In this document: positions 1 to 51,978 of the stretch, in pieces
Layout: the number at the start of each line of letters is the position of its first letter
Numbering within the stretch: the first letter of the stretch is position 1
Assembly: GCA_020536535.1 (NCBI GenBank)
Contig: JAHLWZ010000906.1
Coordinates: 1 to 51,978 of the forward strand
DNA length: 51,978 nucleotides
Origin: Pelomyxa schiedti
Taxonomy: Eukaryota > Protista > Evosea
Reading direction: 5' to 3'
Notes under the pieces: model-generated
Seen by the model: the letters and a program-made list of their open reading frames with translations, nothing else
What the model was told of the DNA's origin: nothing
Database searches by the model: none
Translations under genes and position numbers: made by a program

Positions 1-108
1 TATACCCCCTTGGCACAGACCACATTTGTGTGAAACGGAGCCACAGCAGCCTTGATGTGTTTACCACAAAAAACCTACGCACACCCATCAAGAGCATCCA
101 TCAGCCAA
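1..108 (+). repeat. Direct repeat, copy 1 (copy 2 at 7110-7217)
   Basis: Manual alignment at offset 7109 gives 104/108 identical (mismatches at 3, 28, 78, 92). It may extend left of the window. Confidence 0.95.
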
Positions 109-275
109 ACATGGAAATACTGCAGGTGTACACCAAACCGTGTATCGTCGTGTGGATGCAGAAGAAAGCGAAAACCGATGCTGCGCAACCACCACCAGCA
201 ACTGAACGAGTGTTTGTGGTAGCGGATGGTTCCACTGGTGATATCTTGGCCACTCTGTCTGTGTTATACCAATGA
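1..275 (+). CDS. 3' part of a hypothetical protein truncated by the window edge (YPLGTDHICVKRSHSSLDVFTTKNLRTPIK...LATLSVLYQ*)
   Basis: Frame starting at base 3 is open to the TGA at 273-275. A near-identical paralogous piece at 7110-7217 keeps the same frame. No recognised domain. Confidence 0.4.
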   Translation, partial: YPLGTDHICVKRSHSSLDVFTTKNLRTPIKSIHQPNMEILQVYTKPCIVVWMQKKAKTDAAQPPPATERVFVVADGSTGDILATLSVLYQ

Positions 276-1660
276 AAGTTGCCAAGCTGAAACGATTCTT
301 GTGACATTGGCTAATGGGAACCAAGTGAGGATTAACCCCATCATTCTAAATACAGTTGCCCTCCTGTGTCCACTGCTGCAAGAAGACCACATCCAGGAAG
401 GATGATTACATCCCGATTATGAACCATGTGGTTTTTGTATTTGATGGAGCACACTTCAAACACAAACGAAATTCTCATTCAATTCCCTTTTCTCTCCTTT
501 AGTCCAAGTGAAAGGGGTGTCGCTTATAAGCCCTGTCTCCCGAGACCCCATGAATTCCAGAAGGCGTCTGACTTCTGAGGGTTGCCAGGGCTGACTCCCT
601 TTTTCGGGAATTCATCACATTCGCATCATCCCCCCTCGAACAAGCGTGTGTCCCCACACGCGTTACCCCTCGTGGCGGACGAGTTTGCGATTTCTTCAGG
701 ATGTCGCTGCCGCACTCATGTTGGTCTTGTAACTCTTTGTGGTGATAGGGTTCGTCGTCTTGGCGACGTGTTTGTGGCGCGTCATCACTCTTTATCTCCG
801 TGTATTGCTTTGAGTTGTTTCTAAAGTGGTTTTGTTCCTTTACTCATTTTGCTTCCTGCTTTGACCTTTCTTCCACAGAGACTATCCCTGTCATCTGGGG
901 CACCAGCGCCATCAGCTGTAATGGTGGATTTGTTCACCATGCTCACCTCACTTGCAAACAAATCCTGTTACCTGAGTGTGAAAACACTCAGCGGTGAGAC
1001 GGCTCCATGGTTTCCCGCAGCTCAGGAGCTTTGAGCAGCACCTTTGCCCCAGGAGAATGCTCCTCATTTCCACCAGTGCTCGATGCATGCTCAGGTGTGT
1101 TGATTCTTACTCCAAATAGAGAAGTCCGGATTGACCTAGCACAAGTCAAAAAAGGACTAAGAGCCAACAAACTCCCCCCACCTTGAAGGTATGGTACTTC
1201 CTATATCTGATAACCGTTTTCCTAAGAAGGGCTACTACCTTATCACTCCTAAGATAAATTGCCTTGCATCACCACATGAATTTTCTCTTGGCAACTGCAC
1301 TTCCCCATTTTCTGCAGGCATCATGGGTGCACAGAGGAACTGCAACCCGTGCAAGGGACTCTGCCTTGGAATTCACCCATGCAACTTTTGATCCACGCCA
1401 TGCGTACTCTGGTTTGTGTTCTCATTATTGTTTCTGCTCTAGATTATCACTGGGATTCTGGGCAATTTCCTTTGCCTGGTAGATTTGCTGTACGGCTTTG
1501 GACTTTACATTCCCATTCACATGCTTGTATGGCACCTTCCAAGATGATTGGTCTTTGTGGTGGCTCTCATCATGGGTATGCATCATTGCCGGTGTTTCTC
1601 GACTCATTCTTTCCCAGCTGCATCTCTACCACGGTATTCTGTGTTTGTTGCTAGGATTTT

Positions 1661-1712
1661 GCAACTGTCCTGTTACCAGTTGGCAATTTCGCAACTGTCC
1701 TGTTACCAGTTG
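1661..1712 (+). repeat. Small tandem duplication, 22-nt unit at 30-nt period (gcaactgtcctgttaccagttg x2)
   Basis: Exact copies at 1661-1682 and 1691-1712. Confidence 0.9.
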
Positions 1713-2080
1713 CATTATGGACTGCTCTGATTGACTGGGCCATCGGCTCTGGGTGACTTGCTGCTTTGTGTGTATATGTTATATCACCCAGTACCAAGTT
1801 AATCCCTTTGCAGTTGTGAATGGTTGCAAAGTTCTACTGCACCTGGTCTTCTCGGGATTCCAACAAAGTTGCCTCACGGCCTTGACATAAATGGGTTTTG
1901 GTGATTGTTCAGTGGCTTGTGTCTTTTGATTATCACTAGAACCACAAAAAAAATCGACGAGGGGAGGCCATGCCACCAGTGGCGTGAAGAGGAACAAGCA
2001 GTGGACAAGCAGAACCCATTTGCTTTTTGTTGTCTTCTTCGCCACAACTTGTGATTATTTTATCTATTGGAGTGTTTTTG

Positions 2081-2190
2081 ATTTTATTTATTTAACGAAT
2101 TTATTTTTAAATAATTATAATGTATTAACTTCTTTATTATTAATTAAATTATTAGATAATAATTAAGTTTAAAATTATTAAATAATTTTA
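2081..2190. other. Extremely AT-rich island
   Basis: 7 G/C in 110 nt (~94% AT) by manual count, in a window otherwise near 45% GC. Confidence 0.9.
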
Positions 2191-3085
2191 ATTACGCCTC
2201 CAGTTCTTTTTTCCATTCAACCTGTATTAGAAGTCTCCGCATTACACCAGCATTTACGGCAGCTTTCCACCAGTATGTGGCTTCTTCTTTCTTCGTTTTC
2301 TCACGTAGGATAATTTAGGTGCCGGACGTGGTGTCTGTAATCCCAGCTGGGTAGGTAACTTCCTTCTGTATTTTATAATACTGGCACGGTGGTATGTAGT
2401 TTTTTTTTTACAGTTGCCCCAGATGGCAACCGCCAACGTACATCCCTCCCCCCTCGTCACCCCACTCAACGTACTAGGTACCAGACTGGGCACCAGGCCG
2501 AATTCCTCACACTCACTCTCACCATCCTCACCTCACACCTCTATGTACAAGCCTAAAGTCGAAAATCGACAAAAGGGCAGAAAACTGTTTTTTTTTTGTC
2601 TGAAGTCCTTTTTTGTCATTGCTGAACAGCTGTAGGTACCGGACTGACCAACCCCAACTTCCCTAACCCACTCTCCCTCTTTTCCGCTTTCCAACTACCA
2701 CACTTTACTGTGACGGGTGCACAACCAGGCCCAAATTTCCCTTCTTACTCTTTCACTCTCGTACCCACAACGCCCACTTCTCTCCAAAATGTGGATTTAA
2801 AAGAACGTGGCACGATTTGGTATACAAGTGACAACCACCGACGTACATCCTTCTTGTCATGTCAGCAGCGGCAGGCAAGTTGACCACCTCAGTGTAAAAA
2901 AAACCAGTGCGGAAGGAACAGATGGAATTTACCTTGCCCGCTGGAATGATAGTTATCTACTATGGGAAAAAGAAAACAAAGTAACAAGAAGCCACATACC
3001 ACTAAAAAATTCTGTTTTTCTCGTTTGACTCGCCGCGGAGGAGGAGGGAGGAAAAAAAATTGACGAGGACTTTTCACGTGACACG

Positions 3086-3132
3086 AAGTGCGCCACTGGC
3101 GCCTGGCGCGCTGTGCGAAAATCGGCGCACTT
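3086..3132. repeat. Inverted repeat aagtgcgcc...ggcgcactt; motif shared with 51668-51700
   Basis: Arms at 3086-3094 and 3124-3132. The 12-mer aagtgcgccact (3086-3097) recurs exactly at 51668-51679. Confidence 0.8.
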
Positions 3133-3188
3133 GTTGAAAGTTCGAAACTGCACCGACCATGAACCAGTTATTGTGTTAATAATTTAAA

Positions 3189-5890
3189 TCAAAGAGAAAG
3201 AGAGGAGAGGAACTGAATGGCATCAGAGGATGACATCCTTGTGTTCTTGTCAGACGCCATCATCTGAACAAGAACTTCCTTCATCTGCTGTGGAATGCTC
3301 TTGTTGCTGCTTCTGGGTGTGGTTGTTGATGATGTGGAACTGCTAGGAGAAGGAGGAAGGGGGTGGGGGTCAGGGAGAGGGAACAAGGCCAGGAGCTTGG
3401 CAGGTGCGAACGTTGCCATGTTGTTGTTGAGTGTGCTCCCAATGAACTTGTGGTTCGTGGGAAGGAGTGCGTCATAGAACGTGATGGCAAGTGCGAATGA
3501 GTCGCACTTTGAATAAGAGAAGGGTGATGTGCCATTGGCCCTGAGTGTCCTCGCAAGTGTGCTCACCTCTGGTGGCATTGTGCCTGTGTTCCCCCACAGT
3601 TGATCCTCTGATGACATTGTGACCTCAAGGTCTGCTCTTGGGCATCTCTTTGCTTCACCAAAGTCGATAAGAGACAGTGTGTTTGTTGCTGGGTCAACCA
3701 ACAGGTTGTCTTCCTTGATGTCCCTGTTTTGTTTTTGATTGTGTTGGGGTGTGGTCAGTGAACTGAGATCAGAAAAACCAAAACCTGTGAACAATCTTGT
3801 TGATTTCAATGTGGTTCACTGCTTTGAGTGCCTGTTGGAACGTTTTCAGTGTCATCTCCCATGGTGGGAGAGGTGCTTTGGAGGAGGGGTGAAGGAGAAG
3901 GGATTGGAGAAAAGAGGAGAGAGGGATTCCACCAAAAGGCATGATGAATGCAAGTGATTTATTCAGTGCCATCTCTCTGAAAACAGATTGGCTTGCCGGA
4001 ATTTGTTCAATGAACTCGTCAGGCAATCTTTTGTTGAATCATTGTGTGTGATGACAAAAAGAGACCCTCACCTGGGAATGACGAGTGCACCAAGTGGTTG
4101 GATCACATTGGGGTGCGGTGTCATGGAAGAGAGAATCACACACTCAGTCATGTATTTCTGCCTCAGCCTGGTGTGCCTTGGTGTGTTCTCCCAGTTGAAA
4201 AGCACCTTCATCACCATTGATGACTGTGTTGTTGGCAATCCACCACCAGTGGAAAACCCCACTTTGAATGCAGCGGCACTTGCACCTGTTCCAAGGAGTT
4301 TCTCTGGTGTGAAGTCGGACATGTCTGCTGGAATCAATGAAATCATCTGTCCCATTCGTTCCTGTACGTTTTGTAAAAAGAGGAGAAATTTTGTGAAAAT
4401 AACCTTCTCTTTCTGGGATTCCTCCATCAGAATTGAAAGTTTTGTGTTCAGCCTTGCATTTTCTTCTGCCAGAATCTCATTCTGAGCTTTGAGATGAGAC
4501 AAAGATTCTGTCAAATTGTTGCTCAGGATTCTTGCTTCAGCCTTCAGTTGTGTGTTATTATTGTCAATGATGATTGTGTTTGTTCAGTGGCTTGTTTGTG
4601 TGAAGAGAGCAATGAAGGAGAATGAAACCTTGTGTCTTGCCACTTCTTCTGTGAGCTGTTTCCTCAGATTTTCTGCAACAGTTCGTTCCTGCGTTTTTGG
4701 TGATGCTGGTTTTTTTTTTCAGAACAGGAAGAGGTGGGATGATACATCTTCCAGTTGTTTCTTCAGTGAGGAAATTTTATGTGTCTGTATTTCGAGGTTG
4801 AGAGGTTTAAGTAATTAGGCCAACAAATACAAAAGCACACCTCTTCAGAATGCAGCGTTTCTTCAAGGAGGTGTTCTTCAACTAGTTTTTCCAATGTACC
4901 CACTTGTCGTTGCAGTGGAGGTATGTTCCTCCCATTGTTGCTCCCTGATGGGATCTCGGCTAGGCTCTTTGTAGCACCCCTGTGGCCAAGTTTGGCAGCC
5001 TTAACCAACCAATTGTGTGACTGCTCAACGTTGCAGTCAACACCAACACCATCTCTGAGACACACACCAAGGTGAAACATTGAAACTGGATCACCAGCGT
5101 CGGCACCCATCTGGTAATATCCAACAGCAGCTCTCTTGTCTGTTGGTGCTCCACAGTCTCCCCTTTCACAATACTCTCCAAGTTCCCCAAGTGCTTCTGG
5201 CTGCCCCCTGAAATGGGATGCTACCTCCTTGAACAACTCACGAGCCTTTTTGGTGTTCAGTTGAACCCCAATGCCCCTTTCATGACAATACCCAAGGAAC
5301 ACCTTGGCCTTGTCACTACCATAAAGCCCCGCAGCAGCGCCGTTGAGTAGTTGCACACCCTTTGCCACGTCCCTTCCCACGCCACACCCCCACAAGTAAC
5401 ACCACCCAAGGTACGCCTGTGCAACTCTGGCCTCACTGATCTCTTGGAAGATCGCCACAGCCTTTGCCCAGTCCCTCTCCACGCCCTCGCCACGCAAATA
5501 ACACACACCAACCCGCCATGTGTACCCCCTGGGCTTGGTGATCGAAGCGTAGATCGACGCAGCCCTCGGCTTGTCGCACTCCACACCCACGCCGTGCTGA
5601 TAGCACCACCCGAGCGCCACCATCGCGTCGCGGTCGCCCAAGTCGGCGGCCATGGACCACGCCGACACCGCCTTGTCGACGCCGCTGGAACCACCCTTGT
5701 AGTACTCCCGCCCAACCAGGAACAGGCCAGGGCCATCACGTGCAGTGGTGTACAAGCGCAGGGCCTCGTCGAGGTTCGGGACCACCCCGCGCTCTCCGAG
5801 GTAACGCCGCGCCAGATCACTCATTGCTTGGGTGTTGCCTGCGTCGGCCTGCCCGCGGAGGAAGTGGATGTCGGAGGGGCATCTTGCCAT
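3189..5890 (-). CDS. Sel1-like repeat / coiled-coil / Ser-Thr protein kinase (multi-exon)
   Basis: 4763-5890 encodes ~7 Sel1/TPR-like repeats (AMVALGWCYQHGVGVECD, SMFHLGVCLRDGVGV). A coiled coil follows, then LGTGASAAAF (Gly loop), MVMKVL (Lys), HR|DIKEDN joined across intron 3724-3784, IDFGEA and TMPPE. A further GT-AG intron lies at 4028-4071; the introns in 4540-4840 are less certain. Confidence 0.85.
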
Positions 5891-5976
5891 TTTTTATTAC
5901 TTTTTCTTATGGTGTTGTGATCGCAAGCCACACAACATGCCCACAACAAACTAATCACCATTGTTGGCTGCAATGT

Positions 5977-6147
5977 ATGGTGGTGTTGTTGGCAATACCA
6001 CCATACATCAGTTCCCTCGTTGAGAATGCCGACAGAGGCGACAGGGGGGAACTGGCCTGGTGTTACCACTACAGTAAACGTGGAGTGGACAAGGACCTGG
6101 ACAAGGCAATGCACCTGTACCGCGCCGTCCGCAACAGTCCAGGGTGA
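5977..6147 (+). pseudogene. Truncated single Sel1-repeat fragment, divergent from the Sel1-kinase gene
   Basis: SLVENADRGDRGELAWCYHYSKRGVDKDLDKAMHLYRAVRNSPG* aligns to the first repeat of the neighbour (FLRGQADAGNTQAMSDLARRYLGERGVVPNLDEALRLYTTARDGPG) and stops right after it. Confidence 0.5.
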
Positions 6148-6349
6148 AACCGGCATCGATTTCCACCTGAGTCCTATCTCTTGATGGTGGGCAATTGGGA
6201 TCAGAAAAGGAGTTCCTGATGTATGCATCCATATCGAAAGTCGCATAATGTGGTGAATAAGGAGATGCCGGCTTACTGGGTGATACCTTTGCCTTAGCGG
6301 GTTACTGGGGAGGTGTGTGTGTGGCTTTGACTGTGTTTGGGGTTGCGGT

Positions 6350-6760
6350 TTATTGGGCATCGGAGGTTGCACATGAACCTGTGGCAGTGACTGCGGTTGT
6401 GGCTGTGGGTGGCTCTGAATACCGCTGCAGCTCTGGTTGCAGTTGTCGCTTCGGGATGTGGGGCAGTGGCACAGTATTTAACTGAGGAAGTGGTGGCAGC
6501 GTGCTGCCAGCTGGTAATTTTTTGTTGCGGATCTGAACAGCACTGCCTTTTTGTATAGAACATTGAACTTCAGCACCGGGCAATGGGGGTATCTTGAAGC
6601 CGTGAGTGAGGTTTGAATGAATGAAGTACCGAGCCAGTAAATCAAATAACTTCTCCTGGGTGGCCACATCCAAATCTTTGTAAAGTTGTATGTATTCATG
6701 GGCAAGCTTTTCCGATTTTATTCTAATGTTTTGGACCACAGGGGATTCAATTACTTCCTA
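6350..6760 (-). CDS. Hypothetical protein exon (helical N-part, Pro/Gln-rich C-part); possibly frameshifted
   Basis: 129-codon ORF with protein-like composition and a plausible AG acceptor near 6760. A Pro/Gln-rich run continues in another frame below ~6410. No domain recognised. Confidence 0.3.
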
Positions 6761-7070
6761 AATCCAGCTTTTCAATAAAAACGAAGAAACAAACACAAAC
6801 CTTCCATGGTTTCACTGCTGACTTCGCAGCAGGGTTCTGAACTGCAGGATAATAATTCTGGCTTTGCAAAGGTAGTTGGCTTCAGTGCTGTTCTCTGCAA
6901 AACAGCTCAGTTCAAGCCACGTCAAATAAAAAAAAGGAAAGTGATGTTGGTGGCTCGAGTAACTTGGGGTGCACTGATAGGATAGGGGGAATTGCTGTGT
7001 TATTTTTTTTTTTTTTTGTTAATTATGAAGCGTTTGGAGACTTGTCTGAATTTTCTTCTGTGATTTGCAG

Positions 7071-7255
7071 ATCAGGTAGAGGTGAAGACATTCTCCAATT
7101 CGGTAGGAATACACCCCCTTGGCACAGACCACATTTATGTGAAACGGAGCCACAGCAGCCTTGATGTGTTTACCACAAAAAACCTAGGCACACCCATCAA
7201 TAGCATCCATCAGCCAACACAGTGGGAACAAAGTGATGTCGTGCAGCTTTCATGA
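7071..7255 (+). pseudogene. Truncated paralog of the gene at the window start
   Basis: After acceptor ttgcag (7070) the frame reads ..QVEVKTFSNSVGIHPLGTDHIYVKRSHSSLDVFTTKNLGTPINSIHQP, then diverges from copy 1 and stops at 7253-7255. Confidence 0.5.
7110..7217 (+). repeat. Direct repeat, copy 2 (copy 1 at 1-108)
   Basis: 104/108 identity to bases 1-108. Confidence 0.95.
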
Positions 7256-7286
7256 CCAAATTCAAACTTGAATTCCGCGATGCAGA

Positions 7287-7615
7287 ATGATCACCCCAAA
7301 ACAAAAGAAACAGGGGCCCCAAGCAGAAACATCGAAGAATGAGCGGCCACCAAGCAGAGAAAAACCAAATCCTGCTGAGTCTTATGGTGCTGCTGCAAGA
7401 TTCCGGTACAGGGAGGATGAGCCCGATGATGAAAGTATGCCGTTGAAGATGCCACCCTACCCTTTTTTTCTCACCATTTCGCTTCCCCCTTGCAACAACC
7501 AGTCGACTCCGTTTCAGACGGGGAGTACAAGCCACTGCAACATCGTCACAGCGCCGTGCGTGATCCCGATACCAGTGATGATGATGCCACGGGGTCCACC
7601 ACCCAGAAGAAGTAG
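7287..7615 (+). CDS. Small hypothetical low-complexity protein, 2 exons
   Basis: ATG at 7287 and a GT-AG intron at 7435-7502 (gtatgc...aaccag) join EDEPDDE-IDSVSDGEYKPLQ...TQKK* in frame; stop at 7613-7615. Confidence 0.35.
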
Positions 7616-7779
7616 GACCCGTCCATCGAGTCTCCACCACACTGATAGTAGTACTTGACGAGCTAACACATACCCAAGTACTTGTTGCTAGGACTAGCAA
7701 CGAAATTTCAAACGGTACTTTGCAAATAACAACCCACTGCGAAGGAGTGGGAAATTTCGTCCCTCCTTCTTTCTTCTGA

Positions 7780-8240
7780 TTGGACACGATGATGATGGCC
7801 AGCACCAACAACACGGCTACACCCGGCGGCGGTGGTGGCGCGGGGCGGCCGACGCGGGGCCGCTCCTCCTCCTCCGCCGCCGCGAACAACGTGATCGCGG
7901 CGCCCCTCGACGTAAGCGACGACGAGGCCGACGACTACGGCGACGACGACGACGAAGCGTTCCAGGCCCAGCTCGCCAACGTGCTCCGCCAGCAACAGCA
8001 ACAACAGCAGCAGCAGCAACAGCACACGACGACGCCGTCTCGGCTACCAAAAATTACGTCGCCGACGTCATCGCACACCGGCGCGGCGGCTACGGCTACG
8101 GCGACAGCGACGGGGACGGCTGCGCGTAACGCGGCTGTTGGGGGATATTCGCCATTGAGCAGCCCCTTCCCCTCATGCTGCGGCGGCGGCGACCGTAACA
8201 TAACCACCAACACAACAACGGCAGCAACGGCGGCAGCAGC

Positions 8241-8302
<62 letters not shown>

Positions 8303-10442
8303 ATAGAAATGGTATCGGTGGCGGTGGTGGGGACACAGCTGCTAGTGCTAGTGTGAGGGCTCTGGCTTCCCCGTCATCGCCGGGGCTCGTGCCTCTGGAT
8401 TACACCACGCAGTATGCCTCTCATATAATATATCTACAATCAAACCCGGCTCAACCAACATTGGTGACTGCTTCTCACATTTTTTTTTTTTTTTTAATTA
8501 TTCCAGCCGCACACCTGGAGGTATCATTGGAAATATTCATGGGTCATTTTTGGACACCTGGGAACCTCATTCACCACCGCAAAATCAAGGTGCTCCATGA
8601 ATCACCTCTCATTCTCCTTCTTGATCCCCCTCCTCTGAAATCTTGATTTGGCATCTCCAACCCAAAAACACAGAATGCAATGAAGAAACTGCGCAATGGA
8701 ACTGGGAATCAACACAACTTGTCAAGTTTATACGCAAATATGAAGTCATTCGTGAAGACACTGTGCAATATGAAGACGAGTGGGAGAAACAAGTGAGGGA
8801 TTGTGCATATGATGCCATAGGAAAGCAGAGTTGTTTGGACTTTTCACCACTGCCATCTGAAGTGGTTGCTAGTGAACAGCAAGCAAATGCCATTTTCTCT
8901 GCTGCTTTAGAGTTAGTGACTCGGCTCGGCATATTAGTCCTGGGTGCATTTTCCCCGCAAGGATGTGGTTATGGCAGCGGCAAAGTAGTGCCAGTGACCA
9001 GAAATGACATTATGTTGAGTCTAAACAAGTCACCTGGAAGTAAACATGAAGTGGTTTTTGGCAGTGGCGATCAGATGTGCACGGTGAGAGGACGTAATGT
9101 CGGTGACGCAATTCCACCAGTTGTGTGTGGTGGCCTGAGTGGAGTACTGATTGCTGAAGGATGGGCAGAGTGTGTGACACAATCAATTGCACAAGAACCC
9201 TCAGTTGATATAGTATCAACATGGGGGATGGGCCATGTCAGAGGGTTAGAAGTGAAGCCAGGCTCGGCAACAGAAGTCATGGGAGTGAGAGAAGAAATTA
9301 GTACTATGAGGTCTTTTTTTTTTCCCTTACGATTTTACTAATGATTTTTAAGGCGCGTATTGCGGAAAGTGAAAAGACCAGGACTAGGCGTTATTGGTGG
9401 GCATACTGGTTCTACCGAATTAGGAGATGCCGTTTGTGTATGTGGAGATGTAGTGTATCGCCCAGGATGCACTGTTGGTGTTTCCACTTCACCACAGTAT
9501 TGTGGTGGGGGTTTGCTTCACCCTCAGGATGCACATACGATCATGCTTTACCCACTCATCCTGGAACAAGCCCAGCTTACACGTGCTGCAAATGCTTTGG
9601 GCAGTGGTGTTTTGAATGGCTGTGTTTCCTCTGTCCGTGTTAGAAATACCGAGGGAACCACCTGGAAAGGTGTTGTATGTGATGCAGTGTGTCTCGCTGC
9701 CTCGTGTATGGTGGCCAGCTTTGCGCTAGATGCAGATTACCATGTTCTACACCTTGACAAAGGCACTTCCCCATCTGCGTTGTGGATAATGAGTGCCGTT
9801 AGGTACCGATTAATGTTTTCAATTACTACGCACTAATGAATTCGCAGCCAAGCATTCGCCCGTCAGTCACATTGCGTAGTATTTGCCGATGTCTTTACAA
9901 TCAGTGGATCAGGGACAAGTACCATGTTGTACGAAGTGGCAGCAGCGGCACTTACATTGAGTATCTCCGGCGCCCACCTTCAAGGAGTTGTGAGCCCTAA
10001 CTCTTCCACTCCGACTTCCGCACGCCCGCAAGTTACCTCAAACACAAACACATCCGCATCCGCAGCAGCCACCGCCAACACAACCGCATCATCCACTGAA
10101 TCACCGGAAAACAGACCCGAAGCAGTTCCGCATATCAGCGGGCTTGAAGTGAGACTTTTGGCTGAAGTGGGACAGGCAGCCTGCACACAGCAACTCACGC
10201 CGGCCGAGGCAAATTCTATTATAGGAGGAGTAATGCGGCTCTATGAACACATTCTTGCCGGGAACCCAGGCCACTATGCAGTTGGCAGCGAGGAAAGTGA
10301 ATGGGAAAGGGAGAACTATGCAGGGAAGGCTATTTGGGAAACCTACAACCTCAAAACAATGACGCCGGCACCTTGGTGGCAAGGAATCTATGATACCGTC
10401 AAAGATGAACTCAGAAAACTAGGACTCCACGCTCTAAATTAA
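7780..10442 (+). CDS. mtmB-like: Monomethylamine:corrinoid methyltransferase (MtmB)-like protein, non-pyrrolysine, with a low-complexity N-terminal extension
   Basis: Exons 7780-8411, 8507-8589, 8674-9310, 9353-9437, 9498-9802, 9848-10442 join in frame (2337 nt, 778 aa). The translation is colinear with Methanosarcina MtmB as I recall it: EDEWE~QDDWD; VFGSGDQMCTVRGRNVGDAIPPVVCGGLSG~VLGTGRDAVNVRKRSVGDKAKPIVQGGPTG; KRPGLGVIG~GRPGMGV(O)G; DAHTI~DSHEV; MLYEVAAAALTLSISGAHLQGV~CLLEASAQSITDTASGREILSGV; SGLEVRLLAEVGQA~TGMEARMMGEVARA; AGKAIWETYNLKTMTP...IYDTVKDELRKLGL~AGKTFQECYDVKTVTP...VYDGARKKLEDLGL. Confidence 0.9.
8242..8298 (+). repeat. (AGT)19 coding microsatellite (poly-Ser); a poly-Gln CAA/CAG run lies at ~7989-8022
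   Basis: Perfect AGT x19 inside exon 1 of the mtmB-like gene. Confidence 0.95.
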
Positions 10443-10666
10443 ATTGAACCCTATGCCAACAAAAGCAAATCCAACTAAAGCAAAGCAAACCACTATGTGA
10501 ATGTTTCCCTCATTCACAACAAATTCAAAACAACTCAACTGCACCAACCCATCACCCAACACCAAAAAGAAAACCATCTTCACCTGTGATGGTATCAACA
10601 TTTCTCCATCAGGAATCAATCAATCAATCAACATTCTTAGCGTTGCTACGGTACGAAACGCAACTG

Positions 10667-12188
10667 ATGATGAAAATTGCGCTGTTTGTGGCTCTAGTGA
10701 CACTTTGTCTGGTGGATGGCCTCGCCGTTTTTGAATTGACACATAGCGAGGGCTATGAGATGGGCCTGGAATTCGGAGCCGCGTTTGCACCTGTTTTTAA
10801 GAACTTCCTTATGGTATTTGGTGATTGTGAACACAGTGTCATAATTTCTGACCTTGAGCGGCTTTGTTGGGGGATATAAAAAAGAATACTAACTCCTGTG
10901 ATATCAATTTTGATTCTAATCACACTCATAGCACGACCTGGAAGTTCTTGCTCTTATTCAGCGTTACAACACTGACCCTGAATTTGCTTCCCTGATTGAC
11001 AGTATAATGGCTACCCAAAAACAGTTCTACCCTGTGACCTACGAAGAACTGGAGGGTATTGCTGATGGATTAGGTGTTCCATTCGAGGAGGTGGCCATTG
11101 TGAATACAGTTGGAGACCTTGTAAACTACTGGGACAGCGGTTCTGCACACAGACACCGCGGAAAAGGCTGCTCTGATGCTACTTCACAGTACCGTATGTG
11201 ACCGTGTAGATTCGCAAGCTCTTATTTTTTCCCAAGAAGGTGAGAGTAGTGCATGGGTTCATGGGCATAACGAGGATTGGAACTCTCAAGTATGGAATTG
11301 CTGTCATATTCCTTCTAACAATCTAATTTAAGGTTGCCAAATTGACTGCCCTTATTATAACTCCGGAATGGACAAGCTACTGCTATCCAGGGGAACTCCC
11401 TGGAACAACTTTCTCTTGGAACAAGCATGGCATCATTATGTCCCTCGACTTGATCTATCCCCTCATTGACACCTATAATTCTGGGGTGGGGTGCTTGATT
11501 GTTGGAGAAGGTGAATTGATACTCAATAGGCTACTATGGGATTTGTGATGCGAGAGGTGTTAAAAAGCACATCCCTAGACCAAGCCATCAGCCGGGCAAC
11601 TCAATACAACTCGTTTTATGGGTTCAATGCTGTCATCTCTTCCCTATGTGACAAAAGAACCGCCATTGTTGAAGCAATTGTTGACAAGGCAGCAGTTGTA
11701 TCTCTAGCGTAACCTTCTCCTTTCACGGCACAATAATACTAATATTACGATAGACAACCCACGGCAGTAAATGCAAGTTACGCCCACTTCAATCTTGTTG
11801 AGTACCTTCGAGCAGATCAAGAAGATGATCAGTACATTGCCTTAAAGCAAAGCTGTTTCAACGAAACCAAGTATTCCCCCCAAAAGAACAACTCCAATTC
11901 CAGCAGCAGTTTAACTCAACTCCGCATTATAGACCGCATACATATGACCAGATACTTGCATTCCTCGGCTCCTCCGCACCCACTTGCCCAGTGTGGGCTA
12001 CCCTTCTGGGTGACCAGACCATGCATTCACTGACAACTGACCTCACTTCTTGCCTGTACTCCTCGTCAGCTGAAGCCCATCCCACAGAAACCACCCAACA
12101 GTGCAAACCCACTCTCTTCATCTGGGATTCCCCACAGCCCTCTGAGCCCCTAATGTCCATCACCTACAATTACACTTGTAGTGCTTAA
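10667..12188 (+). CDS. Secreted peptidase C45 family Ntn-hydrolase (acyl-CoA:6-APA acyltransferase / Tan-like), multi-exon
   Basis: Signal peptide MMKIALFVALVTLCLVDG; YEELEGIADGLGVPFEEV; KG-CS nucleophile Cys; VHGHNEDW; YPGELPGTTFSWNKHGI. The last exon ends at the TAA at 12186-12188. Confidence 0.85.
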
Positions 12189-12351
12189 ATGTCTCAAGAA
12201 TCTATTCTTGATTGTTGAAACTTGAAGAAACACACAAAATTTTTGAGCAAAAAAAAAAGTACATTTTTTTTTTATGTCGTTTGTTTGGGGCTAGAAGTCA
12301 CACGTTGTTGGTATTTTGGTTTGTGGGTGATAGAGGAATTCAGCTCGCTGT

Positions 12352-15300
12352 CTAGTGTTTCACATCCATGTCCACGTATGAGCTTGTGTTCTTCTTCCTC
12401 CTGGCCTCTGCTTGTTTAATCCTGAACTGTCTGATGGCCAAGAAACCACCGGCGCAGCCACCAACGAGAACAACGCAGCCTCCTCCGGCGCATACAACGA
12501 TGATCCACCAGTTGGACTTCTGGCACCCAGAGCCGGTGGCTCCTATCTTGCAGTTACACTTGCCGTTGTCCTGGCACTTTCCGGAGTTGCTGCAGCTGTA
12601 TGGGCACAGTCCTTGGGGATTTGTGTGAGTCTTGGATAGCGTGGTAGTGGGATAAATACTTTGTGAGCAGTTGACACCGCCCCACTCGTCTATTGGGCTA
12701 CAAGTACACTTGCCATTGAATGGATTGCATGTTCCATGTTTCGAGCAGTTCAGAGGGCAAGATTCTGGCAGAGGTAAGAAAAAAAAAAGAAAGTTGTTGA
12801 GGAAGGGCAGATACTGAAGTAGCAATCAGGCGGTAGGTAGTACGCATCACACGTGCAAACACCTGTTCTGTTGTTGCATTTGCCGTGCCCTCTGCAATTA
12901 CTTGGGCACTTCACTGTACATAAGTTACCAAATTAATGTTAATGGTACGGGCATACCGTAACTGCAGTCTGTCCCATAGAACGGGTACTTGCACAAGCAT
13001 TCACCCTTCTGTGTGTTACAGAGGCCGGCAGTGGCATTCGTGCAATTCTTAGGGCAAGCGACTTGGTTGTTCAGTTAGGGCAGAGTGGCAGGCAAGAGTA
13101 AACTTACAGTAGGGTACTTCACATGCATCCCCTGAATAGTGATCATCGCAGTCACAAGTACCCGTGGTATTGTCGCACTTTCCGTGAGAAGAGCAAGGAG
13201 TCTTGCCTTGGCACTATTTTGTTGTCTCAGCTCTTATAGAGATACACTTTTAGTTTTACCTGTTTGTATTTGCAAGTGTCGCCATAATATCCTCCTTGGC
13301 ACACACATTTGCCAGTTCTACTCCCAGTTAAACATATTTCTACAAAGGAAAAAGATACGTAGTGTCACAACTTCCATGCACACAAGCGGGACAGCTGAAG
13401 TTGGCTATCTGGCAACCCTTTCCAGTGTAGTTGGTTGTGCACTTGCAATTTCCTGTAAACCTGGGAAACACGAGTGAGATGGGAACGGCAGTTCTGAAGT
13501 GCAAACTTGTCACACGTTCCATGGGGCCAAGAGCAATTCAGTGTGCAAGAGGCTGCGGCAGTGTAAATGTAAATCAAAGGAATTTGTTTACCCACCATAG
13601 AGACATTGCGGTAAGAGCCAAGGGGAGAAACAAGCACACTGGCCAACCGTGGAATCACAGTGTCCATGTGTACCAGTACAGTTATTCGGGCAGAGGTCTA
13701 GAAATTGATTAAAATGCTGAAACAAGAAAAGGGAAACTCCCTACAGTTTGGAGCTTCACATGCAGTTCCCGTGTAATTGGCGGTACAAGTGCAGGCACCG
13801 GTAGTGGAATTGCAAGTACCACGACTGGAACAGGGGGTCAGGCCCGGACACTACAGAGGGTTAATGGCTTAAAATTCATAAAAAAAAAATACAAACCTGC
13901 ATGAGGTTGCAAGTATCACCATAGTAACCACCATAGCACACACATTTTCCCGTACTAAGGTAAAATTTTACAAAAGAAAAGATAGATAAAAACCCACGTT
14001 ACATCACAGTTTCCGTGCTCACAGGGAGGACTGCAGGTAAAGTTGGCGATTTGACAACCTTTTCCTGCATATGTTGACAGGCACTTGCAGACTCCAGTTG
14101 TCCTAAAAAAAAGTTATAAGTCTGAGAGGGAAGCCGTGGGTGGAAAGCTACTGGTCACAAGTTCCGTGTGGATAGGAACAATTCAATGTGCAAGTTGCTT
14201 GGTTGGGGTAAGAAAGAAGGCAGAATGGATAGGAAAATACCAAGTTTACAGTCGGGGAGCTGCCAAGGCGAGTAGCACGTGCAATTTCCAGTTGTAGGGT
14301 CACAGTGTCCGTGAGCCCCAGTGCAGTTATTGAGACAGGGACCTGATCAAGTAAGTAAGGGGTAACAATAGAAATTCCGTACGTATGGGCTCCAAGCACG
14401 AAAGACCGTCATAATATTCGGCGCAATGACATAAACCTGTTGTCTGCACATGGATTGGTACGGTATAATGAGGGAAGAAAGTCTTACTGTGTTGCAGACT
14501 CCGTGTAGGTCACACTTATCTGGGCAGTACTTGTACTGACATTTGTCGCCATAATACCCATAGTAGCAATAGCATTTGCCTGTGTAGTTGTCAAGTTACC
14601 GGAACGGTGACTTGAAATTACCTTGAAGTGTGTTGCAATAACCATTGCCACTGCAATTGAGGTCACTGTAGAGAAAGTTAGGAGAAAAGGAAAGCCAGCT
14701 TAAAAAACGCACAGGCATGAGTAGTACGGGGTACTGCAAGTTACATCATAAGGGTCGGTGTAATTGGTGTCGCAAGTACAGTCTCCAGTGAGGTAATCGC
14801 ACGTGCCGTGGCCAGAGCAGTTGTTGGGGCATAACACTGCAGAAAGTGAGAACCGATTTTCTAACTTGAGCCACTCGTACTGTTTCTACAGTCCGTGCCA
14901 AAGTAACCGACGTAGCAAGTACAATCTCCCGTTGTGTGATTGCATAGCCCATTTCCGTTGCACCCATTTTCGCGAGACGGCGGGCACATGGCAGAAAATA
15001 CTTCACAACCCTACACAAGCCAATAAGAACAAGGGGAAAATGAGTAGAGGATGTTAACTGTTCCTATCCAGTCTTGGTCGCAAACGCAGGAACCCCTGGA
15101 AAGTAGTTGGGAAAGGAAAAGAAAGGGAAAACAAAGGGATAGTACGATGCGTTATTGCATGCTCCGTGACCCGAACAGTTCAGTGAGCACAATTTATACT
15201 GGCAAGAATCACCATAGTAGGGATTTGTGCAAATACAAGACCCGACACTGGTATCACACAAACCTCTCACACTCGAAGTACAGAAATCGTGTGAGGCACA

Positions 15301-18300
15301 GAGATTGACGTAGCAATCTGGGGGTTCCCATCCAGAATCGCAGGTGCAAACTCCACTAACAACATTGCAAGAGCCATGGTGTGAGCAATTCTCCAGGCAG
15401 TACTCTGAAGAGAGGTGAAAAAAAAACCACAGAAAAGTGTACATACTGTACTGACAGTTATCGCCATAGAAAGAGCCATAGCAAGTGCAGTTTCCAGTTG
15501 TCGTGTCACACCTACCAAGGTAAGAAAGAACCCAAGAAAGAGATAACTGACCGGCCATTTGGAGTATTGCAAGTCCCAGCACACGTTTTGTTGGGAATTG
15601 TGCAAGAAGTTCCAGCCCACCCTAGTGCACACCATCAGGGGAAAACATAAAAAGGGAAGAAAAAAGTACCAGCATCGCAGATGCACGTTCCGTTGACACA
15701 GTCACCTGTGAGCCCAGAGTTGCAGTCCTCCGGGCACAACTGAATGGCACACAGATCTGTCCCGTTGTTTGCCCACGGTGAGTAGCATACGCAAGTCCCT
15801 GTACGAGTGTCGCAGTAGCCATGGTTGCAGGAAGAGGGGCAGGCAACTGGTTTATTGTTAATTGGCAAGCACAGGAAAGCAAGGGATGCGTACTGTACAA
15901 GAACTGACAGTCGACAGAGGTGTTGTAAGCTGCCCAGCACGCACATACACCAGTTGCAGTATTGCAATCGCCGTGACCCCAGCAGTCGTTAGGGCAACGA
16001 GCAGCACTACATACATCGTCAACCACCCATGGATAATTGCACATGCATTTGCCAGTATTTGGATTGCAGTAGCCGTTACCAGAGCATACGGGGGTTCCAG
16101 GACAGTAGAATTGTTGGTACTGGCACATGTAACCAGTGTAATAAGCGGTACCATTATCGGCACACTCACAAACTCCTTTGGTTGTGTTGCAAACACCTTG
16201 AGGATAGCTGCACTCGGGTGTCCCGGGGCAGACATAGACGGAACAATCAGAACCCTAAGGAGAAAATCAACCACAGGGAAGAGGAGGGTACAAATAAGGC
16301 TACCACAAGGCCAGAGCGACATGAGCAGTTTCCAGAAGAATAATCACAGTCACCATGAGAAGAACCTGAACAGTTGTTCGGGCAGTCGAAGTGTGGAGTG
16401 CTACAATCTGACCCGCGATATGTGCTGGTGCAAATACAGGTGCTGCTTGAGGTGTTGCATGTACCACCATGGAGGCAAGAAGGGTCGCAGATAACCGAAC
16501 TACAATCGGAGCCGCCATACTTGAGGCCCATATAGGTGAAGCAAGTACAAACACCGGTGGCTTGGTCACATTGTCCTTGGTTGGCATTCGTGCAGTCCCC
16601 AGGGCAGGCCTTCACAGGGGTATTGCAGCTGTCGCCAATCCAGCCAGAGTCACATTTGCATTTGCCAGTTGTGCCGTTGCAAACACCATGCTTGTTACAG
16701 TACGGAATGTTTTGTGGGGGGCAGGTTTTGTTTGAGCAATCGCTTCCCCAGTAACCGAGGTAGCAGGAACAGACACCAGTGAAGATATCGCATTGGCCAT
16801 GGCTAGTGTTGGTGAGCGTAGAAAAGAGACCATCCCTTATACACACCCGGAACAGTTCTTTGGGCAATCAATAAGAGCAGCACTGCAGGACTTTCCAAAG
16901 TATGGGGACCAACATTTGCACGTTCCTGTGGTATAGTTGCAATCACCACGACCGTTACAATTGGCAGGGCAAGAGAGCTGGTGGCAATCAGGGCCTAACG
17001 GATTGTGAGGAGACGCCAAACGGGATCCTGTAAAAACATACCTCCGCGACTGCCATTGCAGCGACAAACTCCAGAAAGACCAGCACAAACACCGTAGGGG
17101 GACACGCAAGTTGCAGGGCAGGGGTAGTAGTACTTGAAATCGAGGCTGTTGGAGGACACGACGGTGTTGTTACTGTAGGCCCCAATCCACATCAGCTTCA
17201 GAGGAACAATTCCGTAACCGTGGGCTGGAATCTCGAAGGTGAGCAGCGAATCAGTGAGGGATGTCGGCGCGACCAAACCAACACCACTCACAAACACATA
17301 GATCCCCGTGCAACTATGAAGGCCAGTAGCGTTGATTGTGGCTGTTGGATGGGTCGTGAAGGGATTGTTCAGATTATAGCTGTTGGGAGTGACAGAGAAC
17401 ATGGTTACAGTCTCTACACTTGTGTGAGTGAAGGGGGTGGCGAAACAATTTTCTACACACCACAGGCGATTCCTTGTACAACAGTGACGACGTCGTTTAT
17501 GGGGCAGAAAAATACGCTGCCTGTAACATCAACAGTAAACGTAAGAGAAGAAGAACGCATGAACGGCGGAACTTTGCAGGTAAAATAGCTCGATGTGAAA
17601 TTACTGTGGGGAAGAAGATTAGAGGAGCGAGAAACAGAAGGAAATGACAATTGAATCATATTAGTATTGACAGTTGTATCTCTGTTCGGCATCTGCCCGG
17701 TGAAGTCGTTGCCAGAAAGGTCACTTGCAACGATCAGATACAAAGAAAAAAACATGTTTACATACACATAAGAAATCTTGCTATTAACCAAGGCATAAGA
17801 AAGAGATCCAGATAGCTGGTTGTAGCTTAAATCCCTGTGAAACCATTAAACGAAGAAAAAGGAATTAAAGAAAAATACAGGTATTTTATGGAAGTGCTGG
17901 CAGAAATGGAGGCTGGAATGGAACCGGTCAGAACATTGTTTTGTGCATATCTGACAATGGAGTTAAAAAAAAGAGAAACAGGAAAAAGCTTCTAGTTACA
18001 AGTATGTAAGCGAAGTCATGGCAGAGAAAATATCCGGAATAGTGCCAGTAATTTTGTTGTCTTGGAGATAAAGTTTGCTTACCACAGAGAGTTTTCCAAT
18101 GGTGGTAGGTATGTTGGTCAGGCTATTACTTTGCATTAAACTGCGTAGAAATTAGTGGAAACAAAAAATCACTCAATCTAACATTGTTACTGCCGAAGTC
18201 AAATAGCCAATGTCAATGGGGATAGACCCCGAAAGAGAGTTGTGATCTAACATTCTTGTGGAGGAAGTAAGTAGAAGAAAGGAAAACGAATCCCTACAGT

Positions 18301-21147
18301 ATAGACAGCTTCGAAAACGGGGCAAACATGGAGGGGGGCAGGGACCCGACGAGATTGTTGTAGGCCAAATTCCTATAGAAGGAAATTGAGCACAAAATAA
18401 ATTTATGAATTCACAGACAAGGTAATGATCCTGCCGTTGCTGTCGCAGTCTACGCCGTACCACAAAGGAGTCGACCCGGAGCATGGTTTTCCATTCAACC
18501 ACGAAGTTTGTGAGTACCAGTTGAGTCCTCCGGTTGACCAGTACAGATTGTAAAGAGCTTGCACTTCAAATTGTGAATAAAACGAATGTATAAGCGTTTC
18601 TAACATTCAGTGGCGCCGATATCCATGTAAGTGCTCCCGAATGTTTCAATTGTAAGAGGAGAACAAGCACCAGAATCAGGTCCAAAGCTGAATAAATCTA
18701 AAAAGGAGATGAGAAAAGATGGCTGAATGTCTCCACATACGGAAAAGTCCAGCCACATTTGTAGTGAGTGTTGCTGACATTCTGGATTGAATGGCGGTGG
18801 CATCGAGAATAGTGTTCCAAATACGAAGTTCATCAATTGCAAAGGAAGGAAGGGTCGTATCAGTGGTGACATCGGTAACTAAAAGAAAAGAGACACTGAG
18901 ATTCTGCGCATCTTTCATTTGCGGGGTCCGTACCAACTTTTTTCCCCAGGGCGAGCTTTCCAGGGCTCGCTACTACTGATGCAGTCCCGGTAACAGTTGC
19001 TGTCAAAACACCATTGATGTAGAACTTGGCTGTTGCTAGATCATAGGAAACCTGGATGGGTGTTTCTTTCAGGGGGAAAAAAAAAAGAAAGGGATAGTAC
19101 AGCAATGTGTGTCCACATATCCGCCTTGAGGAAGATTGCTGTTGCCGGCCTGAGAGAAACAGTACTTGTGTACCTAAAACAGGATGAGTTGGGCGGAAGG
19201 AACTTAAAAACACTTACAAGTACAACCCATAAGTTGGATTGTATCTGATATTGAACTCTTGGCTCGTGCTGGTACTCATATAATCAATTACAGTGACCTC
19301 GGCGTTAAAATAGAGCGTGGGTGACGCCCACATCTCCACAGTCACCGAACCTGACAAGAATGTTAACACTTGACTTTCCCCTACGCTGAAAGGAAACGAA
19401 AGATATTACCTGAAGGCCAAGTCATGCTGTTGGTTTGTCCCCATTGTGCCTGACTGCGATCAAAGTAGCAACCAAAAGGCACTGTACGAACGCATCCATT
19501 GGGGGCATTGCAGGTACGTATATCACCACAGCCTACCAAGAAGTTAGCGCCGATAATAAGAAAAACTAGTCACCAGAGTAGCCAGTGGGGCAAGAAGTGC
19601 AAGTGTATGCCGCAGAGCAAGTTGTAACTGGATCGCACAGACCATTAGCATACGAACAACCAGAAGCTTTTTTACAGTTAAGGGTTTCCAGGTGTGTTGA
19701 AAAAAAAGTACTGGTGGTAGTTGGTACAAAAGAGGGACTAGCACTATCACTTGGTACACCCCAGCCAACGTAGATTCGATCTAGATAAGTATAACCAGTA
19801 ATCAGAGTGATTATGAAACTGTTGGGAACAACGACGAGTGAAGAGAACTAAGGAAAGAGTAAGCATACAAAAATTAGGGGTGTTAGTTTACTGGAATCCA
19901 TTGGTACTCTTGAGACGCTGTTGCGGACAGTGTTGAAGCCAAGGAACTACATGATGAAGACTAAAATTTCGTTATCGACAAGGAGGTGACATAAAAGTCA
20001 TACGTAAAGGGCCAATTGATTGTATGAGCTTGTTGGCGCCAAAACACGAACCCAAACAGGGCGATAAATGGACTCGCTCCAAGTAACATCAAACTGGAAA
20101 CTGTGAGAAGATTGACCGAAAAAAAACCGCTATCTACCCTAATGTAACGAGCAGAAGTACTACAACTCGTAGAAGCCGCTTCGGCTCTGTAGACAGCACC
20201 TTCCATCGAAGCTTTCACAGAAGGAACAATTGTCATTGGAGAAGCTGCAACTGCCGCGTATTCTGCCTGCAACAGAATGAACAAGAAAAAGAAAAGAGGG
20301 TGCAAAGTACTTCCAAATACATCTGCTGACCTAAAAAAATGGGTTAACAACAAGAAAAGAAAGAAACAGAGTACATTTTCCAGACGGGATATTCTGAGCA
20401 GCTTTCCCTTTGTAGCTGTAGGACAGTTGGGGGAAAGTCGGGTCCGTAATGAGAATTTTGTCGATGTACACATTGCTGACATAGTACCTTTAAAACGTTG
20501 GTTTTCTGTATTTCACTGGTAAAAAAAAAAAAAAAAACCTCATTGTAAGGGAAAGTGTATGTATTCCGGCAGTCAGAGTAGCTGTCGTTGGCAGCAATCT
20601 CCAAGAATTACCGAAGATGAAAATATCCCAAGATAATGCTGTGGCCTTCACAGAGACATTAGTGGGTGATATAGAGTTCGAAATCATACAGAATCGAATT
20701 GGACCCACAAATCGGCACCGCCAGGCTGGGCACATCGACTTAGAAACCAGATGGCATAGGTACCAGCCCTTCGGTGTGTAAATTCACGAAGGTAGAGTAC
20801 AAAAAGAACTACGTTGTAATGTTTACGCTCCACTTGGCGGGCGATCCACTGTAGGTACTCGTAGTAATGTATTGCCCGCAAGAATCCCAATCGGAGGAAG
20901 AAGAACTGGCGTACCAGTTGCCGGCCGTAGTGAAATACTCAGCCTCCAAGTAAATAGGGGGCAACACAGCTCCACCGACGCATACTAACGTAGATCCAAG
21001 ACACGAAGGTGAATGATTTTACAAGAGAAAATGACATAAAAGAAAAAAGAGACTAAAAAAAAATTGTAGCAGGGGAATTAATTATGTCCACGGCAGATTT
21101 CGTTTTGACATACACGTCAATAGAGCCAACGCGAGGACGCAACGCAT
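12352..21147 (-). CDS. Giant type-I membrane protein: signal peptide, CBM-like/beta-sandwich modules, LamG-like domain, plant-type LRR block, Ig/IPT-like domain, ~30 tenascin-type EGF repeats, TM, short tail
   Basis: Start MRCVLALALLT at 21147; IYLEAEY and LQAEY motifs; KFYINGVL..DELRIWN (LamG, ~18700-19200); ALYNLYWSTGGLNW..WYGVDC and LDHNSLSGSIPIDIG (LRR-NT/LRR, ~17800-18600); CPxNCSxHGxC..G.C.C repeats over ~12500-17100; TM WWIIVVCAGGGCVVLVGGCAGGFLAI; tail ending SSYVDMDVKH*. Exon boundaries are not fully resolved, so a split into two genes cannot be excluded. Confidence 0.8.
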
Positions 21148-21614
21148 TTATCGTTCGATTTCTTTTTGTTTTTTGTTACCGCTCGCCGGTCTCGTGTGTT
21201 GGGTTTGTTTTTTTGTTTTTGTGTGTGTTTGCGTTTGTTTTTAGATTTCTTTGTACGTCCGTTTCTTTGATGTATTTTAAGTTTTCTCAACGGATCGGCG
21301 TTTGGGAAAGGCAACAAAATTCCACTGTTGAAAGCCACGGCTTTTTTCGCTTCGTCTTAGTTTTGGGCAGAATATTCGATACATCAGCCCAAGATTCCCG
21401 ATTAAGCGAAGAAGATCTTGTGTATAACGGCGTTCCCGGGATTTTCAGTTGTGGAAAAACACACCCAAAAAAAGAAAAAAGTAAGAAACGAAAAAAAATA
21501 TCCACAACACGTTCACCGGTCCAAAGGTAAAACACAAAAAAAACAAAAAAAAGCTACGATAACATCAACGTTAACAGCGTAAGCGGACTTGCGACACCGA
21601 CAATCTACGACAGA

Positions 21615-23068
21615 ATGCGACGCGGCTACGTTTTACTGTCGGTTTTCGTCGTTCTTGTGGCCTTCGTTGGGGTCACATCTTCGGCTTGTACCGGTACGAG
21701 ATGCACACAGTGTGTCGTTGACACAACCTGTGGTTGGTGCAGCGGCACGCGCTCTTGTGTTTCTGGCGGTAAAAGCGGTGCGTATGTGTTGTCTCACATC
21801 CTCTGATTTTACAATTTACTTGAGTACGCTAAATCGCCAAGGTCCTTCTTCTGGATCCTGTAACGGAACTTGGTATCACAAACACAGTCAAATTGTTTGG
21901 ACGGAGAAGGGACCAATTGTATGTTTGTTGTTTTTCTTGGTTTCAAAACCAATTGTACTAACACTTTCACTTTAGGTCACACCTCGTCTTACTGAAGTTT
22001 TTCTCATGGTTGGTCAACAACTTGTTGTACCGATTCAAGTGAATGTCCCCCCGGCTGTTCGACAGCCTTTCGATTTGTGGTTATCTGAGGTCAGTACTAC
22101 GTACTCTTGAGTTACGTAACAAAACAAAATTTTGTAGGATATTACGGGAAGTATGGGTGACGACGTTGCTACCTTAGCTCTCCTCATCCCTCGTCTCATT
22201 TCCTCTGTGAGAAGCATACGGCCAGATACCAACTTTGCGTACGCTACATTTGGGGATAAGCCCATGTCTCCCGCGGGTGATTACGGCTCCTATCGGACTG
22301 ATAACGACTTTTGGCCTCATGCCACTCTCAATGCAAATTACAATGGCCTTCAGGCTAAAGTGCAGGTTGGTTCTTCTTATTATGCGTAATTCTAAAAATC
22401 TGCCAGGAAACTGTGATAGGTTATGGTAATGATTGGGAAGAGGCTTCTCTCGTTGGTGTTGTTCAGTCAACATGTCCCTCCTATGGATGGAGAGAGACCG
22501 CTTTGAAGGTTTTTTTTTTGTTGAGATGCAAAGCAAATAGCATCAACCTATTTAGATGGTAGTCACCATGACGGATGCCCCTTACCACTACGAGAAACAA
22601 TTACGATTTAGCTCATGCTGGTCTGGTGCGTATATGACTGTGAACGACTATGACTGTACAGACGAATGTCAGACCTCGCCTTGTTACCCCTCTGGGCAGT
22701 TGCGCGATGCCTCTGGTAACTCTTTGAGTCAATGTCGGTGGTACGGAACTGGTTAGTATTCCCTATCGCTTATCTTGCATCCTCCTAAGAACAACGTTTA
22801 GGAGAAGACTATCCCTCAGTAACAGGCCTTAAAGCCCATTTGACTTCTAAAAATGTTTTCCCACTATGGCTAATTACCTCTGATTCGAAATCCTACTATG
22901 ACTCTTTGACCACCAGTGTTGGGTTGTCTTCCTTCCCTCACCCCCTCAAAGAGTAATGGTTGTAGGTTTGGTAAGGTAGCTACGATTACCTCCTCCAGTT
23001 CAAATGTCATCACCGCCATACAAGAGGGCATCGACTACCTGACTTCGAACTTGATCGTACACAACTTC

Positions 23069-23103
<35 letters not shown>

Positions 23104-26100
23104 CCCCCTGATCTTTCTTTAGCTTCTGGTCTCCACAGACACTTATCTCTATTGTGGAAGTCCTGCCAGAATTTCCCCTGCGTCATACACAGGAGTTGTC
23201 CCTTTCAAAACGTATATTTTTAATGTCACTTTGCTGGCCTCAACGTACAGTACAATTATACATCCACTTCTTTCCCCTAATCATAATTTAGTGTCGTGTA
23301 TAACACTACAATCAACTTGAGTGTTTTGGGCTGGGGACTCTCTGATATCAAGGTTACTAATACGTTCCCGTGCTATGGTAACAACTTCAAGCCGAGGGTT
23401 TTTTTTTTTTCCCGTTTGATAGCCTTTAGGGTGTGACCATGTCGTGGACTCTGGCAAGGACTACGATAAGTGTGCTCTCTGCGTTGCCCCTGCAGACGCC
23501 AACAAGTGTTTGGATTGCAAGGGTGTTCCCTACGGCATATCGTAGTTTTCTTAAGTAGTCAACTTCTTTCTTACTAATTCACAGAGTTATGGATAATTGT
23601 GACGTATGTGCTGGGGATGGGCAAAGTTGCCTTGACTGCTTTGGCGAAGTATGGGGTACCGCAGTTGAGGATGCCTGTGGAGTGTGTGGCGGAGATAACA
23701 GTACCTGTTTTGGATGTGACGGCACCCCCTCTGCCACAATGTATGCTATTTTCCACACGCTATGCCTAAGAATCTTCATTAGGTATGATTTGTGCGGAGT
23801 CTGCAATGGCACCAATGCCTGTATGCTATTTTTTTTTTCCCTCCCGGTACTAACAGTCAACAGGTCTGGATTGTCAACAAGTTCCCTACGGAACGAAGAA
23901 GCTTGATAATTGTAGTGTCTGTGGTGGTAACAATGCTTGCCAAGGATGCGACGGCTTGTTTACTGTTCCTCCAGCTCAGGTTTCGCTTTATAAGCTCAAA
24001 AACCAATTTCAACCCTCTCTAGTATGATCAGTGTAATAAGTGTGGTGGTGATGGAACTTCATGTATTGACTGCTTTGGAGTCGTAAATGGAACCGCCGAA
24101 CCTGATGACTGCGGAGTCTGTGAGGGCAACAATACGTAGTACTTCTACTCCCTTTTCAGTCGGTCACAGAAAACAGGTGCATAGGATGTGATGGCGAAGC
24201 CACTGTTCCTCCTCTACAGTACAATGAGTGTGGTGGCTGTGGTGCTATTACTAAGACGTGTCGCGGGTGTGATGGTGTCTTGTGGTCTGCTGCTGCAGAA
24301 GATGAGTGTGGTGCGACATCTTCTCCGTGAAATTCGTTACTTATCTTCCTAGGAATATGCAAGGGTACCAATTCCTGTTTTGATTGTTCTGGTGAACCTT
24401 GGGGTCAACATGTTTATGACCTATGTGGCCAATGTGTCATCCCTGGCGATCCAACAATGAATGACTGCCTTGGCTGCGATAATGTTCCGTTCTCTGGGAA
24501 AGAGTTGGATTACTGCTATGTCTGTGATGGCTCTGTAAGTATCACTTTAGCTTTCTATTTTTTTTGTTAAGCGGTGCGCAGAATACATGCTTCGGGTGTG
24601 ACGGAGTGGCCTACTCAGGAAAGCAGTACGATGGCTGTGGTGAATGTGGAAAGGATGGAACCGAGTGCACAGGTTGTGATGGAGCCTATTGGTCTAAAAC
24701 TGTTCTGGATGATTGTAAAGTTTGTGGCGGTTCAAATGGTATCTTTGATATTTATTTTTCCTTTCTCACCGTTTTAATTACAGCTTGTGTGGGTTGTGAT
24801 AATGTTCCTAACTCTGGATATTTTTACAACGGATGTGGTGACTGCACCAACGACCCCACAGAAATGGCTTGTGTGGGGTGCGATGGTGTTCCATGGAGCG
24901 GTGCGGTTGAAGATGTCTGTGGCGTCTGCAATGGTGACAGCACTTGTGTTGGATGTGATGGCGTGAAGTACAGTGGAATGCGTTACGATGTCTGTGGCGC
25001 CTGCAACGGGAACAGAGAGTGTATTGACTGCTTTGGAATTCAGTGGGAAGGCGCTGTACTTGACGTGTGCGGCGTCTGTGGTGGCAACGGCTCGTATGTT
25101 TTTTTTCCTTTTTTTTCTCCTCCAAAGAAAATCAACCGATCAACCAAAAAAGATCTTGCACTGGATGTGATAATGTAACGTACTCTGGGCTCAAATACGA
25201 CGAGGTAAGTCTCCTCTCTTCCTTTACCTACTCATTCTGTATTAGTGTGGTGTATGCGGCGGACACAATCTGTGTTGGGGGTGTGACCGAGAGCCCTTCA
25301 GCGGCAAAAGTTCGTTCTTACTTGTTGACTTTGAAATCTTACACAATTTTTAGAAGTGGACGACTGCGGCGTTTGTGGAGGTCTCAATCGCGCACTTGGC
25401 TGTGATGGCGTGTGCTTCAGTGGAATGCGTTATGACCAGGTATTCGCATTACCGGCTTTTATATTGCAGTTGACCTCCTATTGTAGTGTGGACTGTGCGA
25501 TGGTAATAACTCGTGTGTGGGCTGCAATGGTGTTGCTTGGTCTGGGATGAAGCTCGATGATTGTGAGGAATGTGGTGGGCACAATGGGTGTTTTGGCTGT
25601 GACGGCGTTCCAAGTAAAACTGCATATGACCTGTGTGGTGTGTGTGGTGGCGACAACCTCTGTTGTGGCTGTGACGGCTCCCCATATTCGGGGTTGGTAT
25701 GTATTCCCTTGTTCTTTTCCAATACTGATCCATACCCAGAAAGTCGATAACTGCAGTGTCTGTGGCGGAAACAATGAGTGCATTGGGTGCGACGGACTTC
25801 CTGGGTACAAAGACTACGATCTGTGCGGCGTATGCGGCGGGTCTAACGCTTGTTTCGGATGTGATTACGTGCCTTTTTCTGGCAGAGTAACAGATCGGTA
25901 CGCTCTTTTTATTCTCCGAATCTCCTGACTTGTATCTCCTTTAGTTGTGGCATCTGCGGAGGGGCAAACACGTGTGTTGGGTGTGACAACGTTACGTATT
26001 CTTATAAGACTTACGATTCATGTGGTGTGTGTGGCGGGGATAACGAGTGCTTCGGATGCGACTATGAGCCTTACTCGGGGAAGGTATACAGAGCGGCAAT

Positions 26101-26996
26101 CTTATTTTCTTTTGAAGTTCCCTAGGAACCGGACAAATGTGGCGTCTGTGACGGTAACAATGATTGCCTTGGCTGTGATGGTAAACCAGGGACTATGCAG
26201 TACGATCTTTGTGGCCAATGCACTGATAATGTAACGATAATTAATGACTGTTTTGGCTGTGATTATTTAGCTTGGTCTGGCCTCGAATACGACAAGTAAC
26301 CTTCTCTGCCTCATTTCTTACTAAACTGAAATAACCTTAGGTGCGATGTTTGTGGAGGAACAAATGCGTGTGTTGGCTGTGATGGAGTAGCTTGGTCTGG
26401 TGCCCAATATGATGCCTGTGGTACTTGCGGTGGAGATGGAATAGCTTGTATAGGGTGTGACCAAAAAATGTGGAGCGGGAAATATTGGGATGGGTGTGGC
26501 GTCTGTGGTGGTGACAACTCCACCTGCACTGGCTGTGACGGTGTTATTGGTTCCTCGGCCTCTTACGATTCCTGTGGTAAGTGCAATGGCACTGATGCCT
26601 GTATGGGATGCGACGGTGTCCTGTATAGTGGACTAAAGGAAGACGCCTGTGGCAACTGTGGTGGTACCGTTTCAGAAAAGGATAAAAGCAAGTGCAATGA
26701 CGCAGCAACTAAAAACTCACTGATTGCTACTGGTACTATAATTGGTGTAACTCTTGGTTGCGCAGCAGCAGCCATTGCTGGATTCTTCTTATACAAGGTA
26801 ACACACCACCCCTTTTCATAGTTCCTCTAATCCACCCTCACAGCACATTCGCTACGGCGCCAACTGGTACATCCCCAACTCTCTTCTTGATGGGTCTTCC
26901 AGCGGAGCCACAAGCAACCCGATTTACGACGAGACCGGAGCCGGTGGAATGCAGTCGAGCACTCTGTATTCCTCCCCAACGGACAACGCTTCCTAA
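21615..26996 (+). CDS. Integrin-beta-like adhesion protein: signal peptide, PSI, hybrid, beta-I (vWA) domain, Cys-rich repeat stalk, TM, NPxY tail
   Basis: PSI CTQCVVDTTCGWCS; PFDLWLSE|DITGSMGDD (MIDAS-like, 22138-22152); FGDKP; GNDWEEASL; GWR; VVTMTDAPYHY; VATITSSSSNVITAI; TM IATGTIIGVTLGCAAAAIAGFFLYK. After intron 26798-26843 the tail reads ...SNPIYDETG...STLYSSPTDNAS* (stop 26994-26996). Confidence 0.85.
23430..26700 (+). repeat. About 33 tandem ~26-aa Cys-rich units (GCDGxxxSGxxxDxCGVCGGxNxC) in the integrin-like stalk
   Basis: Units counted manually from the translation; interrupted by short introns. Confidence 0.9.
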
Positions 26997-27303
26997 TCGA
27001 CTCTACTACGAACGACACCTCACCAAAACCAAACAAAGCAAAACCCCCATTTCCTGTATTCTTTTCCAAAACAAAATTTTCCTTTTGCTTATCCACCTCT
27101 TTGTTCTTGAAGAAGAGCCCTCTACCAAAAAAAAATCTACGCAGACCGTAACTTAATATTAATGCCCCTTCAAACGTCGTACAGGCAAATAGCGGTAAAC
27201 ATCATCACCATCAGAACGAAACGAAAAAAAAATTACAACGAAGGAGGTTTATTTTTAGCGTTTTCCGAACTTTTTTTTCATTTCGTAACTAAAACTACGA
27301 GAG

Positions 27304-30300
27304 ATGAGCAAGGCTGGTGTGGGTACGTTGTTGCTCACGGTTCAGTCCGCTTGGGATCTCAAAGTCAGCGGTATCGTTTTATGTTATTGGGTTTTCTTTT
27401 TTTTTTTTTTTTCCCCCTCGCGTGTCTGTGTGCAATACGAAGAGCAGTGCTTTTAATTTATTGGAAAAATGCTACCAGAAAATGTATTTTTTGTTACGTA
27501 TCGTGTTTGGTGCTTTTTCTCGTTTCTCGTGTCTAATGCCCTCGCATTTTTTCTTTATTTTGTATGCAAACGTACCATAAAGCTGTGGTATTACATTTCA
27601 ATGAAAATAGAAACATTTAGCAATCCAACAATGACCCCAACACATCGAACTTTTTTTTTAACAAAACCCAAAAACAGATGCCGTGGGCAGCTCAGACCCC
27701 TATGTTGTCATTATTTATACGGACACAGCAGGGAAAAAAATAAAGTTAAAGACCCGTGTAATTCCCAAAACTGTTACCCCAGTTTGGAATCAGGATTTTG
27801 AAATCGTTGTTGGGCAGCCTCCAAAGAACCCCAAAAAACCACACAAGCAGTATCCCCGCATCAAGTTTCGTGTCCAAGACAGTGATGTATTTTTTGATGA
27901 TACAATTGGCACTGTTGCATTTGATCCCACACTAACACTTCCCCATGGGGGAGTTCCTGTTGATTTGACTCTGGCCTTGTCACTTAAAAGTGATCCAAAA
28001 TTGGGCAGTATCATTGTTGCTTCTACACCAGCCTCCACAGCTACTTCTGTGGAAACTCCACCCCCACCACCAACACCTACAGCAGCCACTGACAATGTTG
28101 TCCTCCCTTCTGCAACAACTGAAGGTTCAACAGAAGCCGCAACGTCAACATCACCTGCAGAACCAACTTCCCCTGCGGCAATAACAGAAACAACAGCCAC
28201 AGCTACTTCCACAGGCACAACTACTGACACATCTGCAACGGCCACAGCCACAGCCACTACCACATCATCTACCACAGCAACCACCACGGCAACCGCCACA
28301 GCCACAGCCACAGCAACAGTAACAGCAACTACAGTGGCGTCATCAACTACTACTACAGCATCAACACCTACAGAAACCAGCACAACAAGCACCGCAGTTA
28401 GACCTGCAGCTCCTGCAAACTCGCGAGGTGTTTTGAAAATCAAGGCTGTCTTTATACCAGCACATCCTGTAAATCAATTTGCTTCAGTGTGCCAGTGGGA
28501 GGTATCACTCCTGACCTCTGACAAGGACAATGCAGGCATGTCGGACGAAACTGCCACTCTCCAATTAATAGGAACTAGTGCTGGAGGCGGTGTGGCCTCT
28601 CCCCCAATGAGGGTTAGTGCTAGTCACGGGTTTCCAAGGAACTCAACAAAGAGCTGGAGAATATATGCCCGTGATGTTGGGGCAATTGCAAGAGTTAGGG
28701 TATGCCGAGATGTTGCAAGTGCAACAGGAGGCAGCTGGATGATAGGTACTGTAACCCTGGCACCTGTCAGTGCATCAGGAATGACTGGAAATGCCATAGC
28801 ATTCATTGTAAAAGACGGTTCCATTATGGAGACCTCAGGCTCCTTTGTTGATGCAGTGCCGGCTATTGGAGGATCTTCAGCAGGACCTACAAATGCAATT
28901 GTGCCCTCGGCTACTTCAGGGCTTCGTGACGTAATATACACTGTAGTTGCCAAGACAGGTGACCGAAAAGGTGCGGGTACTAATGCTCCAGTGTCGATTG
29001 TACTGATCGGGGCCCATGGCAAATCTCAGCCGCTATATCTCGATTCTGCTTCTCCCGACGCGTTTACACGCAACCATGAAGACACTTTCCGCGTAGTTTC
29101 ATGCTATGTGGGTGAAGTACAGCGCATAAGAGTGGCTTTGAAACCCACTGACCCTCCATCATCTTGGTTCTTGGAGAAGATGTGCATCTTTCCTGCCGAA
29201 GCCCGTGTGGCGACGGCGAAGAGGTGGTTCCATTGTGGTGAATGGCTTGGTGCAATAGGTGAGAAGGAGCGCGTTATCAGCGCTTCGCTGCATGAAAATG
29301 CACCTGCCACCCTCGCCCCTTCAACAAGGAGATATAAGGTGTTTGTGTTCACTGGTGATAGGAGGGGTGCTGGTACTGATGCAAACGTATTCATCCGCGT
29401 TTTTGGAGAAAAGGGGGAAAGTGGAGAAGTTCATCTGGAGGGTGCTGGAAAGACGTTTGAAAGAAAGGGAAAAGATGAGTTTGGATTTGAATCCAAAAAC
29501 TTGGGGGAACTGCAGAAAATTCTGATTGGCCACGACAACAGTGGCTTCAGCCCTGCATGGTTCCTTGATCATGTAGTGATTGGAGAAGAGGGAGTTACTG
29601 GACGAGCATGGTTATTTGCATGTGGCAGATGGTTTTCAAAGAAGGATGAAGACGGAGAAATAGAAAGAGTCATTGCTGCAGCACCAATTACTGGGGGTGT
29701 TGGAGAGTGGTGCTCCCCTCCTCTAAGGCACTATCAAATAACCACAATTACCGGAGACAGAAGAGGGGCAGGCACTGATGCCAACGTCTACATTATCTTG
29801 CATGGTGAGAAGGGTGTATCACCAAAAAGCTCTTTAGAAGGCCCTGGGAACAGATTTGAAAGGGGCAGAGCAGATGAATTCGGGATTGAATGCCCGGATT
29901 TAGGCAATTTGAAAAAGGTGACTATTGGCCATGACAATGGTGGTCTTGGACCAGCTTGGTTTTTGGATAAGGTGATAGTTCAAGGCGTTGAAGACAAAAT
30001 CATGTGGTACTTCTTGTGTGGGAAATGGCTTTCTAAACATGACGGTGATAAACGAATTGAAAGGGACCTGGAAGCCCTCCCACAAGATGGAGTGGCATCA
30101 CTGCCTCTGATGAGGTACCGTGTTACAACAGTTACTGGTGACAGGAGAGGTGCTGGCACTGATGCAAATGTTTTCATTAACATCAAAGGTGAGGAAGGAA
30201 AAGAGAGTGGAAATAAGAAGTTGGATGCTGCTGGAAACTGTTTTGAAAGGGCACAGAGTGATATCTTTGGTGTTGAATGCGAAAAATTAGGTGCTGTCAA

Positions 30301-33300
30301 GTCTATTATCATCGGTCATGATAACAGTGGATTTGGCGGAGCTTGGTATCTTGAAAAGGTATTCCACTACATTCCATTTTTATGCTTAATTTTTTTTCAC
30401 AAGGTTATTGTTGAAGAACATATCCCAAATGGACGAAAGTGGTTCTTCCTCTGTGGAGATTGGATTTCCAAAAAATCGGAAGGCGGATTACAGAGAGAAC
30501 TTACTGCCATTGCAGAAGATGGTCCAGCTTCAGCTCCGATGAGGCGATATCGTATCGAAGTTTGCACTGGAGATAGACGTGGTGCTGGAACGGACGCGAA
30601 TGTGTATGTTCAACTCCATGGGGAAAAGGGTGTCTCCAGAAAGAGTTTCCTTGATAAACCTGGAAACTGTTTTGAGCGGAATGATGTCGACGTGTTTGGC
30701 ATGGAGGAAGTGGACCTTGGACCTCTACATAAGTTGGTCATAGGTCATGATAATAGTGGATTTGGTGCTGCCTGGTTTTTGGATAAGGTTAGCTTGTTTT
30801 CTTGAGCCTTTTTTAACGATCCCTGACATACAACTAACTTACCACAAGGTAAATGTGACGGAAGAATCATCTGGAGCAACATGGCGTTTCTTCTGTGGTA
30901 AGTGGCTGTCAAAGGACTGTGACGACCACCTTATAGAGCGAATTCTTGAACCTCTTCCTGATGACGGATCTGCCTCACGATTAGCTTCTCTACCTCTGCG
31001 ACACTATCGTGTTACTGTAAAGACTGGTGACAGACGAGGTGCCGGAACTGATGCCAATGTCTTTGTTGAACTTGTTGGGGTGGAGGGAAGCAGTGGCCAA
31101 AGGAAGTTGGATGGAAGAGGCGATCCATTTGAAAGGAAAAAGGAGAGCCCCTTTGGAGTCGAGTGCCCAGACCTTGGAGATTTGAGAAAGCTTATAATTG
31201 GGCATGACAACAGTGGGTTCAGTGCTGGGTGGTTCCTTGACAAAGTTGTTGTGCGGGAAGAGGATGGTGACAATGTAGGAAGAGAAACCTATTTCCTATG
31301 TGGCAGGTGGCTTGCTGATAATGAAGACGACAAACAAACAGTTAGAGAAATCCCAGCGCGAACCAAAGATGGAATTGCTTGTGCACCACTTAAAAAATAC
31401 AGGATAACTACCGTTACAGGAGACCGACGTGGTGCAGGAACTGATGCAAATGTATATGTTGTGCTACATGGTACTCAGGGGAATTCAGCTCAACAATTTC
31501 TAGATGGACCAGGAAATAGATTTGAGCGCGGAAAGTCTGACGTTTTCTCCTTGGAATGCGTTGATTTGGGTGATATTACAAGCTTGACTATAGGCCATGA
31601 TAACTTTGGTGTTGGTGCCGCCTGGTTCTTGGACAAAGTTATTGTGCAAGAAGAAGCCACTGACCCCTCTACTCCCGCTCCACCTCCTCTCTTTTTCCTA
31701 TGCCGCAGATGGCTAGCCAAGGATGAGGAGGATGGTTTGATTGAGAGAAAGCTTGATGCCATCCGAGAAGATGGCGGCCCGTCTCACCCCTGGGCACACT
31801 ACATTGTAACAACTGTAACCGGGGATCGAAGGGGTGCCGGAACTGATGCCAATGTATATGTTGACATAAAAGGAGCAGATGGAAGCACAGGGCCGCGGAA
31901 ACTTGAAGGAAGTGGAAACTGTTTTGAGCGAAAGAGTGCAGACAAATTCGGGATTGAGTGTGCTTCCATAGGGGATTTGCAGTCACTTGATGTTTGGCAT
32001 GACGGGTCTGGATTTGGTTCTGCATGGTTCTTGGATAAGGTACTGACACTTTCCTTCCCAGTGATTACTCTAACTCTACTAAATAGATAATTGTCGAAGA
32101 GGAATACCCGAGATGTGGCCTACGTTGGTTTTTCTTGTGTGGCCAGTGGCTGAGCAAATCTAAGGAAGAAGACGCAACAGATTCTGAGCAACCACCTTCC
32201 CTTCGAAAGACTCTAACACCTCAGTCGATAGATGGTACGAGCTGTGCACCTCTAAAGCATTACAGGGTAACAACAGTCACTGGTGATAGAAGAGGTGCTG
32301 GAACTGATGCAAACGTTTATATTACCATCTTTGGAGAAAAAGGAACTTCCCCAAAGACATTCCTCGATGGACCAGGGAATAGATTTGAAAGAAACAGAGC
32401 AGATGAATTTGGTTTGGAGACTGCGGACTTGGGAGCCTTATCCAAGATTATCATTGGGCATGACAATGGCGGTCTTGGCCCGGCATGGTTTTTGGACAAG
32501 GTGATTATTCAAGAAATGGAAACGGGAGGCATCTGGTACTTCCTATGTGGAAAGTGGCTCTCGAAACATGATGATGACAAGTTAATTGAAAGGGAGTTAC
32601 CTGCTCTGTCCAATGATGGAGTTGCATCATTACCTTTGACACGCTACAGAGTCACCACAGTTACTGGTGACAGGAGAGGTGCTGGAACTGATGCTAATAT
32701 TTTCGTGAACTTATTTAGCACTGAGGAGGGAAAGAGCAGTGGCGAAAAGAAACTTGATGCAGCAGGAAACTGTTTTGAGAGAGCACAAAGTGATGTCTTT
32801 GGAATAGAATGCGAAAAACTAGGGGATTTGAAATCTGTGATTGTTAGAAATGATAACAGTGGCCTAGGTTCTGCTTGGTTCCTGGAGAAGGTATTGGGTA
32901 CCTAATCTTCTTTTTCTTGAAGTCTCAATATGCCTACAGATTATCATTGAAGAAGATGTAGCTAATGGGAAAAAATGGTTCTTCTTATGTGGCGATTGGC
33001 TGTCTAGGGATACTGAACTACAAAGAGAGTTACCTGCTATTAGTCATGACGGGCCAGGATCTCCTCCTTTAAGGAGATATCGCATTGCAGTTCACACGGG
33101 AGATAGACGTGGTGCTGGTACTGATGCAAACGTCTATGCAATTTTACATGGTGACAGGGGTGTTTCCAAGAAATATGCTTTGGAAGGTCCAGGAAACTGC
33201 TTTGAGAGAAAGAATGTTGATATATTTGGTGTGGAGGCAGTAGATTTGGGACCTCTGAGAAAACTTGTTATTGGTCATGATGGTGCTGGCTTTGGGTCGG

Positions 33301-36300
33301 CTTGGTTCCTGGATAAGGTTTGTTCCAAAGGCCAAAACTGGGCAGAATAAAATAAAAATAGGTTGTAATCACTGAAGAAAGCTCTGGCGCCATTTGGACC
33401 TTCCTCTGTGGGAAATGGTTATCCAAGCAATGTGAAGACCACTTGCTGGAACGAGAACTTGAGCCTCTACCTGACTCTGCTGCTGATGCTCGGTCATGTC
33501 TCCCTCTGCGACGTTATCATCTCACTGTCAAGACTGGAGACAGAAGAGGTGCTGCCACAAACGCCAACGTGTTTGTGGAGCTTTGTGGTGCACTGGGTAC
33601 TAGTGGGCAAAGGCCTCTTGATGGTGCTGACGACCCATTTGCACGAGGGAAGGATAGTGAGTTTGGTATTGAATGCCCTGATGTTGGAGAGCTTCGGAAA
33701 TTAATAGTTGGGCATGATAATAGCGGCATTGGAGCTGGCTGGTTCCTTGACAAAGTGATAGTAAGAGAGGAAGATGGTGAAAGAGCAGGGAAGGAAGTTT
33801 ACTTCCTCTGTGGCAGATGGTTGGATGACAGTCAGGATGACAAACAAATCGTACGAGAATTACCCGCAAGGACACAGGATGGAGCAACTTGCGCACCTCT
33901 AAAGAGGTATAGAGTGACAACAATAACAGGGAATAGGCGCGGGGCAGGAACTGATGCCAATGTTTATGTTATTATACATGGCACTGGTGGCGATTCTTGC
34001 AAGCAAATCCTAGATGGACCTGGAAACAGATTCGAGCGTGGGAAGACGGACTTATTTGCGGTGGAGTCTGTGGATTTAGGGGAACTGAAGAGCGTTACAA
34101 TTGGACATGATGGAAGTGGGATTGGGAGTGCCTGGTTCCTTGAAAAAGTAATCGTTCAGGAGGAGTCTGTGTCAGCAGTCGACGGCTCAGTGGCAGGAAA
34201 ACCTCCAATGTTCTTCATGTGTGGGAGATGGTTAGGCTCAGATGAAGAGGATGGGGCCACTGAAAGAACCCTCACAGGTTCAAGTGAGGACGGGTGTTGC
34301 TCATCTGATTGGGTTCGTTACATCATAACTACCGTTACTGGTGACAGGAGAGGTGCTGGGACTGATGCCAACGTTTTCATAGACATACGTGGCAAGACAG
34401 CAAAAACAGGGCAGAGGAAGCTTGAGGGAAGCGGAAATTGCTTTGAAAGAAAGGCCAAAGATAACTTCTCTGTTGAGTGCTCCGACCTTGGCGAATTGGT
34501 AGACCTGGATATTTGGCATGATGACTCTGGCATCGGCGCATCCTGGTTCCTTGATAAGGTTTCCTTTTCTCCCCATGTAAAAATGTACTTACAGTTTTGC
34601 GGTAGGTAATTGTTCAAGAGGATCGTCCTACAGGGCGTCAATGGTACTTCTTATGTGGACAGTGGCTCAGTAAGGAGGTAGTCGAAGAGACAGATCACCA
34701 ACCCCCTTCTCTTAAGAGAACTCTTACTGCATCTCAATTTGATGGTGTCAGTTGTGCAGCTCTTAAGCATTACAGGGTGACTACAATTACTGGAGATAGG
34801 AGAGGAGCTGGAACCGATGCAAACGTTTATATCATTATGTTTGGTGATAAGGGTGCCTCACCAAAATCACAACTTGATGGACCAGGGAACAGGTTTGAGA
34901 GAGGCAGAGCGGACGAATTTGGACTGGAATGCATAGATTTGGGTAGTTTGACAAAGATTGTAATAGGGCATGATAACAGTGGTTTTGGTGCATCCTGGTT
35001 CCTCGACAAAGTGGTCATAAAAGAAGAGGAATCAGGTTCAACATGGTACTTCTTATGTGGAAAATGGCTTTCAAAACACGAAGAAGACAAATTGATAGAA
35101 AGAGAACTTGATGCACTTACTGCAGACGGAGTTGCGTCACTACCTTTAATGAGATACCGAGTCACAACAGTCACTGGTGACAGGAGAGGTGCTGGAACTG
35201 ATGCTAATATTTTTGTTACCCTTGTTGATGAGGAGGGAAAGAGCAGTGAGGAGAAGAAGCTTGATGCAGCAGGAAATTGTTTCGAGAGAGGAAATAGTGA
35301 TGTGTTTGGAGTAGAATGTGAAAAATTAGGGGCACTCAAGTCATTAACTGTAAGAAATGACAACAGCGGACTTGGTTCTGCTTGGTTCTTGGAGAAGGTT
35401 CTCCTCTTTCTTCAATTACTTCGTGAATAATTGCATCATAGATAATCGTTGAAGAAGATATTCCAAATGGGCATAAATGGTTCTTCTTATGTGGTGATTG
35501 GCTTTCCCGAGATACTGCACTACAACGTGAACTAGCTGCTGTAGCACAAGACGGTGTTGCTTCTGTACCTGTAAGGCGTTACCGTATAGAAGTTCAGACT
35601 GGAGATAGACGTGGTGCTGGTACTGACGCAAATGTCTATGCAATTTTGCATGGAGAAAAGGGTGTCTCTCGCAAATTCTCACTGGATGGGCCAGGGAACT
35701 CTTTTGAAAGAAGACAGGTGGCAACTTTTGGTGTTGAATCACCTGACGTAGGAGCTTTAACCAAACTTGTAATTGGACATGATGGCTCTGGAATTGGATC
35801 TGACTGGTTTTTGGAGAAGGTTTCATTTTCACCAAGTTGATTTGTTTTCAACTACTTGCACAGGTATCAGTAACTGAAGAGAGCTCAAGGGCGACATGGT
35901 ATTTCCTTTGTGGCAAGTGGTTGTCCAAAGACTCTGAAGATCACTTACTTGAGAGGGAACTTCTACCTGAACCAGATTCAGGTGCTGCTGCCAAACTAGC
36001 ATCACTTCCTTTACGCCACTACCGCATTCTTATACACACTGGAGATCGCAGAGGAGCAGGAACAGAGGCGACTGTGTTTGTAGAACTGATTGGGTCCATT
36101 GGTTCCAGTGGGCAAAGAAAGTTGGATGGAGCTGGAGATGCCTTTGCAAGGAACAAGGACAGTGTATTTGGAATCGAGTGCCCTGATGTTGGAGAGCTTA
36201 AGAAACTGATTATTGGGCATGACAATAGTGGCCTCAGTGCGGGCTGGTTCCTTGACAAAGTGGTTGTTAAGGAAGAGGATGGTGATAGAGCTGGAAAGGA

Positions 36301-39300
36301 CACGTTCTTCTTGTGTGGTAGGTGGCTTGCTGACGATGAAGATGACAAACAAATTATACGAGAACTACCAGCCAGAAACGAGGATGGAGTCTCCTGCGCT
36401 CCTCTGAAGAAATACCAAGTAACTACAGTTACTGGGAAGAGACGTGGTGCAGGAACAGATGCAAACGTTTACGTTATCATTCACGGATCACTTGGGGACT
36501 CAGCGAAGCAATTTTTGGATGGACCTGGGAACAGGTTTGAGAGAGGTCAAAGAGATGTGTTCCTGGTGGAATGTGTGGACCTGGGGGTGCTAAACAGTGT
36601 TACCATTGGTCACGATGGAAGTGGACTTGGGAGTTCATGGTTCTTAGATGAGGTTATTGTTCAAGAAGAGCTATCTGCCAAAGGGGACTCTGCTGCTGTT
36701 GCCACCCCACCCGCTCCTGTTTATTTCATGTGTGGAAGATGGTTGGCAAAAGATGAGGAAGACCACGCAATAGAGAGGACACTTACAGCGGTACTGAAGG
36801 AAGGAACTGGTCCTGGTGCCTGGGTGCGTTATATTGTAACGACCCGAACAGGGGACAGAAAGGGAGCAGGCACTGACGCCAATGTATTCGTCGATATCCG
36901 TGGCGCAACTGGAAGCACGGGACAAAAGCAACTGACTGGAAAAGGAGACTGCTTCGAGCGAAAATGTGAAGCCAAGTTCGGTATTGAGTGTGAATCTTTG
37001 GGAGATCTTGTTTCCCTTGACATCTGGCATGATGGTTCTGGGTTTGGGTCAGCCTGGTTCCTTGATAAGGTATTTTCTCCGAATAAATAGGCGTTCCACT
37101 TACTGGGATAAAGGTCATCGTTGAGGAGGATGTTCCAGCAGATGGCAGAAAGTGGTTCTTCCTATGTGGGAAGTGGCTGAGCAAATCTTCCATGGATCCT
37201 TCAGATCCCTCTCCTTCAATTAGGAAAACTCTTGTACCTCAAATGCGTGATGGTGAAAGTTGTCCACCACTCAAGCGCTACAGCATTTCTGTAAAGACTG
37301 GTGATAGAAGAGGCGCTGGAACTGACGCCAATGTTTACATCATTCTACATGGAGAGAAGGGAATTTCTGCCAAGAATTTCCTTACAGGGCCAGGAAACAA
37401 GTTTGAGAGGGGTAGAACTGACGAGTTCGGCATGGAATGTGTGGATTTGGGCACTCTGACTAAGATTACAATTGGCCATGATAATAGTGGGATTGGAGCC
37501 TCATGGTACTTGGAGAAGGTGGTTGTGAAGGAAACAGAGGGAGCATCAGCCTGGTTTTTCTTGTGTGGAAAGTGGCTGTCAAAGCATCAGGATGGTGGTT
37601 TGATTGAGAGAGAGCTTCCTGCACTTTCCACTGATGGTGTTGCAGCCTTGCCTTGGGTGCAGTACAAGGTAACAACTGTGACCGGAAATAGGAAGGGTGC
37701 TGGCACTGATGCAAACGTTTTTGTGAATATCGTGGGAGAAGATGAAAAATCTACCGGGAACAAGAAACTAGAGGGTTCAGGGAACTGTTTTGAGAGAGGT
37801 CAATCAGACTCATTCAGCATCGAGTGTGAGAAACTTGGCGAGCTGAAGTCTCTCAAAATATGGCATGACAACTTTGGAATAGGAGCTGACTGGTTCCTGG
37901 AAAAGGTAATTTGTTTCTCTCTGCATTCCTCTAAATGTGCTATCAGGTGATTGTAGAAGAACTGGCCGCAGGAAAAGCTTGGTACTTCTTGTGCAACAAG
38001 TGGCTCAATAAATCCGAGGGTCTCTCTCGTGATCTGACTCCCATTGCCCACGATGTTTCTACTGATTGCCCACTTCGTCACTACCGAGTTGATGTAAAAA
38101 CGGGTGATAGGCGCGGTGCTGGGACTGATGCAGGTGTCTATGTGATTTTACATGGGCAAAAAGGAGTATCAGAGAAACACAGTCTTGACGGTGGAGCCTT
38201 TGAGCGAAACAAAGAGGACACTTTTGGGTTTGAGGAAGCAGAATTAGGTACTTTAACTAAGCTGGTCATTGGACATGATAACAGTGGATTTGGGGCTTCC
38301 TGGTTCCTCGAGAAGGTATTTTATCTTTATCACTGTTCCTCCAGTAATATGAATGAAGGTGAGGGTTGTTGAAGAAGAATCCGGCACTGTTGCGAACTTC
38401 CTGTGTGGCAAATGGCTAGCCAAAGACATGGAAGATAACCTTATTGAACGAGAACTTTTACCCAGTGCAACCGACGGGGACGCCTCTGCCCCGCTCCGCA
38501 TGTATCGCATCAATGTATTCACTGGTGATAGGCGTGGTGCGGGGACTGATGCCCGCGTATCAATAACTCTGTTTGGTGCGAGTGGGAATAGTGGAGAAAA
38601 GGTGTTGGAGGGGAAAGGTAATTTGTTTCTCTCTGCATTCCTCTAAATGTGCTATCAGGTGATTGTAGAAGAACTGGCCGCAGGAAAAGCTTGGTTTTTC
38701 TTGTGTGGAAAGTGGCTGTCAAAGCATCAGGATGGTGGTTTGATTGAGAGAGAGCTTCCTGCACTTTCCACTGATGGTGTTGCAGCCTTGCCTTGGGTGC
38801 AGTACAAGGTAACAACTGTGACCGGAAATAGGAAGGGTGCTGGCACTGATGCAAACGTTTTTGTGAATATCGTGGGAGAAGATGAAAAATCTACCGGGAA
38901 CAAGAAACTAGAGGGTTCAGGGAACTGTTTTGAGAGAGGTCAATCAGACTCATTCAGCATCGAGTGTGAGAAACTTGGCGAGCTGAAGTCTCTCAAAATA
39001 TGGCATGACAACTTTGGAATAGGAGCTGACTGGTTCCTGGAAAAGGTAATTTGTTTCTCTCTGCATTCCTCTAAATGTGCTATCAGGTGATTGTAGAAGA
39101 ACTGGCCGCAGGAAAAGCTTGGTACTTCTTGTGCAACAAGTGGCTCAATAAATCCGAGGGTCTCTCTCGTGATCTGACTCCCATTGCCCACGATGTTTCT
39201 ACTGATTGCCCACTTCGTCACTACCGAGTTGATGTAAAAACGGGTGATAGGCGCGGTGCTGGGACTGATGCAGGTGTCTATGTGATTTTACATGGGCAAA

Positions 39301-41373
39301 AAGGAGTATCAGAGAAACACAGTCTTGACGGTGGAGCCTTTGAGCGAAACAAAGAGGACACTTTTGGGTTTGAGGAAGCAGAATTAGGTCCTTTAACTAA
39401 GCTGGTCATTGGGCATGATAACAGTGGATTTGGGGCTTCCTGGTTCCTCGAGAAGGTATTTTATCTTTATCGCTGTTCCTCCAGTAATATGAATGAAGGT
39501 GAGGGTTGTTGAAGAAGAATCCGGCATTGTTGCAAATTTCCTGTGTGGCAAATGGCTAGCCAAAGACATGGAAGATAACCTTATTGAAAGAGAACTTTTA
39601 CCCAGTGCAACCGACGGGGACGCCTCTGCCCCGCTCCGCATGTATCGCATCAATGTATTCACTGGTGATCGGCGTGGTGCTGGGACTGATGCCCGCGTAT
39701 CAATAACGCTGTTTGGTGCGAGTGGGAATAGTGGAGAAAAGGTGTTGGAGGGGAAAGGTAACCCATTCCAGCGCAAGTCACAAGCCAGTTTTGGGATTGA
39801 GTGCCCTGATATAGGTGACTTGCAGAAGATAACCATTGGTCATGACAATAGTGGCATCAACTCAGCTTGGTTCCTTGACAAAGTTGCTGTCAAAGAGGAG
39901 AGGAAAGGCGGCAAAGAATGGTTCTTTCTCTGTGGTAAGTGGCTTGCCAAAGGGGAAGATGATGGACTCACTACGCGCGAACTCCTTGCAAGTTCTAAAG
40001 ATGGTGTTGCTTCACTGCCAATGAAACGATACGCAATTAAAGTTCACACTGGTAATATCCGCGGCGCCGGAACTGATGCCAGGGTGTACATCACACTGAT
40101 TGGAAACAAGGGTGTATCTGAGAGACAATTCTTGGATGGCCCCTCTGGTTCTTTTGAAAAGAACAAGACAGATACATTCGGGATTGAGTCTGTGGACCTT
40201 GGTGACCTCTCCCGCGTTGTGATTGGCCATGACAACACCGGGTTTGGCGCTGCCTGGTATCTGGATAAGGTGACAGTCTCAGAGGAAGAGTCGGCTGATA
40301 ATCCCCATCCACACAAGTGGACTTTCATTTGTGGAAGATGGCTGGCTACCAATGAGGATGACCACAGAATAGAGCGAGAACTGACAGTTTCTGTAGGCCC
40401 ACCACCTCCAGGTTCTGCTGGGTGGTGCCGGTACATACTGGAATTCTACACTTCAAAACTGAGGGGTGCCGGAACTGATTCAAATGTCTTTGTGATTATA
40501 TTCGGTGCCAACTCTAACACCGGAAGGCACGTAATGCCTGCTCGGCGCAAGTCCTTTGAGAAAGGAAGTGTGGATACTTTTGGAATTGAGGCACCTGATG
40601 TTGGTCCAGTAACTAAAATTACTGTCGGGCACGACGGGAAGGGATTCAATTCAGGTACTTTTACCTAACTACACTATACAAAACACAACAATTATAAATT
40701 CACATTCTTTCCAGGTTGGCACCTTGAGAAGGTAATTATTTCTAAGGAAGGAGCACCTGACAAGTGGTTCTTCACAGTCAATAAGTGGTTCGATGTCTCT
40801 GAGGGTGACCACCTCACAGTCCGTGACGTCATCGCCTCCACAGCCGATGGAACTCCCACAATTCCGATGGTCCCCTACAAGATCGTGGTTGTTACCGGCA
40901 CAGAAAAGCACGCCGGGACAAATGCCAACGTATGTTGCGAGTTGATTTCCGCTACGGGCGTCACAAGCGGAGCACTACCGCTTCAGAATAAACGAGGATT
41001 CAACACAGGCGAGGAAGTTGACTTTGGGTTTGAGCTCCCTCACCTCGGAGAATTGACTTCACTCAAAATATGGCATGACAACCATGTGTGCCCCTGTTCT
41101 CCGTTATTCTCTTCTTATTATTAGGAGACTAATGGCACTAAACATGCCGACACTTTCCTAATTTTTAGAATACCTTCACTAATGGTTTTCTATTTGTAGG
41201 GGCTGAGTGCCGGCTGGTACCTAGAAAGTATAACAGTGTCAACAGACACAAAGGAGTGGTTCTTCCCGTGCAACAAATGGCTTGACAAGAAAAAGATGGA
41301 TGGGGCAATATCACGTGTACTTGTACCAGGGCCCAAGCCCAATCCTCTTACTACTAGTACATCCAGAAGTTGA
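27304..41373 (+). CDS. C2 domain + Thr/Ala-rich linker + ~30 PLAT/LH2 domains (LOXHD1-like architecture)
   Basis: C2: probable first exon MSKAGVGTLLLTVQSAWDLK at 27304, then GSSDPYVVI..KTRVIPKTVTPVWNQDF..DSDVFFDDTIG. The motif Y-x5-TGDRRGAGTDANV..IGHDNSG.G..WFLDKV is seen 30 times (3 within the duplication, one truncated), plus one degenerate PLAT near 28500. Stop at 41371-41373. The 5' exon junction is uncertain, and the frame is perturbed at the duplication junction. Confidence 0.9.
37552..39761 (+). repeat. Tandem 1070-bp duplication (37552-38621 and 38692-39761) with a 70-bp templated insert at the junction
   Basis: Offset is 1140. The first ~700 bp are identical and I count 10 substitutions in the last ~370 bp. 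Insert 38622-38691 copies ~37912-37981. Confidence 0.95.
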
Positions 41374-41455
41374 GCACTCAACGAAAACAAAATTTTGTAG
41401 AGCCACAAACGTGTAGAACAAATAGAAAAATATGAAGAAACCATATTATTACCTT

Positions 41456-44400
41456 TTATTGGTTAAAATATTGTCCTTTAGCCTGGAGATGACAATTAGC
41501 ACCACAGACTAAAGCCGCAGGAATGGTAAAGTAAAGTACTTGGAATTACACTAGGTAAGCATTAGCATGTTCGTTCATGGACCAGAACATAGTAGCGGAA
41601 GTAACACAGGCCTCTGCTGGACGTATTGAGGACTTTAGGGTTCCTTTGTGAACCAGCACAAGGTCACCTTTGATAAGATACCAGGCTCCGCCGCAACTGG
41701 GTGTCGATTAAGGATTGAATAATAGTATGATTTTTTGGAATGTAATTGAGAATAATGTGAGAGGTTCGAGGAAAGGGCTGTTTACGTTGCAATGAACAGC
41801 GGGATGACAGTAGCAAGGGGCATTAGGTATACATCACTGTAACCGCAGCCCGGAAGGCTGAGTTTGCCTTTTTCATCACCTTGATAGGTTAGTGAGTGAT
41901 ATTTCTGGGAGAGGGTTTAAACCTGTTGCAGTGTCCACTGCAATAACATAACCTCCGGTTCCAACAAATAGTGTGCCTGGAATGCGGGGACAAATTGCAA
42001 GACTCACATACAAAAATGCGGGGAGAGCGAGTGTAATACTCCACCTTTTCTCCAGTGTTTTGTTGGTTAGAGCTTTTACCTTTTGGTTTCTTATCCAAAG
42101 AAAATACAAAAGGAGCAAACCTTTGGATTGATTCTTGACGCATACCCAACAAACAACTGATTTGTATCTGTTGGGTGTTGCAACTGATTTACAAGGTAGG
42201 GGGTTTTGAATTTCGTTACAGCAGCGGCGGATGGGGCAGCTGAAAAATCCGTAATTGGAATCAAACATATTTTACTGCAATATCAGTTAGTGATACAGGA
42301 CACTTATTTTTTCTGGTACCCAGGAACAGAAGCATATACCAATGAATCCTGTTGTACATTAAGACAGACGGGACAGCTTACTGCAGTCTCAAGGAAAACC
42401 GTTGTCTGGGGAATGTTGATGTAACATAACGTGAGAGTCTTCTTACTTTTATCAACCCTGTTTTTATATCCAGAATATAAACATGACTCACTCCAGCAGC
42501 ATAGACAATGGTGCTGGTCACTATCATGTGGACAATAAATGTGAAGGCACCCCTGTCAGGCAGTTGGGTTGACCAGACTTTTTCCCCATTGTTCTATACA
42601 ACGTTAACAAAACAGTAAGTATCTTTAGGTGGGTCATTCAACCTTAGAAACACATAATACATGTTTATTCCCACCAACGAAAAGCGAACTAGAAAATAGT
42701 TAGTGCACCAGCCAATCAACTCGAATCGCACTTTTCCATCAGCTTGAGTGACAGGCAAGGTGTCCTTTCCTGTTCAGGATATGTTTTTATCCATTTCATT
42801 TTCCCATCATTGCCATCAATTGAATGCAAGGAGCCATAGCAAAGGGCGTACAGAATATCGGTAGAGAGATCAAATACCATAGTCACGGCTGCCTTGGCTA
42901 ATAGTTTGTGACCTTTCTTTTCAAGCGCTGCAGTCCAGCAGAGAGTCACAGGGTTTTCAGGCTGATAGTTGCATTTATAGGCATAAACAAATTTTCCACG
43001 TCCAATAAAGAAGAAGCTGTTCTCTATGTAGAGTGTAAGTACCTTGACAAGATAGATAGGGTATAACTTTCACTGCTAGGTGTAAGGGGTGTTGGAACAG
43101 TAGACTCGATAGTGGCAGATGACAACTACTGAAGGTGAATAATTGTTTTTTGTGAAAAGGTAACTACAAAGGTGGGATCAATCTCACTCAAAAGTGTTTC
43201 CAAGGTCGTACAAATAGAACTAAATGGTGGCCTTGTATCAGGCTCCCCAGACCAGCAAGTTCTGTTTGACAGTCATCAATGTTATTGACCGAAACTTTTT
43301 ACTGCAAAAGTTCAGCAAGAGCTGGCAACATGTCGGTGGGAATGGCAGGTCTCTCACCATTGCTCACCATTACTAATTTATATAAAGGAGGAATTAAACT
43401 AGGTTCTGCATACCGGGTATCCTGAAGCTTGATGCATTTTCATAGGGTTCCTTCTGAGTTAACACCTCCCAAAATACTACTCGCATTTAGAAATTAATGG
43501 CTTATGTGAATGTAGGAGAACATATGGCAAAAGAGTATACATCTATGGCTTGTGTGTAGTGGTCACTTTTAAAAAGTTCAGGAGCCATGTAACAAACTAT
43601 GGAGAAGGGTTTTGTGGCATGAAAAGGAGAAAAAACTCCAACCTGTCCCTACTTGTTTTGTCATTCCTTTATCAACATCAATAACTCTGCTTGTCCCGAA
43701 ATCTGCAAGATGCTTAGAGGTTACAGTGAAGAGCTTATGCAAACCAATGATTTTCACTTTGAAATCGTCTGACAACTTCCAGTGGTTGAGAATGAATTAA
43801 AGTTTCAAATAAAGTTTTACATACAAGGACATTGTGTCTTTAGAAATTATTTTTGTTAATAAATGGACATAGGGGCAGGGTGACAAACGGTTTCAAGTCT
43901 CGATGAATAATCTCCAAGTTATGCAGATAAGACATTCCCCTGGCAACACAGAGCCCAATATATAACTTCAAAGACAGTGGAAGAATTTCTGCGAGCTGAT
44001 GAATAGGCAAATACCAAACACACGAATAGTTCCTCACGTTTTTTAATCAAAGCTGAAAGACTGTTTTAACTATTAGATTTAAGTCCCTTTAATGAAATGT
44101 ACCTATTAGGCATAAGCTCAGTGACGAGGAACAATTTATCTGTATCCTGCGTGCATGCACCTACACAACCAAGAAGATAAGGACAGTCCAATACACTGTA
44201 AAAGGAGGCCAGAGGAGATGATAAATGGTAAAGTCGGCTAAGTGGAAACCGGGATACCTCATCAGAGTAATCTCTCTGCGAAATTCTTTGGGATCCCACC
44301 CCATGTTGTCTGGGCCATATTTCTTCACAGCCACAGTTCGACCATCAACAACGCCACTATAGTGAGTCAGGAATATTCAATTACTCGGTAAATGCACTCT

Positions 44401-45841
44401 ACCGGAACACCATCCCACTTGCCCCCTTCCCAACGAGTTCCCCAAGTGTGATGGAATCAACAGGAAGTTCGTTATGAAATGACACTTCTCCTGCAATGGC
44501 TCTGTTCACCATTTCTTCCAAATGAGCTTTACTCCTCACCTGGAGTAAAAGAATGAGATATAAAGGAGCGAGTTGTGGAGCTCCACCAGTTGTTTCATTT
44601 CACGTGCTTCTGCCTCATGTTGCTACAATTGTTAACAAAGATACCAGTCAAAAAATTCATATGAGAAAAGTAATTGTGCACACCAATTCAATGAGCCCAA
44701 AGCTCGTATTGAGAACGTTTGCGTTCTGTTTCACAAAACTAGGGCTCAACTTGACACTATTGCTCAGTGACCTGCTTGTTGCAAAAGAACCAGACTCCCT
44801 TCCAAAAGCAGCAGCGCTGGAACTGGCAGCAGCAGCACTAGCAGTACTAAAAGAAGAGGAACTACAAAACGACGAAGATGCCGAGACAGAACCGGAAGCT
44901 GCGGAAGAAGCAGAAGCAGCAGCAGCAGTAGTAGCAGCAGAAGCCATACAAACAGAATGAACAGAGGCAGACTTGTCAGAACTGCAAGAAGAGGATTCAG
45001 CCGCGCCAGGGGCATTAAGCCTGGGCTCAGACAGGCTCCTATTGTCGCCCAATTCGCCGGCACTGCTGCCACTCGTGGTCTTGTCAGTTCCGCCATCAGG
45101 GGTCCCGTTAGCAGAACCGCCACGCAGTGATGAAGTCGACGAGTACGACGAGAGGGAACACGCCGACGACCTCAGCGACGAAGGTGCCGATGACAAGGAT
45201 GAGCCGGAGGGGGCCGGCTCCGCGGGTGGATTGTGGGAGGCCGAAGGATCGGACGACGTGAGGGTCCTCGGGGATTCGGAGGCGTGGTGGCGGTGGTGCT
45301 GCTGCTGCTGGGAGTGGTGGTGCTTCGAGTTGGGATTATGGGAGTTGCGGCGGTGGTGGTTCTGGCTGCTGTGGTCGGCGCTGGTGCTGATCTCGTTGCT
45401 TTGATTGGGCTCGTTTGGCGGTTGGCTGCTTGTTGTTGCGCTTGTCGTGGGGCTGGTGACGGCGGCGTCGTGGGGAGGCGACCGCGGCGATTCGTGATGA
45501 TGGGACCGGGCGGAGTTGGGGGTGTGGTGGTGGGTTGTGCTGCTGTCCGCGATGCCATTATGGGACGAGGCGGCAGAAGGCGGCGGGGACGTGGACGAAG
45601 ACGACGGCGTTCGAGCCCTGTGCTGGTTTTCGCCGTGTTCTTCGTGGTGGTGGTGATGGTGGTCGTGCCCGCCGTCGGCGGTGGCGGCGGGAGTGGAATT
45701 ATGGGACGGCGGGGGGTTACTGTTGCCCTCGTAGTTTTCTGGAGAATGATGGCCAGTGTGGTGATGGTGCACAGTACTGGTATTTGGTGTTGTTGTGCTT
45801 GTTGGTGTTGGTACTGGCTCTTCGTTTTTCTCGTCACCCAT
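41456..45841 (-). CDS. TKL-group protein kinase with a His/Ser-rich disordered N-terminus and a C-terminal beta-propeller-like region
   Basis: ATG at 45841; LGELVGKGASGMVFR|GVVDGRTVAVKK; EFRREI; LFLVTELMPN; ARGMSYLHNLEIIHRDLKP; ADFGTSRV; YMAPELF; DVYSFA. Downstream exons contain propeller-like blades (GSLHSIDGNDGKMKWIK; LFVGTGGYVIAVDTATG). The 3' end is approximate. Confidence 0.8.
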
Positions 45842-46120
45842 TTCCGCAAACCAACAAATTCACACGATCTGTTTTTATTTTTCTTGTCCCTCCGAGACTA
45901 ACTCTTTCAGATCGTCACCAATCCTCGTCACCTTCTTGTCATCGCGGTCTTACGGTCTACAACCAAGAGTAGATCGGCATGCGGGCAAGTGCTGTGCACC
46001 CTCGGAGTGGCCAGGAACCAGTGACGGCTGCACAGATTGGCAAGGGTGCTTCATCACCACCGAGCAACAATGTGATCACCCCACTGGGAGGGAACAAACC
46101 GCCCTGCCTTTGGACAAACA

Positions 46121-46625
46121 ATGAGCGAAAATCACGTTTGTGGTAGATCCGATCCATGTTCACGGTTGGAGAACACGGAAAACGAAAATGCAAGGAAGCA
46201 ACCCAGGGGTGGATTTTGGTCGAGTACTCATGAACTTCGGCCAATAAGCAGAAGTTTGTGAGCTAATGAGCGCTCCTGAGCTTATCAACTGGCTTGAAAA
46301 CCTTTTGTTTTCTTTGAATTCCTCGGATGGCCGCTGAGGTTGATCTGATGGTTTTTCGACCATCAAACCCGAATTCTTGCTCTTTGCTGGGTTGTGAGTG
46401 AGGACTGTCAGCAGATGATTGTATTCTCCCTGCTTGCAGGTACTAGCATCTCGGCTCAGACACCTTGGCTACCGGAGTGTTACAGAGAGGGCCTGGAGGA
46501 ATCTCTACTCTCCTTCCTAAAGCGGACCCTCACACAGGGTTTTTTCCTTGAGATTGATCACAAATGAGCGCTCATGAACAGTTGATTTTGCTCACTTAGA
46601 TCTGTAATGAGCGTGAGCCGCTCAT
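46121..46625. promoter_or_regulatory. Cluster of ATGAGCG half-sites/palindromes between divergent genes
   Basis: ATGAGCG at 46121, 46266, 46564 and 46607; perfect palindrome ATGAGCGCTCAT at 46564-46575; near-palindrome at 46266-46277; inverted pair at 46607-46613/46619-46625. Function is inferred only. Confidence 0.4.
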
Positions 46626-46762
46626 AAATCCACCCCTGGAAGCAACCACGACCAACAACGCTACGAAACCAACATCGCGACATCGCCCCAACAACAACAA
46701 CAACAACAACAACAACAAGCAACAACGGTTGTTGTTGTTGCGGATCGGGTGGTGGGGAGCCT

Positions 46763-49700
46763 GTGGACGTGGAGTGCCCAGTGTGCCTGTGCGTGCTCGA
46801 CGATCCCGTGGTTCTCGCTCCCCAACCACCACCATCCGCATTGTCGGCGCAACAACGACCACCAGGTGACTCCAACACAGCAGCAGCAGCAGCAACAACA
46901 GCCACGTCGGCATCTCGTTGTTGCGGGCACAGCGTGTGCCGGCGGGACGGGGAGAGGGTGTGGGCCCACGCGCGGGCGTGGTCCCGTGCTCCCCCCGGTG
47001 CCTTGCTGCTCAATGACGTCTCGGAGTCTGCTGCTAAACAAAACATCGTGTGTACAACACCCACCCTCTCCTTCTCTCTCTCAGTCACACCACCCACTCT
47101 CTCGCTCGTAATAACTGGACTGTGTATCAGGAAAAAAAGGAAGCCCCGGACGTGGAACTGAGCACTGCACAGGCCAAAGGCGCGACGGCTACTGCTGCTG
47201 ATACCACCAAGAGCGGCAGTGGTGCTGGCATCGTTTGTGTGAAGTGCCCTGCATGTGATGCTGAAACCAGAATACAAGACTACATGGACGACGTGTCAAC
47301 ACCAGATGCTCCTCGTTCCTGCTGGAAGGTACGAAAATTACACTCTTTTGCAGCCGTCATTTGCCCCTTTTTCCTTACATCCATCAAATATATGTTGCCA
47401 GTCAAATGAATCTCTGCAGCAAGCAATAAGTGCACTCCATGAAAAGGCAACCTCACAAAAAGGAGGCAAGTGCGTTGTATGCAAAGATGAATCTGTTGTG
47501 TGGCAGTGCCAATGCACCCGTCATAGTCATTCTTCTCAGAAGGAAACAAAGCAGTGGTTTGTCTGTGATGATTGCATTGGTGGTTCCAAAAAGAAACACT
47601 TGAAAAAGTTCAGTGTTCCTGCAGAGTTGGTCAAGCTAACTGGAGCCGGCACTTCTTCTGAATCTGCTGGCTGCACCTCTTCTTCATCATCACAACAAGT
47701 GACTGCATTGGTGATGGTGAAGGATCGAGATGTGTGCTCGACCCATCATGAACCATTGAAACGGTTCTGCATTGAATGCCAAGAGTCAGTGTGCTGGCCC
47801 TGCTTGGTTGATGGTATTCTCTCAAAAAAAAAACTATCAGGATTAACCCCAACCAACACCCTCAGGTGAACACAAAAACAAGCAAAGTGATTTGCAACAC
47901 AAGAACAAACCAATTGAAGAGGCAGCACTTGAAAAGGTGACAGAACTGAAATCACTCTCAGAGGAACTGACTTCTAAACAACGTTGTGTGAAGTCCACAA
48001 TTGACACAGTTCAGCAGTCTGAAGTTTTCCTCTCTGTGGTAAAAATCATTACTTCTCTCCTTTTTTTCTTTGTTCAACAAACAACAGAGTGCCAAACAAG
48101 CCATCTCAGAAGTGGTCAGCACACAAGAGAAAGCAGTCGAACTGATCATGAAGACATCAGAGCAACTCATCAATCAAATCACTCTGGAATCTCTCTCAAA
48201 AGGTGTGTCATGAACAGAACTTTTCATCATCTTCCCACCCAAAAACCACAGGGAAAGAACTTTCAAGGCAAAAAGAACTGTTGGAGAGCCACCTTCAAAC
48301 GATTGAGGAAGAGCACAAGACAATTGAGAGGGTGATTGGAATCGGAACTGGCACCACAATGACAACAGACAACCACAAGGTTGTGAGGGTGTTCCCAAGG
48401 CTCAAGTCGAGGGCTCGTTGTGTTGTTGATGCTCCAATTGTGCTTGGTGAACCTTGCTTGGTTCCTTGTGTGCAGTTTGTTCCCTCCTTCGTTGATGATC
48501 TCCTTGTTCTCTGCAGTCACTTTGGTGATGTCCTTTCAGGTTTGTAATTCACCTCACTCACTGTGAGTCACTTCAGTGACTCCTTCATCTCTTACACTCA
48601 CTGAAGTGCTGACAATTATTATTTTTCCCTCCACTCCCAGTCTCCAAAAATGACTTGAGGGTGTGTCAATCTTGTCCAGCTGCCACCTGAAGATCAGTTC
48701 CACAACGAGCATCCAAAACAGAAGAAGGAACCTTTGGCAACAAGGGGGATTTGAATGCTGTTACTTCACGGAGGGTCAACACCCCACTTTCGTTTTCAGT
48801 GTCACTGAGTCACACAAAATCCATTCTCAACACCACTCCAGCAAGTTCATGTGCACATGTTTCTCCATGCCACCCACCAAACACTGACACAGCCACCACT
48901 CCAGAATCCAACAACCAACAGCAATGGCAAGAGCAAATCCAGGAGCTGATAACAGCTGAGGTCTGGGAAGATCATGGATCTGAAGGAGGAGCTTCAAAAC
49001 CAACAACATGTGGTGGATGTGAAGTGAGTTGTTGTTGCTCTGTTGAGGACACATTTAAAGAAGAAGTGATGAAGAAGTGGAAGGTGAATGTTGTTCCCAA
49101 GAAGGAGGGAACATTCAAGATGAACATCCTTTGTGGAAACAAGCCAATCAACACCCTCCCAATTCAATTTTCAGCTTTGGGTGGTGTGTATTTTCACCCT
49201 TCTCAGGTCTTCTTCGACTCAACAAACAATGCACAGTTCCCAAGACACCAAGCAACATCAGGATTGGGAGCATCACTCACGAGGGTTTCCAGTTCACATG
49301 TGACTTCAGTACCTCCCCTGTTGTTCTGGGAACCACCATGAATGGTATCAAACACAATGACTCAGTGATTGTGGAGATTGCTCAGAAGACCAAACAAGGT
49401 GAAGGAGCACCAACATTAAAAGGTAAGAATCTCCAGCCCCACCCCCAGAAGATGGATGGTGATCACTTATACCTTTGTTTTTTACAGGGCATACATCAGA
49501 TGTTGACACAGTTCAGTGGGAAGAAGTTTACTGTGGTGTTAAAAACACGTGCACAATTGGTGGTGGTTCCAGCACCCCAACAAACCATGCAAAGGGTGCG
49601 GGGGCAAAGGTGAAAGCAGACACAGAATACATTGTGAGGTGCTGTTTGTGTGACCACCTTGGTTGTGGTGACTGGGCCATTGCACCTCACTCTGTCAGAA

Positions 49701-51038
49701 CTCTCCCTGATCCTGGTTTGTTGTTTATCCTTTCAGCACTCCATCATTCACTTTTTTTTTGTGGCAGCACCACTTGCACCAATCAATTTGAGGATTGTGA
49801 CACAACAACAAGGACCAGCAACACCAACACTCGAGTGGACTCCAAACCCTCACGGTCCCAGACCATCCTCGTTTGTCATCCAGGCAAGGAGGAGCATCAG
49901 CAGGAATCCCAACCAACAACAACCACCAACAGAGGAAGGGTGGGCTGAGGCAGGCACCACAACAACAACACAACAACGAGTGCAACCCACGTCAATGGAC
50001 ATCACTCACACACTGGCAAACGCTGGTGGATTTGAACAAGTTGAGTTCAGGGTTTGTGCACTCAATGGGCCTTCAGCATCCAGCCCATGGTCCAACGTTG
50101 CTCTGTTCAAATGTTCGTGTGTCCCTCCCCTTTCAAAACACCGCACACCACAAAATAAAACATTACAGGTGAGCCACCAGGTGACCTTCACATGACGATG
50201 TTCCCCATGCTGGACTGGTCACCACCTTCACCACCAACACAACCACCACAGTGGTACGTTGTGCAGAGGAAGCCACACAACGCACCACCTGAATCAGCAT
50301 GGCATGAAGTGTGCCGTGGAACACAGACATCGTGTGATGTCACCACCATTGGATCACCACCAATCAGGTGTGGAGATAATGGTGAGTATGACTTCAGGGT
50401 TGGGTCACTGTGTGCTGGTGTGGTCATGTCAACCACTTGGAAGTTGCTGCAGAGCATCATCACTGGTGTGTATTTTTTCTTGTGCCCACTCAACTCCCAC
50501 CGACCAACCAACACACACAGGCACATTCACGTGGGATCCCTCATCGTGCTATAAAACTAACCTGAGTGACAACAACCACATTGCAACTGGTGTCTGTGGC
50601 AATAATTCCACAACAGTGTGGACAACACAGTGTGTCACAACTGGCTCCGTGGCAGTTGCACGAATCACACTCATCAAAAGGGATACCACCTGCAGTACCC
50701 CATGCATCGGCGTTGTTGAAATCACGTCCAACCAGCCCACACCACCATCAAGCCACATCAACAGCAGGCAGGGCTTCTGGGGCTTCAACCTGGCCAGCAG
50801 GAACAAAACATACCACAACGGGAAGCAACAGCCCTCAGGTGACAACAGGAACGGGTACAACAACACACCAGATGGGACTGTGATCACAGTGACAGTTGAC
50901 ATGACACACCCTGGTGGTGGGACGATGAGTGTGAGGGTCGGTGACTGTGACAGGGGTGTTGTGTGTTGCAGTGGTCTCCCTTCACCCCTCAGGTTCGCCT
51001 TCTCTGCCTGTTGTGGTAACACCATCAAGATAGAGTAA
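46763..51038 (+). CDS. TRIM-like protein: RING-like, two B-boxes, coiled coil, filamin-like, ~3 FN3, SPRY-like; multi-exon
   Basis: CPVC..CGHSVCRRD..CPAC; CVVC..C.C..CDDC..H; CSTHHEPLKRFCIECQESVCWPC; WKVNVVPKKEGTFKMNILCGNKPI (filamin-like); APLAPINLRIV..TLEWTP..FRVCALN..SPWS (FN3); FTWDPSSC..IGVVE..GTVITVTVDM (SPRY); stop at 51036-51038. The start is unresolved: the track uses GTG 46763, and an in-frame ATG at 46607 needs a 30-nt intron (46613-46642) to remove one TAA. Confidence 0.8.
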
Positions 51039-51233
51039 ACTGATGTTGATAGAGCAACAAAGTCCCATCAAAGTTTGAAATGGTTGAAGGGAGCCTGTCC
51101 CCTCCATTTTCGAAAAGCTCCTTTGTTCCCTTTCTCCCCTTGCCGTTGCCATCCACATGTTTCACCTGAACAATTTCGTTAGCAGTTGCGTCGGTAAAAC
51201 ACAAAGTGCCCGACCATTTTTTGGGATTGGATA

Positions 51234-51276
51234 GGTTTAGACCATGGTTTCAAAACGGTCTAAACCACGGTCTAAG
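51234..51276. repeat. Inverted repeat ggtttagacc / ggtctaaacc plus a third partial copy
   Basis: Perfect 10-bp arms at 51234-51243 and 51257-51266; cacggtctaag follows at 51266-51276. Confidence 0.8.
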
Positions 51277-51619
51277 CTACCGGCCGAGTGATCCCATCCA
51301 TCCCTATCTATGCCATGGAGGTCTCCCAGCAGGGAGCAGAAATTGCAGGCATGACACAACACAGACCACCCATCACCCTCAATTGTGTGTCTTTCTCAAC
51401 TGTTGGCCAATGATGTGTGCGTCATGCCTTGTAAGGTAACCTGTCCCACTGGTTTCCTGCTGTTGGGGTGTTTCTGGAGGAAATAGGGTGTTGTCAATAC
51501 TCTTGATTTCTGATTTCACTGACAGTGTAAGCTTGGGTTCCTGTGAGGTGACACACAAGAGAACCTTCAGTTCCCTGCAATAGACACACAGTTTGAGTGA
51601 ATTTTTTTCCACTCCAACA

Positions 51620-51740
51620 CAAAGTGCGCCGAGGAATGGAAAATCCTGCTGTAAATACAGTGTCCGGAAGTGCGCCACTAGGAACCCAAGTGGCGCACTT
51701 TGTGTTCCAGTCAAAACCCTGTGGTTCAAGGTGCGCCACA
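51620..51740. repeat. Cluster of (A)AGTGCGCC motifs containing a perfect 12-bp hairpin
   Basis: aagtgcgccact (51668-51679), 9-nt loop, agtggcgcactt (51689-51700). Extra copies at ~51622 (aagtgcgccga) and ~51731 (gtgcgccac). Confidence 0.85.
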
Positions 51741-51978
51741 AGGAAACCAGGCTGTGTTTGGTGGATTCTAACTGCCCAGTGTGAGTTTCAGTGGGAACCG
51801 ACACTTAAGCTCCTGCCAACCTAGTCAGGCTTTTGCCAATGAATCAGGTTTACAGAAATGTATGCTTCTGTGTATGTTGTGCTTGTACTAATGTGGGGAT
51901 ACTCACTCAATAACGGAAGACAGAAAGAGATGAATTCGATTGGAATAAAGGGTTCTATTGTTTGCCTTGTGTTTGTTG

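Follow-up and report, generated by a model that had tools for sequence, protein, structure and literature searches.

Methyltransferases of the MtmB family are generally attributed to methanogens and anaerobic bacteria. Among the MtmB homologues that lack pyrrolysine (non-Pyl), the only one characterised is MtqB from Methanococcoides methylutens Q3c, an active tetramethylammonium/choline:corrinoid methyltransferase (PMC13044021). The 2026 paper describing this enzyme, the first to give a pyrrolysine-free member of the family a function, does not contain the term "eukaryot", and a eukaryotic MtmB homologue is not mentioned in the literature searched. We have analyzed a 52-kb stretch of DNA (the window) from the anaerobic amoeba Pelomyxa schiedti, and the results show that its forward strand carries a eukaryotic MtmB-family gene interrupted by introns. 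This gene is real and, apparently, has not been reported in eukaryotes.

The Pfam profile MtmB (PF05369; gathering cut-off 25 bits) matches two exons of the gene above the cut-off, namely exon 3 with 48.4 bits (E = 8e-13, profile positions 15-179 of 450) and exon 6 with 34.7 bits (E = 1.2e-8, profile positions 371-450). This HMMER comparison had been proposed in a sequence-only reading of the same DNA and was significant in both exons. Each of them also matches MtmB1 of the PDB (1L2Q/1NTH/1TV2), exon 3 with E = 6e-7. The spliced protein was compared with a profile of 40 prokaryotic homologues and scored 288.5 bits, the match extending from position 46 to position 453 of the 455 profile positions; the E-value of 7e-81 is scaled to 1.8e9 sequences, and none of 200 shuffled sequences scored. 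Residues from about 248 to 775 match MtmB-family proteins end to end, and the Pfam, PDB and profile matches thus agree with the earlier claim that the C-terminal ~530 aa align with MtmB over its full length. The encoded protein is composed of a eukaryote-specific, mostly low-complexity extension of about 245 residues and a TIM-barrel MtmB-family domain of about 530 residues.

An orthologue of 560 aa with 35% identity to the Pelomyxa protein was found on an ENA metagenome contig (L001; ctg81561l of ERZ21831265). The comparison with the MtmB crystal structure, also suggested by the sequence-only reading, was carried out with the uninterrupted 299-aa open reading frame of L001 and with exon 3 of Pelomyxa, and both parts gave MtmB matches. 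An AlphaFold model of the C-terminal 299 aa of the L001 protein (pLDDT 85.9) fitted M. barkeri MtmB with a TMq of 0.84, an rmsd of 2.3-2.4 Å and E = 2e-13, the best structures being 1TV2/1L2Q/1NTH. The model of Pelomyxa exon 3 was modest (pLDDT 68); its sole significant fold matches were 1NTH/1L2Q/1TV2 (E = 4e-7).

The gene consists of six exons and five introns of 95, 84, 42, 60 and 45 nt, all of which begin with GT and end with AG. Splicing yields a coding sequence of 2328 nt (exons 7789-8411, 8507-8589, 8674-9310, 9353-9437, 9498-9802 and 9848-10442) with one stop codon, which is terminal. The splice model proposed earlier, six exons with GT-AG introns and an ORF of 778 aa, was reproduced; however, 778 aa are counted from a TTG at 7780, and the first ATG at 7789 gives a protein of 775 aa. 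All five splice junctions are predictions, modelled from the genomic sequence.

Exon 1 (7789-8411) starts with this ATG and encodes the low-complexity N-terminal extension with its poly-Q, poly-Ser and Ala/Thr/Gly runs; it contains the repeats (CGA)13 at 7917-7955 and (AGT)~22 at 8242-8306 and encodes the motif NNV..AP.DVS.DE.D, which also occurs in the L001 orthologue. Intron 1 (8412-8506; 95 nt, GTATGC...TTCCAG, 33% GC) has a T-tract ahead of its acceptor; it has phase 2 in common with L001 intron 1, and its distance upstream of the GSF..WEP motif is similar. Exon 2 (8507-8589) carries the motif GSF(L)DTWEPHSPP (GSFVGHESWEPPSPS) conserved with L001. The ORF that runs through exon 1 in frame 1 terminates within intron 2 (8590-8673; 84 nt, GTGCTC...ACACAG). 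Several alternative GT-AG pairs for introns 1 and 2 would also preserve the reading frame, including other donors for intron 1 and, for intron 2, the acceptor at 8685 instead of 8673.

The N-terminal half of the MtmB-like domain is encoded by exon 3 (8674-9310), with homology starting at about 8709 (residue 248) and an insertion of 10 aa at 8943-8972. Intron 3 (9311-9352; 42 nt, GTCTTT...TTTAAG, 24% GC) contains an in-frame stop. Exon 4 (9353-9437) encodes the strand which bears pyrrolysine in true MtmB (KRPGLGV-I-GGHTGSTELGD). Intron 4 (9438-9497; 60 nt, GTATGT...CCACAG, 50% GC) is in frame and free of stops, so that its removal is argued from homology only: excision gives a gap-free fit with all homologues, whereas retention would add 20 aa which are absent from L001 and from every prokaryote. 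Exon 5 (9498-9802) encodes central strands of the barrel; it retains the invariant Asp and has lost the NE.K and GG.AG motifs. Intron 5 (9803-9847; 45 nt, GTACCG...TCGCAG), located at ..S|QAF.., again contains an in-frame stop, and the junctions of introns 3 and 5, like those of intron 4, produce a gap-free alignment with the homologues. Exon 6 (9848-10442) encodes the last third of the domain, including a Ser/Thr/Ala-rich insertion of about 40 aa (about 9993-10125) and another one of 17 aa (10272-10322), and ends with the stop codon TAA at 10440-10442. An exact-product look-up with the exon-6 ORF returned no match. By inspection, the C-termini HALN and ISD are not PTS1-like.

The genes on both sides within the window are of eukaryotic type and bear introns; they include Sel1/kinase, PLAT-repeat giant, AAT-family and EGF-like genes, in agreement with the earlier observation that the gene lies amid ordinary eukaryotic genes. 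Three of the five introns carry stops or AT-rich tracts. Codon usage is host-like, with a GC3 of 0.41 as compared to 0.37-0.45 for the neighbouring PLAT gene and an RSCU correlation of r = 0.54. The MtmB-like gene is a genuine nuclear gene of P. schiedti.

The L001 orthologue resides on a contig of 255 kb which bears a LINE element and genes encoding PX, Ras and kinase proteins. Two intron positions are identical by codon and phase in both genes: Pelomyxa intron 3 corresponds to L001 intron 3 and Pelomyxa intron 5 to L001 intron 4. The probability of two or more such coincidences by chance is about 7e-5. Furthermore, the two proteins have in common N-terminal extension motifs which are absent from all prokaryotes and 16 derived residues; His465 (9402-9404), located three residues past the Pyl position, is present in both eukaryotes and in none of 40 prokaryotes. 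A tblastx comparison of L001 with the Pelomyxa window revealed the MtmB-like gene as the sole match. An Rfam search of L001 gave no match, and marker genes were not found in a further 10 kb of the contig. A flavin-reductase/ferredoxin gene located upstream in L001 was considered as a conserved linkage and rejected, because a ferredoxin motif occurs nowhere in the Pelomyxa window.

Phylogenetic trees were calculated under LG+C20, an analysis likewise proposed by the sequence-only reading, and placed the Pelomyxa protein inside the family. The two eukaryotic proteins formed one clade (100/99), which grouped with a pyrrolysine-free clade of Anaerolineae-type MtmB proteins (100/99); Pyl-type MtmB was distant from the Pelomyxa protein. 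The eukaryotic branches are long, with 1.4 and 0.9-1.0 substitutions per site as compared to 0.13-0.5 for most bacterial members of the clade. The profile of the non-Pyl clade, which is large, is matched at E ≤ 1e-20 by at least 963 clusters (90% identity), and among the 120 matches listed for this profile all named members belong to the Chloroflexota. A narrower search by alignment pattern yielded 36 related loci, biased to Methanomethylicia and Bacillota, all of them non-Pyl. Since the eukaryotic clade joins a pyrrolysine-free MtmB subfamily whose named members are all Chloroflexota/Anaerolineae, its sequence relationships speak for a donor among the bacteria and against a methanogen. This donor would have been a bacterium with a pyrrolysine-free MtmB homologue of the kind that is common in present-day Chloroflexota/Anaerolineae. 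The transfer would be older than the divergence of Pelomyxa and the second eukaryote, and introns and N-terminal extension would have been acquired after it. Lateral transfer followed by domestication, as proposed before, is backed by the introns, the host-like codons, the N-terminal extension and the orthologue in the second eukaryote.

Two other explanations of the origin of the gene were considered. The family is otherwise prokaryotic, an exhaustive phmmer search of the protein library gave no self-hit for the Pelomyxa protein, and an independent gene call or a transcript for the locus was not seen; these points would fit contaminating or mis-assembled prokaryotic DNA, or else a decaying pseudogene. 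Such an origin is nevertheless extremely improbable: stop-bearing GT-AG introns break the bacterial-type frame and their excision restores the full-length alignment, the ORF is unbroken across 775 codons and has host-like codon usage, eukaryote-type genes flank it to the left and to the right within the 52-kb window, and an intact orthologue with common introns exists on another eukaryotic contig. It could also be argued that each eukaryote received its gene separately from the same bacterial clade, as the L001 protein is closer to the bacterial protein P0190 (41% identity) than to the Pelomyxa protein (35%). We regard two transfers as very unlikely in view of the monophyly of the eukaryotic proteins (100/99), the two intron positions in common (p about 7e-5 for a coincidence), the N-terminal motifs common to both, and the 16 common derived residues together with identical motif losses.

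The position of pyrrolysine was located by alignment with the UAG codon (read as X) of the Pyl-type MtmB L040 and corresponds to Ile462 (codon ATT, 9393-9395). Because Ile replaces the pyrrolysine needed to activate methylamine, the Pelomyxa protein, as judged from its residues, is not a monomethylamine methyltransferase of the methanogen type. The earlier description as a homolog of MtmB holds at the level of the family; equivalence with the monomethylamine methyltransferase of methanogens is contradicted by Ile462, by the non-Pyl bacterial relatives and by the loss of two motifs in the region of the active site. Of 55 family-conserved columns, 41 are retained, among them the invariant Asp487 (9528-9530), Glu607, Arg376 and Tyr710, and the Pyl-strand motif RPG.G..G...S..LGD is retained entirely. 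The GG of the motif GG.AG, invariant in all 29 non-redundant prokaryotes irrespective of Pyl, is lost in both eukaryotes, and so is NE.K, which is 86-90% conserved in the same 29 prokaryotes. The residues found instead are R525/N526 in Pelomyxa and G362/D363 in L001 at the GG position, and P495/I497 and M332/S334, respectively, at the NE.K position. Both eukaryotes have also lost the HPIH motif of the non-Pyl bacterial clade. The regions of GG.AG, NE.K and HPIH differ between Pelomyxa and L001 as well, and this pattern fits a relaxed constraint on the ancestral cleft better than the fixation of a new active site. Substrate, acceptor and even activity may have changed in the eukaryotic protein, because the catalytic cleft was remodelled in the eukaryotic lineage.

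Members of the bacterial clade often adjoin genes for corrinoid proteins (PF02607+PF02310) and the RACo activase, P0082 being an example with both; their neighbourhoods also hold ABC transporters, and several members are located beside purine-catabolic genes. In P0190, which is a close bacterial relative, the gene shares a 4-nt overlap with that of a hybrid sensor kinase, and no gene for a corrinoid protein lies within 8 kb. As stated in the sequence-only reading, the window lacks an MtmC gene: when all six frames were searched with a corrinoid-protein profile (hmmsearch), the best E-value was 2.7 in the 52-kb window and 0.45 in L001. A corrinoid protein, a reductive activase or an MT2 partner was found neither in the window nor in about 30 kb of L001/L046. 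P. schiedti itself possesses a B12-dependent MetH (PMC8887013).

Taken together, the Pelomyxa gene probably encodes a remodelled corrinoid-dependent methyltransferase, a nuclear amoeba gene laterally acquired from the pyrrolysine-free bacterial clade. As in the bacterial relatives, the cleft of the barrel would bind a methyl donor that is pre-activated or otherwise different, a candidate being a quaternary or heterocyclic N-methyl compound, and the methyl group would pass from this donor to a Co(I) corrinoid; a gene in another part of the genome would supply the corrinoid partner. The amoeba obtains cobalamin. A serious competing explanation, which we nevertheless consider less likely, is that the gene is under selection and methyl transfer to corrinoid is lost. 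The barrel would then be catalytically dead or serve as a ligand-binding protein, a scaffold, a regulator or a catalyst of different chemistry, and the N-terminal motifs would mediate new interactions. Loss of the invariant GG and of NE.K in both eukaryotes, in segments which also diverge mutually, is in line with such repurposing, as are the conservation of the new His past the Pyl position and of the eukaryote-only N-terminal motifs and the lack of a nearby corrinoid partner; P0190, with its sensor kinase overlap and no corrinoid protein nearby, provides a bacterial parallel. However, the 41 retained positions, including Asp487, Glu607, Arg376, Tyr710 and the whole Pyl-strand motif, argue against it, clustering with partners is not expected of eukaryotic genes, and the host uses cobalamin in its MetH. 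Family membership alone would favor a true monomethylamine:corrinoid methyltransferase feeding a methylamine/one-carbon pathway tied to the methanogenic symbiont. We give hardly any credence to this explanation in view of Ile at the pyrrolysine position and the placement with non-Pyl bacterial proteins far from Pyl-type MtmB; furthermore, the symbiont described for P. schiedti is the hydrogenotrophic Methanoregula (PMC10579272), and methylamines are not mentioned in the published Pelomyxa papers searched. A tie to methanogenic partners, as suggested in the sequence-only reading, is without support, because this symbiont is hydrogenotrophic and the donor clade is bacterial. Provided that the remodelled methyltransferase is active, one could speculate about a previously unknown eukaryotic corrinoid-dependent demethylation pathway of anaerobic amoebae in which methyl groups of N-methylated food compounds enter the one-carbon or methionine metabolism of the host via a cobalamin carrier, with cobalamin made by the prokaryotic symbionts; we regard this as doubtful. 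Methylated purines, hinted at by the purine-catabolic genes in the neighbourhoods of the bacterial relatives, or quaternary amines may be candidate substrates of such a pathway.

A conserved, intron-bearing subfamily in at least two eukaryotic lineages extends the MtmB family to eukaryotes and is a further indication of an import of cobalamin-linked bacterial chemistry by anaerobic amoebae. If active, the protein would represent a new eukaryotic route of methyl-group salvage dependent on symbiont-supplied B12; if inactive, it would be a clean example of a catalytic barrel repurposed after transfer. Additionally, the purine-catabolic neighbours lead to a hypothesis, open to testing, on the substrates of a bacterial clade which is very large and uncharacterised.

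With MtmB1 of Methanosarcina barkeri (PDB 1NTH/1L2Q/1TV2) the Pelomyxa protein shares PF05369, the TIM barrel, a colinear alignment from the N- to the C-terminus and the invariant Asp, Glu, Arg and Tyr positions; identity to the Pyl-type MtmB L040 is about 27%. It differs from MtmB1 by Ile462 instead of pyrrolysine, the loss of GG and NE.K, the 245-aa N-terminal extension and three insertions, and the gene differs by its spliceosomal introns, the lack of an adjacent MtmC gene and the distant position in the tree. MtqB resembles the Pelomyxa protein as a pyrrolysine-free member of the MtmB family, and it demonstrates that members of this kind may act as corrinoid methyltransferases on substrates for which activation by Pyl is not needed; in contrast, MtqC/MtqA-like partners were not seen with the Pelomyxa gene. 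The non-Pyl homologues of Anaerolineae/Chloroflexota are annotated as "monomethylamine:corrinoid methyltransferase", e.g. P0067 (Chloroflexi bacterium RBG_16_54_11) and P0085 (Pelolinea sp.). Unlike the Pelomyxa protein, they keep VGGLGG, NE[LM]K and HPIH and consist of about 457 aa without the N-terminal extension, but they resemble it with 32-41% identity, the signatures SQAFAR, ADYH.LH, RYEHV and GNPG, and Leu, Met or Ile at the Pyl position.

Exons 3 and 6 of the MtmB-like gene in the window (7789-10442, forward strand) independently matched Pfam PF05369 (E 8e-13, profile positions 15-179 of 450, and E 1.2e-8, positions 371-450), and each also matched MtmB1 in the PDB (1L2Q/1NTH/1TV2). An exhaustive phmmer search of 1.84 billion representative proteins with exon 3 returned only 20 matches, all of the MtmB family and with identities of at most 38%. 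When the spliced protein was aligned with full-length homologues in MAFFT, the alignment was colinear from about residue 248 to the C-terminus and free of gaps at splice junctions 3, 4, and 5; three host-specific insertions of 10 aa, about 40 aa (low complexity), and 17 aa were observed. The protein scored 288.5 bits against an HMM built from 40 prokaryotic homologues, over profile positions 46-453 of 455, and none of 200 shuffled versions scored. The end-to-end alignment of the C-terminal ~530 aa with MtmB, claimed by the sequence-only reading, is thus borne out. The exon-3 half folded alone gave significant structural matches to MtmB entries only, but its pLDDT was just moderate at 68.

All five introns of the earlier reading were confirmed to begin with GT and end with AG: 8412-8506 (95 nt), 8590-8673 (84 nt), 9311-9352 (42 nt), 9438-9497 (60 nt), and 9803-9847 (45 nt), all on the forward strand. 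The six joined exons comprise 2328 nt with the sole stop codon at the end. The frame is open from a TTG at 7780, as that reading's 778 aa imply, but the first ATG at 7789 gives 775 aa. Introns 2, 3, and 5 contain stops closing the unspliced ORFs 7780-8646, 8643-9341, and 9360-9836; intron 4 is stop-free with a length divisible by three, leaving the frame open if retained. Exon 1, with a GC3 of 0.60 as compared to 0.41 in the remainder of the gene, harbors in-frame microsatellites, (CGA)13 at 7917-7955 (Asp-rich) and about 22 AGT units at 8242-8306 (poly-Ser), and a poly-Gln tract of CAG/CAA near 7990-8025.

The best phmmer match of exon 3 was P0001, a protein of 125 aa whose homology ends exactly at the site of window intron 3. 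It is located on a 255-kb ENA metagenome contig (ERZ21831265 ctg81561l, here L001) and also in Logan ERR12015700 (L002). Since the L001 contig carries a LINE element and fragments of PX, Ras-like, and kinase genes, it is eukaryotic; its GC content is 39%, and the LINE-like element (Exo_endo_phos/RVT_1/RNase_H) lies at L001:1-4151. A GT-AG model of the orthologue has five exons (9408-9616, 9662-9905, 9944-10344, 10379-10768, 10808-11246) separated by very short introns of 45, 38, 34, and 39 nt, and its product of 560 aa matched the prokaryotic-homologue profile end to end with 376 bits. Both eukaryotic proteins, which are 35% identical, share the motifs NNV..AP.DVS.DE.D in the N-terminal region and GSF..WEP.SP upstream of the barrel, which validates the first two exons of the window gene. 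Furthermore, window introns 3 and 5 coincide in codon and phase with two L001 introns (p ~7e-5 for at least two coincident positions by chance), and 16 residues common to both proteins are absent from the bacterial clade, among them a His three residues past the pyrrolysine position. AlphaFold modeling of the uninterrupted 299-aa ORF of L001 gave a pLDDT of 85.9, with values below 50 only at residues 143-156, the read-through of the in-frame 39-nt intron; this intron (L001:10769-10807), like window 9438-9497, is a stop-free multiple of three that keeps the frame open if retained. The top structural matches were three M. barkeri MtmB entries (E 2e-13, TMq 0.84, rmsd 2.3-2.4 Å). About 280 bp upstream on the same strand, L001:8550-9090 encodes a 2x[4Fe-4S] ferredoxin domain (Fer4, E 3e-10) preceded by a part that appears flavin-reductase-like by eye. 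No ferredoxin motif was found across the whole window; hence, this linkage is not conserved.

Contamination or a pseudogene is very unlikely because the 52-kb window carries eukaryote-type neighbors and because GC3 and RSCU agree. In line with the earlier reading, the flanking genes are of eukaryote type: a Sel1-repeat and kinase gene upstream and, downstream, an intron-containing AAT/peptidase-C45-family (PF03417) gene with a signal-peptide-like start (10586-12030, forward) and a gene for a Cys-rich EGF-like membrane protein (12355-12825, reverse). Long forward-strand ORFs at 27683-40668, in which one C2 and no fewer than 17 PLAT/LH2 domains were recognized, probably make up a single giant PLAT-repeat gene. 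The barrel part of the MtmB-like gene has a GC3 of 0.41, which falls in the PLAT gene range of 0.37-0.45, and its RSCU correlation is r = 0.54.

Trees were calculated from the two eukaryotic proteins, 36 GTDB loci, database proteins, and one Pyl-type MtmB (L040, GCA_001914405.1; in-frame UAG, adjoining pylC, pylD, and MtmC), the careful ones using IQ-TREE with LG+C20+F+G4. The eukaryotic proteins are sisters (100/99) and group with the bacterial non-Pyl clade (100/99); this group adjoins a Bacillota clade (100/96 and 99/96 in two trees), and Pyl-type MtmB is distant in the careful trees. Within this group, the eukaryotes branch as the sister of the bacterial clade sampled, a detail that is moderately supported (91/78). 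The profile of this clade matched at least 963 clusters, and the named members among the 120 matches listed are all Chloroflexota (Pelolinea, Anaerolineales, Anaerolineaceae). The favored account is one transfer from an Anaerolineae-like bacterium, earlier than the split of the two eukaryotes; introns would then have been gained and the N-terminal extension added. The lateral transfer and domestication proposed earlier agree with the grouping, the introns, and the extension; the suggested tie to methanogenic partners is not supported, as the nearest clade is bacterial and the P. schiedti methanogen is hydrogenotrophic (PMC10579272). The described symbionts are Syntrophus, Vesiculincola, and Methanoregula, none of them Chloroflexota (PMC10579272).

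In MtmB, pyrrolysine lies at the bottom of an anionic active-site cleft, where it is believed to activate methylamine (PMC2933860). Its position is occupied by Ile462 (ATT, 9393-9395) in the window protein, which is therefore not a monomethylamine methyltransferase. At this position, Leu is found in L001 and Leu or Met in the bacterial clade; thus, the lack of pyrrolysine was inherited from the donor.

Donor-clade members adjoin B12-binding corrinoid proteins, in one locus ordered GntR, RACo activase, corrinoid protein, MtmB homologue, two adenine-deaminase-like amidohydrolases, and Bmp; therefore, the donor family is corrinoid-dependent. Another locus carries a xanthine-dehydrogenase-like molybdoenzyme, amidohydrolases, and a Bmp ABC transporter. 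Such neighborhoods also contain BPD_transp_2 ABC transporters, GntR regulators, corrinoid proteins, and a RACo activase; purine-type neighbors recur at the loci of P0022 (L041) and P0067 (L042) and on the P0082 contig in ERZ25072999. One hypothesis is that proteins of this clade demethylate N-methylated purines in a corrinoid-dependent manner. The bacterial sequence closest to the L001 protein, P0190 (41% identity; L044:1-2882), overlaps by 4 nt the preceding gene, on a longer contig a hybrid sensor histidine kinase (HisKA_7TM/PAS/HisKA/HATPase/Response_reg), and has no corrinoid protein within 8 kb.

Tentatively, the window protein may still act as a corrinoid-dependent methyltransferase on a donor other than methylamine. 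Both eukaryotic proteins keep the invariant Asp487, Glu607, Arg376, and Tyr710, the Pyl-strand motif, and 41 of 55 family-conserved columns, as compared to 44-54 in prokaryotes, and P. schiedti has a B12-dependent MetH (PMC8887013). That the barrel was repurposed or inactivated we regard as a somewhat less likely but serious alternative. Both proteins lack the GG of GG.AG, invariant in the prokaryotes compared, the NE.K motif (86-90% conserved), and the HPIH motif of the bacterial clade, and in these segments the two proteins diverge from each other as well. Neither the window, where the earlier reading had likewise noted no MtmC, nor the surroundings of L001 encode a corrinoid protein. The remaining weight is spread among minor alternatives; the preferred account of transfer, family membership, and likely function is, taken jointly, fairly probable.

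In full-text literature searches, no paper joined 'monomethylamine methyltransferase' with an amoeba or protist term, and papers that brought MtmB together with eukaryotes and lateral gene transfer gave no treatment of a eukaryotic homologue, in accordance with the earlier statement that no characterized eukaryotic member is known. The two P. schiedti papers (PMC8887013, PMC10579272) are silent on MtmB, methylamine, and corrinoids. MtqB, the only characterized non-Pyl homologue, uses tetramethylammonium or choline as the donor when methylating its corrinoid protein; the function of other non-Pyl members is unknown according to that 2026 paper, in which the string 'eukaryot' is absent (PMC13044021). 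Demonstration of a corrinoid methyl-transfer pathway in eukaryotes would add considerably to the significance. That Archamoebae have laterally acquired enzymes of anaerobic bacteria is well known; what is new here is an MtmB subfamily that is apparently specific to eukaryotes, carries an N-terminal extension, and has a cleft predicted to be remodeled.

Follow-up and report, generated by a model that had tools for sequence, protein, structure and literature searches.

The monomethylamine (MMA) methyltransferase MtmB1 of Methanosarcina barkeri carries pyrrolysine (Pyl) at residue 202, together with glutamates at positions 205, 229 and 259, which we take to activate the substrate; a literature search on the roles of these three glutamates gave nothing usable, and no open paper confirming substrate activation. 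Pyl-free homologues of MtmB are numerous (more than 1,000 from one query), yet a function has been assigned to MtqB alone (PMC13044021). Work published in 2026 established this non-Pyl MtmB homologue as a tetramethylammonium/choline:corrinoid methyltransferase, which methylates its own corrinoid protein and has a trace of MMA activity (PMC13044021).

In this study, we analyzed a window of 51,978 nt from Pelomyxa schiedti (contig JAHLWZ010000906.1), which contains a single copy of a gene that is best read as intact, as spliced according to a predicted model, and as belonging to the nucleus of an anaerobic eukaryote. Its product is a diverged protein of the MtmB family (PF05369). The novelty of the gene lies in its eukaryotic host. 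The MtmB-like family occurs in eukaryotes, where only two copies turned up, one in the window and one on a metagenome contig (L002), and the full-text library that we searched held no paper placing the family in a eukaryote.

The region that drew attention in the first-pass annotation, 9353-9660, lies within an exon (9353-9802) of a gene on the (+) strand. Open reading frames of this reading direction are interrupted at 9341 and 9836 by stop codons that sit inside short GT...AG segments, and three open stretches fall into one frame once 9311-9352 (42 nt) and 9803-9847 (45 nt) are spliced out. Both of these introns contain an in-frame stop codon (TAA in the first) and carry a ACTAATGA motif about 13 nt 5' of the AG; both are in phase 2, the first in an Arg codon and the second in the Ser codon before QAF. 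The predicted five-exon model (7789-8411, 8507-8589, 8674-9310, 9353-9802, and 9848-10442) gives a product of 795 aa, about 559 aa of which form the core, with a single TAA at its end and no in-frame TGA or TAG, the latter as had been claimed for the earlier gene model.

The exon at 8674-9310 matches PF05369 at profile positions 16-182 (E 3e-13) as well as 1L2Q/1NTH (E 6.7e-7) and encodes the N-terminal third of the domain. The last exon, 9848-10442, encodes the C-terminal third and the TAA stop (PF05369 E 7.5e-6, profile positions 371-450; 1L2Q E 1.8e-3). In bit scores, the open stretch 8643-9341 reaches 49.8 against a Pfam cut-off of 25, and the last exon reaches 25.5. The middle exon, 9353-9802, has neither a Pfam nor a PDB match by itself and is thus the most diverged part of the protein. 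However, BLASTP connects it with a bacterial homologue, P0179 (E 9e-14), and with P0178, the product of the L002 gene (E 4e-8). When the window pieces are included in a family profile, that profile matches 1L2Q with an E-value of 9e-140. No NCBIfam model matches the window pieces or the bacterial P0179, and an exact look-up of the last-exon ORF gave no record.

The upstream part of the model is more tentative. The putative first coding exon (7789-8411) starts with an ATG and would encode a low-complexity N-terminal extension (polyQ, polySer; GC 63%), on the strength of a frame that stays open across GT-AG junctions. It would be followed by a putative intron of 95 nt (8412-8506; GTATGC, a T-run, then CCAG), which is proposed from frame arithmetic and GT-AG ends and stands on less firm ground than the two introns downstream, by a putative small linker exon (8507-8589), and by a second putative intron of 84 nt (8590-8673), the removal of which takes out an in-frame TGA (8596-8598) and keeps the frame. 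That the extension is part of the gene is supported by the motif NNVIAAPLDVSDDEAD at about 7885-7932, which shares 11 of 16 residues with an upstream exon of L002 (common pattern NNV.xAPxDVSxDExD; E 1e-4). The ATG at 8539 was rejected as a start, as no available acceptor joins it to the MtmB frame. Within the last exon, an insertion of about 39 aa rich in Ser, Thr, Asn, and Ala (~10014-10130) is present in no homologue. We considered it as an unrecognized intron with a GTGAGC donor at 9990 and rejected this reading as well, since both candidate acceptors break the frame. The in-frame GT..AG segment 9450-9497 (48 nt) was kept as coding, because its GC content is 52%, as against 24-36% in the two verified introns, and it has no ACTAAT motif, which both of those carry; an intron is still a conceivable reading of it.

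Because the MtmB family is otherwise known only in bacteria and archaea, prokaryotic contamination or mis-assembly was weighed as an explanation, but it is hardly credible. The reading frame is interrupted by two short introns of spliceosomal type with in-frame stops, the GC content of the gene equals that of its flanks, and it is bordered on both sides by eukaryotic genes, whose products contain Sel1 repeats, repeats of the EGF-like type, and a C2 domain together with 17 or more PLAT domains. The same introns also recur on an independent eukaryotic contig. When the first domain exon was compared by HMMER with 1.84 billion cluster representatives, only 20 matches were obtained, none with more than 38% identity, and the best of them was a 125-aa ORF on L002, a 255-kb metagenome contig that also encodes a reverse transcriptase of the LINE type as well as PX, Ras, and kinase fragments. 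L002 holds a spliced MtmB-like homologue. Its intron at 10345-10378 (phase 2) falls within the Arg codon of ELQFLR|NAIARCDRSG, exactly homologous to the Pelomyxa site EISTMR|RVLRKVKRPG, and its intron at 10769-10807, likewise in phase 2, falls within the Ser codon that precedes QAF, again matching Pelomyxa. With two introns identical in position and phase, the two genes therefore share one intron-bearing ancestor. In a synteny comparison of the window with L002, nothing matched beyond the MtmB-like gene, and a search of JGI metagenomes with patterns specific to the eukaryotic pair found no more relatives.

At the Pyl site, splicing at 9310|9353 gives EEISTMR|RVLRKVKRPGLGV-I-GGHTG, in which the codon ATT at 9393-9395 specifies the Ile, and the 1L2Q chain reads KTETRLIKNACAMAGRPGMGV-X-GPETS, where X is residue 202. 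The MtmB string given in the first-pass annotation agrees with the 1L2Q chain and aligns with the Pelomyxa protein without gaps; locally, KRPGLGV-I-GGHTG stands against AGRPGMGV-X-GPETS. In a MAFFT alignment of 77 sequences, columns 202/205/229/259 are X/E/E/E in the Pyl enzyme of locus L001 and I/H/T/V in Pelomyxa. The Ile at the Pyl202 column is thus borne out by the splicing and the alignment alike, and so are the residues earlier proposed to stand in for the three glutamates: His (CAT, 9402-9404) for Glu205, Thr (ACG, 9537-9539; DAHT versus DSHE) for Glu229, and approximately Val (GTT, 9624-9626) for Glu259. The His is also present in L002 and in none of the 75 prokaryotic sequences sampled. 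The Val, which is followed by RVRNTEGTTWKG in place of a near-invariant GGxxGG, is the alignment's best placement and the least certain of the four, because its column sits in the most diverged stretch (VSSVRVRNTEGTTWKG). The alignment across the site is not due to chance, since the exon alone matches P0179 across it with an E-value of 9e-14 and the flanking exons match PF05369.

Genuine Pyl enzymes behave differently at this column. The gene-called N-terminal pieces of two of them, P0017 and P0019, stop exactly ahead of it, and the P0017 locus (L001) has a TAG there, with pylD adjoining and a corrinoid protein gene downstream. ARAGORN detected no tRNA in the whole window. With Ile at 202 and no carboxylate at 205, 229, or 259, the Pyl-imine mechanism for MMA is impossible in the Pelomyxa protein, and the first-pass annotation was right to rule out the canonical Pyl chemistry.

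That annotation also described the Pyl site as replaced and the glutamates as lost in this gene, which does not agree with what is found in the relatives. A profile search recovered full-length, uninterrupted non-Pyl homologues in Verstraetearchaeota/Methanomethylicia, Asgard groups, Anaerolineales, and others, and a search seeded by the two eukaryotic sequences led to P0179, which itself has more than 1,000 relatives at 64-69% identity, with names mostly of Anaerolineae/Chloroflexi. In the closest bacterial clade, all 28 sampled members have Leu at 202, 229, and 259, and 26 of the 28 have Gln at 205; most other non-Pyl homologues in the 77-sequence site table likewise have Leu at 229 and 259. 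Because the bacterial clade and most other non-Pyl members already have the Pyl-less, carboxylate-free state, it was inherited from the donor. The Pyl-free active site is therefore, judging by the sampled sequences, a family trait that came with the donor lineage and not an event in this gene.

A maximum likelihood tree (LG+F+G4, 453 columns) united the Pelomyxa and L002 proteins in a clade with a UFBoot value of 100, which is sister to, and not nested in, a bacterial clade consisting mostly of Anaerolineae (UFBoot 100). Long branches lead to the two eukaryotic sequences (0.88 and 0.75, with a stem of 0.45). This topology indicates a single old transfer of a Pyl-free MtmB homologue from a bacterium to a eukaryote, followed by retention, and the introns common to both copies show that the gene has long been kept in eukaryotes. 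The donor sequence would have been a Pyl-free homologue related most closely, among the sequences sampled, to proteins mostly of Anaerolineae (Chloroflexota), and the hydrophobic 202/229/259 site would have arrived with it. Introns and the disordered N-terminal extension would have been gained after the transfer, and the same gene would have been retained by a second, distantly related eukaryote, the source of L002. What is notable, as far as can be read from the sequences, is thus an old and twice-retained eukaryotic branch of the MtmB family, with signature residues of its own and eroded core motifs; the state of the Pyl site is ordinary for the family.

What the protein does is a question on which the evidence divides. 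We favor a working corrinoid-dependent methyltransferase that acts on a substrate other than MMA, a reading to which we give a probability of about 0.5. Methyl transfer is proposed by analogy with MtqB and because a corrinoid gene adjoins a member of the sister clade: the gene of P0206 starts 4 nt after a gene for a B12-binding_2/B12-binding protein. At least part of the bacterial clade is therefore wired as MT1 enzymes. The predicted TIM-barrel protein would bind a methylated substrate that does not depend on Pyl for its activation; the most plausible candidate is a compound of the methyl-amine type that is quaternary or pre-activated in another way. The methyl group of the substrate would be passed to the Co(I) of a separate corrinoid protein by SN2 attack, and the corrinoid protein would then be unloaded by a second methyltransferase; the eukaryote-specific His at 205 may touch the substrate. 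Against this reading, a tblastn search with two corrinoid proteins found no corrinoid-protein gene in the window or in 20 kb of L002, and some sister-clade genes have no corrinoid neighbor. The first-pass annotation had left a choice between a new substrate, a new chemistry, and a pseudoenzyme. Of these, a new substrate now has a direct precedent within the family, because MtqB is active on tetramethylammonium and choline. A pseudoenzyme is possible too, but by way of eroded family-invariant residues and not, as had been supposed, by the change at the Pyl site. That the protein is instead a true MMA methyltransferase independent of pyrrolysine is very improbable. The database name of its homologues, 'monomethylamine:corrinoid methyltransferase', and the trace of MMA activity in MtqB are all that speak for it, whereas Pyl202 and all three neighboring glutamates are missing and the literature examined describes no such enzyme of this family.

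A protein in which selection maintains the MtmB fold although corrinoid-dependent methyl transfer has disappeared, and which serves instead in binding, scaffolding, regulation, or another chemistry, is a tentative alternative to be taken seriously, and it turns on which residues have been conserved. Nineteen family-conserved columns are gone in both eukaryotic proteins, including the second Gly of GGxxGG (99% conserved), E235 (92%), D239 (85%), and the P and H of GPxH. In Pelomyxa, GGxxGG has become RN..G with a 4-aa insert, its first Gly, invariant in the other 75 sequences, being gone as well; E235 is P, D239 is E, and GPxH is deleted. These motifs are kept by Pyl and non-Pyl prokaryotes, and the substitutes at the lost columns are not the same in the two eukaryotes, as would be expected if constraint had been relaxed on loops retained by both kinds of enzyme. 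A 7-residue deletion at HPIH, an insertion of ~20 aa straight after the Pyl-site motif, the absence of a Pfam match for the Pyl-site exon alone, the long eukaryotic branches, and the acquisition of a long and disordered extension at the N terminus, in which an acidic motif is conserved, point in the same direction. On the other hand, the two eukaryotes and the bacterial clade still have several barrel-end loop motifs in common, namely GxGx(L/I)G, D(A/S)H, GSGxxxML(Y/F)E, and SG(A/S)HLxGV; a His unique to the eukaryotic pair has become fixed three residues past the Pyl column; and the Pelomyxa protein keeps 54 of 85 family-conserved columns, close to the 60 of 85 in a genuine Pyl enzyme from another clade. 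The high divergence and the low-complexity insertions might also be taken as signs of a decaying or unexpressed relic, a pseudogene of the transferred gene that has not yet been interrupted, but this is unlikely. The 795-codon model has no internal stop, its canonical splice sites are intact, and the gene has survived with its intron positions in two lineages whose proteins are only 34% identical overall. Moreover, this identity sits where the bacterial clade is conserved, at 53% (95/178) of such columns versus 22% (60/270) of the variable ones, and 22 derived residues, including the His at 205, are common to both.

If the gene is active as the methyltransferase that we favor, substrate:corrinoid methyl transfer, which is characteristic of methanogens and acetogens, would reach into the eukaryotes. 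If it is inactive, it would be a clean case of an old enzyme fold retained for another purpose. A far-reaching extension of the former, which we regard as doubtful, is that anaerobic amoebae run a corrinoid-dependent pathway of their own, in which an MtmB-like MT1 strips methyl groups from quaternary amines of the choline type and might link the C1 metabolism of the host to its syntrophic and methanogenic symbionts. Such a pathway, if real, would represent the first case of a substrate:corrinoid methyltransferase system at work in a eukaryote.

Compared with known systems, the Pelomyxa protein is closest to the non-Pyl homologues from Anaerolineae/Chloroflexota (e.g., P0179 and P0206, annotated as 'monomethylamine:corrinoid methyltransferase'). 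Like them, it belongs to PF05369 from end to end, is hydrophobic at the Pyl column, and lacks Glu at 229 and 259. They also have in common the motifs LxRAANxL, ADYHxLH, QAFxR, and YEHxx and the C-terminal PxPxWQxIYDxVKxxLRxxGLxAL. However, the identity is only 31-33%, and the Pelomyxa protein is unlike its bacterial relatives in having introns, an N-terminal extension of ~235 aa, and three insertions, in having His instead of Gln at 205, and in the disappearance of the GGxxGG, HPIH, and NE..D motifs. It has no adjacent corrinoid gene, whereas one bacterial member, P0206, does. With MtmB1 of M. barkeri (1NTH, 1L2Q), it is homologous across the whole domain and keeps the GRPGxGx motif ahead of the Pyl column and the DxH motif. 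However, it is only ~25% identical to a Pyl-type enzyme, it has Ile, His, Thr, and Val where MtmB1 has Pyl202 and Glu205, Glu229, and Glu259, and it has no mtmC-type neighbor, in contrast to the corrinoid protein gene of the Pyl locus L001.

The non-Pyl members of the MttB superfamily (MtgB, MtcB, and others) are related to a Pyl enzyme, lack Pyl themselves, and demethylate quaternary amines, but they form an unrelated sequence family and serve as an analogy only. The first-pass annotation relied on this analogy, which holds as a concept; as the sole precedent it is outdated, since MtqB is a non-Pyl homologue of MtmB itself. MtqB from Methanococcoides methylutens Q3c, with which we compare by its published description, belongs like the Pelomyxa protein to the non-Pyl MtmB family and acts on quaternary amines with its cognate corrinoid protein, by means of a pocket in which Met, Cys, and aromatic residues are conserved; in the tree of its paper it is placed near the Pyl-encoding MtmBs (PMC13044021), whereas the Pelomyxa protein groups with a clade made up mostly of Anaerolineae.

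The second eukaryotic MtmB-like gene, which is spliced and lies at positions 9408-11246 of L002, a 255-kb metagenome contig (ENA ERZ21831265, contig ctg81561l), has very short introns of 34-39 nt and differs from the window gene in possessing an extra intron (9906-9943 in L002) that is absent from the latter. Immediately upstream of it, on the same strand, is another spliced gene (L002:8600-9130) with a terminal 2x[4Fe-4S] ferredoxin domain, and no equivalent of this ferredoxin-domain gene adjoins the window gene.

The putative first exon of the window gene (7789-8411) has a GC content of 63%, compared with 46-52% in the other exons of the gene, and contains both a polyQ run, (CAG/CAA)n, and a polySer microsatellite of 19 AGT units. 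Within the exon that carries the Pyl202 column, a 48-nt, in-frame GT..AG segment (9450-9497) overlaps part of an insertion seen against all homologues. As its composition is coding-like, with 52% GC and without the ACTAAT motif found in both verified introns, the segment was retained as putative exon.

The genes of the bacterial sister clade, non-Pyl MtmB homologues mostly from Anaerolineae, are found in differing genomic contexts across three loci (L004:1-2882, L006:6469-9377, and L009:6974-9380): one gene overlaps a hybrid histidine kinase at the latter's end, another comes after the genes for a GntR regulator and for a corrinoid protein, and the third is surrounded by glycoside phosphorylase genes. 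This variety hints that the clade may encompass several substrates or roles.

Elsewhere in the window, ORFs that encode EGF repeats of the teneurin and laminin types occupy 15064-16867 on the (-) strand. In a very large gene or gene array on the (+) strand (27683-40668), an encoded C2 domain precedes at least 17 PLAT/LH2 domains, which are distributed across many ORF pieces, an architecture similar to that of LOXHD1.
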